Part shown: positions 1 through 58,169 of the stretch, one piece after another
Position numbering within the stretch: the first letter of the stretch is position 1
Layout of the letters: each line of letters starts with the position of its first letter
Assembly (NCBI GenBank): GCA_045863235.1
Contig: BTUM01000051.1
Coordinates: 1-58,169 of the forward strand
From: Candidatus Xenobia bacterium
Lineage (GTDB): Bacteria > Vulcanimicrobiota > Xenobia > Xenobiales > QWHO01
Length of the DNA: 58,169 nucleotides
Direction: 5' to 3'
Translations under genes and position numbers: made by a program
Notes under the pieces: generated by a model
Told to the model about the DNA's origin: nothing
Database searches by the model: none
Seen by the model: only the letters and a program-made list of their open reading frames with translations

Positions 1-115
1 TCCTGGCCGGGGACGGATCATGATCCGCTTGCGAGCCGGATCACGACGAACATGCGTTCCGGGATCCTGGCCGGGGACGGATCATGATCCGCTTGCGAGC
101 CGGATCACGACGAAC
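1..115. repeat. 51-bp direct repeat, period 64 bp (copies 1-51 and 65-115), with internal palindrome CGGATCATGATCCG; may continue left of the window
   Basis: Identical 51-mer TCCTGGCCGGGGACGGATCATGATCCGCTTGCGAGCCGGATCACGACGAAC at 1 and 65; related palindrome TTGATCCGGATCAA at 149-162. Confidence 0.9.
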
Positions 116-195
116 GCACGTTCTGCCGCACAGGCGACACGAGGGCTCTTGATCCGGATCAAAGACGAGCCCGCCCCAATGCGCATCATGGATGC

Positions 196-1152
196 ATGAC
201 CAACCTCGTCGCCTGCCCCCGCCAGGTTTCCACCTGCCTGACCCCCAGCAACGTCTGCCAGACCATCGGCCACACCCCGCTCGTGCCACTGGCGCGCTCG
301 AGTCAGGAAACCGGCTGCACGGTGCTGGCCAAGGCCGAGTATCTCAACCCCGGCGGCAGCATCAAGGACCGCATCGCCCACTTCATCCTCGACCAGGCCG
401 AGCGACGGGGCGAGCTCAAGCCGGGAGGCACCATCCTGGAGGTAACCAGCGGCAACACCGGCATCGCCCTGGCCATGCTGGGCGCCATGAAGGGCTATCG
501 GGTCGTGATCATGATGCCCAGCTCGGTGAGCCAGGAGCGGCGGAACATGATCCGCTCCTTCGGGGCCGAGCTGCACCTGCTCGAAGAATTGCTCCACATC
601 CAGTCGGCCGTGGTCCGGGCCGTGGAGATCGCCCGCCAGGATCCCCAGGTCTTTCTGCCCAGCCAGTTCTCCAACCCCGACAACCCGCTCTGCCACGAGC
701 TGACCACCGGGCCGGAGATCCTCACCCAGACTGGCGGCAAGCTCGACGCCTTCGTCATGGGGATCGGCACCGGCGGCACCCTGATGGGTGTGGGTCGCGC
801 CCTGCGTGCGGCCGGTTGCCCGGCCCAGCGGGTGGCGGTGGAGCCGGCCGAGTCAGCCGTGCTCTCGGGCGGCCCGCCCGGTTGTCACGGCATTCAGGGC
901 TTGGCGGACGGGTTCATCCCCGAGATCGTTCGCCGCCAGGAGATCGACCGCGTGGTCCAGATCCCCACCGCTGACGCCCGCGAGCGAGCCCGCCGGCTGG
1001 CCCTGGAGGAGGGCATCCTGGTCGGCATCTCATCCGGCGCCAACGTGCTGGCCGCCGAGCAGGTGGCTCGCGAGCTGGGTCCGGGGCACACCGTGGTGAC
1101 GGTGCTGTGCGACCGGGGGGAGCGCTATCTCAGCCTGGCTCCGTCGCTGTAA
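196..1152 (+). CDS. cysK: Cysteine synthase (PLP-dependent O-acetylserine sulfhydrylase family)
   Basis: IGHTPLV, KAEYLNPGGSIKDR (PLP lysine), TSGNTG, GIGTGGT, GISSGAN, DRGERYLS motifs. Confidence 0.93.
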   Translation: MTNLVACPRQVSTCLTPSNVCQTIGHTPLVPLARSSQETGCTVLAKAEYLNPGGSIKDRIAHFILDQAERRGELKPGGTILEVTSGNTGIALAMLGAMKGYRVVIMMPSSVSQERRNMIRSFGAELHLLEELLHIQSAVVRAVEIARQDPQVFLPSQFSNPDNPLCHELTTGPEILTQTGGKLDAFVMGIGTGGTLMGVGRALRAAGCPAQRVAVEPAESAVLSGGPPGCHGIQGLADGFIPEIVRRQEIDRVVQIPTADARERARRLALEEGILVGISSGANVLAAEQVARELGPGHTVVTVLCDRGERYLSLAPSL

Positions 1153-1231
1153 ACGCGCCGCCGAGCCTGTCCGGGCCGACCCGGTTGATCAGGTTGCCGG
1201 TTCGTTGAAACATCCTCGTCTGATCAACGCT

Positions 1232-1624
1232 TCATCCCGAAACACCCGGTAAGCCAGACCGTCCCGAATGCCCACCTGCCAGAGGATGCTCCCTTCGGGC
1301 TCGCGGGGGGCCTTCATCGTGCCCCGTGCAGATGTCCCTGGTGGTGCACGTCGCACACCGCGTCAATCGCCCTTCCCGCACGGCCTCGTACACCAGCGGG
1401 TGACTCAAGAACCCCCGCTCGCGGCTGATCATCCGGTGCAGCGAGCTCGAGGACAGCCCCAGCCGCTCCATGGCATAGTGCTTGAACCCGGCAAACCCCG
1501 CGTCGCGCCACAGGCTCATCCAGTCGAAAGTGAACAGCATCCGCCCCAGGTCAAGCTGCGGCCGGCGCCGACAGAGGGCCAGCTGGTCGATCATCGCCTG
1601 GCGCCGGTGGGGGTCTTCAGGCAA
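1232..1624 (-). pseudogene. Remnant of a DUF222-like/HNH endonuclease gene, internally deleted
   Basis: GFAGFKHYAMERLGLS...YEAVREGRLT resembles the N-terminal region of this family; an HNH-like C-terminal motif (VCDVHHQGHLH) follows in a different frame; no intact start. Confidence 0.5.
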
Positions 1625-1971
1625 AGAACTTCCCCCACAGATCCGCCCTCCAGGGGCTCATCATACCAGTCATGGCGCGGTTCCCATGGCCGATAGGACT
1701 CTCGCCAATTGTCAGTCCGATTGGTTTCCATAAATTCTACGACCTCTTTGCTAAGCGTGGTCTTCTCTGGTAACGTGACGTAGCAGTCTTCTGGGCCTTC
1801 CATGTTCGTGTAGGTCTTGATGAGCTTCTCCAAGATCTCCAGCGTCAGAGGGTCGTCCTCGGGATGGAACGTCATCTCATACGCGGTCTTGTAGTCACCG
1901 GCCGCGAGAAGGCGGATCCACTGGTCCACTACCTTAAGAACATCCTCTTTGTTCTTGGAGATCTTGATCAT
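1591..1971 (-). CDS. Putative toxin immunity-like protein, probably 3'-truncated at the HNH remnant
   Basis: Low-GC ORF (VDQWIRLLAAGDYKTAY); its ATG overlaps (ATGA) the stop of an upstream fragment ending YAKDNGLTIITVEGP*. Confidence 0.5.
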   Translation of the reverse strand: MIKISKNKEDVLKVVDQWIRLLAAGDYKTAYEMTFHPEDDPLTLEILEKLIKTYTNMEGPEDCYVTLPEKTTLSKEVVEFMETNRTDNWRESYRPWEPRHDWYDEPLEGGSVGEVLCLKTPTGARR

Positions 1972-1993
1972 GGACCCTCAACGGTGATGATGG

Positions 1994-2113
1994 TCAGGCC
2001 GTTGTCTTTCGCGTATTGCTTCCGATCCGAGCTATGTCCATTACCCGAATGCGCAGGCCACGGATACAAGGCCGCCCGCCGCAAACGTTGAGGTCGGAAG
2101 TAATGCGACACAT
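1994..2113 (-). pseudogene. DUF433 (TA antitoxin-type) N-terminal fragment
   Basis: 39-codon ORF MCRITSDLNVCGGRPCIRGLRIRVMDI..., matching the DUF433 pattern RIT.D..ICGGKPCIRG.RI.V.DI for about 27 aa and then losing similarity; too short for the ORF track. Confidence 0.7.
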
Positions 2114-2399
2114 GAAGCCTATTTCGTCTCGTCCGGCTGAGATCCTAGGGTCACACCGTTAGCGTGCAACCCGAAACAAGGTAAGTGACCTCTCGAGCAG
2201 CTTCACCTTCTCAAAAGTGCGTGATTTGCGCAATCCTGGGCCTTCAGCCGCGGAATACAAACGCCGTCCCAGAGTCAAGGGTAGACATGTTCACTCGCAC
2301 GAGATCCTGCGAATGGAGGGCGACAACTGGAATGAAACGGAGGCCGGATCGGCAACGCGGGGACGTGGTGTTGGGGACGCGTGGGGATGGGAAGCTACC

Positions 2400-2930
2400 C
2401 TACTTCGGATCACCTTCCCACGGGATGAGCGCTGCGTAGAAGCCAAGGTTGGGGTTACGGCAGTGTGTATCGGGCTCCTCACCGATAACAACTTCGCGAT
2501 CCAAAAACTCCTCCAGAGCAGGTATGAAGTCGCTGGCATCCATGCAGTAGGAGTCGCTATAGTCTCTGCCGGTGCTGGTTTCCACGATCAACGGCTGGCG
2601 GTGAGCCTCTTCTAGCCATTTCTCGGCTTCTGGAAACAACTCGGGTGTGACTTTCCCGGCAAACCAGGGCTTGAATCGGCAGAGTGTTATCGTAAAAGAA
2701 TGTCCCCGGGCCAGCGGGGGGAACTCCCCTCTGGCGACTCCACTCAGCCAAGCTTCGAGTTCATCCACACTCCGGATCCATCTCCATCCGACAGTCGACA
2801 CAGCGTGTCCATACAACTCCGCCATCAACTGGCCGTCCTCCGACAGCCATGCCTGGACCTTCTCGACGAACTCGGGATCTTTGTACGAACCGCCGCTCTT
2901 GAACACGCTACAGTCCCCTTCTGAACGCAT
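2400..2930 (-). CDS. Hypothetical protein (acidic, immunity-like)
   Basis: Plausible globular protein from MRSEGD (GGAG upstream); the longer track ORF overlaps an opposite-strand gene. Confidence 0.55.
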   Translation of the reverse strand: MRSEGDCSVFKSGGSYKDPEFVEKVQAWLSEDGQLMAELYGHAVSTVGWRWIRSVDELEAWLSGVARGEFPPLARGHSFTITLCRFKPWFAGKVTPELFPEAEKWLEEAHRQPLIVETSTGRDYSDSYCMDASDFIPALEEFLDREVVIGEEPDTHCRNPNLGFYAALIPWEGDPK

Positions 2931-3113
2931 TTCATCTCCCCTTTGTAAGGTTTGTAAGGTTTGCGGGCACAAAGGGGAACTGTACCAGGCAGGTGAAAAT
3001 TCCGGTCCGACGGGCGAGCGATGGAAAGAAGAGGGCGACGATCTTGCCCGGCTTCTTCCGTCTTCTTCCAGCACTGACTGAGAAATACGGCGAGGAAGCC
3101 GAAGGATAGCGAC

Positions 3114-3435
3114 ATGACTCCAGATGAAGTCTACATGGAATTCATCGACGGCTTGGTCAACACCCAACAGGGTAAGAAAACCCGAGTGGAGGGACAAGGA
3201 GCCGCCCAAGGTCAAAGAACTACTCAAGAATCTCTCCCCGGAACAGGTAGAAGTCGTTGCGGAGATGCTTGAAGGAGCTAGGACCAGCGCCATTCACGAT
3301 GTTTTGGTCTACTTGGAGTGGAAATACCAGATAAGTCGCAACGAGGTGGTCATCGATCCAGACTCCTTCAACCACTACTCCACCCTTCACCACGACTATA
3401 TGGCACGACTTATGGGTGATCCGTGGACATCATGA
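3114..3435 (+). pseudogene. DUF6547-like immunity-type protein with internal frameshift
   Basis: ATG 3114 with AAGGA RBS gives MTPDEVYMEFIDGLV; family-like C-terminal part (LLKNLSPEQVEVVAEMLEGARTSAIHDVLVYL...DYMARLMGDPW) is in another frame; family name is from recall. Confidence 0.6.
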
Positions 3436-3773
3436 ATCATCCCTGGCCAGATGAGGAATGGCAACTCGTAATCGATGGGGTCGCTGTTGGCACCCTGATA
3501 TTTGCAGACTGCGATCAACCGTCACATATCTGCGACTGGAAGCCTAGCCCTGATTTCTATAAGTATGCAAGCTACTTTCGGTGGGGCAGTGGTCAGGGGG
3601 AGGACTCCCTCAGCACCCGCGCGTCGTTGCGTCTTGGTTCGGAAGTTATTGTCCCGTACGTCATTTGGATAGACGAAGGAGCCACCACCGCACGGATGCG
3701 CTTGTCTCATGATGGGGCTATGAGAATAATGGCGCCTATGCGGAAATGGAGTCGCGATCAAGGAATTCTATAG
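3432..3773 (+). CDS. Hypothetical protein
   Basis: ATGA overlap with the previous stop; MNHPWPDEEWQLVIDGVAVGTL...DQP; low GC. Confidence 0.6.
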   Translation: MNHPWPDEEWQLVIDGVAVGTLIFADCDQPSHICDWKPSPDFYKYASYFRWGSGQGEDSLSTRASLRLGSEVIVPYVIWIDEGATTARMRLSHDGAMRIMAPMRKWSRDQGIL

Positions 3774-4276
3774 GAGGCTTCCCAGAAACGGCTTAACCGG
3801 GCCAATGAGCACGGTTTTCATTGGAGATCACCAGGAGATCAAAAAGGCCTCATGAACACTCGTTTAAGCTCGCCGTAGCAACGATCTGCGTGACTCGGAT
3901 AGACGCAGTGAGGAATGATACCAGGCGGGTACCAAGTCCGCAGAAATCCAGACCATCAGCCCGAATTCAGGCGAACTGGAAGGAGCGCAAAACCCTGTCA
4001 GGGAGACATTCCCACAGTCCCAAACGACCTCACCAGAACTCAGCCAAAGTGCCCCTTTGCGCACTCGGAATGAGCAGGTCACAGCCAGGGCGGCATCAGA
4101 GAAGTTGACCAGCATCAACGCCCCCATGAAACCCCGCAGGCTATGATAGTAGCGAGATCCAATCAAATCATACGTTAACTACGTTAACAATTCTTCAATA
4201 TACTTTAACATCTTTTAATATCCATATAGATCCATCGTCCCGCCTGACACGTTATGCTCTCCCCGAAAGGGAGTGA

Positions 4277-5125
4277 ATGCAACCGATGAGCGACAAGCCC
4301 GAAGAGGTCAAGAAAGTCAGCGCCGCCGAGCCGAGCCGGAACGAGCCGACGGCCCAGGTGGCCCCGCCCCCGCAGAACGACCAGGGGGCGGCCGCCCGCG
4401 CCAGCAACGGAGCCCGCGAGCTCGACGCGGGCAAGAGCACGCAGGTGGGGAACACCGACTACTTCGATGGACCCTCCCGGGTCACCGACGCCGACACGGT
4501 GGTGGAGCTGGGCCAGATCCTGGCCAATCGGGGCAAGGCCGACGTCACCATCGACTCCATGGCCCAGGAGCTGCGCAATCGCGGCTACCAGGTCGAGACC
4601 ACCACGGTGGACGGCAAGAAGGCCATCCGGTTTCAGAACGGGGACGTCTTCATCGATACCAGCGGCGACGGCCAGTTGGGCACCCAGGACGTCAACTTCC
4701 AGAAAGCCCTCAGCGCCGTGGAGCAAAAGCACGGCGTCAACCTCTCCGAGCTCAAGGGCGTGCTCAACGTGCTCGACCAGAAGCGAAAGCTCGAGCAGGC
4801 CCTCAAGAAGATGGGCGCTGGCGGCCTGGGAATGGCCAGCCTGCTGGGCGCCAACGGGCAAGAGCCGGGCGATCTCGCCGCCATCAAGCAGGTCCTGGCG
4901 GCCACCGACAAGGACATGCGCTGGGCCGGATACGACAAGCCGACCAGTGCCTTCGAGCTCTGGCAGCAGAGCGCGCTGACCCCGGAGCTGAGCAACCTGG
5001 GCCTGAGCTGGCCGGGCATCCCGACCGCCGAGGAGCTCTCTTACCGCCAGTCGCTGCAGGAATCAGCCGGACTCTTCGACCTGGCCTACGAGGTGGCCGG
5101 GAGGGTGGGTACGCATGGTCTGTGA
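4277..5125 (+). CDS. Hypothetical protein with low-complexity N-terminus and EF-hand-like loop (DTSGDGQLGTQD)
   Basis: GGGAG RBS, GC3-biased codon usage, AT-rich upstream region 4165-4230. Confidence 0.8.
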   Translation: MQPMSDKPEEVKKVSAAEPSRNEPTAQVAPPPQNDQGAAARASNGARELDAGKSTQVGNTDYFDGPSRVTDADTVVELGQILANRGKADVTIDSMAQELRNRGYQVETTTVDGKKAIRFQNGDVFIDTSGDGQLGTQDVNFQKALSAVEQKHGVNLSELKGVLNVLDQKRKLEQALKKMGAGGLGMASLLGANGQEPGDLAAIKQVLAATDKDMRWAGYDKPTSAFELWQQSALTPELSNLGLSWPGIPTAEELSYRQSLQESAGLFDLAYEVAGRVGTHGL

Positions 5126-5411
5126 GACGCTCAGCCAGGACCAGATCCTGGACATGATGGCCGACTTCGTGGACCGCGCGCGGCGCGTCAAGGAGCTGAA
5201 AGACACGCTGCTCTACGCCAACTTCTACGGCACGGCCGAGGAGGAGGAGAGGCTCTGGCTCGAGTGCCGGGCCTACGACGATACTCTGGCCGAGATCGAG
5301 CGCCTGCAGGGAGAGATGCTCGCCCTGCTCGACCGGGTGGTCGCCTTCCTCGGTTCGCATTCCGACCTCGTGCACCACATCTGCCAGAACGAGCACGTGC
5401 AGGCGGCCTGA
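5115..5411 (+). CDS. Hypothetical helical protein (98 aa)
   Basis: Overlaps the previous gene end and is coupled (TGATG) to the radical SAM gene. Confidence 0.75.
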   Translation: MVCETLSQDQILDMMADFVDRARRVKELKDTLLYANFYGTAEEEERLWLECRAYDDTLAEIERLQGEMLALLDRVVAFLGSHSDLVHHICQNEHVQAA

Positions 5412-7240
5412 TGGGAAAGCCCCGCGTTCTCCTGATCTTCCCGCCCCAGTGGACCCCTCTCAACCCGCATTTTGCCATGGCCACTCTGGGGGGGCACCTG
5501 CGCGAGCAGGGCTATCCGGTCAAGCTGCTGGACCTGAACGTGGGCTACTACCGGCGGGTGCTGAGCCGTCGCTTTCTGGAGCTCTCGCTGGCTCGCTCGC
5601 GCAACACCCGTGACTACCTGATCCCCAAGACCCTGCTCAACCTGCGCCGAGGGGCAAAAACTCCTCAGGCCCGGCGCGAGAACGTGCGCCTGGTGCACCT
5701 GGAGGAGGCCCTGGCGCGCGACCACAGCCTGACCCTGGAGCGCATCGACGAGGCCGTCTCGGTCTTCGACTCGCTCGAGAAGTTCTATGACCCGACACAG
5801 TTGACCGAGGCCTTCGTCACCATCGACCGGGCCCTGGATCTGGTTTCCCTCCCCTACTGGCCGGTGCGGGTCCACTTCAACGACCTGCAGATCCCGGCTC
5901 TGCCCCTGACCGTCGAGGCTGTGCGCGGATTTGCCCTCAATCAGGAAGAGAACCCCTTCCTGGAGTACTTCCGCTCTCGCCTGAGCGAGATCCAGGCCTT
6001 CCAGCCCGATGTCATCGGGATCTCCATCAACGGCCACGCTCAGCTCGTACCCGGCCTGACTCTGGCCGCCCTGCTCAAGAAGGCGGGCAGCTCCCACGTC
6101 ACGCTGGGGGGCAACCACCTGGTGCGCATCAAGGACGGCCTGCTGCGCTCGGGCGACTTCCTGGAGACCTTTGCCGACAGCGTCATCCTGGGCGAGGGGG
6201 AAGCCCCCCTCGACCGCCTGCTCGAGGTCATCGAGCACTCGCTCGACCTCTCCACCGTGCCCGGCCTGGTGCACCTTGATCGGGACCGTCGCGCGGCCTA
6301 CACCTTCGACGTGCCGGCCCGCCCCCTGGACGGGCGCTCGCGCCCTTCGCTGGAGGGTCTGCCCCTGCAGGACTACTTCAGCCCCGAGCTGGTGCTGACC
6401 ACCCGCACCAGCAAGGGCTGCTACTGGAAGAAGTGCACCTTCTGCGACACCGACTTCGGGGTCTGCCCGGACAACCGCTCCATTCAGGACCTGGTGGACG
6501 AGGTCGAGCACCTGCAGCGCAACTGGGGCGTGAAGAACTTCTGCTTCATCGACGAGAGCCTGGTGCCGCGCTACATGGAGCGCGTGGTGGAGGCGGTGGG
6601 CGAGCGGGGGCTGGAGTTCCACTGGTACGGCAACGCGCGCCTGGAGACCAGCTTCACCCGCGAACGCATGCAAGGCATGCGCCGGGGAGGACTCAGCATG
6701 CTGCTCTGGGGCCTGGAATCGGGCTCGGACAAGGTCATGCAGCTCATCAACAAGGGCATCAAGCTGCACCGCCGGCTGGACATCCTCAAGGACGCAAGCT
6801 CCGCCGGGGTATGGAACTTCTGTTACATCTTCTTTGGCTTCCCGGGCGAGAGCTGGGAGGACGGCATGGCCACCATCGAGATGATCGAGTCCAACACCGA
6901 CTGCATCCACTCCTACGGGCGCAGCGTCTTCACCCTCAACAAGCACGCCCGGCTGGCCACCGATCGGCTGGGGATCATCGATCTCGTGCAAGACAACGAG
7001 GAGCTGTCAGCCAACCTGGACTACCGGCTTCCCAACGGCCAGAGCAAGGAGCAGGCCCGCCGGCTGGCCGAGCTGTGCAAGCTGCGCTGCGCCGCGGCCT
7101 ATGGCGATCCTCTCTGGATGCACCTGCGCTACCGCGAGGTGATGCACCTCTACCTCAAGGAGCACGGGCGCGACTTCGTGGCTGGCTATCGCTTCGCTCC
7201 GCGTGCGCTGGCCGCTCTGGTGGGGGCGGACAATCCTTAG
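5411..7240 (+). CDS. Cobalamin-binding radical SAM protein (class B-like)
   Basis: N-terminal B12-binding region (VLLIFPPQW; PDVIGIS; VTLGG; VILGEGE) and CYWKKCTFC cluster motif; start at ATG 5411 overlapping the upstream TGA. Confidence 0.9.
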   Translation: MGKPRVLLIFPPQWTPLNPHFAMATLGGHLREQGYPVKLLDLNVGYYRRVLSRRFLELSLARSRNTRDYLIPKTLLNLRRGAKTPQARRENVRLVHLEEALARDHSLTLERIDEAVSVFDSLEKFYDPTQLTEAFVTIDRALDLVSLPYWPVRVHFNDLQIPALPLTVEAVRGFALNQEENPFLEYFRSRLSEIQAFQPDVIGISINGHAQLVPGLTLAALLKKAGSSHVTLGGNHLVRIKDGLLRSGDFLETFADSVILGEGEAPLDRLLEVIEHSLDLSTVPGLVHLDRDRRAAYTFDVPARPLDGRSRPSLEGLPLQDYFSPELVLTTRTSKGCYWKKCTFCDTDFGVCPDNRSIQDLVDEVEHLQRNWGVKNFCFIDESLVPRYMERVVEAVGERGLEFHWYGNARLETSFTRERMQGMRRGGLSMLLWGLESGSDKVMQLINKGIKLHRRLDILKDASSAGVWNFCYIFFGFPGESWEDGMATIEMIESNTDCIHSYGRSVFTLNKHARLATDRLGIIDLVQDNEELSANLDYRLPNGQSKEQARRLAELCKLRCAAAYGDPLWMHLRYREVMHLYLKEHGRDFVAGYRFAPRALAALVGADNP

Positions 7241-7245
7241 CAGAG

Positions 7246-7281
7246 TGATGCAAAAGTCCTCGAAGAGGGCTTTTGCATCAT
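7246..7281. terminator. Hairpin between convergent genes, probable bidirectional terminator
   Basis: TGATGCAAAAG-TCCTC-GAA-GAGGG-CTTTTGCATCA inverted repeat. Confidence 0.6.
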
Positions 7282-7379
7282 CCTGCGCTCAACAGATTGT
7301 CTAGCAGGCTGATGCCTACACAATATCTTGTGGTGGCGGAGCTATGCTTCGACACCACAACCGGTTTTGCATCAACCTG

Positions 7380-8732
7380 CTAGGTGGCTTTGCGCTTCTT
7401 CAGCACCGTCCCGCCCACCAGCACGTAGTCGTCGGCGCCCAGGTGGATGGTGGCTCCCGACTCCAGCTCCTTGCACCGGGACTTGAGGGCGTCGGGGCGC
7501 AGGGCGTAGACCTTCTTGCCACTGGACAGATAGACCTGATCCGCACCCAGCGCGAAGGGGACGAAGCCCGTGCCTTCCTTGGGGGTCTTGAAGCTCCAGA
7601 TGGTCTCCCCTTGAGGGCTCAGCGCGTGGACCTCGGCTGTGCTGGTGCCCCGGAAGGTCTGCGGATCCATCACATAAGAGGTGCCCACGGCATAGACGGT
7701 TCCGTCGGCTCCCACCTGCAGCGACTCCACCCGCATCCCCTGGCTCAGCTCCCGACCCCAGGCCAGTTGCCCCTGGCGGTCGAGAGCCACCACCTGGTAG
7801 GAGGTATCCTCCGTGGAAACCCCGCCGCCATAGAGCCTCTGACCGTCGGGCGAGACCGCCGGTGGGCACGAGAGCGGCGCCGCCTGCCCATCCAGGTGCT
7901 CTTTCCACGTCTCGGGAGGAAGCTGATCGATCCGGCGATGGGTCTTGCCCGACCAGACCCACTGCGTCTTGCCGTCCGGATCGAGCAGCTGGAGCGTGGA
8001 ATCGCCGTTGGTCAGAATGTGGTTGTCCGGGGTGACGGCCACGTGGGCGTTGAACCAGATGCGCTCCGGCTCGAGATCGCGAGACCAGAGCTTCTCGCCG
8101 CTCTGGAGATCGACGGCATAGAGGCGGCCGTTGCCGTTGAGCAAGAGCCGGCCCAGCCCATCCTGGACGAAGCGCCCCTTGACCTCACGGTCGTAGCAGG
8201 GCTGGGGCTCGAGCTCGCACAGCCAGGTCGTCTCTCCTCTGGCATCCAGGCGGTGCACCTGAGCTCCACTGCAGGGAGTGGCCACCACGCCGCCATCCGG
8301 CGTGGGCAGCGCCTCGTTGAAAACCGAGCTTCCCAGGTACTTGCTCCAGGACGTCTCCCCGTCGGGCTCGACCCGCGCCACCCCCCAGCTGCCCACCAGG
8401 TACCCCGAGCCGTCGGCGTTCACGATGGGTGGTGTTTGCAGCAGCTCGTGCTCCTGGCTTCCAAGCACAGTCCCCTGCTCGGCGGACAAGACCGCGTATC
8501 GGTTGGGCAGGTTGACCATCAACGAGTTGTCAGGAGCAACCCGCAGGTGCTGCACCTGCTGGTCGAGCTCCTGCTCCCAGGCCTTCACCAGGGAGTTGGC
8601 CACCGACTGCTCCTGAACTGCCTTCATGGCCACGGCCACGGGCACGGTTCCCGCGTAACCATCCGGATTTTGCTTTCGAGCAGCGCTCCGGGGGAGGCTG
8701 AAGGAGGGCAGAGTCAGGGCTTCTATACGCAC
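7380..8732 (-). CDS. PQQ-like/BamB-type beta-propeller repeat protein with N-terminal leader and DYVLVGG C-terminal motif
   Basis: Repeated ..A[LV]D..G...W motifs (AVDLQSGEKLW, ALDRQGQLAW, ALSPQGETIW). Confidence 0.8.
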   Translation of the reverse strand: MRIEALTLPSFSLPRSAARKQNPDGYAGTVPVAVAMKAVQEQSVANSLVKAWEQELDQQVQHLRVAPDNSLMVNLPNRYAVLSAEQGTVLGSQEHELLQTPPIVNADGSGYLVGSWGVARVEPDGETSWSKYLGSSVFNEALPTPDGGVVATPCSGAQVHRLDARGETTWLCELEPQPCYDREVKGRFVQDGLGRLLLNGNGRLYAVDLQSGEKLWSRDLEPERIWFNAHVAVTPDNHILTNGDSTLQLLDPDGKTQWVWSGKTHRRIDQLPPETWKEHLDGQAAPLSCPPAVSPDGQRLYGGGVSTEDTSYQVVALDRQGQLAWGRELSQGMRVESLQVGADGTVYAVGTSYVMDPQTFRGTSTAEVHALSPQGETIWSFKTPKEGTGFVPFALGADQVYLSSGKKVYALRPDALKSRCKELESGATIHLGADDYVLVGGTVLKKRKAT

Positions 8733-8738
8733 GGCCTG

Positions 8739-8771
8739 AAGCTATCCGCACCGGCTGAAATAAACCTGAAA
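8739..8771 (-). promoter_or_regulatory. Recurrent promoter box TTTCAG-N5-TTTCAG-N10-TAGCTT, 6 nt before GTG 8732
   Basis: Read directly; same architecture at six other sites. Confidence 0.75.
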
Positions 8772-8828
8772 CCAGACTCTTGACCGGGATCAATGCAGGC
8801 GGCCTCGACCGGGTTTATCCTGAAGCCT

Positions 8829-11581
<2,753 letters not shown>

Positions 11582-11588
<7 letters not shown>

Positions 11589-12541
11589 GAATCCCCGAGT
11601 TGGAGGTGCTCTGCCCGACGAGCTGGGAAGAGGCGGTGGAGCATCTGGCGCGCCACCCGCAGGCGCGGGTGCTGGCGGGCGGAACGGATGTGCTGCCGGC
11701 CCTCAAGACGGGGCAGGTCAGAGCGAACTCCCTGGTCTCTCTGAGCCGACTGCCGGGCTTTGCGGGAATCGAGCTGAGCACCGCCGGGCTGCGACTGGGG
11801 GCGGGAACCCCCCTGGCCGAGCTGGCCCGAAGCCCGCTGGTGCCCACGGCTCTGGCCCGAGCGGCCGGTCTGGTGGCCGGCCCTCAGATTCGCCAGGCGG
11901 CCACGCTGGGCGGCAACTTGTGCCTGGATACGCGCTGCCGCTACATCAACCAGACCGACCTCTACCGCCAGGCACTGGGCGGTTGCCTCAAGTCACACGG
12001 CTCGGTCTGTCACGTGGTGGCAGGGGGCACGAGCTGCGTGGCCGCCCTTTCGGCCGATACCGTCCCGGTGCTGCTCGCACTGGACGCCGAGCTCGAGCTG
12101 GTGGGCCCGGCCGGAGGGCGCCGTCTGGCCCTGGGCGAGCTCTACAACACAGACGGTCGCCAGCACCTGAACCTCAAGCCGGGTGAGCTCTTGCGCTCGG
12201 TCCACCTGCCCCTGCCCCGGCCCTCGACCCGGGTGGTCTACCGCAAGTGGCGCCCGCGCAACAGCCTGGACTTCCCGCTGGTCTCGCTGGCCCTGCGCCT
12301 CGACCTCGATCCTCCGCGCCTGGCGGACGGCCGGCTGGTGGTGGGCGTGCTCGGCCCGCGTCCCCGGGTGCTCTCGCTTTCTCGACTGGCGGGGAGAGCC
12401 CTCGACCGCGAGCTGGCGGACGCGATCGGGCGGCTGGCCGGGGGTTGTCGGCCGTTGCCCAACGTGCCCTACGACGAGGTCTATCGCCGCCATCGACTCG
12501 AGGTGGAGGCCCGCCGGGCGGCCCTGGAGCTCATGTCTTGA
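11582..12541 (+). CDS. FAD-binding subunit of the molybdoenzyme, HcrB-like with [4Fe-4S] insertion
   Basis: LAGGTD, QIRQAATLGGNLC, and C-X15-C-X7-C-X8-C insertion. Confidence 0.88.
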
Positions 12542-13761
12542 GCGAGCTCTTGCACGACTGGAACAGCCCTGTTGCCGGCCGCGCCTTCACGCTGCTCGAC
12601 GAGACCCTGCGCGACGGCATCCAGTCTCCCTCGGTGCGCAACCCCGAGATCGAGGAGAAGCTCGAGCTGCTGCACGCGATGGAATCCTGCGGCATCCAGC
12701 ACGTGGACGTGGGTCTGCCGGGCGCGGGCGATCAGGCCGTGGCGGACGTGACCCGGCTGGTCGAGGAGATCCGCTCCCAGCGCCTGCGCATTCGCCCCAA
12801 CTGCGCCGCCCGCACTCACCCTCACGACATCCGGGCGGTGCTGCAGATCGCCCAGAGAACCGGTCATCCGATCGAGGTGTGCGCCTTTTTGGGCAGCTCG
12901 CCCATGCGCCGGCTGGTGGAGGGCTGGAGCCTGGAGCAGCTCGAGCGCTTCGTGGCCGATTCCATCGAGCTGGTGGTGGCCCACGACCTGAGCGCCAGCT
13001 TCGTGACCGAAGACACCATTCGGACCGATCCCGCCACTCTGCGACGGCTGTTCCGGGTGGCGGTGGACTCGGGCGCCACCCGCCTGGTGCTGACCGACAC
13101 CGCCGGCCACGCCACCCCCTCGGGCCTGGCCAACCTGGTGCGCTTCACCCGCGCACTGCTGGCCGAGTGGGGCTGCCGGCACGTCGAGCTCGACTGGCAC
13201 GGTCACAACGACCGCGGCCTGTCTCTCACGCTCTGCCTGAGCGCCCTCGAGGAGGGGGTGGAGCGACTGCACGGGACTTGTCTTGGCATCGGCGAGCGGG
13301 TCGGCAACGCTCCCATCGACCTCCTCATCCTCAACCTGCGCCTGCTGGGCCTGTGGCAAGGCGATCTGCGCTCATTGAGCGCCTACGTCGAGAAGGCCAG
13401 CCGCTTTCTCTCCGTGCCCATCGGCTGCAACTACCCGGCCTTCGGCAGCGATGCCTTCCGCACCAGCACCGGCGTGCACGCGGCCGCCATCTTGAAGGCG
13501 CTGCGAACCGGGCGGCCGGAGCTGGCCGACCGGATCTACTCCTCGATTCCCGCCTCCGAGCTCGGTCGCCACCAACAGGTCGAAGTGGGCTACTACAGCG
13601 GTCGGGCCAACGCCCAGATCTGGCTGGCCGAGCACGGCCTGGAGTGCGATGAGCTCCGCCAGCAGGCCATTCTCGAGCTGGCCAAGTCGAGCCGCCGCAC
13701 CTTGCCCGAAAGCGAGATCGTCGCCCACCTGACCCGGCTGGGGCTGGGAGCGCAGGCTTGA
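12538..13761 (+). CDS. LeuA-family DRE-TIM acyl-CoA condensing enzyme (isopropylmalate/homocitrate synthase-like), no regulatory domain
   Basis: DETLRDGIQ, HGHNDRGL, GIGERVGNA; TTG start overlaps the previous TGA. Confidence 0.88.
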   Translation: MSELLHDWNSPVAGRAFTLLDETLRDGIQSPSVRNPEIEEKLELLHAMESCGIQHVDVGLPGAGDQAVADVTRLVEEIRSQRLRIRPNCAARTHPHDIRAVLQIAQRTGHPIEVCAFLGSSPMRRLVEGWSLEQLERFVADSIELVVAHDLSASFVTEDTIRTDPATLRRLFRVAVDSGATRLVLTDTAGHATPSGLANLVRFTRALLAEWGCRHVELDWHGHNDRGLSLTLCLSALEEGVERLHGTCLGIGERVGNAPIDLLILNLRLLGLWQGDLRSLSAYVEKASRFLSVPIGCNYPAFGSDAFRTSTGVHAAAILKALRTGRPELADRIYSSIPASELGRHQQVEVGYYSGRANAQIWLAEHGLECDELRQQAILELAKSSRRTLPESEIVAHLTRLGLGAQA

Positions 13762-14387
13762 AACCTCGCTATCGGGGCTGGATCCACCAGCAGGCCAGCT
13801 ACCTCTCGCTGGCCGCTGGCGCCGTGCTGGTCTTCCTGGCTCCCACCCCGCGGGCCGCCCTGGCCGCTGCCATCTACTCTCTGGCACTGGTCGCCATGCT
13901 GACCGTGAGCGCCCTCTACCACCGAAGAAACTGGAGCCCGAAGCTGCGCGCCCGCATGCGCAGCCTCGACCACGCCACCATTTTCGTGCTCATCGCGGGG
14001 AGCTACACCCCCTTCTGCCTGCTCGCTCTGAAAGGAGAGATCGGGCAGCGACTGCTCGTCATCGCCTGGATGGGAGCGATTGCCGGCATCGCGCAGTCCA
14101 TCTTCTGGGTGCGCGCTCCCCGGGCGCTGACGGCCTGTCTCTATCTTGCTCTGGGCTGGCTGGTGACCCCCTACCTGCCGCTGCTGGCGCAATCGGTCGG
14201 AGCGCTGGGGCTGAGCCTGATCGCTGCCGCCGGCCTCTTCTTCACGGTAGGTGCCGTCATTTACGTGATCCGCCGGCCGAATCCGGCCCCCGCTACCTTC
14301 GGCTATCACGAGGTGTTCCACACCCTGGTCACCGCGGCATGCGGCTTCAAGTTCGCCGCGGTGGCCCTGCTGGTCACGCGGCCTTGA
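13758..14387 (+). CDS. Hemolysin III / PAQR family membrane protein
   Basis: SALYH, LDHATIFVLIAGSYTP, FGYHEVFH. Confidence 0.92.
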   Translation: MKPRYRGWIHQQASYLSLAAGAVLVFLAPTPRAALAAAIYSLALVAMLTVSALYHRRNWSPKLRARMRSLDHATIFVLIAGSYTPFCLLALKGEIGQRLLVIAWMGAIAGIAQSIFWVRAPRALTACLYLALGWLVTPYLPLLAQSVGALGLSLIAAAGLFFTVGAVIYVIRRPNPAPATFGYHEVFHTLVTAACGFKFAAVALLVTRP

Positions 14388-14435
14388 CTCAGGTCAATGC
14401 CTCCCGGGTCGTCAGGATGCTACACTTGGCGAGCG

Positions 14436-15074
14436 ATGAAGCTGTACACCCACCCTCCCTCCCCCAACTGCATCAAGGTGATGGCCGTGGCCAACCAGTT
14501 GGGCCTGACACTCGAGCAGGTCTCCATGGACCCCGCCGACTGCAGGAAGCCCGAGTATCGGGCCATCAACCCCAACCAGAAAGTGCCCACCCTGCAAGAC
14601 GAGGACTACTTTCTGTGGGAATCCAACGCCATCATGGTCTACCTGGCCCAGAAGGTTCGAGGGCATTCGCTGATCCCGGGCACGGCCCGCAACCGGGTGG
14701 AGCTGTGGCGCTGGATGTCCTGGTGCATGAGCCACTTTACGCCCACCATCCGCGTTCTCTTGCACGAGCGCATGGTCAAGCCCATGGTGCTCGGCCAGGC
14801 CACCGACGAGCTCGCGGTGAAACGTGCCGAGGCGGCCTTTCATCCCCTGGCCCGCATCCTGGACGAGCACCTGGCCGACAGGCAGTTCGTTCTGGGGCCC
14901 AAACTGAGCCTGGCCGACTTTGCCCTGGCCGCCAATCTGGTCTACTCGCACATGGCCCGCATCCCGCTCGAGCCCTACGCCAACCTGCGCGCCTGGTACG
15001 AGCGCATCGCCGCCCTGCCGAGCTGGCAGGAGGCCATTCCCGACATGATCCCGCCCGTGGTCCAAGCGCGCTGA
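14436..15074 (+). CDS. Glutathione S-transferase family protein
   Basis: MKLYTHPPSPN, INPNQKVPTL, LWESNAIMVYLA, SLADFAL. Confidence 0.92.
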   Translation: MKLYTHPPSPNCIKVMAVANQLGLTLEQVSMDPADCRKPEYRAINPNQKVPTLQDEDYFLWESNAIMVYLAQKVRGHSLIPGTARNRVELWRWMSWCMSHFTPTIRVLLHERMVKPMVLGQATDELAVKRAEAAFHPLARILDEHLADRQFVLGPKLSLADFALAANLVYSHMARIPLEPYANLRAWYERIAALPSWQEAIPDMIPPVVQAR

Positions 15075-15077
15075 GCC

Positions 15078-16295
15078 GTGCACGTCGGCGTCGTAGGGGC
15101 GGGGATGGCGGGCTGCGCGGCGGCCCGGCGGCTCAACCAGCGCGGAATCCGGGTGACCGTGCTGGAGGCGCGCGAGCGCCCGGGGGGACGCATCTGGACC
15201 GACCGCAGCCTGGGTTGCCCCATCGATCTGGGGGCCGCCTGGCTGCACGGCGCCGAGGCCAATCCGCTGAGCGCTCGCGCCCGGGGCTTCGAGCACCGGG
15301 ATACCGATGTGCTGTGCAACCTGTTCTTCAACCCTGAAGGCGCGCCCCTCACGCTGGAGCTGAGCCGCCAGGTGCAGGAGGCGGGGCTGGACCTGGCCGC
15401 CCAGGCCATGGACCTGGCTTCGCGCAGCCCCGAGCCGCTCTCGATGGCCGAGGCCATGGGTCGGGCTTTTGTGGAGGCGGGCGACCCCGCGCCCTGGCGC
15501 TCTCGCGTGCGCAGCCTGCCCATCGCCGACATGACCTGCTTTGCGGCCCGCCCCGACCCGCTCTCGGGAGCGCCTCTGGAAGGGCTGGACCGGTTTCTTC
15601 CGGGAGGTCTGGAGCAGCTCCTGGACTGGAGCTCGTGCCAGTTGCTCCTGTCCACTCCGGTCGAGGAGGTGAGCTGGAGCGGGCCGCAGGTGGAGCTGAC
15701 CACCCCCCGGGGGATCCTCTCCTTCGACCGGGTCATCCTGACGCTGCCCCTGGGAGTCTTGCAGGCGGGCCAGGTCCGCTTCGACCCTCCCCTGCCCGAC
15801 TCCAAGCGCGCCGCCATCCGGGCCCTGGGCAACGAGGTTCTCAATAAGATCGCCCTGCGCTTTGCCCGGGCCGACTGGCCGCAAGAGCCGGATTTTCTCA
15901 GCCTCAACCAGGCCGACGGGGAGACGGACGTGTTCTTCAATGGCCAGAAAGCCCTGGGTCAACCGGTGCTGGTCGGTTTCGTGGTGGGAGAGCGGGCCCG
16001 AGCCCTGGAGTCGGCCGGTGCCGAGGCGACCGTGGCCAGTCAGCTGGCCAGCCTGCGACGAGCCTTTCCGGGCCTGGGCGATCCCCTGGCCAGCGTGGTC
16101 AGCTCGTGGGGCCGCGACCCCTGCAGCCTGGGCGCCTACTGCTTGCGGCCACCAGGCGTGGACGGCGAAACGCACGACCTCCTGGCCGAGCCTGTCGGCC
16201 GTTTGCACTTTGCGGGCGAGGCCACCTGTCGCGCCTATCCGGGCAGTCTGCTGGGAGCCTGGATGAGCGGCCGGCGCGAAGCCGACCGATGTTAG
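15078..16295 (+). CDS. Flavin monoamine/polyamine oxidase family protein
   Basis: GAGMAG Rossmann motif, EARERPGGRIWT, DLGAAWLHG, LHFAGEAT. Confidence 0.88.
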   Translation: MHVGVVGAGMAGCAAARRLNQRGIRVTVLEARERPGGRIWTDRSLGCPIDLGAAWLHGAEANPLSARARGFEHRDTDVLCNLFFNPEGAPLTLELSRQVQEAGLDLAAQAMDLASRSPEPLSMAEAMGRAFVEAGDPAPWRSRVRSLPIADMTCFAARPDPLSGAPLEGLDRFLPGGLEQLLDWSSCQLLLSTPVEEVSWSGPQVELTTPRGILSFDRVILTLPLGVLQAGQVRFDPPLPDSKRAAIRALGNEVLNKIALRFARADWPQEPDFLSLNQADGETDVFFNGQKALGQPVLVGFVVGERARALESAGAEATVASQLASLRRAFPGLGDPLASVVSSWGRDPCSLGAYCLRPPGVDGETHDLLAEPVGRLHFAGEATCRAYPGSLLGAWMSGRREADRC

Positions 16296-16481
16296 GTGCA
16301 ACGGCTTTGCTGTTGCAACGCGGTCTGCAAACGGGTCCTCCACTGCGAACGGTGGTACCGGGAAATTCCCCGGTACCGGGCTGCTTCCGGGGTATACGCT
16401 GGAATACGGGCGGTACGCAGAGAGCTCGGCCGAGCCCGCCAGACGCCTCGATCGCTTTGGCAGAAATTTTTCCGCCGGCCA

Positions 16482-16509
16482 GGAACTTTCTGGCGGAGTT
16501 GGAAGTCGA
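16482..16509 (+). promoter_or_regulatory. Putative ECF sigma-factor promoter
   Basis: GGAACTT-N16-GTCGA, 7 nt upstream of GTG 16517. Confidence 0.5.
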
Positions 16510-16516
16510 CGCAGTT

Positions 16517-16852
16517 GTGAAGCGAACCCTCTGGATCTGGCTGGCCCTCCTGCTGCTGGCGCTGCCCGGCTCGACCGCCCCCTGTGGCGACGAGCCCGCC
16601 GCCGGATGCTGCTGCGCCGAGCCGTCCTCCCAGGTGGTTTGCTGCTGCGAGCCCGATGCCGGGCCCTCGCAATCGCTGGCTCCTCCCACCGCTCCCAGCG
16701 CCGAGTGCGCGCTGAGCCCGAGCGGCGAGAGAGCTTGTGTTCCCCCCGCCCCAGCCACGCTGGCGGCCTGTCAGGTCTCACGACCCGAGCCGCGGCGTGC
16801 CGACTGGTCCTCTCCCCAGTGCGCCGAGCGCGCTCCCCCTCGCTGCTCCTGA
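16517..16852 (+). CDS. Cys-rich leader protein with signal peptide and C-terminal RAPP motif (DUF2946/CruR-like arrest peptide)
   Basis: MKRTLWIWLALLLLALP; two CCC clusters; Pro-rich linker; ends AERAPPRCS*. Confidence 0.7.
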   Translation: MKRTLWIWLALLLLALPGSTAPCGDEPAAGCCCAEPSSQVVCCCEPDAGPSQSLAPPTAPSAECALSPSGERACVPPAPATLAACQVSRPEPRRADWSSPQCAERAPPRCS

Positions 16853-16913
16853 GCTGATTTCGGCTCACGCGGTGACTTGAAACAAAATCAAAAAATGGGA
16901 GTGTACGCTGATC

Positions 16914-17321
16914 ATGCGTTTTCTGAAACTGTCTCTTCTGGCCGTGGTGGCCAGCATCCTGAGCCTGGGGGCCGCCGTGGCCGCCAGCGACTGCTGCCCG
17001 AATGGAGCCTGCTGCGTTCCCGGAGCAGCCTGCTGCGAGTCGAAGGATTCCAAGGCCGCTGACTGCTGCCCCGACGGCGCCTGCTGCGCCACCAACGAAA
17101 GCTGCTGCGCTGCCAAGGCTCAGCCGACCTCTCAGGCAGCTAACTGCTGCCCCGACGGCCCCTGCTGCGCTACCAACGAGAGCTGCTGCACCGCCAAGGC
17201 CCAGCCGACCTCTCAGGCGGCTGACTGCTGCCCTGACGGCGCCTGCTGCGCCCCCGGCGCGAGCTGCTGCGAGGATGGCCAGGCCGCTCGGCCGGCCGAG
17301 CTGGCTGGCTGCTGCCGGTAG
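16914..17321 (+). CDS. Secreted metallothionein-like Cys-Cys repeat protein
   Basis: Sec signal peptide, then 13 CC pairs: four CC-P-x-G-x-CC-x5-CC units plus terminal CCR; GGGAG upstream. Confidence 0.8.
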   Translation: MRFLKLSLLAVVASILSLGAAVAASDCCPNGACCVPGAACCESKDSKAADCCPDGACCATNESCCAAKAQPTSQAANCCPDGPCCATNESCCTAKAQPTSQAADCCPDGACCAPGASCCEDGQAARPAELAGCCR

Positions 17322-17408
17322 TTCGTCGCAAGGCCTGTGGCCTTGCACTTTGCAGCGCGCTGGGTTCCTCAGATTGCCAGACCAGAGTGCGAGCACATTG
17401 GCCTCGCG

Positions 17409-17441
17409 GGGGCGCCACTCCGGATGGATTGGCGCCCCTTT
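17409..17441 (+). terminator. Terminator-like hairpin
   Basis: GGGGCGCCA...TGGCGCCCC followed by TTT; a second strong hairpin at 17447-17478. Confidence 0.45.
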
Positions 17442-17523
17442 CTCATGGAGGGGGGCGAACAGGGTTTGCCCCCCCTCCCCTAGAACCCCATTCACGCAAC
17501 CATGGAAAGGAGCCCCTGACAGT

Positions 17524-18060
17524 ATGCTTACACGCCTGACCGGACTCGTACTCGGACTGGCGCTGCTGATCACCCCGGCCTTCGCCGGCGAGGATTGCCA
17601 ACAAAAGGGCAAAGACGGCCAGAAATGCGAGCAGGGACAAACCTGCGAGCAGAGCGGCAAGGACGGCCAGTGCGACAAGAGTGGCAAAGACGGCGGAGAC
17701 TGCTGCGACAAAGCCGCCAAGGACGGTGGAGATTGCTGCGACAAGTCCAAGGAATGCCCGCCCGGCGGCAAGGACGGCTGTGGGGATTGCGCCGGCAAGG
17801 ACGGCGAGCGCGGGGCCTGCGAGAAGGCATGCGCCGAGTGGAACTACGCCGAGCCTTCCCAGTACACTCGTTGTGACCAGCACACCTGCCCCAACGATCT
17901 GGCCATGCAAGAAGGCAAGCAGCCCAAGCGCTGGGCCGCCGGCAATCCCAACTACGGCCTGACCGTAAGAAACGACTGCTGCTGGCCGGACCGCGTCGAG
18001 AACGACCGCAACGCCTGCCGCAACAACTGGAACCTCGGCATGCCCGTGTGGCCCTGGTAA
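17524..18060 (+). CDS. Secreted Cys-rich protein with KDG-containing repeats
   Basis: AAGGAG upstream, signal peptide MLTRLTGLVLGLALLITPAFA, 18 Cys, followed by a terminator. Confidence 0.8.
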   Translation: MLTRLTGLVLGLALLITPAFAGEDCQQKGKDGQKCEQGQTCEQSGKDGQCDKSGKDGGDCCDKAAKDGGDCCDKSKECPPGGKDGCGDCAGKDGERGACEKACAEWNYAEPSQYTRCDQHTCPNDLAMQEGKQPKRWAAGNPNYGLTVRNDCCWPDRVENDRNACRNNWNLGMPVWPW

Positions 18061-18079
18061 GACCCGGAGCCTCCAGGAT

Positions 18080-18104
18080 GGCCTCCCCTCGGGGAGGCCT
18101 TTTT
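18080..18104 (+). terminator. Rho-independent terminator
   Basis: GGCCTCCCC-TC-GGGGAGGCC-TTTTT. Confidence 0.75.
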
Positions 18105-18130
18105 CATGCCCTCCAAGAAGGCCCCGAGCC

Positions 18131-19057
18131 ATGAATCGACGGCAGTTCCTGGCCGCCAGCGCGGCCCTCCTGGCCGCCCCCGTGGCCCACGCGGCGCCGG
18201 TCGGCCCCCGCCCGGTTCCCCTGCCCGGAACCACGCCCGGTCGCCTGGCCCGGTTCATGGGCCCGATCTCGCGCCTGAACGTGAACGACGTGCAGATCGC
18301 CTATCGCGATTTCGGTGAAGGGCCGCCCTTGCTGCTCTTGACCGAACGCTCGACGAGCATGAGCTGGTGGCTGGCCGAGCTCCTGCAACGGCTGGCCCTC
18401 CGCTACCGGATCCTCACCATGGATTACCGGGGCGTGGGCTACTCCACCGACAATTTGGCCCTGGAAATGACCATTCCCACCCTGGCCTCTGACGCCGCCG
18501 GGCTGCTCTGGGGCCTGGGGCTCTCTTCGGCCTCGGTGGTCGGCTGGGGCCTGGGCGCCTGCGTGGGACTGACCCTGGCCCTCAATGAACCCCGCCGGCT
18601 GGAGCGTCTGGTCTTGAGCGCCGGCGACCCGGGCGGCAGCCACTCCCAGGCTCCCATCCCCGAGATCGAGACCCTGCTGGCCGATCCGAGCTCGCAGGCC
18701 GAGCAGCTCATGGCCGTCATGTTCAGCCCCGCGGCCCGCGAGGCCAAGCAGACCTTCCTGGCCAGCCTCCAGGCCATGCCCACCGAGCGCACCCCCGAGA
18801 CCACGGCCGCCCGCCAGGCCCACGCCGTGCAGCAATGGCGGGCCGACGATCGCACCCACGAACGCCTGAGCAGCCTGCGGCTGCCGGTGCTGGTTCACTA
18901 CGGAACCCGCGACGTGGTCACCCCGCCCGCCAACGGCGAGTGGCTGGCCCGGCACATCCCCGAGGCGGGTCGCGAGGCGGTGGAAGACGGGTCACACGCC
19001 TGCCTGTTTGAGCAGTGGCCAAGCTTCGCTGAGACGCTGGAGGGTTTTTTGCGCTGA
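18131..19057 (+). CDS. Tat-exported alpha/beta hydrolase-fold protein with nucleophile Ser replaced by Gly
   Basis: MNRRQFLAASAA Tat motif; DYRGVGYS; GWGLG at the nucleophile elbow; GTRD and GSH. Confidence 0.85.
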   Translation: MNRRQFLAASAALLAAPVAHAAPVGPRPVPLPGTTPGRLARFMGPISRLNVNDVQIAYRDFGEGPPLLLLTERSTSMSWWLAELLQRLALRYRILTMDYRGVGYSTDNLALEMTIPTLASDAAGLLWGLGLSSASVVGWGLGACVGLTLALNEPRRLERLVLSAGDPGGSHSQAPIPEIETLLADPSSQAEQLMAVMFSPAAREAKQTFLASLQAMPTERTPETTAARQAHAVQQWRADDRTHERLSSLRLPVLVHYGTRDVVTPPANGEWLARHIPEAGREAVEDGSHACLFEQWPSFAETLEGFLR

Positions 19058-19263
19058 CCTCGCCACGAGGCGGAACGAGCGTATGCCCTGGCAGTTTGCT
19101 CGCAAACACTTGTGGCAACTCTGCGAACCTCTGTTCGAAATTTGTACCCGAGTACAGTAGATTTGTGCTATGCTCCTAGATGGACCTTTGAGTCCGCGCG
19201 TGCGAAGTGGTGACTGCCCATGGATGAGAGTGCAGAGAACTTGCTCGGGCAGCTGAGCCCATC

Positions 19264-19518
19264 TCAATACGCCTGGCCCGGGCCGTCCACAATCCTGGCT
19301 TTGCCCGCCTCCACGCAGCGCTGAACCCAATCGTCGCGTTGGCGGTTGGCCTCCTCGATACTGGCAAACTTCAGCACCCCTCGCAGGGAAGGAGCGGCGG
19401 GGGCGAGCTGAGAGAGCTGCCAGAGAGCATCCCAACGCTGGGCCAGCCTGGGGTCTCCAGGCTCGAGCCAGCCCGCTCGCTCAGCTTCCTCGAAAGTCTG
19501 ATAGCGAATAACTGGCAT
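19264..19518 (-). CDS. Small hypothetical partner of the nucleotidyltransferase
   Basis: MPVIRYQTFEEAE...GVLKFASIEEAN; starts 2 nt after the nucleotidyltransferase stop. Confidence 0.7.
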   Translation of the reverse strand: MPVIRYQTFEEAERAGWLEPGDPRLAQRWDALWQLSQLAPAAPSLRGVLKFASIEEANRQRDDWVQRCVEAGKARIVDGPGQAY

Positions 19519-19520
19519 CC

Positions 19521-19997
19521 TCAATCGTCCTCCAACTGGAATTTCATAGCCAGGGCAGCGGCGTCCGCCTGATCCTGGGGACGCACCGTGGCCCGCTTCA
19601 TCCGAAAGAGGGTCCGCGGGGTGGCGACCCGCAACCGGACCCCCTGGACCTCGATCCACTGAGCTTCCAGGTCTTCGTATACCCACATCTCACCCAGGCG
19701 GCCCAGGATGTCGATGACGTAGTCCCCTTCAGGAGGCCCATAGCGAACCACACCCCCTTGCTCTCCGCACAGATCGGCAGCTTGAATCTCCTCGATGCTC
19801 GGGTCGTCATACACCGACCGTAAGGCAGCCTTGAGGCGCTCGACGTTGGGCACGGAAGCCTGGATGAAAAGATCGATGTCATAGGTGACCCTGGGCAAGC
19901 CCTGGGCGAAGAGGGCAAGACCGCCCACCAGCACGTAAGCCACCTCTTCCTTCTCCAGCGCAAGCCCCAGTTGGAGAAGGGCCGACAATTGCACCAC
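19521..19997 (-). CDS. Minimal nucleotidyltransferase (DUF6036/AbiEii-like)
   Basis: YVLVGGLA...PRVTYDIDL, L..MK....RPQD.AD motifs. Confidence 0.8.
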   Translation of the reverse strand: MVQLSALLQLGLALEKEEVAYVLVGGLALFAQGLPRVTYDIDLFIQASVPNVERLKAALRSVYDDPSIEEIQAADLCGEQGGVVRYGPPEGDYVIDILGRLGEMWVYEDLEAQWIEVQGVRLRVATPRTLFRMKRATVRPQDQADAAALAMKFQLEDD

Positions 19998-20054
19998 GCT
20001 TCCAAATTTCGCCGGATCCCAGCAGGATCCCACCTGCCTCACTCGGCGTTGAAC

Positions 20055-21308
20055 CTAGCGCGCACCCCCGAAGCCCATCAAGCGCATCCGCTCCTGAGCC
20101 TCGGCCATCAGGGCGGCGCCGGCCCGGATGCGCTCCACGCCCTGTTCGAGGTGGGACCGGTTCGAGTCGGAAAAGAAGCGCTCGAGCAGTTCGACTCCCT
20201 CCATGAAGACGCGGCTCGAGTCCTCCATTCCCTTGCGCGAGGCCTCGGCGCCCTGGCGCAGCTCTTCGGACGGGAAGCTGGCCGGAGGCTTGAGGCCATC
20301 GAGAGCCCGCTTACCCTGGCGCACGTTGGCCGCGAACCACTCCACCGTGGGGCGTAGCTCGGCTGCCGTCTGGCGGCCCTCCAGGTAAGCCTCCACGGCC
20401 TCCTCAAGGCGCACGATGTAGGCAAAGCGTGCCTGGCCCGGGGCCCCGGCCTGGTACTCGAAGGTGCTGGCCGGCCCCATGCCGAGCTCGGGCAGGCGGG
20501 CCTGACACTGGCGGCAGACCTTGCTGCCGGGGGCATTCGATTCCGAGCACCGCGGGCAGACCAGGCGGGGGGCGGCCGCCTCCAGCACCTGGCGGCGCAG
20601 ATCGAGCAGGCGACTGGTCGTCTCGAGCACCATCTCGCAGCCTTTCTTGAGGTGCTCGCGGTTCTTGTCGGAGAAGTAGCGGCTCATCTCCTTGAGCCCG
20701 CGCTTCATCGCCTCCATGCCCTTCGTGATCTGGGGAATGAGCTCCGAAACCTGCTCATTCTCGGCCGGGCTCTTGACCCACTCGCGGGCGTCGCCCATCG
20801 CCTGCTTCCAGTGGCTGTAGAAGGCGTCCAGGCGGATGCGCAGGGGCTCGTCGGGAATCTGGCCCCGGGCCACGCCCAGCGCCACGCTGGCCAGTTCGTT
20901 GACCAGGGGCGACTCGGAATAGGTGGGAAAGGACTCTTCTTCCTGGCGCAGGCGGTCGAAGGCGCCCAGCAAGCTGTCGGCGGCCTGCTGAGCCTCCTGG
21001 CAGCCCCGCACCAGGTGGTCGGCCTGGCGATCGTCGAGCCAGCGGTCGATGCGCTTGAGCCCCGCCTTCAGGCGTTCGAGCTCGTGGCGGATGGCCGGAT
21101 CGAGCTCTTTGATGAGCGCGGTGGAGGGGCGCAGCTCCTTGGAGGAGCGATACTGCGAGCGCAGCTGGTCCACAAAGACCGCCATGAACTTGAGGCGGGC
21201 CGCCAGCTCGCGGGCCAGGGTCTTGTCCTGAGAGTTCTCGGAGCAGGCACGGGCTGCCCGGATCAGCTCGTTGAGCGCGGCTGAACGGGAAAGCTCGAAC
21301 GCCGGCAC
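20055..21308 (-). CDS. Helical hypothetical protein with zinc ribbon and three internal repeats
   Basis: CPRC...CRQC; repeated R[WYF][LF]xD...HL..G motif. Confidence 0.8.
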   Translation of the reverse strand: MPAFELSRSAALNELIRAARACSENSQDKTLARELAARLKFMAVFVDQLRSQYRSSKELRPSTALIKELDPAIRHELERLKAGLKRIDRWLDDRQADHLVRGCQEAQQAADSLLGAFDRLRQEEESFPTYSESPLVNELASVALGVARGQIPDEPLRIRLDAFYSHWKQAMGDAREWVKSPAENEQVSELIPQITKGMEAMKRGLKEMSRYFSDKNREHLKKGCEMVLETTSRLLDLRRQVLEAAAPRLVCPRCSESNAPGSKVCRQCQARLPELGMGPASTFEYQAGAPGQARFAYIVRLEEAVEAYLEGRQTAAELRPTVEWFAANVRQGKRALDGLKPPASFPSEELRQGAEASRKGMEDSSRVFMEGVELLERFFSDSNRSHLEQGVERIRAGAALMAEAQERMRLMGFGGAR

Positions 21309-21311
21309 GGA

Positions 21312-21614
21312 CTAGATGCCGAAGGAGCCGGCCAGCCAGCCCAGGCTGGAGCCGAGCATGTTCCCCACGAACATTCCCGTCATCCCCGCCCAGGGATTGT
21401 TCATTCCGCCAGCGGCGAAGTAACCCAGCGCGCCGCCCAGGCCGCCGCCGATCATGCTGCCGGCGAAGCCCCCGTACATCGACATGGGGCTGAACATCGT
21501 GGGGCCCATGAACATGCTCGAGCAGCCCCACAGGCCGCCCATGTAGCTTCCAAACATCGGGGCGGGACCCCAGAATCCGGGTGTTGCGAACGGACTACAA
21601 CCGATTCCCCACAT
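21312..21614 (-). CDS. Gly/Met-rich glycine-zipper-like small protein
   Basis: 100 aa, GxxxG runs, no charged residues; sigma70-like TTGCAA...TATGAT promoter and GAGG RBS upstream. Confidence 0.7.
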   Translation of the reverse strand: MWGIGCSPFATPGFWGPAPMFGSYMGGLWGCSSMFMGPTMFSPMSMYGGFAGSMIGGGLGGALGYFAAGGMNNPWAGMTGMFVGNMLGSSLGWLAGSFGI

Positions 21615-21788
21615 GCTGCCTCATTACCCCTTCTTGTTGACTGCTCCCCATCATAACCGGATCGAGGCGGTTTGCAAAGTACCAGGTTGTAAACTTCAGC
21701 CTCGCTCCGAGTCAGTACGACAGATGGAGGTTTCCTTCCGGCGAGCGCTCTCTTGACCAGACACACTATTTAATGTTAAATTAAAATC

Positions 21789-22277
21789 ATGAAACCCATC
21801 CATCCCGGTGTTCGCATCGGACACGTCCATCTCAAAGTCGCCAACCTCCAGCGCGCGCTGGACTTCTATCAGGGGGTGCTCGGGTTCGAGCTGGTGCAGA
21901 AGATGGGGACCGGCGCCGCTTTTCTTTCCGCCGGGGGCTATCACCACCACATCGGGCTGAACACCTGGGAAAGCGCGGGAGGCTCGCCACCACCGCCCGG
22001 CACGACGGGGCTCTATCATTTAGCAATCCTCTATCCGACTCGGGCCGAGCTCGGCGATGCCTTGCGGCGTCTTCTTGCAGCTGGCATTCAACTGGACGGC
22101 GCCAGCGATCATGGGGTGAGCGAGGCCCTCTATCTGAGCGACCCCGATGGAAACGGCGTGGAGCTCTACTGGGACAGGCCCGAGAGCGAGTGGCCCCGCA
22201 AGGCCGACGGGAACATCGAGATGTTCACGCGTCGCCTCGACCTGGAGAGCCTCGTGAGTCAGCCTTCAGGCGTCTGA
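21789..22277 (+). CDS. VOC/glyoxalase family protein (CatE-like)
   Basis: IGHVHLKV, GGYHHHIGLNTW, DHGVSEALYLSDPDGNGVELY. Confidence 0.92.
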   Translation: MKPIHPGVRIGHVHLKVANLQRALDFYQGVLGFELVQKMGTGAAFLSAGGYHHHIGLNTWESAGGSPPPPGTTGLYHLAILYPTRAELGDALRRLLAAGIQLDGASDHGVSEALYLSDPDGNGVELYWDRPESEWPRKADGNIEMFTRRLDLESLVSQPSGV

Positions 22278-22349
22278 GCGCGGACTCCGTGATACTGTCC
22301 CGCCGAGCAACCAGGACTCGCACCCCGGACGGCGCAAGATCCGCCTCCC

Positions 22350-23231
22350 ATGCGCAATCTGCTCTTGAAGCTGGCTTACAGCAACGTCTGGATCGCTCTG
22401 CAGGCGGGCGGGCAGGCCATCATGACCCAGGTCATGCTCGACCTGCCCCTCGACCCCCGGGCCCCCTGGCTCTGCTTTCTGTCCATGCTCTTCGTCTACA
22501 CCTTTGCCAAGACGGTGCGCTTCGACCCCACCGCCGACGCCCTCAACGACCCCGACCGCACGGCCTTCCTGCTGCGCTGGCGCGCTCCCCTCATCGCTGC
22601 GGGCGTGCTGGGCTTTGGTCTGGGGGCCTGGCAGGCCCATCGCTGGCAGGTGCTCTGGCTCTACCTCTTTCCGGTTCTGACGGCCGTGTTCTACGACATC
22701 AAGTTCCTGCCGGCGACCTTTCGCTACCGGCGATTGAAAGACATCACCGGAGTCAAGAGCGTGGTCGTCGCCGTCGCCTGGTCGGTGTTGGGCACCCTGC
22801 TGCCGGTCAGCCTGTCGGGTCAGGGGTTCAGCGCCGGAGTGGCCTTCCTGCTCGTCTGGCACTTTGCCATGTTCTTCGTGAACACGGTCTACTTCGATCT
22901 GGGCGATATGCGGGGCGACCGGGCCGAAGGCACGCTGACCCTCCCCCTCTGGCTGGGCTTTGAGGCCACTCGGGCCCTCTTGCTGGCCATCACCTTGGCC
23001 TGCGCGGCAGGACTCTGGCTGGCCGCCCGGAGCGGCCTGGTGGGCCCCGAGGGCCACTATGTCAACCTGCTCACCCTGTACCAGCTGGCCTTCGTCGGGG
23101 CTGCTCGCGACGAGAGCACCGACCTGGGCTTTCTGTGCGATGTCGTGGCCGACGGAGCCTTCCTGGTGGGAGGAGTGCTGGCCCTGCTCGGACGAGTGGC
23201 CTACTCGGCCACCATCTTCTCGGCTTCCTGA
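22350..23231 (+). CDS. UbiA-family prenyltransferase
   Basis: Multi-TM; D..AD.LN.P.R and FDLGDMRGDRAEG..TLP motifs. Confidence 0.8.
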   Translation: MRNLLLKLAYSNVWIALQAGGQAIMTQVMLDLPLDPRAPWLCFLSMLFVYTFAKTVRFDPTADALNDPDRTAFLLRWRAPLIAAGVLGFGLGAWQAHRWQVLWLYLFPVLTAVFYDIKFLPATFRYRRLKDITGVKSVVVAVAWSVLGTLLPVSLSGQGFSAGVAFLLVWHFAMFFVNTVYFDLGDMRGDRAEGTLTLPLWLGFEATRALLLAITLACAAGLWLAARSGLVGPEGHYVNLLTLYQLAFVGAARDESTDLGFLCDVVADGAFLVGGVLALLGRVAYSATIFSAS

Positions 23232-23566
23232 CGGATCTCGGCCAGCTCTTCCGGCTCGATCTGCAGCTGCCGGGCGATGGCGTTGAGGTAGCGCAGCTCG
23301 GCAATCTGGATGGTCCCGTCGGCGACCGACAGGCTGCAGAGCACCTTCATCAGCTTGCGCCGGCTGTCGTGGCGGGGGAACAGGCCGTCGAGATCGGGGG
23401 CGACCCCTTCTTGCATGAAGCGAGCCACTTCCTGGATCTCTTCCTCGCGGTATCCCAACCGGAGCAAGATGTTGCCGAGGATGGCCCTCTCCTGCTCGCT
23501 CACCTCGCCGTCGGCCCAGATCACTCCGACCAGGCTCTTGAGCACTTCCCTCTCGCGATCATCCAC
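23201..23566 (-). CDS. TerB/tellurite-resistance family protein
   Basis: Two ADG...E motifs (WADGEVSEQE, VADGTIQIAE). Confidence 0.8.
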   Translation of the reverse strand: MDDREREVLKSLVGVIWADGEVSEQERAILGNILLRLGYREEEIQEVARFMQEGVAPDLDGLFPRHDSRRKLMKVLCSLSVADGTIQIAELRYLNAIARQLQIEPEELAEIRQEAEKMVAE

Positions 23567-23592
23567 CCTCTGGCTGCCCTCCGCTCGAAACG

Positions 23593-24825
23593 TTATCCGC
23601 CCTTTTCGGGGGACGCAGCGCGAGCCCTGCCCAGCCAGTTTGCCGCTCCGATCCCGGCGGCGCGACCGGTGGCCAGGCAGGCCGTCAGCAGGTAGCCCCC
23701 GGTGGGGGCATCCCAATCGAGCATCTCCCCGGCCGCGAAGACGCCCGGCAGGCGACGAAGCATCAGGTCGGGTCCCAACTCGTCGAAGGTCAGGCCTCCG
23801 GCCGTGCTGATGGCCTCGTCCAGGGGGCGGGTGGCCAGCAGACGGAGCGGGAGCGCTTTGACGGCCTCGCCCAGCCGGGGGAGATCCTCATCCAGACTGG
23901 CGCTGGCGAGCTCGCGCAGCAGGCCGAACTTGACCCCCTCGAGATGGGCCCGGCGGCGCAGGTGCTCGCTCAGCGAGCGGCTGCCCCGGGGCAGGGCCAG
24001 CTCGCGCTGCAGGCGCTCCAGCGTCCGGTCGGGAGCCAGGTCGAGCTCGATGGTCGCTTCCCCCCGCGCCTGGATCTCGTCGCGCAAGGCCGGCGAGTAG
24101 GGGTAGATCAGGCTCCCTTCCAGACCGTGCTCGGTGACCACGAGCTCGCCGCGCCGCACCACCCCTGCATGGGTCAAGGTCACCGACTTGACCGGATGGC
24201 CGGCATATCGCTGGCGGAATGTCTCGCTCCAATCCACCTCGAAGCCGCAGTTGGAGGGCTGCAGCGTGGCCACCGCCAGCCCGCGCTGGCGAAGCCAGGG
24301 CACCCAGGCCCCGTCCGAGCCCAGCCGGCTCCAACTCGCCCCGCCCAGGGCCAGCACCACAGCCGGCGCGGCCACCGTGATCTCCCCCTCGGGTGTGCGC
24401 ACCAGAAGCTGCCCGTCGTTGGTCCAGCCCACCCAGCGATGGCGGGCGTGCAGCTTCATGCCCTGCTCGCGCAGGCGCCGCAGCCAGGCGCGCAGCAAAG
24501 GCGCCGCCTTCATCTCGCGGGGAAAGACGCGCCCCGAGCTGCCCACGAAGGTGGAGATCCCCAGCTCGCCCGCCCAGGCCCTGAGCTGAGCCGGACCGAA
24601 GGCCCGCAGATGGGGCTCCAGACGCGAGCGACCGGGACCGTAGCGCTCCAGGAACTCCTCGAAGGGCTCGGAGTGGGTCAGGTTCAACCCGCCCTTCCCG
24701 GCCAGCAAGAACTTGCGCGCCGGCGTGGGCATGGAATCGTGCACCTCCACCGAGAAGCCCCGCTCCAGCAGAGCCTCGGCGGCCATCAGCCCGGCCGGTC
24801 CGGCCCCGATCACCGCAGCATCCAC
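23593..24825 (-). CDS. HI0933/BaiN-like flavoprotein (TIGR03862 type)
   Basis: GAGPAGLMAA, RKFLLAGKGGLNLTH, GSSGRVFP, AGEMLDWDAPTGGYLL. Confidence 0.9.
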   Translation of the reverse strand: MDAAVIGAGPAGLMAAEALLERGFSVEVHDSMPTPARKFLLAGKGGLNLTHSEPFEEFLERYGPGRSRLEPHLRAFGPAQLRAWAGELGISTFVGSSGRVFPREMKAAPLLRAWLRRLREQGMKLHARHRWVGWTNDGQLLVRTPEGEITVAAPAVVLALGGASWSRLGSDGAWVPWLRQRGLAVATLQPSNCGFEVDWSETFRQRYAGHPVKSVTLTHAGVVRRGELVVTEHGLEGSLIYPYSPALRDEIQARGEATIELDLAPDRTLERLQRELALPRGSRSLSEHLRRRAHLEGVKFGLLRELASASLDEDLPRLGEAVKALPLRLLATRPLDEAISTAGGLTFDELGPDLMLRRLPGVFAAGEMLDWDAPTGGYLLTACLATGRAAGIGAANWLGRARAASPEKGG

Positions 24826-24878
24826 GTCCTGATCTCCGCTCCTTGCGCACCCGGCCTCCAATACATTACAACAAATCG

Positions 24879-25571
24879 ATGAGAACCCTCCTTGCCCTCC
24901 TGCTCCTCACCACCCTGGCCACGGCCCAGCTCGAGACCCCCTGGTTTCTGGGCCTGGACGGCGGGGTCTATCGCGGCCTGCAGCGGGTCGGGCTGGGCAC
25001 GGGCACCAGCCTGGCCGTGGTGGGCGATACCGCCTACCTGATCGGCCAGGACCGCCGCCTCTGGAGCGCCGGCCCGCAGGGCAACTGGCAGGTGGCCGAC
25101 CAGCTGGCCCGCTGCTCGCGGGTGGCGGTGGCCTCAGACGGTACCGTGTACCTGCTGGGCATCGACGGGGGCGTCTACCGCCAGGGAGTAGGGCGCGTCG
25201 GCCTGGGCCTGGGCAGCGACCTGGCCGTGGGCAGCGGACACGACCTCTTCGTGGTGGGCACCGATGGCCACATCTGGATCTCGCCCTCGGCCTCGGGCGC
25301 CTGGGTGCCCTACAATGCTCTGGCCCTGGCCCGCCGGGTGGCGGCCGGGCCCGAGGGCACGGTGGCGCTGATCGGCACCGACCAGGGCGTCTACCGGGTG
25401 ACCCCCGACCACATCGAGCGCCTGGGTCTGGCCACCGGGCAGGAGGTGGCCGTGCGCTCGGACGGCACCGTCTTCATCGTGGGAACCGACAGCGCCGTGT
25501 ACAGTTACGAGAACGGGGGCTGGCAACGGCTGGGCGACGGCCTGGCGAAGGCCGTGGTCTGGCCGCGCTAG
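24879..25571 (+). CDS. Secreted tectonin-like beta-propeller protein
   Basis: Signal peptide; repeated [VL]AV..DG.V[YF]..G.D..[VI][YW] units. Confidence 0.75.
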   Translation: MRTLLALLLLTTLATAQLETPWFLGLDGGVYRGLQRVGLGTGTSLAVVGDTAYLIGQDRRLWSAGPQGNWQVADQLARCSRVAVASDGTVYLLGIDGGVYRQGVGRVGLGLGSDLAVGSGHDLFVVGTDGHIWISPSASGAWVPYNALALARRVAAGPEGTVALIGTDQGVYRVTPDHIERLGLATGQEVAVRSDGTVFIVGTDSAVYSYENGGWQRLGDGLAKAVVWPR

Positions 25572-26437
25572 AGGGCCTGGGCCGAAAGCTCGAACCAGGT
25601 CTGGAAGGTCTCCCCGGGCGGCACGTGCACCAACCCCTGGCCGGTGTTCATGGCAAAGCGCCGGGCGCTCCAGGGCTCGAGACAGACGAACTCGGCCCCC
25701 TTGATGGTCCAGAACACCAGGTAGGGATAGGCCGCATCAAAGCGCAGGCGCAGCTTGAGCCCCCGCTCGGGATCGCGCAAGACCGCTTCCTGGCGCGAGA
25801 CGTCCAGAAAGACCCAGTCGATGGCGTCCTGCTCATAGGGGAAGCGGCCCGAGAAATCGCCTTCGTCCCAATTGCGGGTGTCCTGATAGCGCTGAGCGGG
25901 AATCTCGAACTCGAGCCGCTCCTTGTCGCCTACCCGGAAGTAGGGGTGGAGCCCGAACTGGATCGGCATCGGAGTCTCGGAGCGGTTCTTGAAATGCTGC
26001 TCGAGCCGCAGGGTCTTGCCCTTCACCGAGTAGACGTAATCGAGGCGAAAGTCCCAGGGATAGGCGCGCTGGGTCTCACGATCGGACTCGAGCTCGAGCA
26101 TGACCGAGGCAGCTTCCAGGGTGCTCGTCTCCATGGCCCGCCAGCGGCGTCCGCGGGCGAACCCGTGCTGGCCCATCTTGTGCTCGACGCCTTCCACCTG
26201 GTAGCGCCCGTCCTGCAGGGGGCCGCAGATCGGAAAGAGCAAGGGCATGCCCCCGCGCACGTTCTTGCTCGGATCATCGAAGGTCTCGCGGTCGAGAAAG
26301 AAGACCTCCTTGCCATCCACCACCAGGCTCATGAGCATTCCCCCCCGATGGGGAGCCACCCGGGCCTCGGTGCCGCTGTCGGTATCCTTCAGCAGGTAGA
26401 TTTCAGGTTGCTCGGAAGCCCGGGAGACCTCAAACAC
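25568..26437 (-). CDS. Aldose 1-epimerase / galactose mutarotase-like protein
   Basis: RGGMPLLFP, QHGFAR, GLHPYF, FVCLEPW. Confidence 0.9.
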   Translation of the reverse strand: MFEVSRASEQPEIYLLKDTDSGTEARVAPHRGGMLMSLVVDGKEVFFLDRETFDDPSKNVRGGMPLLFPICGPLQDGRYQVEGVEHKMGQHGFARGRRWRAMETSTLEAASVMLELESDRETQRAYPWDFRLDYVYSVKGKTLRLEQHFKNRSETPMPIQFGLHPYFRVGDKERLEFEIPAQRYQDTRNWDEGDFSGRFPYEQDAIDWVFLDVSRQEAVLRDPERGLKLRLRFDAAYPYLVFWTIKGAEFVCLEPWSARRFAMNTGQGLVHVPPGETFQTWFELSAQAL

Positions 26438-27335
26438 CGGTGACCTCCAGGGCCCACTCCCGCTCACCGCTCGACAATCCCCACACCGCCAGCTCATGAC
26501 CATCGGTCACCAGTTGCTCGCCGTCAAAGCGCACGGCGGTGACCAGGCCCGCCCGGGGCCGCTCGATGCGGCCCAGGCCCTCGACAGCGGCCGTCTCGCG
26601 CAGGGCAAAGCGCCGCTCCGGCCCACCCCGGGCGTAATCCCACAGCTGGGCTCCCATGGCATCGCCGGTCACCACCCAGCTGCCGTCGGGGCTGATAGCC
26701 AGGGACATGGCCTGGAAGGGGATCGAGAATTTGCGCTCGTGGAGGCCCGTCTCGAGCTTCCAAATCTGCACCGCGTGCATGACGGTGTTGCCGCTGCCGG
26801 TCAGGCTGGCGGCCAGGCGCTGGCCGTCGGGATGGATGGCCAGAGCGAAGATCTCTCCCACCGACTCGATGCGGTTCTTGATGGACCCGGTGGAGGCATC
26901 CACCACCAGCACCTCGGCAGCGGCCATGCTCGACCAGGCCAGGGTCTTGTCGTGAACCGCAAACAGGCTGAGATTGGAGAACTTCTCCTCCAACAGCTCG
27001 TGACGCACCTCGCCGGTGCTCGGGTCGAGGGCCACCAGGGCCCCCGGGCGGCCCACCCACAGGAGTCCAGCGGCGAAGGCAAGGTTGGTGCCCTCGATCG
27101 GATAGGCTCCCACCTCTCGCTGGTCATCCCAAACCTTGACCAACCCCTTGCCCAGCGTGGCGCAGCGCTGGCTGGAAGGCTCCAGCGCGACGGCTGAAAG
27201 TCCGGCCTGGCCGGTGCTCCAGTGGGCCACGACCTTGCGCTCGTTCCAGTCCACCCAGCCCACATCACCCTCGGCAGTGCCGCGCAAGGACAGCGGACGA
27301 CTTGGATGCAGGGCGCACAGGAAGTAGGGTTTCAT
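26430..27335 (-). CDS. WD40 repeat protein
   Basis: LAIHPDG, LAISPDG...QLWD, VKVWD repeats. Confidence 0.8.
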   Translation of the reverse strand: MKPYFLCALHPSRPLSLRGTAEGDVGWVDWNERKVVAHWSTGQAGLSAVALEPSSQRCATLGKGLVKVWDDQREVGAYPIEGTNLAFAAGLLWVGRPGALVALDPSTGEVRHELLEEKFSNLSLFAVHDKTLAWSSMAAAEVLVVDASTGSIKNRIESVGEIFALAIHPDGQRLAASLTGSGNTVMHAVQIWKLETGLHERKFSIPFQAMSLAISPDGSWVVTGDAMGAQLWDYARGGPERRFALRETAAVEGLGRIERPRAGLVTAVRFDGEQLVTDGHELAVWGLSSGEREWALEVTGV

Positions 27336-27385
27336 TGGCTTTCTCGAACTCCGTCAGGTGATGCAGGGTGCCGCAGGGGCGGTCG

Positions 27386-28162
27386 TTAGTTCCGCTTCGA
27401 GCGTACGGTTCCTGCGCCGACGGTGGCGCTCTCGCGCAACACCCCCTCGACTTCCACCAGCTTCAAGCGCTGGGCGATTTGCAGCGGGGTCTCCCCGCGC
27501 CGGTCAGGCCGCGACCGGTCGGCTCCCATGCGAACCAGCAGCCGCACGATAGTGGGGTTGCCACGCATGACGGCTTCGTGCAGCACGCACTGACCCGAGG
27601 CATGCTCGACCTCGGTGCTGACCCGGTAGCGGGCCAGGCTCTCGACCATCCCCGGAAAGCCCCTGGCGACCGCCAGGTAGAGCGGGGTCAGTCCGTGCCG
27701 GTCGATCCGGTCGGGACTGGCCCCGGAGGCGACCAGGAAGTCGACCATGGCGACGTCGTTGGCACTGACGGCGTAAAACAGGGCTGACTGGCCCTGCAGG
27801 TTGGTGGCGTCCACCTCCACCCCGTGGCTGACAAGATAGCGGGCGGCCTGCAGCTGGTGATTCAGGGCGGCGTAATGCAGCGCCCTGGCCCCGCCCACAT
27901 CCTCATGCGAGAGCGACTCGGGGTCCTTGCTGTAGAGACGCTCGAGGCGCTCGAGGTCGCCCCGGGCGGCGGCCGCGTGGGCGGCGACCAGGGCGTGACG
28001 CGGCACGAACCAGGTCAGCACGAACAGGGGGATCAGGGCCAGCGCGAAGAGCATCGAGTGCAAGCGGCTCGATTGGGTCCGGGGCACCACCTTCTGGGTC
28101 TGGTGGGCCAGGGCACGGGCAATCTTTCCGCTGGTCGACTTCACCTTGGAGTGATTCGTCAC
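27386..28162 (-). CDS. Membrane-anchored ankyrin repeat protein
   Basis: One TM segment, then G..ALHYAA, G.TPLYLAV, GETPLQIA repeats; start GTG 28162 or ATG 28054. Confidence 0.8.
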   Translation of the reverse strand: MTNHSKVKSTSGKIARALAHQTQKVVPRTQSSRLHSMLFALALIPLFVLTWFVPRHALVAAHAAAARGDLERLERLYSKDPESLSHEDVGGARALHYAALNHQLQAARYLVSHGVEVDATNLQGQSALFYAVSANDVAMVDFLVASGASPDRIDRHGLTPLYLAVARGFPGMVESLARYRVSTEVEHASGQCVLHEAVMRGNPTIVRLLVRMGADRSRPDRRGETPLQIAQRLKLVEVEGVLRESATVGAGTVRSKRN

Positions 28163-28164
28163 GC

Positions 28165-28722
28165 TCAGCCGCGAGCCTGGCAGGCGATCAGGAAGTCGAG
28201 CAGCTCGAGCAGGTTGGCGTGGGCTTGATCGCTTCTTCCGGGCAACTGCTCCAGGCACCAGTAGACGGCCTCGGCGGTGGAGGTGCATTCGGGCCGCGGC
28301 TGACGTCGAAAGCCGTAGCGCGAAGCGGGGGCCCGGAAGGTCAGCCGGGGCAGGGCGGCCAGGTAGTCGTTGCGCCGTAGCAGGTGAGCCGCCCCGCGCC
28401 AGCTGCCGTCGAGGAAGACCAGCTTCCGGGGCGGGGCCGAGAGCGTGGCCAGCTCCACCGCCTGCCGACCCGGGTAGACCAGGCTGGCCCCCTCCAGCCA
28501 GCCTCGCAGCTCGCTTTCGCGCTCGAAGTCGAGCCCGTCGAGCAGCCGGCAGTTGCGCACGGCCAGGGCCACCAGCTGGGCCGTGTTCACCCCGAGCCGC
28601 GACCGCTTCTCGCGGGGATGGCGCAAAATCAGGATCTCGGCCCGGGCGGTGAAGGGCTTGACCAGGTGGCACAGGCAGACGGGCAGCGCCCGAAGGCAGA
28701 CAGGGCAATCAAGTCGGGCCAT
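28165..28722 (-). CDS. DTW-domain tRNA aminocarboxypropyltransferase (TapT-like)
   Basis: CPVC...CLC, HPRE, NTA, FLDGSW, STAEA. Confidence 0.88.
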   Translation of the reverse strand: MARLDCPVCLRALPVCLCHLVKPFTARAEILILRHPREKRSRLGVNTAQLVALAVRNCRLLDGLDFERESELRGWLEGASLVYPGRQAVELATLSAPPRKLVFLDGSWRGAAHLLRRNDYLAALPRLTFRAPASRYGFRRQPRPECTSTAEAVYWCLEQLPGRSDQAHANLLELLDFLIACQARG

Positions 28723-29963
28723 CAGTGATGGTGCTTGGGGGGCGGCGGCGCAGGTTTGCCCACCGGCAGGGCCCGGGTGCCGGGAGGCTGACGATACCAG
28801 CCCGGATCGCGGTAGCCATGAGGCAGGTGATCGCGAACCTTGACCACGGTGAACATCCCGCCCATGTCGATGGGCCCGTACGGGCCGGGCGTGCCCCCCA
28901 TCTTGAGGGTGTTGGGGGGCAGCGGCATGTTCATCTCGGCCATCTCGTACATCCCCGTCTCGCCCATCGGCATATAGTCGGGGATCAGCTCCTCGATGCT
29001 GCCCTGGATCCCCGACTGGCTCACGTCGAGCATGTTGGGGATGTCGTGCCCCATGGCGTTCATGGCGTGGTGTGTCTTGTGGCAGTGGAGCGGCCAGTCG
29101 CCCGGCACGTCGGCGAGGAACTCCACCGTGCGCGTGCTACCCACGGGCACGTTGACCGTGGTCTCGGGAAAGCGTGCGCTGGGGGGGATCTCGCCTCCAT
29201 CGGTGGCCACCTGCTGGAATGAATAGCCGTGGATGTGGATGGGGTGGCTGTCCATGCTGAGGTTCGCCAGGCGCAGGCGCACCCGCTGGCCCGTCTTGAC
29301 CACCAGCGGCGCGGTGCCCGGGTAGGCCCGGGAGTTGAAGGTGAAGGTATTGAAGTCGAGCATGACCATCGGGTTGGGACGGGAGGTACCCGGCTCGATG
29401 AACCACTCGGCCAGGAAGATGCAGAAGTCGCGGTGCGCCATCGGCCCGCGCGGCGCCTTCGGATGGACGATGAAGAAACCCATCATCCCCAGCGCCATCT
29501 GGGTCATCTCATCGGCGTGGGGATGATACATGAACGTGCCGTGCTGGCGCAGGGTGAACTCGTATTTGAACGTCTCGCCCGGCCGGATGGGGCCCTGGGT
29601 CAGGCCGCTCACCCCGTCCATGCCGTTGGGCAGGTAGATTCCGTGCCAGTGCACGCTGGTGGGCTCGGGCAGCCTGTTGGTGACCAGGATGCGCACTCGA
29701 TCCCCTTCCACCGCCTCGATGGTGGGCCCGGGGGTGAGGCCGTTGTAGCCCCAGCAATCCACCACCATCCCGGGAGCGAACTCGCGCTTGACCGGCTCGG
29801 CGACGAGGTGGAACTGCTTGACCCCGTTGACCATCTTCCAGGGCAGCGAGCGGCCGTTGGGGGTCTCCACGGGCACGTAACTGGCGGCCCGGGCAGGGGG
29901 TCCCACGCTCGCCAGCGCGGCCAGGGCAGCGGTCGAGCCGAGCAGGGCGCGACGGGTCAGCAT
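28722..29963 (-). CDS. Tat-exported multicopper oxidase
   Basis: TRRALL Tat motif; HWHG, YHPH, HPIHIHG, HCHKTHH. Confidence 0.92.
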   Translation of the reverse strand: MLTRRALLGSTAALAALASVGPPARAASYVPVETPNGRSLPWKMVNGVKQFHLVAEPVKREFAPGMVVDCWGYNGLTPGPTIEAVEGDRVRILVTNRLPEPTSVHWHGIYLPNGMDGVSGLTQGPIRPGETFKYEFTLRQHGTFMYHPHADEMTQMALGMMGFFIVHPKAPRGPMAHRDFCIFLAEWFIEPGTSRPNPMVMLDFNTFTFNSRAYPGTAPLVVKTGQRVRLRLANLSMDSHPIHIHGYSFQQVATDGGEIPPSARFPETTVNVPVGSTRTVEFLADVPGDWPLHCHKTHHAMNAMGHDIPNMLDVSQSGIQGSIEELIPDYMPMGETGMYEMAEMNMPLPPNTLKMGGTPGPYGPIDMGGMFTVVKVRDHLPHGYRDPGWYRQPPGTRALPVGKPAPPPPKHHH

Positions 29964-31201
29964 CAGAGTCGTCCTCCTATGGTGCGTTCCAGGTGGGCCC
30001 GGGCCGACCAGTAGTCGGCGATGGCTTCGAGCAGCTCCAGGCGGGCGCGGGCCAGGTCCTGGCGCAGCTCGAGCAGCTGGTAGATGCCCAGCAGCATGGA
30101 ATCGTAGTAAGGGCGCGACAGCAGCAGGATCTGCCGGCGCTTGGGGATCATCTGATCGCGCAGCTGCTCCACCTTGAGCCGGGCCGCCGCCAGCTGGCTG
30201 ATCGCGATGCGCACCTCGGAGCGCACCCTCTGCTGGCGTGAGTCGAGCAGCTGGCGGCTCTGCTCGGTCTTGGCCCGGTAGTGCTCCACGCGACCCTGAC
30301 GCCGGTCGAAGATCGGAACAGGGAACTGCAGCCCCGGCCCGGTCACGATGGGCCCCCCGGCCTCAGCCTCGCTTTCGCGCGAGACGTCGAAGGACACCTC
30401 GTCGAGCAGCCCGCCCGCCTCCAGAGTCAGGTTCTGCTGGTCAGCCTCCACCTCGAGCCGGGCCACGGCCAGGTCGGGCCGGTCCTTGAGGGCGCGCTCC
30501 TCGAGTCCCTCGAGAGCCACCTCCTGAGTCGGGATGTCGGAAAGCTTGCTGACCTCGAGCTTGCGCTCGGGCGCAAGGCCGAGCAGCAGGTTGAGACGGA
30601 CCTGGTGCTGCTCGAGCCGGTAGCGAGCCTGGTCGAGCTGGATGCGGGCATCGAGCTCGACTGCCTCGGCCTGGGCCAGGGCCACCTGGGGGATGTTCCC
30701 GGCTTTGTACTGGCGCTGGTGCAGCTCGCGGGCAGCGTGGGAGGCCTGCAGCACGATCTCGAGCTGATCCACCGACTGGCGGTGGGCCTGGTAGTGGTAG
30801 TAGGCCTCCTGCACCTCCTGGCGGAACTCGAGCAGGCGGTCCTCGACTTCCAGGCGGGCCTGGCGAAGCTGCGTGCTGGCCACCGCCTCACGATCGCCGC
30901 GGCGCAGCAAATCGAGCAGGTTCCAGCTGAGGCCGAACTCGGTGTTGGTGGGCAAGCCGGATTGGTCTGGAAAGCGCACCGAGGTCGAGAAGACGGGATT
31001 GACCAGCAGCGAGGCCTGCTCCAGATCAGCCTGGGAGATGTCCACCTGGCGATAGAGGGCCTGCACCGCGGGGTTGTTGAGCAGGGCCACCTGCACGGCC
31101 GAGTCGGAGGTGAGCTCGCGGGAGAGCAGCGTCTCCACGGCCGAAGGCTCGGCCCGGGCCAGACTGACGAGCAGGAGCAGGACAAGAAGATTGCGGAGCA
31201 C
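29963..31201 (-). CDS. TolC-family outer membrane protein of a copper-resistance locus
   Basis: Signal peptide, AVQVALLNNP, RPDL, PIFDR.QG; upstream of the copper oxidase. Confidence 0.85.
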   Translation of the reverse strand: MLRNLLVLLLLVSLARAEPSAVETLLSRELTSDSAVQVALLNNPAVQALYRQVDISQADLEQASLLVNPVFSTSVRFPDQSGLPTNTEFGLSWNLLDLLRRGDREAVASTQLRQARLEVEDRLLEFRQEVQEAYYHYQAHRQSVDQLEIVLQASHAARELHQRQYKAGNIPQVALAQAEAVELDARIQLDQARYRLEQHQVRLNLLLGLAPERKLEVSKLSDIPTQEVALEGLEERALKDRPDLAVARLEVEADQQNLTLEAGGLLDEVSFDVSRESEAEAGGPIVTGPGLQFPVPIFDRRQGRVEHYRAKTEQSRQLLDSRQQRVRSEVRIAISQLAAARLKVEQLRDQMIPKRRQILLLSRPYYDSMLLGIYQLLELRQDLARARLELLEAIADYWSARAHLERTIGGRL

Positions 31202-31283
31202 GGTGGCGGATTAGGTTCGCGGGAAGGGATTCCTGCTGGTGAGGAGCGGTCGCAGTTCAGCGACGACAGGAGCGGTCGACTGG

Positions 31284-31316
31284 TTTCAAATCCCTTTGAG
31301 GAGCGTGCCTTACACT
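31284..31316 (+). promoter_or_regulatory. Recurrent promoter box TTTCAA-N5-TTTGAG-N10-TACACT, 7 nt before ATG 31324
   Basis: Read directly. Confidence 0.75.
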
Positions 31317-31323
31317 CGCTCTC

Positions 31324-34300
31324 ATGATCGACACCCGTCTGAGCTTGCTGCACCCCGCAACCCTGCCCCAGAAGGCCACCTCGGCCGGCGAGGGGGCCGA
31401 TCAGGTCAAGCTGGGAAGTCGCCCCGAGCGACCCGAATGGATGCAGCTCCACCCGGTGGCCCAGCCCGTCAGCCAGGAGGCGCCCCCGGTTCCGGTCGTC
31501 AAGCGCTCGGCCGAGGAAGCCTCCTCGAGCAAGCTCCGCCTGGGCCTGATGCTGGGTCTGACCGCCCTGGGCGCGGTGGCGCCCATGGTCATGCCGGCCG
31601 TGGCCCAGGCCGCGCCCATTGCAAGCGTGGTGCAGACGCCGGTGCGCGCCTCCAGCGTGGCCGAAGTGGTGGAGCAGTTCCAGGGCAGCCGGCAGCTCTA
31701 CGTGGTGGGCAATCCCAAGATCAACGGTGTCAGCGTGGAGCAAGGCGAGCTCACGCGCCTGCAAGAGGTGCTCAAGCGCCATCCCGGCACTTACGTGGTG
31801 CTGGTGGACGGCTCGAAAAACCTGGCCGGCGACGACCACGCCCTCAGCCGCGGCATCGCCAATCACCCCGACTTCCAGAAGGTAGTCAACGCGCGCACCG
31901 GCGAGCGCTCGGGCGTGGTGTTCATGGTCTACACCGGCATTCAAGACCAGAGCTTCGTGCAGAGCACCGGCAAGGACCGGGCCCTCTTCATGCGCTCGGA
32001 CGAGCTGCCCGACCGCCTGGGCGTGGGCGAGGCCAACTTCGCCGACCCCCAGACGGGGGCGCCGCGCGAGCTCTTGCAGCTCTACATCGAGTCGTTCCAG
32101 CAGGGCAAGGGCATGGCCGGCAGCCTGGACGCCGTCATGCAGCGCATCGACAGCGTGGTCCAAGAGCATGCCGAGGGAGCTTACAGCCAGGCCCGCCAGG
32201 CGGTGGACCGGGCGGCCGGCGAGCTGAGCGTGACCCGCACCAGGGTGCAGGAGTTCCAGCGCCAGCACGGCAGCGGCGGCCAGCTCGGCAGCCCCGACGT
32301 GGAGGGCTGGCAGAAGCTCCTCGAGCGCGCCCGCCAGGCCCAGGAGAACAAGGACCTGGCCGGGGCAAAGGCGATCGCCCAGCAGCTCTCCGGGCAGCTT
32401 CAAACCTGGCAGAGCGGGGCCGCGGCCTACGGCCAGGCGGGGGCCACCGCCACCGAGGTGCGCGGACTGCTCGAGCGCGTAGGCCAGGACCTCGCGCGCC
32501 TGGAGGACAACGACCAGGCCCAGGCGGCCCGGGCCCACCACGAGGCCGCCCGCCGGAGCCTGCATGAGTTCGAGGTGGCCTACCGGGCCAAGGATCCGAG
32601 CTACGCCGAGAAGCTCGAGCAGGCCGGCAGCGAGACCCGCGCGGCAGCCGACCAGGTCCAGGCGTCTCGTGATCACAGCGAGCTCATGAAGAAGGCCCGC
32701 ACCATCGGCACCGGAGTGGCCGTGGTGGCCGTGCTGCTGACCGCCTTCCTCCTCAACCAGCGGGCCCGGGCCCGGGGCGAGAAGGCCCGCCAGGCTCTCG
32801 ATGAGGCCACCGCCCGGCTCGGCGAGCGCTCGGCCGAGCTGCTCGAGCTCTTGAACCGGGCCGACTACCACAAGGTGGCCGACTACGCGGGGCGCACCCG
32901 ACAGCTTGGCGACGAGATGCTCGAGAACGCCAACGAGGCCCTCATGCTGGTGGGCGGTGCCGAGAAGTTCCTCTCCGAGGCGCGCGAGCTGATCGAAGGC
33001 CACAAGCTCAAGAACGCCTTCACCACCGGCAACTACGACCGGGCCCTGGGCATTCTGACCGATCCCGAGCAGAAGCTGGCCTTCGGGGCCACCGACACGG
33101 CCCGCGTGGTGCTGGAGAAAGACAGCCAGGCGGCCACCTGGCGCGATCAGATCCTGGCGGCCGGCAGCTCGCGGGTCTACGAGCAGTCAATGCTGGCGAT
33201 GCTCGATCAGATCGAGCAGCGGCGCAAGCAAGCCGAGGCCAACCACGAGGAGCTGGAGAGCAAGCAGGCCCACATCGTGAGCTACCTGGGCGGGCTGCAG
33301 ACGCGCCTGGAGCAAAGCCAGAAGGTCTCCGAGGAGCTGGTCAAGGCAGGCGGACCGTTCACGGCCATGTCCGTGGGCGACAGCCTGCTGCCGGCAGCCC
33401 GGGCCGATATGGAGCAGAAGTCGAACGATCCCGTGCACGCTTACGATGAGCTGAAGAAGGGCTCCAAGCTCGGCGAGTCGGCCGGTCGCATGGTGGGCGA
33501 AGCCGAGGCCCTGCTGGCTTTCGCCGCTCGGGCCCGTCAGCAGCTTCTCCCGGCCCTTCAGACCACCCGCAACCAGGTGGAGGGAGTCGACCTGAAGTGG
33601 GCCGAGCAAGAGAGCGACCAGCTTTCGACGCGTCTTGAGGCGGCCGCCAGGGCAGCCACGAAAGACAGCGCCGCCGAGGAGATCAAAGCTCTGGAGCAGG
33701 GAGTCACCGAGCTGGTGGCCCGCCTGGGAAAGACCAGCGTGCTCGACCGCGACCGCCGCGGCGCCGCCGCCGGCGAGCTCTCGCAAGGCCAGGCCGAGGT
33801 GGCCACGGCCCGCCAGGAGCTGACCGACGGGCTGCGTCAGCTCGGTCTCTTCGCTCAGGGCAAGCCCGAGCAGGTCCTGACGGAAAAAGACCACGAGGTG
33901 AACAGCTTCCTGGGACGAGGCGGCATCCTGCTCAAGCAGGCCGGACCGCTGCTCTCCAGGGGCAGCATCGAGAGCGCTGCCGAGAGTCTGGACCAGATGC
34001 GCGGGTTGCTCGGCCAGACGCGCGCGGAGATCGCTCTGGCGCGTGAGATCCTGGCCGACTACCCGCAGACCTCGACCGAGCGCAGAACGCGCCATCTGCA
34101 TCTGGGCAGCGAGGTGGGCCAGAGCTTCGCCCGTCTCACCCAAACTTACGCCCCCGATGTGCAGCCCGTGGTGGCCCGCGAGATCCAGGCCGGCGAGACG
34201 CTGGCGGGATGCGTGGAGCGCTCCACCCTGTCGCTCTCCCAGGCCATGGGCTGGATCGACTCGGCCCACCAGAACGCCGATCAGGCGCGACTGCTGGCGG

Positions 34301-36402
34301 CCCGCCAGGATCTGGGCCGCTCGGACGAGAGCCTGAAGGCCTCATCGCGCGAGCTCGATCTCCTGCGCCGGGCCGAGAGCGTGCTGGCCGGTCACCAGAC
34401 GGCGGCCGAGACCGACCTTGGTTCCCTGACGAAGACCCTGGAGGGCCTGACCGAGCGCTCGAGCCAGGTTTATGTGCGCAGCGCCGCCCGAGAGCTGCTC
34501 GAGCAGGCCCGGGCCCAGCTCGCCGAGTCGGCCGCCCGGGTCGGCCGCCAGCCGCGCAATCCGTATGCCTCGCGTGAGGCCCTGGAGGCCACCCGGGCCC
34601 TCTGCCAGCGCACCGAGAGCACGATGAACGCCGACCAGAAGATCTACCAGGCAGCCTGCGCCGCCATCGAGACCGCCGCTCGCGACATCGCCACCGCGGC
34701 CCGCGACCTGACGCAGTCGGAGACGCGGAAATTCCACCAGACCGTGACCGGCTACGGACCGGTGAGCCACGCGGTCGATCCGAGCACGCTGGGCGATTCG
34801 CGCACCCGGCTTGCGACCGCCCGCGAGCAGCACGCCGCGGCCGAGGGCTCCATGCCGGGCCAGGCCTATGAAGAGGCGCTCAGCCAGGGCCAGGCTTCCT
34901 CGGGCTCGGCCACCGGCTCGAGCAGCCACTCGGCCTCGGTGGTGGCCCGCTTCCAGGCGGAGTTCTCGAAGATGGTGGCTACGGCTGAAAAGCAGGTGGA
35001 GATGGACAGGGCGCTGCCGGCCCTGGAGCAGCGCCTGGGCGAGACCAAGAAACGCGCCACCGCCGAGTACGTGCGCGGCCCGGCCAAACAGCAACTCGGC
35101 CAGGCGACCGAAGCAGTGGGTCAGGCTCGCTCGCTCATCACCGGCAAGGAACGCGCTCCCTACGAAGAGGAGAAAGCCGTCAAGCGGGCCGAGGAGCTGC
35201 GTGGGAAGACCGAGGCCCTGATCGGCTCGGACCAGAAGGTCTTCGAGCAGTCGCGCTCGGCCCAGTCGGCGGCCGGCCAGGCCATCGAGGCGGCCGAGCA
35301 GGCCCTGGCTCAGGCCGAGCGCAAGACCTTCAGCGAGCAGGTCTCCGGCTTCGGGGAGGTGCGCCACAGCGTGCCCGGCTCGCAGCTTGCAGCGGCCCGA
35401 AGCCAGCTTCAGGCAGCCCGCGAGAAACTGTCGGCGGCCCAGCGCCAGCACGGCTCGCAAAGCTACGAGGAGGCCAGCGGGCAGGCGGGCGAGAGCTCAA
35501 ACACGGCCCTGGCTTCGTCGGGCTCGACCGCTCAGGTCGTCTCGGCCAACGAGAGCGAGTTCCGGGGCCAGGTGGCGGTGGCGAAGAAGCAGGTCGAGGT
35601 GCAGAAGGAGCTCTCCAGCGTGGAGAGCCGCTTCGGCCAGACCCGCAGCAAGCTGAGCGAGAGCTACGTGCGCAATGACACCGAGCAGCTCTACTCGCAG
35701 GCTTCGCGCGAGCTGGATGAGGCCCGCTCGCTGGTGGGCAAGCGCCCGCCCCAGCCCGATACGGCCCGCCAGGCCGTGAGCGAGGCCGAGAGCAAGCGCA
35801 GCCAGGTGGACCGGGCCATCGAGGCCGACCGCCAGGCGTACGACCAGGCTCGCTCGAGGGTGAGCACGGCCGAGCAGGCGGTCTCCAGCGCCAAATCTGC
35901 CTTGAGCAATGCGGCCGGCGAGCGCTGGAGCACGAGCGTGGATGGTCACGGCCAGGTCAGCCACGACGTGGAGGATAGCTCGCTCTCCTCGGCCCGCAGC
36001 CGCCTCAGCCAGGCCGAGAGCAAGCTGCAGAGCGCCCGCTCGGAGCTGAGCTCGAAAGACTACGAGGGCGCCGCGCGACGCGCCGGCGAAGCGGACAGCG
36101 AGGCCGACCAGGCCGTTTCAGCCGCCTCGCAAGCGATCTCGCAGGCCAAGCGCCACTTCGAGGAGCTGGTCAGCGCCGCCCGCGCGGCGGTGGCCGCCAG
36201 GCGCGAGGCCGAGGAGCGAGCCCTCCGGGCCGAGCGCGAGGCTCAGGAGCGCCGCGAGGCCGAGCAGCGCCAGAAGGCTGAGCAGGCCGAAGAGCGCCAG
36301 GCCGAGCAGCGCCGGCAGGCCGCCGAGTCGGGCAATCCCGACGGTTCCAGCGGGCGCTGGAACTCGGGCGGGGGCAGCGGATCCACGGGCGGTGCCTGGT
36401 AG
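31324..36402 (+). CDS. Giant (1692 aa) membrane-anchored coiled-coil protein with three 199-aa repeats and a Gly/Ser-Trp tail
   Basis: Long ORF with strong codon bias; hydrophobic segments near aa 75-95 and 460-478; YVR motifs at nt 34471, 35068, 35665. Confidence 0.88.
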   Translation: MIDTRLSLLHPATLPQKATSAGEGADQVKLGSRPERPEWMQLHPVAQPVSQEAPPVPVVKRSAEEASSSKLRLGLMLGLTALGAVAPMVMPAVAQAAPIASVVQTPVRASSVAEVVEQFQGSRQLYVVGNPKINGVSVEQGELTRLQEVLKRHPGTYVVLVDGSKNLAGDDHALSRGIANHPDFQKVVNARTGERSGVVFMVYTGIQDQSFVQSTGKDRALFMRSDELPDRLGVGEANFADPQTGAPRELLQLYIESFQQGKGMAGSLDAVMQRIDSVVQEHAEGAYSQARQAVDRAAGELSVTRTRVQEFQRQHGSGGQLGSPDVEGWQKLLERARQAQENKDLAGAKAIAQQLSGQLQTWQSGAAAYGQAGATATEVRGLLERVGQDLARLEDNDQAQAARAHHEAARRSLHEFEVAYRAKDPSYAEKLEQAGSETRAAADQVQASRDHSELMKKARTIGTGVAVVAVLLTAFLLNQRARARGEKARQALDEATARLGERSAELLELLNRADYHKVADYAGRTRQLGDEMLENANEALMLVGGAEKFLSEARELIEGHKLKNAFTTGNYDRALGILTDPEQKLAFGATDTARVVLEKDSQAATWRDQILAAGSSRVYEQSMLAMLDQIEQRRKQAEANHEELESKQAHIVSYLGGLQTRLEQSQKVSEELVKAGGPFTAMSVGDSLLPAARADMEQKSNDPVHAYDELKKGSKLGESAGRMVGEAEALLAFAARARQQLLPALQTTRNQVEGVDLKWAEQESDQLSTRLEAAARAATKDSAAEEIKALEQGVTELVARLGKTSVLDRDRRGAAAGELSQGQAEVATARQELTDGLRQLGLFAQGKPEQVLTEKDHEVNSFLGRGGILLKQAGPLLSRGSIESAAESLDQMRGLLGQTRAEIALAREILADYPQTSTERRTRHLHLGSEVGQSFARLTQTYAPDVQPVVAREIQAGETLAGCVERSTLSLSQAMGWIDSAHQNADQARLLAARQDLGRSDESLKASSRELDLLRRAESVLAGHQTAAETDLGSLTKTLEGLTERSSQVYVRSAARELLEQARAQLAESAARVGRQPRNPYASREALEATRALCQRTESTMNADQKIYQAACAAIETAARDIATAARDLTQSETRKFHQTVTGYGPVSHAVDPSTLGDSRTRLATAREQHAAAEGSMPGQAYEEALSQGQASSGSATGSSSHSASVVARFQAEFSKMVATAEKQVEMDRALPALEQRLGETKKRATAEYVRGPAKQQLGQATEAVGQARSLITGKERAPYEEEKAVKRAEELRGKTEALIGSDQKVFEQSRSAQSAAGQAIEAAEQALAQAERKTFSEQVSGFGEVRHSVPGSQLAAARSQLQAAREKLSAAQRQHGSQSYEEASGQAGESSNTALASSGSTAQVVSANESEFRGQVAVAKKQVEVQKELSSVESRFGQTRSKLSESYVRNDTEQLYSQASRELDEARSLVGKRPPQPDTARQAVSEAESKRSQVDRAIEADRQAYDQARSRVSTAEQAVSSAKSALSNAAGERWSTSVDGHGQVSHDVEDSSLSSARSRLSQAESKLQSARSELSSKDYEGAARRAGEADSEADQAVSAASQAISQAKRHFEELVSAARAAVAARREAEERALRAEREAQERREAEQRQKAEQAEERQAEQRRQAAESGNPDGSSGRWNSGGGSGSTGGAW

Positions 36403-36509
36403 GCGGCTGCCCCGTTCAGCCTGCGGAGATGTGCGGCCACTTTCCAGCTTGAGCCGGATGTGAGCCCGACTTGCCGCACCTTCCAGCCTGCGCGGGGCAA
36501 CCTGGCTGC

Positions 36510-36917
36510 TCATCTCGATCTTCGGTTCAGGTACCCGACGGCATCCTGGACGCTCCGAATCGCGGCGGCGTCGTTCTCGGCGATCTGGACGCTGAACTCG
36601 GATTCCAGCGCCGTGATGAACTCGAACCAGTCGATCGAATCTCCGCCCAGGTCCTGGAAAAGGTCGGCGCCGGGGAGCAACTGGTCGGCAGGCATCTCGA
36701 GCGTCGCGGCCAGCACCCGGGTGGCCCGCACCTCGAGTGGACAGGGTCCGCGGGAAGCTCCAATCCCGGCCGCCTGCAAGAGGGCGCGCAGGCCAGGCAT
36801 GGGCTGCAACGAATGACCGCCAAGCTCCACCCTGTCGGGCCGCTCGAGGCTCGACTCGAGGGCCGGCCGTGACCTTCCCGTCAAGCTGCTGTTCGACGAG
36901 AGCAAGGGAGTGCGCAT
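36510..36917 (-). CDS. Acyl carrier protein domain with long N-terminal leader
   Basis: DLGGDSIDWFE phosphopantetheine site, LESEFSVQI, IRSVQDAV; AGGAGG RBS before ATG 36917 (alternative 36941). Confidence 0.8.
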   Translation of the reverse strand: MRTPLLSSNSSLTGRSRPALESSLERPDRVELGGHSLQPMPGLRALLQAAGIGASRGPCPLEVRATRVLAATLEMPADQLLPGADLFQDLGGDSIDWFEFITALESEFSVQIAENDAAAIRSVQDAVGYLNRRSR

Positions 36918-37096
36918 CGATTCAAACCTCCTGGTGGGCATCTCAGGACCAGTCTACCCTTCAGGAATTGAATCGCTCTTGGGGGAACCTTGGGCAATCC
37001 TTGACGACCTTCACGTTCAACGCCAGCGCATCAGGCGGCTCGCGGGCAGCCCCTTCCCGCAGTACCTGCCAGCTCGGCGCAATTTCTGGAAGGTGC

Positions 37097-37819
37097 CTAA
37101 AACAGGGCGTCCCTGGACACCTCTTCGCTCTGCTCGCGCAGGGCCTCACGAAAGGCAGCCTTCAGCTCGTCGTAGTAACTGGCCGGAATGGCCTTCAACC
37201 CCTCGCGCAAGCGCTCGATGACGGGAGCCAGAGCCTTCTGCTCTTCTTCCTCCACCGCCTCGATCACCTCGCGAGCCGCTTCGGCCTCCTGCTCGGGAGC
37301 GGGCGGGGCCTGCTTGCGCAGGCGGCGCGCGAGCTCCTGGCCGGCCTGCCGCAGTTTCTGGCTGGCCCCACCGAGCACGCTCTGGAAGACGCGACCCACC
37401 GGGCTGGTGCTCACCCGGGCCGCGGCCGCGTCCTGAGCATCGCGCAGGCGCACGGCGTTGCCGTGATAGAGCCCCTCCGAAAAGGCCACCTGCAGAAGGT
37501 ATCCCGAGACGAAATAGCCGCTGGCCGCGTCCACGGTGCGATTGATGTCCCACACCACCAGCAGGCGCGCCAGAACCTTCTTGAAGGGCCACAGGAAAAG
37601 CGATAACAGACAACCAGAGCAACAACCGGTGCGGTCCTCGGTGAGGACCTTCACCTCCTCTTTGCTCAGCTCTCGCTGGTAAGCCGTGCCCAGCCTCCGC
37701 ACCATGCGCTCGTGGGCCGCCTGGCGCAGGGCGTCGTCAAGGAAAGGCAGAGGCACATACCGCGTCAGGGCCATCAAGATGGCATGGAACAGCACGTCGC
37801 GCTCGAGCTCGGGAGGCAT
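37097..37819 (-). CDS. Hypothetical protein
   Basis: YVPLPFLDD...MVRRL; GCCSGCL hydrophobic segment; start uncertain. Confidence 0.7.
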   Translation of the reverse strand: MPPELERDVLFHAILMALTRYVPLPFLDDALRQAAHERMVRRLGTAYQRELSKEEVKVLTEDRTGCCSGCLLSLFLWPFKKVLARLLVVWDINRTVDAASGYFVSGYLLQVAFSEGLYHGNAVRLRDAQDAAAARVSTSPVGRVFQSVLGGASQKLRQAGQELARRLRKQAPPAPEQEAEAAREVIEAVEEEEQKALAPVIERLREGLKAIPASYYDELKAAFREALREQSEEVSRDALF

Positions 37820-37901
37820 CGGGTCCAGTTCGTGGAGCAGGGCCGATCCTCTCCTGGACCTCGTGAAGTGACCATCTCCAACAAGCTCGGGACAGGCGAG
37901 C

Positions 37902-38870
37902 TTACAGCCGCTCGCGCACCACCGCCCGGGGGTCCTTGTCGAGCACGAATCCCTTGAAGGATGCGTGACGGATTTTTCCGTGGCTGCTCCAGTCCAGGAA
38001 CTGGGCCTCGCACACGAGGACGGGGTCGAGGTAGACGTGGGTCGGCTCCACCTCGCGATTGACAAACAGCGTCCGAGGACGCTCCAGTCGGGGCAACAGC
38101 TCCTTCAGGGCCTGCACGGTCTCCCGGGCAAAGCCCACCTCGACGGTGCCGGCGTAGTGCAGCTCATCGTTTTGAAAGCAGCCCAGCATCAGGCCCCCCA
38201 GCCATCCGTCGGTCCCCTCGGGGTCCTTCTTGTACCCCCCGATCACGAACTCTTGCCGACACCAGTTCTTGATTTTTCGCCAGTGGACCGAGCGCTGACC
38301 GGGCAGATACTGGCTATCCAGCCGCTTGGCCACCAGTCCCTCCAGCCCGGCCGCACGGCTGGCCTCGAGCAGCGCCTGGCCGCCAGCTCCCCGGTGGATG
38401 GAGGGAACCATCCAGTGGGGGCCCACCAACCCCAGCCCCTCCAGGTGGACGCGCCGCTCTTCGTAGGGCAAGGCCAGGAGCGAGCGATCGTCGAGATAGA
38501 GCAGGTCGAACACCTGGTAGCAGATGGGGAACTGTAGTCCAGGCGGGCGGCGGTGCTTGCCCTCTTCAGGGAAAAAGCCGGTACGGGCCTGCATGCGCTC
38601 GAAGTCAGGCTTCCCCTCCTCGTTGAAAGCCACGATCTCCCCGTCGAGCAGGCACGGTCGTCCCACCGCCGCTGCGAGGGAGGCCAGCTCGGGATAGAAG
38701 TAGCTCATGTTCTTCAGGCTACGGCTCTGCAGGCGAGTCAGGCCGTCTGAGCAGAAAGCCAGGGCCCGAAAGCCGTCGAACTTGACCTCGTAGGCCCAGC
38801 CCGACTCGTCGGCAGGCACCTGGGCAAAGGCCTGGGGAAGCATCGGGCTGAGCTCGGCGGGCAGGCTCAT
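37902..38870 (-). CDS. ligD: ATP-dependent DNA ligase (LigD ligase domain only)
   Basis: YEVKFDGFR, LDGEIV, FDLLY, EGLVAKR, W.KIK, RHASFKG. Confidence 0.9.
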   Translation of the reverse strand: MSLPAELSPMLPQAFAQVPADESGWAYEVKFDGFRALAFCSDGLTRLQSRSLKNMSYFYPELASLAAAVGRPCLLDGEIVAFNEEGKPDFERMQARTGFFPEEGKHRRPPGLQFPICYQVFDLLYLDDRSLLALPYEERRVHLEGLGLVGPHWMVPSIHRGAGGQALLEASRAAGLEGLVAKRLDSQYLPGQRSVHWRKIKNWCRQEFVIGGYKKDPEGTDGWLGGLMLGCFQNDELHYAGTVEVGFARETVQALKELLPRLERPRTLFVNREVEPTHVYLDPVLVCEAQFLDWSSHGKIRHASFKGFVLDKDPRAVVRERL

Positions 38871-38910
38871 GGCAAGGAGGGTAGCACAGCAACGACGGGA
38901 AGGCTGGGGA

Positions 38911-39732
38911 ATGCCCAAGCGACTCCTCCTGCTCCTTCTCATCCTTCTCGCCCCGGTGGCCGCATCTCCCCGAGCCGAGCTGGTGTTCAAGTATCGCGGC
39001 GAGCCGATCAAGATCCTGAGCCTGACCGAGCTCGAGAAGATGGTGCCGAGCCGCGATCTGACCATCTTCGAACCCCACGAGAAGCGCAACCGCAGTTATC
39101 GTGTGATTGCTCTGGAAGACCTGCTCAAAGCCGTCTACGAAAAGCGTTGGGAGGGCCACGACGAGCTCTTGATCACCTGCCTGGACGGCTACCAGCCCAC
39201 CGTCCCCGGGCCTTACGTGCAGGCCCACAGGGGCTACCTGGCCTTTGCCAGTGCCGATGGCTTGCCTTTCCGGCTCAATACCGAGACCCGAGGGGTGCAA
39301 GAGTGCGGGCCCTTCTACCTGATCTGGGACAACCAGAGCGACCCCACGATGCACAAGGACGAGTCACACTACTGGCCTTACCAGGTGCACGTGCTCGACC
39401 TGATCCGCTTCGACGAGAAGTTCGAGCGCGTGATTCCCCCCGAGGGGGCCTCGCCGGCCGCCCGGCGGGGCTTTGCCGACTTCCGGCGCTTCTGCATCAT
39501 GTGCCACGCCATCAACGGTCAGGGGGGGATCAAGGCCGAGTTGAACTATCCCGTCAACGTGACCGAATACTGGGAGCCAGGCTTCCTGGCTCAGTGGATC
39601 AAGAACCCCCAGAGCATCCGCCACAAGGCGGAGATGAAAGGGTTGGCTGAGAGCCTGCCCGAGCGCGACCGGGTGGTCAGCGACCTGATCGAGTATCTCA
39701 AAGCCATGAAAGTGCGCAAGATCGCTCCCTGA
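38911..39732 (+). CDS. Exported protein with C-terminal cytochrome c domain
   Basis: Signal peptide; CIMCH heme motif with distal Met; N-terminal domain with DGY, GPFYLIW, WPYQV. Confidence 0.85.
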   Translation: MPKRLLLLLLILLAPVAASPRAELVFKYRGEPIKILSLTELEKMVPSRDLTIFEPHEKRNRSYRVIALEDLLKAVYEKRWEGHDELLITCLDGYQPTVPGPYVQAHRGYLAFASADGLPFRLNTETRGVQECGPFYLIWDNQSDPTMHKDESHYWPYQVHVLDLIRFDEKFERVIPPEGASPAARRGFADFRRFCIMCHAINGQGGIKAELNYPVNVTEYWEPGFLAQWIKNPQSIRHKAEMKGLAESLPERDRVVSDLIEYLKAMKVRKIAP

Positions 39733-39749
39733 CTCCGGCAGGAATTTAA

Positions 39750-39763
39750 ACCGTCCAGACGGT
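39750..39763. promoter_or_regulatory. Probable TetR operator
   Basis: ACCGTC-CA-GACGGT palindrome overlapping the promoter of the tetR gene. Confidence 0.65.
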
Positions 39764-39777
39764 ATAGTATCTCCACC

Positions 39778-40314
39778 ATGGTCACCCGTCCATCCAAAAA
39801 ACTGGCTCTACTCCAGGCTGCCGCCCGCGTGGTCGAGCGCCAGGGCTCGGCCCAGCTCACGCTGGAGGCGGTGGCCAGTGAAGCGGGCCTGAGCAAGGGC
39901 GGTCTGCTCTACCACTTCCCCACCAAGCAGGCCCTGATCGAGGCCATGGTCGAGCACCTGGTGGAGGAGTTCAGTCAGGACGTCGAGGCGCGCCGCCGGG
40001 GCGGTGCATTCCTGCCCGCTTACATTCGGGCCACCTTCGACTACCATCCCCAATTGAGCGTGGCCAGCGTGCTGGCCGCCGCCCTGAGTCACGATCCGCC
40101 CCTGCTCGAGCCGCTCCAGAAGGGCTTCGAGGCCTGGCGCCAGGCAGCCCTGGCCGACCCGGGGCCGCCTCAGCGAGCGGACCTGATCCGCCTGGCGGTG
40201 GATGGGCTCTGGTTCACCGAGCTTTTCTGCCTGGCCCCCATGACCCGCAAAGACCGTCGCCAGCTGGAACAGGAGCTGCTGGCCCTCTGCCAAGAAAGGA
40301 CTGACCCACAATGA
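39778..40314 (+). CDS. TetR/AcrR family regulator
   Basis: LTLEAVASEAGLSKGGLLYHFPTK HTH; DGLW C-terminal motif. Confidence 0.93.
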   Translation: MVTRPSKKLALLQAAARVVERQGSAQLTLEAVASEAGLSKGGLLYHFPTKQALIEAMVEHLVEEFSQDVEARRRGGAFLPAYIRATFDYHPQLSVASVLAAALSHDPPLLEPLQKGFEAWRQAALADPGPPQRADLIRLAVDGLWFTELFCLAPMTRKDRRQLEQELLALCQERTDPQ

Positions 40315-40646
40315 CCGCCTATCTGTTTCTCGTCCTGGCCATCCTGGGCGAGATCATCGCCACCAACTTTCTGAAAGCCTCCGAGGGATTTACCCGACCG
40401 GCTCCCACCCTGGCCTCGTTGACCCTTTACGCCCTGGCCTTCTATTCGCTCAGCTTGAGCCTGCGCCAGGTGCCGCTGGGGATCGCCTACGCCATCTGGT
40501 CGGGAGTGGGCACGGCCGCCACCGCCTGGATCGGCTCCATGCTGTGGAACGAGTCCCTCAAAGCTCCCCAACTGGTGGGCCTGATGCTGATCGTGGGGGG
40601 AGTGCTGATGCTCAACCTGGGCGGCGCCGCGCACGCCACCGAATGA
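40311..40646 (+). CDS. SMR/DMT small multidrug efflux transporter
   Basis: E13/14, LKASEGF, AYAIWSGVG; 4 TM. Confidence 0.92.
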   Translation: MTAYLFLVLAILGEIIATNFLKASEGFTRPAPTLASLTLYALAFYSLSLSLRQVPLGIAYAIWSGVGTAATAWIGSMLWNESLKAPQLVGLMLIVGGVLMLNLGGAAHATE

Positions 40647-41527
40647 TCACCGCCGTGGCCCACCCGATCGCGGCCAAAAGCAGGGTGTGGCTCGAGACTC
40701 TGGAGGAGCTGGAACGGCGGGGGGTGGTGCTCAAGACCGAGGTCAGCCGCCATGCCGGCCATTCGCGCGAGCTGGCCGCCCGGCTGGCGGGGCAGTCCGA
40801 GCTGATGCTGGTGCTGGGCGGGGACGGCACCATTCACGAGGTGCTCAACGGCCTGTTCGATCAGCCCGGGCCCCGCCCGGCCCTCTGCCTGGTGCCGGTG
40901 GGCACGGGCAACGACCTGTGCCGGGCGCTGGACGTGCGCCTGGAGAAGGACCGACTGGTGCAGACCGTGCTCGAGGGCGTGCGCCGGCGCATGGACCTGG
41001 GCCGCCTGACCTGCGACGGGGGGACGGTCTTTTTTGGCTGCACCTGCTCGGCCGGCTTTGCTGCCGAGGTGGCCCGCCGCACCGACGAGCTGGCCAGCAA
41101 GTCGAAGTTGCGCGGGCTCAGCTACTCGGTGGCCCTGTTCTTGTGCCTGACGGGCTTTAAGAGCCCGCGGGCCCACTTCACCATCGACGGCAAGGAGCAC
41201 CGCGCACCCCTGCTCTTCAATTTGAACCTGTGCAACACGCGCTACTACGGAGGGGGCATGACGGCAGCTCCCAAAGCCGACCCCTTCGACGGGGAGCTGG
41301 ACATGGTGAGTATGGAGCTCAACCGCCTCCAGGTCTTGCAGGCTCTGCCTCGCAACTACTCGGGCAACTTCGACGGCATCGCGGGGGTGGTGCAGCAGCG
41401 GGTGCGCCGGCTGCGCCTGGAGACCGACCCCCCGGTGCTGGTGCAGGCCGATGGCCAGATCGTGGGGCGCAGTCCCCTCGAGGTGGAGGTCGTGCCGGCC
41501 GCTCTGGAGCTGGTGCTGCCGCCATGA
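40643..41527 (+). CDS. Diacylglycerol/lipid kinase family protein
   Basis: GGDGTIHEVLNG, PVGTGND, YYGGGM, QADG. Confidence 0.9.
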   Translation: MITAVAHPIAAKSRVWLETLEELERRGVVLKTEVSRHAGHSRELAARLAGQSELMLVLGGDGTIHEVLNGLFDQPGPRPALCLVPVGTGNDLCRALDVRLEKDRLVQTVLEGVRRRMDLGRLTCDGGTVFFGCTCSAGFAAEVARRTDELASKSKLRGLSYSVALFLCLTGFKSPRAHFTIDGKEHRAPLLFNLNLCNTRYYGGGMTAAPKADPFDGELDMVSMELNRLQVLQALPRNYSGNFDGIAGVVQQRVRRLRLETDPPVLVQADGQIVGRSPLEVEVVPAALELVLPP

Positions 41528-42315
41528 TCCGACTGGTGGTGCTGGACCTGGACGGGACCATCTACGACCCGGGCGGCGACCCGCGCATCAGCCCCCGGGT
41601 CGTGCAGGCCGTCAGGTCGGTGCAAGAGCGCGGCGTGGGATTGACGCTGGCCACCGGGCGAACGCTGGAGTATTCGCGCCAGCTGGCGGTGCAGCTGGGG
41701 CTGTCGCTGCCCATGGTGGCCGCCGGCGGGGCGGTGGTGGGCTACCCTCTGACGGGCGAGACGATCTACCAGGCCCACATCGAGCCTTTCGAAGAGGTTC
41801 TGGAGTGGTTTGCCCGCACTGAGCGCGAAGTGTGCCTCTACCTGAGAGGGCCGCACGGCTTGCGCCTGCTCCAGAACCGGGCCCCACGCCCGGACAGCTA
41901 CTACGAGCAGCTCTTCGGAGGGCCCCGCCAACTGACCCGCCAGGCAGCCCTGGAGCCGGGCGAAGTGTTGCTCAAGTTCATCATCGTCAGCCCGGACGAG
42001 CTTCCTGCCGCGGAGATCGAGGCCGTTCCACTGGTGCGCACTCATCCCGACCTGGTCGAGGGGGCCGCTCCCGGGGTGGACAAAGGCACGGGGCTGGACA
42101 TTCTGCTGGGGCACCTGGGCCTGCACGGCTCGGAGGTACTGGCCGTGGGCGACAACGACAACGACCTGCCCCTGTTTGCGCGGGTGGGCCTGGCCGTGGC
42201 CATGGGCCACGCAACCGAGCGGGTGCGGGCGGCGGCCAGCTGGGTGGCTCCCCCCTTCGAGGAGGACGGTGCCGCGGTGGCACTGGAGCGGTTCTTGATT
42301 TCAAAAAACTTTTAG
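41524..42315 (+). CDS. Cof-type HAD-IIB hydrolase
   Basis: DLDGT, ATGR, VDKG, GDNDND. Confidence 0.9.
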   Translation: MIRLVVLDLDGTIYDPGGDPRISPRVVQAVRSVQERGVGLTLATGRTLEYSRQLAVQLGLSLPMVAAGGAVVGYPLTGETIYQAHIEPFEEVLEWFARTEREVCLYLRGPHGLRLLQNRAPRPDSYYEQLFGGPRQLTRQAALEPGEVLLKFIIVSPDELPAAEIEAVPLVRTHPDLVEGAAPGVDKGTGLDILLGHLGLHGSEVLAVGDNDNDLPLFARVGLAVAMGHATERVRAAASWVAPPFEEDGAAVALERFLISKNF

Positions 42316-42331
42316 GCGAGCCGACTAGGCT
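42299..42331 (+). promoter_or_regulatory. Recurrent promoter box TTTCAA-N5-TTTTAG-N10-TAGGCT, 7 nt before GTG 42339
   Basis: Read directly; overlaps the end of the HAD gene. Confidence 0.7.
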
Positions 42332-42338
42332 TGTGAGC

Positions 42339-43436
42339 GTGATCATCGGCTCTCTTGGAAACGCCACCTTTCGCCAGCCTCTGCCCGCCGCCAGCCGAGC
42401 CGTGGAAGGGACGCCCTGCCTCGAGCAGGTGACGCTGAGCGGTGGGCCGACGCCTCCCCGCGTGACTCCCGACGCCAGCCTTGCCGCCTCCCTGGTGGGC
42501 GGATCCCTGGCCGGACCTATCGTGATCGGCCACCGTGGCGCCAGCGGCTACCTGCCCCAGCACACCCTGGCCGCCTACGAGCTGGCTATCAAACAGGGAG
42601 CTGATTTCATCGAGCCCGACCTGGTGATGACGAAGGATCGGGTGCTCATCACCCGCCACGAGAACGAGATCTCCCTGACCACCGACGTGGCCGCGCGGCC
42701 CGAGTTCGCCGACCGCAAGACCACCAGGCAGATCGACGGAAAGCCAGTTACGGGCTGGTTCACGGAAGACTTTACTCTGGCCGAGCTCAAGAGTCTGAAG
42801 GTGACGGGGGCCCCCCACGACGGACCGGAGTTTCGCATCGCCACCTTCGAGGAAGTGCTGGATCTGGTGGATCGCACCGGTCGCAAGGTGGGGCTCTATC
42901 CCGAGACCAAACATCCCACCCACTTCGACCAGTTGGGCCTGAGCCTGGAGGAGCCCCTGGTGCAAGCTCTCCGTCGGCGCGGCTACGAAGGGGCCGAGGC
43001 CCCCATCTTCATCCAGTCTTTCGAGGTGGGCAACCTCAAGGAGCTCAATCAGATGACCGACCTGCGCCTGGTGCAGCTGGTGGACACAGAAGGCTGCCCG
43101 GCTGACAGCCCGGTTCCCTACAGCCAGATGCTCACTCCCGCCGGCCTGGCCGAGGTGGCCACCTACGCCGATGGCATCGGGCCCTGGAAAGAGCAGGTGC
43201 GGGGCACCTCGCTGGTCCGGGACGCCCACAGCCATGGGCTGCTGGTTCACCCCTACACCTTCCGGGCCGAGAACGAGCACCTGCCCGCCGAGCTGCGCAG
43301 CGCCGACCCGGCCGGGCTGGGCGACCTGGAGAGCGAGGTGCGCAGCTATCTCGAGGCCGGCGTGGACGGGGTGTTCGCCAACCACCCCGATCTGGCCGTG
43401 CGCGCCCGGGACAAGTTCCTGCAGTCTCGCTCCTGA
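42339..43436 (+). CDS. glpQ: Glycerophosphodiester phosphodiesterase with atypical N-terminal leader
   Basis: IGHRGASGY, IEPDLVMTKD, RHE, YPETKHP, IQSFE, HPYTFR. Confidence 0.9.
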   Translation: MIIGSLGNATFRQPLPAASRAVEGTPCLEQVTLSGGPTPPRVTPDASLAASLVGGSLAGPIVIGHRGASGYLPQHTLAAYELAIKQGADFIEPDLVMTKDRVLITRHENEISLTTDVAARPEFADRKTTRQIDGKPVTGWFTEDFTLAELKSLKVTGAPHDGPEFRIATFEEVLDLVDRTGRKVGLYPETKHPTHFDQLGLSLEEPLVQALRRRGYEGAEAPIFIQSFEVGNLKELNQMTDLRLVQLVDTEGCPADSPVPYSQMLTPAGLAEVATYADGIGPWKEQVRGTSLVRDAHSHGLLVHPYTFRAENEHLPAELRSADPAGLGDLESEVRSYLEAGVDGVFANHPDLAVRARDKFLQSRS

Positions 43437-43481
43437 GCTCGAAGGGGGTCGTCCGACGAGAGGCCTCGAACAGACCCGATC

Positions 43482-43943
43482 ATGCTGATCGGCGTCATCT
43501 CGGACACCCACGGATTACTTCGCCCCGAAGCCATCGAAGCGCTGCGAGGGGTGGAGCAGATCTTGCACGCCGGCGACATCGAAGACCCCTACACCCTCGA
43601 GCAACTCTCCGAGCTGGCTCCCGTCACGGCAGTGCGAGGAAACTGCGACACGGGCGAGCTGCGAGCCCTGCCTCTGAGCGTGGCGGTGGAGTGGGCAGGC
43701 GTGCGCATCTTCATGCTGCACATCCAGGAAGACCTTGATCTGGATCCTGCCACGGCCGGCTTTCAGGTGGTCATCGTCGGCCACACGCACCAACCCCGCA
43801 TGGAGGAGCGCCAGGGCGTGCTCTACCTCAACCCCGGCAGCGCCGGGCCGCGCCGCTTCAAGCTGCCCGTTTCGCTGGCCCGCCTGCGCCTGGAGCAGGG
43901 ACGGGCCGAGGCCGAGATCGTCCAACTTTTCAAACCGCTTTGA
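43482..43943 (+). CDS. YfcE-like metallophosphoesterase
   Basis: SDTH, HAGD, VRGNCD, GHTH, NPGS. Confidence 0.92.
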   Translation: MLIGVISDTHGLLRPEAIEALRGVEQILHAGDIEDPYTLEQLSELAPVTAVRGNCDTGELRALPLSVAVEWAGVRIFMLHIQEDLDLDPATAGFQVVIVGHTHQPRMEERQGVLYLNPGSAGPRRFKLPVSLARLRLEQGRAEAEIVQLFKPL

Positions 43944-43960
43944 GCCCTGAGGAGTATGTT
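43928..43960 (+). promoter_or_regulatory. Recurrent promoter box TTTCAA-N5-TTTGAG-N10-TATGTT upstream of 44025
   Basis: Read directly; this copy has a leader of about 64 nt before the ATG. Confidence 0.7.
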
Positions 43961-44024
43961 ACCATTTAAAGAGAAGTGCTGAAGGATCGGCAAACAGGAA
44001 ACAACTTCTGGGGGTAACATTCCG

Positions 44025-45212
44025 ATGCTCATTCAACCAAACGTCGCCCTGGCCTCAACCGCTCCTCTGGCGGCCGCCTCACGCAGCCGCACCAGGACAG
44101 AGACGGCCGAGGCGGCGCCTGCGGATGGCGCCCAGGTCAACGCTCCCCCGGTGCTCGAGAATCCCGACGACGCCGTCAAGAAGCTGGCGGTCGGGTTTGG
44201 CTACACGGAGTTTCCCCAGGTCTCTCCAGACGGCGAGAAGCTCGTCTTCAACACGGTGGGCGACTTCACCACCTCCCAGATGCTGATCATGGACACGAAG
44301 GGCGGCAAAGTGCGCTCGCTGTTCACCGGCGAGGAAGTGACCGCCGACAACGTCAAAGCATTCCTGGCCAGGCACAAGGACCACATCGACGAGCAGGCCA
44401 CCTGGAGCCTGGACGGCAAGTCGCTCTTCTTCCGCACCAACCGCCAGGGCACGTTTGCCCTGGCCCGCTACGACTTCAAGTCCGAAGAGCAGACCGTGCT
44501 GGCCCACGATCCCAAGCTCAACATGAAGCACCCCGCCGAGACCGAGGACGGCTGGCTGGTGGCCTACGGCGGCCCCCCCTCCGAGAAGTACGCCACCGTG
44601 GATCAGTACACCAACCTGTTCATGGTCAACCCCGAGAACGGCCGGGTGCGCATGCTGACCGAATCCGATGGCAGCGTCAGCTACAAGCACCCCATCCCAT
44701 ACGGCGACAAGATCCTGGCCCATAAGGAGATGGGCAAGGAAGGCTCCGAGCAGGCCGACCTGGTCATGATCGATCCAAAGACCGGGGTCGAGACCAACCT
44801 GACCAACACCCCCAGCGCTATCGAGCGCCATCCGATGTACTGCGAAAAGCGCGATCTCATCGCCTTCCACTCCGATGAGACGGGAGACAAGAACATCTGG
44901 ATCGGCGACCCGGACGGGGGGCGCAAGTGCCAGCTCACCTTCTATGGCCGGGCGGCCCAATCGCCCTGCTGGTCTCCCGGCGGCAAGAAGATCTTCTTCG
45001 TCAAGAAAGACATCCGCCAGGCCGAGGACGAGCCCTTCTACGCTCGCCAGGCCGAGATCCGCGTGCTCGACGTCAAGGACGCCCTCAAGGACCTGGCCAA
45101 ACAGGCCCGGGCCCAGGTGAAAGACCTCGAGAAAGCCGATGCCCCCGCCGAGCAGGTGGCGGCCGCCCGCCAGCGCTACGAGGATTACAAGTATTTTCTG
45201 GAGCGCTACTGA
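44025..45212 (+). CDS. TolB-like/PD40 beta-propeller protein with N-terminal leader
   Basis: PQVSPDGEKLVF, ATWSLDGKSLFF, IAFHSD, PCWSPGGKKIFF. Confidence 0.85.
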   Translation: MLIQPNVALASTAPLAAASRSRTRTETAEAAPADGAQVNAPPVLENPDDAVKKLAVGFGYTEFPQVSPDGEKLVFNTVGDFTTSQMLIMDTKGGKVRSLFTGEEVTADNVKAFLARHKDHIDEQATWSLDGKSLFFRTNRQGTFALARYDFKSEEQTVLAHDPKLNMKHPAETEDGWLVAYGGPPSEKYATVDQYTNLFMVNPENGRVRMLTESDGSVSYKHPIPYGDKILAHKEMGKEGSEQADLVMIDPKTGVETNLTNTPSAIERHPMYCEKRDLIAFHSDETGDKNIWIGDPDGGRKCQLTFYGRAAQSPCWSPGGKKIFFVKKDIRQAEDEPFYARQAEIRVLDVKDALKDLAKQARAQVKDLEKADAPAEQVAAARQRYEDYKYFLERY

Positions 45213-45213
45213 A

Positions 45214-45246
45214 CTTCAGAACTCTTTCAGGCCGGCTCGGTAGAAT
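45214..45246 (+). promoter_or_regulatory. Recurrent promoter box CTTCAG-N5-TTTCAG-N10-TAGAAT, 9 nt before ATG 45256
   Basis: Read directly. Confidence 0.75.
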
Positions 45247-45255
45247 GAGCCCAAG

Positions 45256-45450
45256 ATGATTGACAACAGCCTTCGCGTAACCGCCTCCAACAACTACCTG
45301 ATGAGCAGCGCCGCCGGTGCGGCCTGCCTGCCGCCTCCCACCCACGGCGAGCTGGTGCTCGACAGCGGTCTGAGCAGCCTGGCCTGGCTCGAGCAGCCGA
45401 TGAGCTTCTCGGAGATGTGCCACAGCGGCGCCTCCAGCTTCATCCTCTGA
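45256..45450 (+). CDS. Small hypothetical protein (64 aa)
   Basis: Has its own promoter box and downstream terminator; GC3-biased codons. Confidence 0.65.
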   Translation: MIDNSLRVTASNNYLMSSAAGAACLPPPTHGELVLDSGLSSLAWLEQPMSFSEMCHSGASSFIL

Positions 45451-45475
45451 GCTGGATGGACTTACCCCTCGGAGC

Positions 45476-45508
45476 AGAAAAGCCCGGCCTTGAAGCCGGG
45501 CTTTTTCT
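45476..45508. terminator. Bidirectional Rho-independent terminator
   Basis: AGAAAAGCCCGGC-CTTGAA-GCCGGGCTTTTTCT between convergent genes. Confidence 0.85.
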
Positions 45509-45544
45509 ATGTTCTTCGGCATTGCTCCCGAAGCGACAGAGCGA

Positions 45545-46825
45545 TCAGTACCGGTCGTGGGACAGGATCTGCAAATTGACGGCTCCCCCGGAGCTGTTCT
45601 GCAGCTCCATGTCGTACGTCACCTTCGAGCTCGATTGAAGCGTAACCGTTTTGCCGATCACCGAGCCGAAAAGATGGCCCTGGTCGTCGAGCAACACGTT
45701 GGCGTCGGGGGCATAGACGGAGTAGTAACCTTTGGTGGGAACTCCCCCCTTCTTGGCTTTCAATCCAACCGGCCCCTGCGAGACAAAGACCTTCAGCAGG
45801 GGGGGTTTGAGCGAATCGTTCACCACAGCTCCGTCCAGCATCTTCATGCTCTTCTTGATGTAGAGCGAGGTGGGCAAGACCGTATTGGGAAGCTGAATGG
45901 CTGAGTCATCGCGAACGGTGAGACTGGTGAAGGTGTATTCCCCGCCCGGGACCAGGGTCAGAACGCCCCCCAACTCCACCGTCACGTTGCCGTAGGCGCC
46001 GGGTGGCAGGGGCGGACCCGCGGCGCTGATGGTGACGTCGGCGTAAGGCACGTCGGCCGGGTCGGGATTGAGAGGATCGGTGCCCGTGGCCGGGTCGAGC
46101 CCCTCCGGGTCAACCGGGAGCGAGACAGCTTTGAAGTTGATGGGTGAGGGCATGGTGATCTGCCCGCCCACCACAGAGCTACTCCCGTCCACCAGGATCC
46201 CTCCAGGATTGACCACCCCCGGCGCTGTGTAGGCCTTGCCGTTGACCTTGGAGTTCTTGGTAATCTGAATGGAGTTCTTGGCGGTGATATTGGTTGCCAC
46301 GTGCCCGTGGACGCCGGCCGGGATCGGGTTTCCCTCGGAGTTGTAGAAATCGACCTCGGAGGAGTCGTCGAGAATGACCGAGTTGCGAGCGAACACGGCA
46401 TAGCTGAACATGCTCTGGGTAATCCGGGCCAGCAACCCGACCCTGCGGCGCGCGCGAATCTCGAAGCCGTCGTTCTGGGCCCGCCCCTCGGAGAGAATGT
46501 AGCGATAATCCGGCCCGGGGATCACCACGCCCGCAGGGATGCCCGGATCGCCCTGGCGAAACACCGTGGTATCAAACGAATCGGTCGAGCCAAGCAAGAA
46601 CTCGGAAGCGCCGGGGTGGTTCATGTCCGCCTGGAGCCGGTTCAGGGTGATGGCCAGGCCCGCTTCAGCGGCATAGTAAGCTCTCTCGCTCTGGGCCTGC
46701 GCGTTGGCCAGACTCAGGTTCCCGGTGCCCAGCGACACCACCCCGGCTGCGATCACCGCCATCACCGTCAAGACGAGCAGCACCACGATGATCGCGACCC
46801 CTTGCCTCGTGCCTGTTCTTCTCAT
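45545..46825 (-). CDS. PilX-like minor pilin
   Basis: RQG|VAIIVVLL, A.YAAEAGL motif, beta-rich C-terminal domain. Confidence 0.8.
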   Translation of the reverse strand: MRRTGTRQGVAIIVVLLVLTVMAVIAAGVVSLGTGNLSLANAQAQSERAYYAAEAGLAITLNRLQADMNHPGASEFLLGSTDSFDTTVFRQGDPGIPAGVVIPGPDYRYILSEGRAQNDGFEIRARRRVGLLARITQSMFSYAVFARNSVILDDSSEVDFYNSEGNPIPAGVHGHVATNITAKNSIQITKNSKVNGKAYTAPGVVNPGGILVDGSSSVVGGQITMPSPINFKAVSLPVDPEGLDPATGTDPLNPDPADVPYADVTISAAGPPLPPGAYGNVTVELGGVLTLVPGGEYTFTSLTVRDDSAIQLPNTVLPTSLYIKKSMKMLDGAVVNDSLKPPLLKVFVSQGPVGLKAKKGGVPTKGYYSVYAPDANVLLDDQGHLFGSVIGKTVTLQSSSKVTYDMELQNSSGGAVNLQILSHDRY

Positions 46826-46837
46826 CGGCTCACCTTC

Positions 46838-47467
46838 TTAGAAACGATTCTGGAGATAGGCCCGGCTGATGAGCTCCATCTCCGTGACTTTGTTCGTGCC
46901 CGTGGCCTCCGTCGCTCGTATCTCGATCCGAAGGGTGTCCGGGGAGACATCCGCCTGGACCCGGAACCGGGTGATGTTGCGAGCGATGATCCGCAGGTTT
47001 GGCCCCGCAAAATTGAAGCTGGCGTACAACGGTATCACGGCGGGGGGCATCACGTTGGGCAACCCGGGCGCGACAGGCGGAGCAAGCTCCTGGCGCTCCA
47101 ACTCTCCGGTGGGTTGGAGACGGTAACAGACCCACTTCTGCCAGTTGATCACCCCCAGCGGGCTGTGCTGCACCGGTCCGTCGTTGGGCATCGGCTGGGC
47201 GGCCGAAAGGAAGATCAGGTGGGGGACGGGGAGGGCGTTGTAGGACCAGCAATTCGGCCGCGAGTCCTGCAACTCGGCGAGCAGGTTTCGCATGGCGATC
47301 AGGGACTGGTTCTGCACCGTCTGATAGGCACGGCCCTGTTGAAAATAGCGCATGCCGCCCACCATCAGCAAGTAACAGGCGCCCAGCAGGAAGAGCAGGA
47401 GCGAGCCGGCCACCAGCACTTCGATGATCGAAAAGCCCGCTCGACGGCCCTTAGAAGTCGGCCACAT
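46838..47467 (-). CDS. PilW/PulJ-like prepilin
   Basis: RRAG|FSIIEVLVA class III signal. Confidence 0.85.
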   Translation of the reverse strand: MWPTSKGRRAGFSIIEVLVAGSLLLFLLGACYLLMVGGMRYFQQGRAYQTVQNQSLIAMRNLLAELQDSRPNCWSYNALPVPHLIFLSAAQPMPNDGPVQHSPLGVINWQKWVCYRLQPTGELERQELAPPVAPGLPNVMPPAVIPLYASFNFAGPNLRIIARNITRFRVQADVSPDTLRIEIRATEATGTNKVTEMELISRAYLQNRF

Positions 47468-47852
47468 AGCTCTGCAGCCTCACGCTTCGTTGAATCGGGC
47501 CCTCTCTCCAGCGCACTTCGGAAACAACGTTATTGACGTTGGGCCAGCCCTGAGGGGTGACCGTGACCTGGCCCTGAAAGGTCGTATTGACCGCCACCCC
47601 GTTGACCTGGCCGGGGACCGTGACGGCTGGTGGAACAAAGCTGGTGGCATTGGCAAAACCCAGGGCCATGGCCCGCTCGAGGTATTCCCGGGCCAGATTC
47701 GTGGCCACCGAGACATTCTTGGCCTGGGTGGTGGCGCGATGGGTAGTCGGGAAAATGCCGAACAGCAGCAATAAAGAGATGCAGAAAATCCCGAGACCGA
47801 AGATAATCTCGAGCAGCATGCTCATGCCCCGTCGCTTGTTCCCACACCTCAC
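47451..47852 (-). CDS. PilV-like prepilin
   Basis: KRRG|MSMLLEIIFGL; ATNLAREYLE; V.V.W motif; first gene of the pilin operon. Confidence 0.75.
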   Translation of the reverse strand: MRCGNKRRGMSMLLEIIFGLGIFCISLLLLFGIFPTTHRATTQAKNVSVATNLAREYLERAMALGFANATSFVPPAVTVPGQVNGVAVNTTFQGQVTVTPQGWPNVNNVVSEVRWREGPIQRSVRLQSYVADF

Positions 47853-47975
47853 GGAGAGAAACGTACCACATCAGCAAAACAAAGGAAAGGCCGAAGACAA
47901 AAAGAAGCACCCGAAATCGGCCGGAGCGTGCAGCCAAACCATAGCGCGGCCGGCCTGCGAGCGTAGCAACGTATC

Positions 47976-50900
47976 TTGCGCCCATTCATTCTGGCACTCT
48001 TCTTTTGCTCGGGCCTGTCGGGCCTGGTCTACGAGGTGCTCTGGACGCGCCGCCTGACCCTGACCTTCGGTCACTCGGTGCTGGCTGCCAGCACCGTGGT
48101 GACGGCTTATATGCTGGGACTGGCGGCCGGGAGCCTGTGGGCCGGCCGGCGGGTGGACCGTTCGATCCTCGCGCGAGGCTCCTTCCTCACCAATTACGCC
48201 TGGCTCGAGATCGGTATCGCCCTCTGGGCCGGGGCCTCTCCCTGGCTGCTGAATGGCATCGACCAGCTCTGGTTTGGCCTGGCGGCCGCCGGCTGGACCT
48301 CGCTGGGCCTCTGGCTGGCAGCTTTCCTCGCGGCGCTGACGGTGCTGACCCCACCCACCTTCCTGATGGGCGCCACCCTCCCGGTCTTGAGCCGGGCGCT
48401 GGTGGGCGAAAGCCGGCAGCTCGGGCGCTCGCTCTCCTGGCTGTACGGGGTCAACACGCTGGGCGCCTGCGCCGGCGCCGGACTGGCGGGCTGGTTCCTG
48501 CTGCCCGGTCTGGGCCTGACCACCTCGCTGTTGATCACGGCCGGGCTCAACCTGGGCCTGGGAGCTCTGGCCTGGCTGCTGGGGTGGGCCTGGCCCGGGC
48601 AGCCGGCCCCGGCGCCCACTCTCCGCGAGGAGGTCGTCGCAGACAACGCGACCGCGCTGGCGGCTCCGGCCATGGCCCTGGCCGGCCTGGCCTCCATGGC
48701 CCTGCAACTGGGCTGGACCCGCGCACTGGCCCAGCTGCTGGGCTCCTCGGTCTACGCCTTCTCGACCACCCTGGCCGTGTTCCTGGCCGGACTGGGGCTG
48801 GGAGGGGCTCTGTTCTCGCTCTTGCCTTCCGCGCGCCAGCCCCGTTCCTGGCACCTGGGGCTCATGCTGACCCTCACCGCTCTGGCCGCGGCCGGCAGCT
48901 ACCTGGTCATCGGCTGGTTGCCGGGGCTGGCCCTGCAGCTCAACCGCTTTGTGCGCCCCGACATCCTGGGCACCGTCTTGCCCACGGCCGGCCTGGCGGC
49001 CCTGGTCATCCTGCCTCCCACCCTGCTGATGGGGCTGGCTCTCCCCCTGGCCAGCGCTCTGGAAGCTCGCCGCCGCGACGCGCTGGGACGCGGCCTTTCG
49101 GCCGTCTACAGCGCCAACACCGCGGGTTGCATCGCGGGAGCTGCCCTGGCAGGTCTGGTGGCCATCCCCTTCCTGGGCGTCCAGCTCACTCTGAAGCTGG
49201 CCGCTGTGGCCTATTTGCTGGCAGCGCTCCTGGTCTGGCCGCGTGCCTGGCCGGCCCTGGCCACCGCTCTGGCGGTGCTGGCCCTTCCCGCCTGGAACCT
49301 GGCCCTGCTGGCCAACGGGCCGGGTGTCTACTCCGACTATCTGGCTCGCACGAAAGGCGCCGATACGTTGCGGCCGCCCACCTTCTACCGCGACGGCCTT
49401 TCCAGCACGGTCACGGTCAATGTCTACGGCCCCAACGAGCTGGCTCTGCGAGTCAACGGCAAGGTGGACGCCTCGCTGGGGATGCCGGACGTGCAGACCA
49501 TGCTCTTGCTGGGCTACATTCCTCCCACCTATCACGAGAGGTTGCGCAAGGTGGTGGTCATCGGGCTGGGGAGCGGATTCACCCTGCGCGCCCTGGCCAA
49601 CCTGCCCATGCTCGCGCGGCTCGATTGCGTCGAGCTCGAGCCTGCCGTGGTGGAGGCGGGACGCTACTGGGCTGGCTACAACGGTCGCGTGCTGGAGGAC
49701 CCGCGCCTGAAAATGCATCTAACCGATGGCCGCACCTTCATTCAGGCTTCCCGAGAGAAGTACGACATGATCGCCAGCGAGCCGTCCAACCCCTGGATCG
49801 CCGGGGTGGCCAACCTTTATACCCGGGAGTTCTACCTTACTTGCGCGCGCAAGCTCGAGCCCGGAGGGCTGATGGCCCAGTGGGTTCAACTCTACGGGCT
49901 ATCGCAGTTGGACCTGCACTCGATCCTGCGCACCTTCTTCGAGGTGTTTCCGCACGGGGCCGTCTGGCAAACCTCCAGCGGCGATCTGCTCTTGATCGGC
50001 TCTCTCACCCCCATCAAGTTCGACCTGGCTCGTCTGGAGAGATTGTACGCCGGCTCCCCCGCCATCCGTCGCGATCTCGCCGCCATCCAGCTGTATCGGC
50101 CGGGAATGTTGCTGGGCCACTACCTGGGTGAGCGCGAGCCCTTCTATGCCGCCTTCGGCGCCGCCCCGCGCAATATCGACGATCGGCCCCGACTGGAGTT
50201 CACTGCACCCTTCGGGTTGTACAACGACCAGACCGAGGCCAACCTGCTCTCTCTGGACGTGGCCCGAACCGGCCGAAGCTCGCTGCCGCCAGGCCTCGCT
50301 CCCACCCCCCAGCGCCTGATCGAGGCCGCCCACGGCCAGGTCAACCTGGGCCGGATGGGAGACATCCGTCGCCTCACCCCCCTGGCCAACGAGCCCGGCT
50401 GCAGCCTGGTGGCCGCCCTGGCGGCCGAGCGAGACGAGGATCCGACTGCTCCTCGACTCTACGAGCAGGCGCTCCAGGAGCAACCTGACGACCCGGTCAC
50501 GCTGTGGCTCGCCACCCTGTACCTTCTGAGGAAAGGAAACGCCTCGGACGCCGACAGGCTGCTGGCCCGCCTGGAGAAGAGCCCCCCACCCGGGTTGGAG
50601 GAGAGCGTGCAGGTGGTGCGGGCTCAGGTGCTGCACCGACTGGGCCGTCTGGATGAGGCTGAGAGCTGCTTGCTGCGTGCGATCGAAGTCAAGTCCGGCT
50701 ACAGCACCGCCTGGACCTGGCTGGGACGCATCCAGGCGGCTGCCAATAAGCCCGTCGAAGCTCTGGAGAGCTTCGAGAAAGCTCTCCAGTTGAATGCTTA
50801 CGACCCCGACGCCCGAGCGGGCAAGACCGTGGCCCTGATGGCCCTCAAGAGATGGCCGGAGGCGGTCGTGGCCGCTCAAGCCATGCTCGAGCTCCAGAGC

Positions 50901-51065
50901 GACAGCGCCGAAGGCTGGATGTACCTCGCCTCGGGCCTGGAAGCTTCGGGCGATCCGAAAGGGGGCGAGCGGGCTCGGGCCCGGGCCCGCGAGTATGATC
51001 CCAGGATGGGACGCCCCGAGGTGCTCTTCGAGCCCCCGGACAAGAACCGGCTGCCCCAACGCTGA
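47976..51065 (+). CDS. Fused MFS-like membrane domain / spermidine synthase-like methyltransferase with C-terminal TPRs
   Basis: SGLSGLVYEVLW, MGATLP, Y..NT.G, VIGLGSG, VELEP, DGR, EPSNPW, TPR tail. Confidence 0.9.
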   Translation: MRPFILALFFCSGLSGLVYEVLWTRRLTLTFGHSVLAASTVVTAYMLGLAAGSLWAGRRVDRSILARGSFLTNYAWLEIGIALWAGASPWLLNGIDQLWFGLAAAGWTSLGLWLAAFLAALTVLTPPTFLMGATLPVLSRALVGESRQLGRSLSWLYGVNTLGACAGAGLAGWFLLPGLGLTTSLLITAGLNLGLGALAWLLGWAWPGQPAPAPTLREEVVADNATALAAPAMALAGLASMALQLGWTRALAQLLGSSVYAFSTTLAVFLAGLGLGGALFSLLPSARQPRSWHLGLMLTLTALAAAGSYLVIGWLPGLALQLNRFVRPDILGTVLPTAGLAALVILPPTLLMGLALPLASALEARRRDALGRGLSAVYSANTAGCIAGAALAGLVAIPFLGVQLTLKLAAVAYLLAALLVWPRAWPALATALAVLALPAWNLALLANGPGVYSDYLARTKGADTLRPPTFYRDGLSSTVTVNVYGPNELALRVNGKVDASLGMPDVQTMLLLGYIPPTYHERLRKVVVIGLGSGFTLRALANLPMLARLDCVELEPAVVEAGRYWAGYNGRVLEDPRLKMHLTDGRTFIQASREKYDMIASEPSNPWIAGVANLYTREFYLTCARKLEPGGLMAQWVQLYGLSQLDLHSILRTFFEVFPHGAVWQTSSGDLLLIGSLTPIKFDLARLERLYAGSPAIRRDLAAIQLYRPGMLLGHYLGEREPFYAAFGAAPRNIDDRPRLEFTAPFGLYNDQTEANLLSLDVARTGRSSLPPGLAPTPQRLIEAAHGQVNLGRMGDIRRLTPLANEPGCSLVAALAAERDEDPTAPRLYEQALQEQPDDPVTLWLATLYLLRKGNASDADRLLARLEKSPPPGLEESVQVVRAQVLHRLGRLDEAESCLLRAIEVKSGYSTAWTWLGRIQAAANKPVEALESFEKALQLNAYDPDARAGKTVALMALKRWPEAVVAAQAMLELQSDSAEGWMYLASGLEASGDPKGGERARARAREYDPRMGRPEVLFEPPDKNRLPQR

Positions 51066-51102
51066 AAGGGTTCCGTCCGCCTGCCCTGGAAAGGCCGGCC
51101 CC

Positions 51103-52551
51103 ATGCCCATGATGAAACTGCGCGAAGAGCTTGGCCTGACGTTCGACGACGTGCTGATCGTGCCCCGGCACTCCCCCATCTCCAGCCGTTACGGGGTGGA
51201 TACCGGCACCCAGCTGACCCCCCGCATCCGCTGCCAGATCCCCATCCTGTCGGCCAACATGGATACCGTCACCGAGGCCCAGATGGCCGTGGCCATCGCC
51301 CGGGACGGGGGGCTGGGGATCATCCACCGCTTCCTGAGCCCCGAGCGGCAGGCGGCCGAGGTCACCCGGGTCAAACGCGCTGAGAGCTTTGTGGTGGAAG
51401 ATCCGGTCACGCTGCCCTCGGACGCCCCTCTGACCCGGGCCCGCGAGGCCCTGCGCGAGGTGGGCGGGGTGATGGTGGTGGACGGGGACGGCAAGCTCTG
51501 CGGCATCCTGACCCGTCGCGACCTGGTGCTTTACGAGTCAGAAAACGGGCTGGTACAAGAGCTGATGACTCCCCGCGAGCGGCTGATCACCGGCCCGCGC
51601 GGCATCGGGCAAGACGAGGCCCGCGAGCTCTTGCACCGCCACCGCATCGAGAAGTTGCCCCTGGTGGATGACGATGGGCGTCCGGCCGGGCTGATCACCT
51701 CGCAAGACATCATCAAGCTGCAGCGGCACCCCCACGCCACCAAGGACGAGCGAGGCAGACTTCGGGTTGGGGCGGCGGTGGGCGTGCGCGCCTCCGATGT
51801 GGAGAGGGCCGAGCGCCTGCTGTCTGCTGGCGCCGATCTCCTGGTGGTGGATGTGGCCCACGGCCACTCCGACCTTTGTATCGAAATGGTCAAGCGCCTC
51901 AAGCAGAACTTCCCCGACTGCGAAGTGATGGCCGGCAACGTGGCCACCCCCCAGGGGGTGCGGGACCTGGCCGAGGCGGGCGCCTCCTCCATCAAGGTGG
52001 GAGTGGGCTCGGGCTCGATCTGCATCACCCGGGTGGTGACCGGGGCCGGGGTACCCCAGTTGACCGCCGTGCTCGAGTGCGGGCTGGCGGCCCGCGAGGT
52101 GGGCGTCACTTTGATCTCCGATGGCGGAATCCGCAATTCGGGCGACATCACCAAGGCCCTGGCCGCGGGCGGGCACGCGGTGATGGTGGGCAGCCTGCTG
52201 GCCGGCACCACCCAGAGCCCGGGCGCGAGCGTGGTGCGCGACGGGAGACGCTTCAAGGTGGTGCGCGGCATGGCGTCGCTGACGGCCAACATCGACCGGC
52301 TGGAGGTCGAATCCCGCCGCGAAGTGGACCCGGAAGACTGGGAGCGGGTGGTGCCCGAAGGGGTGGAGGCGGTGGTGCCCTACCGGGGCGACGTGCACGA
52401 CATCCTGCACCAGCTGATCGGTGGGCTGCGCTCGGGCATGACTTACGTGGGTGCCCACAGCCTCGAGGAGCTTTACGACAAGGCCGAGTTCGTGCGCATG
52501 ACGGGAGCCGGCATGGCCGAGAGCGGCGCCCACGATGTTACGAAACTCTGA
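51103..52551 (+). CDS. guaB: IMP dehydrogenase
   Basis: LTFDDVL, SANMDTVTE, CBS pair, GVGSGSICITR, DGGI, VPEGVE. Confidence 0.93.
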   Translation: MPMMKLREELGLTFDDVLIVPRHSPISSRYGVDTGTQLTPRIRCQIPILSANMDTVTEAQMAVAIARDGGLGIIHRFLSPERQAAEVTRVKRAESFVVEDPVTLPSDAPLTRAREALREVGGVMVVDGDGKLCGILTRRDLVLYESENGLVQELMTPRERLITGPRGIGQDEARELLHRHRIEKLPLVDDDGRPAGLITSQDIIKLQRHPHATKDERGRLRVGAAVGVRASDVERAERLLSAGADLLVVDVAHGHSDLCIEMVKRLKQNFPDCEVMAGNVATPQGVRDLAEAGASSIKVGVGSGSICITRVVTGAGVPQLTAVLECGLAAREVGVTLISDGGIRNSGDITKALAAGGHAVMVGSLLAGTTQSPGASVVRDGRRFKVVRGMASLTANIDRLEVESRREVDPEDWERVVPEGVEAVVPYRGDVHDILHQLIGGLRSGMTYVGAHSLEELYDKAEFVRMTGAGMAESGAHDVTKL

Positions 52552-52569
52552 AGTCCAGCCTGAGAAGGC

Positions 52570-53469
52570 TCAGGGTGTTCCCTCCACCAGCGAGCCGAGT
52601 CCCAGGAAGGGATCGTCCAGGGGGATCTTGAGCAAGCCCTGGAAGAGCGGCTGACGGCAGTCGTCGGGACGGACCCCCTCCAACTCGGACAAGAGCAGAT
52701 GCACGCCGGGGCGCAGCCGGTTCCGGCTGTAGCTCGAGTCGAGCGCAACCGGGTCGCGCCCGGCGAGCTTGCGGCGCACTTGCTCCACCGACTCGGGTCG
52801 AGCGCTGGCGTCCACCAGACGGGCGGTATACTCCTGGAACCGTGACGGTCCGACCGGAGCCACCTCGGGCCCGGGGCCGGCCTCGAGCGCTTTGAGCACA
52901 GGGCTCTCCACCGCCCCCTTGGCCACGATCACCTCCAGGGGCGCCTGGGAGATCCGGGTGGGAGCCTGGGCGGCGTGCCATTCCCGGATGGCTCGGGCTC
53001 GTCCCTCGGGCGGAGTCCTGTCGAGTCGGGCCAGCAAACCCTCGATACGGTCGAGCTCGGCCAGAAAGTCGGCCGGCGTATAGATGCCCGGCAGGGCGTC
53101 CACCACCGTTCCGTCGCTCAAGCAGACGTACATCACCGTGTTGCCTTTCAGGGTGCGGGTGATCGTGCGGCCTCCCAGGTCGATGGTGACCCGGGGAACA
53201 TCGCGCACCGACTCCCAGGCGCAGACGTAGCGGCGGAGGCGTTCACGAACCCGGTTGTCTGAGAGCAGCACGGCCCTCAGTGTGCGCGCGTTGGTTCAAC
53301 ACCAGCGCTCGTCGAGCCGTCCGAACATGCTCAAGAGCAAGATGGGACGGTCCACCCGTTGGGCCCGATCCTGAGCCAGGGAGAGCGACTCCAGCCACTC
53401 GCCCCCGGCCTGACAGGGAGAGAACAAGACCAGCCCGGCAGCAATCATCAGAAAGAGGCGTCTGAGCAT
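52570..53469 (-). CDS. Putative selenoprotein, SelN-like thioredoxin fold, 299 aa with Sec at codon 58
   Basis: GAGGGG RBS, ATG 53469 and signal peptide; one in-frame TGA (53296-53298) in LLSMFGRLDERWC*TNARTLR, in frame with track ORF 52570..53271. Confidence 0.8.
53259..53280 (-). promoter_or_regulatory. Candidate bacterial SECIS hairpin
   Basis: CTGAGGGC-CGTGCT-GCTCTCAG: 8-bp stem (one G-U) starting 16 nt after the UGA, with GU at loop positions 2-3. Confidence 0.6.
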
Positions 53470-53610
53470 ATCCCTCTGGTCGCGCCCGGGGGGGAATTCT
53501 TCCCGAGGCGGGGCGCCCGAGACCGGATCCCTTGTGGACGACGGATCCGGTGCTCGGTGCCACGCAGGCCCTAATCTATTTCAGAGCCAGGCGCGAATCT
53601 GTGATCCAGG

Positions 53611-54804
53611 TTACTGCTTACGGGGGACGCGCACGCCCCCGACCAGCACGTAGTCGGCCAGCTGGGCTACCTGGTTGGCGCCGCCACCGTTCTTGAGCTG
53701 GTCAGCCAGGTAGCCAAGGTCGGTATTGTGGGCGTTCTGCATCCAGAGGGTGAGGCTGTAGTCCATCAGGCTGATGGCCAGCTGCTTGCCGTCGGGCGAA
53801 ACGGTGATCTGGCGGATCCCCTCGGCGCTGGCCATGCCCGGGGTATGGGGCAGCTCCTGGCGGCGGACCTCCCCGGTGGCCAGGTTCCAGTCGTGCACCG
53901 CGTTCTGGATGGCCTCGCCGACGAGCAGGTGGCTGCCGTCCGGAGTGAAGGCCAGGCTGCGCGCCCCGCGGATGGCCCGGCCGTGGATCTCGCGGCCGGT
54001 CTCCACGTCGAAGACCTTCACCTGCTTCTCAAAAACCGCGGCCACCCTCGTGCCATCAGGCGAGAGGGCCATGCCCCCCACGCCCTCCTTGCGGGTATCC
54101 TCCAGCTTGTGGATCAGCCGCTGCTGCTCGACATCCCAGATGGCCACCCCGCCGCGATAACGGGTCACGATTCTCGAGCCGTCGGGCGTGAAGGCGATGT
54201 CGGTCACCCAGTCGGGGTGTTGCAAGCAGCCGGTCCGCTCGCGGCCTTCGGCATCCCAGAGAAGCAGCCGCCCGTCCATCGCTCCGGTGGCCAGGGTGCG
54301 GCTGTCGGGCGAGAAGGCCACGCTGCGCACGTCGTCGTTGTCGAGCAGAATGCCAAGAGCGTTGGGCTTTGCCTGGGGACAGTGGGTCTGGTGCGTGATC
54401 TCAACGCCCCGACTCGAGAAGACGGAGAACTTGCCGTCCTCCCACCCCACCGCGACCAGCTCTCCATCAGGTGAGGCGGCTACCGGACCGATGCGCACGT
54501 TCTTATGCTGCACCTGGAAGCTCTGGGGCTCACCCCCCTGCGGGTCCCAGAGGCGGAGCTTGCTGGGAGTGCCGACCAGGCTGGGGGACTCGGTGCTGAT
54601 CAACTTACCGCCCTGCGTCCAGCAGAAACCCTCGATGGGATGGGTGTGCTTGATCGCGGGGGTATCCCTGGGCTGGTGGAGCGTGACCGACTTCAGGCGC
54701 AGATCGACCCGCTCGGCAGGGCCGCCCGGCTCCGCAGTCTCGCGCTCGGGGCGCGAAACCGACGAAACGGGTAGGGCGAACAGGGTCAGCGGCTGAATCC
54801 TCAT
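53611..54804 (-). CDS. WD40 repeat protein with N-terminal leader and DYVLVGG C-terminal motif
   Basis: VRSVAFSPDSRTLATGAMDGRLLLWD, VTDIAFTPDG, further WD40 repeats. Confidence 0.88.
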   Translation of the reverse strand: MRIQPLTLFALPVSSVSRPERETAEPGGPAERVDLRLKSVTLHQPRDTPAIKHTHPIEGFCWTQGGKLISTESPSLVGTPSKLRLWDPQGGEPQSFQVQHKNVRIGPVAASPDGELVAVGWEDGKFSVFSSRGVEITHQTHCPQAKPNALGILLDNDDVRSVAFSPDSRTLATGAMDGRLLLWDAEGRERTGCLQHPDWVTDIAFTPDGSRIVTRYRGGVAIWDVEQQRLIHKLEDTRKEGVGGMALSPDGTRVAAVFEKQVKVFDVETGREIHGRAIRGARSLAFTPDGSHLLVGEAIQNAVHDWNLATGEVRRQELPHTPGMASAEGIRQITVSPDGKQLAISLMDYSLTLWMQNAHNTDLGYLADQLKNGGGANQVAQLADYVLVGGVRVPRKQ

Positions 54805-54811
54805 GGCCCTA

Positions 54812-54833
54812 AGCCTACCGACCGGGTCTGAAA
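54812..54833 (-). promoter_or_regulatory. Recurrent promoter box, proximal half only: TTTCAG-N10-TAGGCT, 7 nt before ATG 54804
   Basis: Read directly; distal half-site degenerate (GGTAAG). Confidence 0.65.
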
Positions 54834-54839
54834 AAAGGC

Positions 54840-56697
54840 TTACCGGAGAGCCCGGGAGGCCTGTTGTAGGAGAGAAATACTATCCTGGCGCGAGTCGGCT
54901 GAGAGCTCCCAGAACATGACCCCGCCCAGCCCTTTGGAGCGAGAGTAGTCCAGCTTGCTGGCCAGCGAAGTCGTGTCCTCAAAGGTGATGAACACCCCCG
55001 AGGGGGTCAGGATGTAGGGAACGCGCGCCTGGTCGTCGGTGAAGCGCCGGTAGGTGGAGGGCTGGGCCGCCAGGCGCTGGAGAATGTCGCGATAGTCGAG
55101 CATGCCGGGCTCCCAGGTCCGGACCCACACCGCTGGCCGCCGAGCCGACTCCGGTGGCCCCGGCCCAGGAGCGGCCGTAGACCGGCACCCCCAGCAGGAT
55201 CTTGCCCGGAGGCACACCGGCGGAGAGGTAGCCGCTCACGGTGGCGTCCACCGACAGGCCGTCGGAAGCGTAGAGGGGTGCGTTGTGGCCGGTGCGGTGG
55301 GGCTCCCAGCCGCCGTGGTAGTCGTAGGTCATCAAATTGATGAAGTCGAGCTGGCTGGCCACCCCGGGCAGGTCGACGTGGGTGGGGACGGCGGCCAGGG
55401 CCGCCGAGAGCAGCTTGCCTTCGGCCTGAAGCTGGCGTCGCAGCTCAGTCAAGAGCAAGGTGAAGTTCTCACGGTCGGTCGGGCCGGGATACTCCCAGTC
55501 CACGTCCAGGCCGTCCAATCCGTTGTCGCGGCAGAAGCGCACCGCCGAGGCGGCAAACCTCTGTCTGGCCGCAGCCGTGCGGGCCACCTCCGGGAAACGA
55601 GCCGAGAGGGTGTAACCGCCCACCGCCACCATGACCTTCAGGTGGGGATGCTGGACTTTGAGCTGCCTCAGGCGTGGAAGGTTGAGGGCGGCAGCGGAGC
55701 TGTCGAACAGAGCCAGCTCGCCTTGTGGCGAGATGTCCACGAAGGCGTAGATCAGGGCGTCGAGCTGGTCGGCCGGAACGTCGGTCACCTGGTAGTTGCG
55801 GTCGTAGATGCCCCACTCGGGGAAGTAGGCGGCCACCCGCACGGGGTTCGAGCTGGCGGGCGGCGGTGAGGGGGTTGCTGTCGGGGTGGAGCCGTTGACC
55901 AGAGCGAGCGAGCGGCTTCCAGGGCTTGCCGTGAAGCCGATTTCCACCGAGCCCCCGGGAGCGATGGTGGCGTTCCAGCTCTCCGGGCCCACCCGGTAGA
56001 GGTCGCCGGTCCGCTCCAGAATGCGCCCGTTCCAGAGGGAGTCGACACGGGCGTTCAGACGAAACGACACCGTCCAGTTGGAAACCGGCGCGCCTGTGTT
56101 GTTGCGCACCAGGATGGCGGCCTGCATGCCGCTGCCCCAGTCGTTGACGACCTGGCTGGTGAGGGTCAGGCCGCCCGGCGTGGGCGTCGGGGTCGGGGTG
56201 GGAGTGGCAGTCGCGGTTGTCGTCGGAGTGGGAGTGGGCGTGGGCGTGGGCGTTGAGGTGGAGGAGCCCGCCCCGGTCAGGCTGATGTTACCGGGCAGCG
56301 CGCTCACGTTGCCAGGCGAGCCGTTGAAGCCGAAGCTCAGGCTGCCCCCGGCCGGAATGCTTCCATTCCAGGACTCCGGCCGGATGCGGTAACGAAGGCC
56401 ATTGCGCGACTCGACGCGGGCGTTCCAGATGACCTCGATGGCCGGAGCGAAGTCCCACTCCAGCACCCAGTCGTTGAGAGGCGTCGTGGAGCGGTTGTGA
56501 AGGGTGACCGAGGCGCCGAAACCGGTGCCCCAGTCTCCGGTTATGGTCACCTCGACGTCAGCGGAGGCTCTGGCCTGGTCGTCGGGAACAGTGGCGGGGA
56601 GGGCGCTCTGGGCATTCTGGGTCGGGCCGCCGCAGGCCATCAGCAGCAAGACCAGCAAAATCGCGAGAGCCTGTGGGCTTCTTCGCAGGATACGCAT
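54840..56697 (-). pseudogene. GH18 chitinase lipoprotein with two CBM2 domains, frameshifted near 55120
   Basis: Lipobox LMAC; two CBM2 (DWG.G...W...F...WN); PT linker; DGLDVDWEYP; C-terminal part (TWEPGMLDY...GLGGVMFWELS) is in another frame. Confidence 0.85.
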
Positions 56698-56734
56698 GCT
56701 CAAAAGACCGGACGCGAGGCTCAGAAGGTTCCTC

Positions 56735-57706
56735 TCAGGACCAGGACTGATAGCCGGCCCGCGCTCCGGCGGCGCCGCCAACCACCATGGCCCCCACGAA
56801 CTCGCGGTGCTTGTTGGCAACCGGATCGCCCAGGTCCTGACCGGCTTGGTTCAACTTCTCCACGCTGGCTTCCACCCGCTCGTGGGCAGATTTGGCACCC
56901 TTGAGCGAGGCCAGCAGGGCCACTCCAGCTCCCACGGCCGCCGCCGGAGCGCCCAGGACCAGTGCTCCCAAGCAGGCCGCCACGGCCACCGAGCTCGCGC
57001 CCAGCAACCAGGGCGAGGCCAGTTTGCCCTGGCCCAGAGCCATGCTCAGGCCATCCACCACTGCCCCCGGCACCAGCAAAGCGCCGGTGGCTCCCCCGGC
57101 CAGGCGTGCTCCCCACCCCTGAGGGTTCTCGCCCTCCTTGAGGACGGCCGGCAACATCTGGCCTCCTTCCCACAAACCGGCGGCATCGCCGCGCCCCTCC
57201 GAGTAGCCCACCGCGATGCCGTCCACCACGGCTGTCCTGACTCCGTGGCCGGCTCCCTGGAAGGCCCGCTCCAACAGGCTGCCCTCCGGCTTGTGAGCGG
57301 CCAGATCCTGAGCCAGCTTGAGGTTGGTCCCGCCCCGGCTGACGATGTAGGCCCCCAGGCCGCCCAGCACGCCCTTGGTAAGGAAGGTCTGCAGCATGTT
57401 GCCCTGGGTGCCCAGGGCCAGCGTCAGGCCCACCGCCACCTGCACGCCCGAGGCGATATCGAGCAGGCGCGCGAGCCTCTTCTCGTCCATCCCCCCGCTG
57501 ACCCCGTGAGCCACGCCGGCCACCAGGCAGGGCAAGAACGAGGCCGGAACTTTGGTGAAGGCCTGCACGGTGCCGCACACCTTCTCCAGGGCCACCCGGG
57601 CGAAGGGCGGCTGGTCAGGCTCGGGGGCGGGCCCGTCCCCTGCCGGCAGAGCGGCGGCCGAGGCCTGGTGAGGCCGGGTGGCGGGCAGGGAGCTGGAGAG
57701 TATCAT
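56735..57706 (-). CDS. Hypothetical Gly/Ala-rich membrane protein with N-terminal leader
   Basis: Several hydrophobic GxxxG segments; codon bias. Confidence 0.75.
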   Translation of the reverse strand: MILSSSLPATRPHQASAAALPAGDGPAPEPDQPPFARVALEKVCGTVQAFTKVPASFLPCLVAGVAHGVSGGMDEKRLARLLDIASGVQVAVGLTLALGTQGNMLQTFLTKGVLGGLGAYIVSRGGTNLKLAQDLAAHKPEGSLLERAFQGAGHGVRTAVVDGIAVGYSEGRGDAAGLWEGGQMLPAVLKEGENPQGWGARLAGGATGALLVPGAVVDGLSMALGQGKLASPWLLGASSVAVAACLGALVLGAPAAAVGAGVALLASLKGAKSAHERVEASVEKLNQAGQDLGDPVANKHREFVGAMVVGGAAGARAGYQSWS

Positions 57707-57714
57707 TCGATCGC

Positions 57715-57747
57715 AGAGTAACCGGGCTGTCTGAAAGGAACTGGAAA
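57715..57747 (-). promoter_or_regulatory. Recurrent promoter box TTTCCA-N5-TTTCAG-N10-TACTCT, 8 nt before ATG 57706
   Basis: Read directly. Confidence 0.72.
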
Positions 57748-57843
57748 GGCTTGCAGATTATTCACTCAGCTGCTAGACTGGGAGGGTTCCCGGCCACCTG
57801 CTTCCAGAGGCGAAGCGCATTCGGTCGAGAACGGAGGGTCTAG

Positions 57844-58169
57844 ATGAAAGGAGACCCCAGGATGCAGGAGCTGCTGCAGCTGATCGAGGCGATCGAGCGA
57901 ACTTCGAAACAGAGCCGTCGACGCTGGAAACGTGTAGGTGAGCGGCTGGACGAGTGGATCTCGATCTCAGGGAAGATGCAAGAGGCGCTGGCCTCGATGC
58001 AAGAAGCGCAGGTTGAGACCATAAAGTCGTTGGCCGCTACCCAGGATTCCCTGGCCGCTACCCAGGATTCCCTGGCCGCTACCCAGGAGTCGTTGGCCGC
58101 TACCCAGGAGTCCCTGGCCGCTACCCAGGAGTCCCTGGCCGCTACCCAGGAGTCCCTGGCCGCTACCCA
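57844..58169 (+). CDS. Partial coiled-coil protein with heptad tandem repeats (runs off the window)
   Basis: ATG 57844 or 57862, each with an RBS; open to window end; (SLAATQ[DE])n. Confidence 0.75.
58027..58169 (+). repeat. 21-bp coding tandem repeat, at least 6.8 copies
   Basis: TC[CG][CT]TGGCCGCTACCCAGGA[GT] repeated to the window edge. Confidence 0.95.

Follow-up and report, generated by a model that had tools for sequence, protein, structure and literature searches.

Analysis of the window, that is the whole stretch of 58,169 nucleotides analysed here (contig BTUM01000051.1 of a Candidatus Xenobia bacterium), indicated that the minus strand carries a 299-aa frame from ATG 53469 to 52570. 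This frame is interrupted by one internal stop, a TGA at codon 58 (53298-53296) flanked as RPILLLSMFGRLDERWC-TGA-TNARTLRAVLLSD, and ends with a TGA at 52572-52570; the orthologs have the same end point, with TAA, TAG or TGA. Ordinary ORF calling yields only a 233-aa piece from GTG 53271 (codon 67), and the nearest database entries are 215-237-aa pieces lying downstream of the TGA. The preliminary description of this DNA had claimed a 299-aa frame from ATG 53469 with an in-frame UGA, missed by standard ORF calling, and the frame reading bore out both points. The features of the locus are as follows.

52570..53469, minus strand: whole gene, 299 aa with selenocysteine (Sec) predicted at codon 58 (frame reading; ends of orthologs)
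53472..53477, minus strand: Shine-Dalgarno-like AGAGGG just 5' of the ATG (read from the sequence; function presumed)
53407..53469, minus strand: signal-peptide-like N-terminus, residues 1-21, with a basic start and a hydrophobic core (hydropathy; cleavage site presumed)
53020..53406, minus strand: predicted thioredoxin-fold domain spanning roughly residues 22-150 and interrupted by a beta-hairpin insert (93-106) (AlphaFold2; VIA-align)
53299..53301, minus strand: Cys57, adjoining Sec (conserved in Sec-type rows, rare in Cys/Ser-type rows)
53296..53298, minus strand: in-frame TGA, read as Sec58 at the start of the putative active-site helix (TGA kept; Cys in relatives; position in the model)
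53259..53280, minus strand: candidate bacterial SECIS hairpin, whose 8 pairs enclose the loop CGUGCU (fold; pairing conservation; model criteria)
52573..53019, minus strand: predicted C-terminal domain, mostly helical, with conserved residues (AlphaFold2; row conservation; no family match)

The gene stands alone, with a WD40 gene on one side and, on the other, a guaB-type gene for IMP dehydrogenase in convergent orientation, and neither a sigma-70 promoter nor a terminator match was found at the locus. Comparison of 24 loci showed, among the matches listed, no conservation of the neighbours past three close relatives, the exception being a sigma-54-type response regulator, named from its sequence, near the gene in 3 of them.

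Analysis of the host genome (8.4 Mb, 97.6% complete) revealed selA (E 5e-129) and a tRNA-Sec gene (68.7 bits against a cut-off of 47) on contig C23, where selB and selD are also located, the latter carrying a TGA of its own. In a search of 301 genomes from the phylum, 15 gave a match and 10 of these a strong one, the host included; all 10 read W/F-C-TGA-T-N-A-R at the site, the TGA being retained in 9 of the 9 other strong-match genomes. These nine all carry selA, but so do 257 of the 301 overall (a tally that takes in nine unpublished genomes, used for this count only), and selB was found in each of the five carriers tested. A metagenome scan returned 45 loci: 8 had no N-domain match, 6 left the site uncovered, and the 31 that covered it all read TGA. 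The query was the sequence past the TGA, taken from truncated (Sec-type) members, and so favours Sec forms; the 31 of 31 cannot be taken as an unbiased ratio of Sec to Cys.

Screening 1.84 billion representatives with a profile gave 2,236 at E 0.001. Among the best 150 of these, 80 cover the site and have Cys (79) or Ser (1), and the remaining 70 start beyond it, in 66 cases at profile positions 74-81. This adds a large family of selenoproteins, which annotation truncates at the Sec codon. The Cys forms bearing taxon names belong to Armatimonadota and Blastocatellia. An assembly error is not the cause of the TGA: in the bridging contigs of X1, which may be the source, and of X2 and X13 no alternative letter is listed at this position, X3 having no bridging contig. 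Contigs from RNA libraries that span the TGA are no demonstration of transcription. The preliminary description had named as checks a Cys or UGA at codon 58 of the homologs, Sec machinery (selA, selB, selC and selD) in the genome and the letters read at that codon, TGC or TGG speaking against it; all three came out in favour of Sec.

Folding of the region past the UGA gave the hairpin CUGAGGGC-CGUGCU-GCUCUCAG, with 8 pairs, an energy of -12.2 kcal/mol for the local 28-nt piece and its first base (53280) at the 16th place after the UGA; the 6-nt loop starts with C-G, 23 nt after the UGA. The bSECIS model, as quoted in PMC13188914, has a loop of 3-9 nt with a G within its first two places, a stem of 4-16 bp, a distance of 16-37 nt from the UGA and an energy of at most -7.5, and the hairpin agrees with all four criteria quoted there. 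An 8-bp hairpin 16 nt past the UGA with bacterial SECIS geometry, as first described, was therefore confirmed. By itself the hairpin says little, because the 85-nt region folds no better than shuffled sequences (z 0.89; 170 of 200 as good) and 17,179 of the 205,878 TGA triplets of the genome (8.3%) have a hairpin by a loose rule. Its conservation lifts it above chance, since the pairing is kept and the changes are compensatory. The 6-bp core was paired in 97.7% of 258 cells from 43 sequences (9 genomic, 29 distinct metagenomic and 5 SELENON-like), and two-sided changes were found in 5 of the 6 core pairs, which 0 of 500 shuffles matched, slid controls giving 37-67%; relatedness among sequences inflates such covariation tests. 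A pair count on 14 sequences was not significant, its two-sided changes being reached by 61 of 500 shuffles. The Arg codon in the hairpin is AGG or AGA in 10 of 10 genomes, against 9% of the Arg codons of the host genome, and the hairpin codons GCC, GTG and CTC are each present in all 10, their synonymous sites being frozen. From these data codon 58 almost certainly encodes Sec.

Analysis of the N-terminus revealed a hydropathy peak in every member tested, 9 of the Sec type and 2 of the Cys type, and the protein is probably exported by means of a signal peptide. The signal peptide of the preliminary description stands as far as this heuristic goes, while its cleavage site is presumptive. The AlphaFold2 model, built with 32 sequences, has a pLDDT of 90.5 and places a strand at 43-48 and a helix at 59-68; because the helix follows the strand in this way, Sec58 is predicted to lie at the position of the attacking Cys of thioredoxins, and the redox residue opens helix 2 in the model as in the thioredoxin-fold superfamily. 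Proteins of this fold have a cis-Pro before strand 4, with a role in protein-disulfide chemistry. This feature is missing here: G109-N110 is aligned where SELENON and its bacterial homologs have Pro before strand 4, and G109 is found in 74 of 74 rows. The C-terminal part (151-299) has the conserved residues K184, E188, D244, D286, P287, G290 and L291.

Structure searches, mainly with residues 17-168, returned DsbD-gamma, DsbH, AGR and other thioredoxins, the best VIA-align match being 3f9u (Z 9.2, rmsd 2.5, 109 residues aligned). Foldseek returned nothing at E 0.001, the best that a sequence search of the PDB yielded was matches of E 0.9-1.1, and a weak profile match to AGR2 (E 0.88) placed the site on the AGR2 Cys. 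The modelled domain is of the DsbD-gamma/DsbH/AGR type (Thioredoxin_7-like). The family has this fold subclass in common with DsbD-gamma, DsbH, AGR2/3 and the selenoproteins Trx7/PDZ NF041199 and VPGUxxT NF041383, and its homologs gave sub-threshold profile matches to them (best Pfam E 2e-4; NCBIfam E 0.02-0.2); the curated cut-offs were unreached, however, and the family motif is C-U-x-x-A in place of their CxxC, CxxU or VPGU.

The phylogenetic tree was a quick IQ-TREE reconstruction from 78 rows (38 Sec, 36 hand-picked Cys/Ser and 4 SELENON-like), in which the base is not fixed and the outgroup rows fill less than half of the columns. No fewer than 3 Sec/Cys changes are required by its starred branches; since the root is not fixed, their direction is presumptive. 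Cys57 is present in 35 of the 38 Sec rows and in SELENON as opposed to 2 of the 36 Cys/Ser-type rows, and at -1 the two large Cys clades, of 16 and 18 rows, show Pro, Ala, Ser or Thr instead. The link between Sec and Cys57 comes from these two clades of a quick tree. The exceptions are 3 of the 38 Sec forms, which have no Cys57, and one Cys form that retains it. Because no Cys is found at +3, it is simplest to suppose that Cys57 would resolve Sec58 as a vicinal selenenyl-sulfide, the bond formed by the two residues in the GCUG tail of thioredoxin reductase, and that Cys57 may be dispensable in the Cys forms. The natural Sec to Cys series lets the role of the neighbouring Cys be tested.

Taken together, we lean towards a dedicated exported single-Sec thioredoxin-fold oxidoreductase, encoded by a stand-alone gene, with Sec58 as nucleophile and Cys57 as resolving residue. 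SelB would bind the SECIS and Sec would be inserted at UGA58, a step with strong computational support, and the signal peptide would take the protein out of the cytoplasm. Sec58, placed by the model where the first Cys of CxxC stands, would as selenolate attack the oxidised sulfur of the substrate; there is no canonical second Cys, since +3 is Ala, Gly or Ser, and Cys57 may resolve Sec58 as a vicinal selenenyl-sulfide that would also shield Sec from over-oxidation. Re-reduction could proceed through a DsbD/CcdA-type carrier: a DsbD transmembrane domain is present in the host genome and could supply electrons, while DsbB was not found there with PF02600. The C-terminal domain and the hairpin insert probably choose one specific envelope substrate, for which reason a dedicated reductase is likelier than a general disulfide isomerase; among the 24 loci compared no conserved neighbour gene hints at the substrate. 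The Gly-Asn in place of Pro counts against this mechanism, being unusual for protein-disulfide chemistry.

Of the alternatives, a TGA that is a true stop (in a pseudogene, or between a short peptide and a 233-aa protein from GTG 53271) or that encodes another residue is highly improbable. Databases do take a 229-237-aa downstream piece as the protein, and the GTG at codon 67 is a possible start. Yet the TGA keeps one position across proteins about 40% identical and is aligned with the Cys of intact relatives, and a stop there would split one thioredoxin domain; the SECIS covaries, and the gene's own terminal TGA is, on the contrary, aligned with TAA or TAG in orthologs. Synonymous changes predominate on both sides of the TGA in the two closest relatives, although not in the 64% relative.

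If Sec is real, the Cys-Sec pair might instead handle a soft metal or metalloid (Hg, Cu, As) without disulfide cycling. CU motifs occur in the metal-related bacterial selenoproteins SaoL, HgcA and MbdU of PMC13188914, the Gly-Asn at the cis-Pro position fits such a role, and the invariant polar N60, R62, T106, K184, D244 and D286 suggest a small-ligand pocket; the single Cys at the site of Cys-type relatives and the lack of recurring metal-resistance neighbours among the matches listed for the loci compared make this unlikely. An equally unlikely reading, with Sec again real, is a redox-switched AGR2-like binding partner or chaperone, forming a mixed bond with one client without turnover. AGR2/AGR3 and UAS domains are among the nearest folds and a large Cys clade reads SCANS, that is a CxxS motif, but the fold matches reach only moderate Z, and the retention of a residue as costly as Sec is usually a sign of catalysis.

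Alignment of the window protein with marmoset SELENON (selenoprotein N or SEPN1, an animal protein) revealed 26% identity over 108 aa (pairwise E 3e-9), and HHalign of the family against SELENON gave a probability of 96% over about 107 columns, from SELENON residue 399. With the family-domain profile, scaled to 1.8 billion proteins, the best SELENON E was 6e-5, and 8 of 121 rows were below 1e-3, 4 of those being SELENON entries; many SELENON database entries are mis-modelled at the Sec site. The likeness to SELENON first described thus holds for a homologous active-site domain, but for the thioredoxin domain only. Because nothing else aligns, the motif is WCUT and not SCUG, and Pro is replaced by Gly-Asn, the protein is, as judged from these alignments, a domain-level relative of SELENON and not an ortholog. 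In both the Cys-Sec dyad lies between G-x-L-D and R-T-L-R; the window protein has WCUTNAR in place of the SCUGSGR of SELENON, whose SCUG motif is given in PMC12839072. SELENON is extracytoplasmic too, in the ER lumen according to the same paper, while export of the window protein is a prediction. On the contrary, the EF-hand region and the 250-residue N-terminal domain of SELENON are absent here, 21 residues preceding the thioredoxin domain, the extra C-terminal domain gave no alignment with SELENON, and the SECIS is located within the coding sequence, whereas that of SELENON lies in the 3' UTR.

Weak matches in the 301-genome search surfaced a second Sec family, with the motif DQSCUGSGR, in 4 related genomes (G058, G066, G088 and G094). 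HHalign with SELENON covered 315 columns (probability 100%, E 6e-52), and one member as sole query retrieved a Nematostella protein (E 1e-24), itself about 36-49% identical to named SELENON entries. These near-full-length homologs (P0034-P0037, L036) share the Cys-Sec site with the window protein and have an almost identical SECIS stem (HHalign with the window family 98%, 106 columns), but their thioredoxin domain is the last, whereas a C-terminal domain follows in the window protein. The family profile search found none in the window's genome. They are absent from the selenoprotein lists examined, as far as the portions covered extend, and are arguably the larger find. Loci L034, L035, L036, L038 and L039, in G088, G058, G094 and G066, read DQSC-TGA-GSGR and have the SECIS stem and a lipoprotein-like N-terminus, and G066:C139 has two such homologs in tandem.

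A joint reading, which we put forward only tentatively and hold to be doubtful, is that SELENON traces back to exported Cys-Sec thioredoxin proteins forming an old superfamily in bacteria, this widespread family being a sister and the near-full-length homologs direct counterparts, with the neighbouring Cys an obligatory partner of Sec, dropped upon Sec to Cys change. If true, the chemistry of a human myopathy protein would become accessible through small, soluble proteins of bacteria and their natural Cys forms. The bacterial relatives, one of them near-full-length, are tractable models for the Cys-Sec site of that protein.

No Pfam and no NCBIfam family was matched by the window protein at E 1, and the 2,236 clusters of the family have no matching model in either collection. 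The table of 119 prokaryotic selenoprotein families in PMC13188914 (2026) has no SELENON-like entry, judged by names; relative to that table, and set apart by entry names, the family is uncatalogued. The examples shared with eukaryotes that this review gives are SelD, GPX, deiodinase-like, SELENOW-like and MsrA, SELENON not being among them. Bacterial SELENON homologs are unmentioned in the passages covered of PMC13326102, PMC12013277, PMC7539508 and PMC13134290, and likewise in the BSepDB supplement as far as Table S1 extends, the family table S2 possibly lying outside the search. A literature search, with subscription journals mostly outside its scope, found no paper on them.

Further relatives were observed in the same searches. 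A large Cys-only clade (P0105-P0200, motif SCANSR, mostly 350-550 aa) has a helical-looking N-terminal extension, and one member, from Blastocatellia, is named thioredoxin family protein. The more distant relative L033 (G040:C145) reads DSRC-TGA-PAGSAYR, a third Sec subfamily, and another, L100 (G108:C34), has a TAA after Cys at a similar place and is possibly a broken copy.

Other candidates with a TGA and a hairpin were found in the host genome at C77:24950(-), C112:12314(-), C122:13521(+), C45:14246(-), C13:64029(+) and C23:78959(+); named from their motifs, they comprise an MsrA-like, two SelW-like, a thioredoxin-like WUASC and a CPVU protein, and selD. Elsewhere in the window, 54840-56820 (minus strand) encodes a GH18 chitinase with two CBM2 domains and a frameshift near 55118, where two bases present in L041 and L020 are deleted; this is either an assembly error or a recent pseudogene. 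At 57844-58169 an ORF of tandem AATQESL heptads, also present in L020 and L041, is truncated by the end of the contig; the tRNA-Ala that ARAGORN calls at 58063-58156 falls inside this repeat and is probably an artefact. The record of L020, CAZWUN010000097.1, is titled Burkholderiales; its match agrees in coordinates and sequence with that of the same-genus genome G106, and the label looks wrong.
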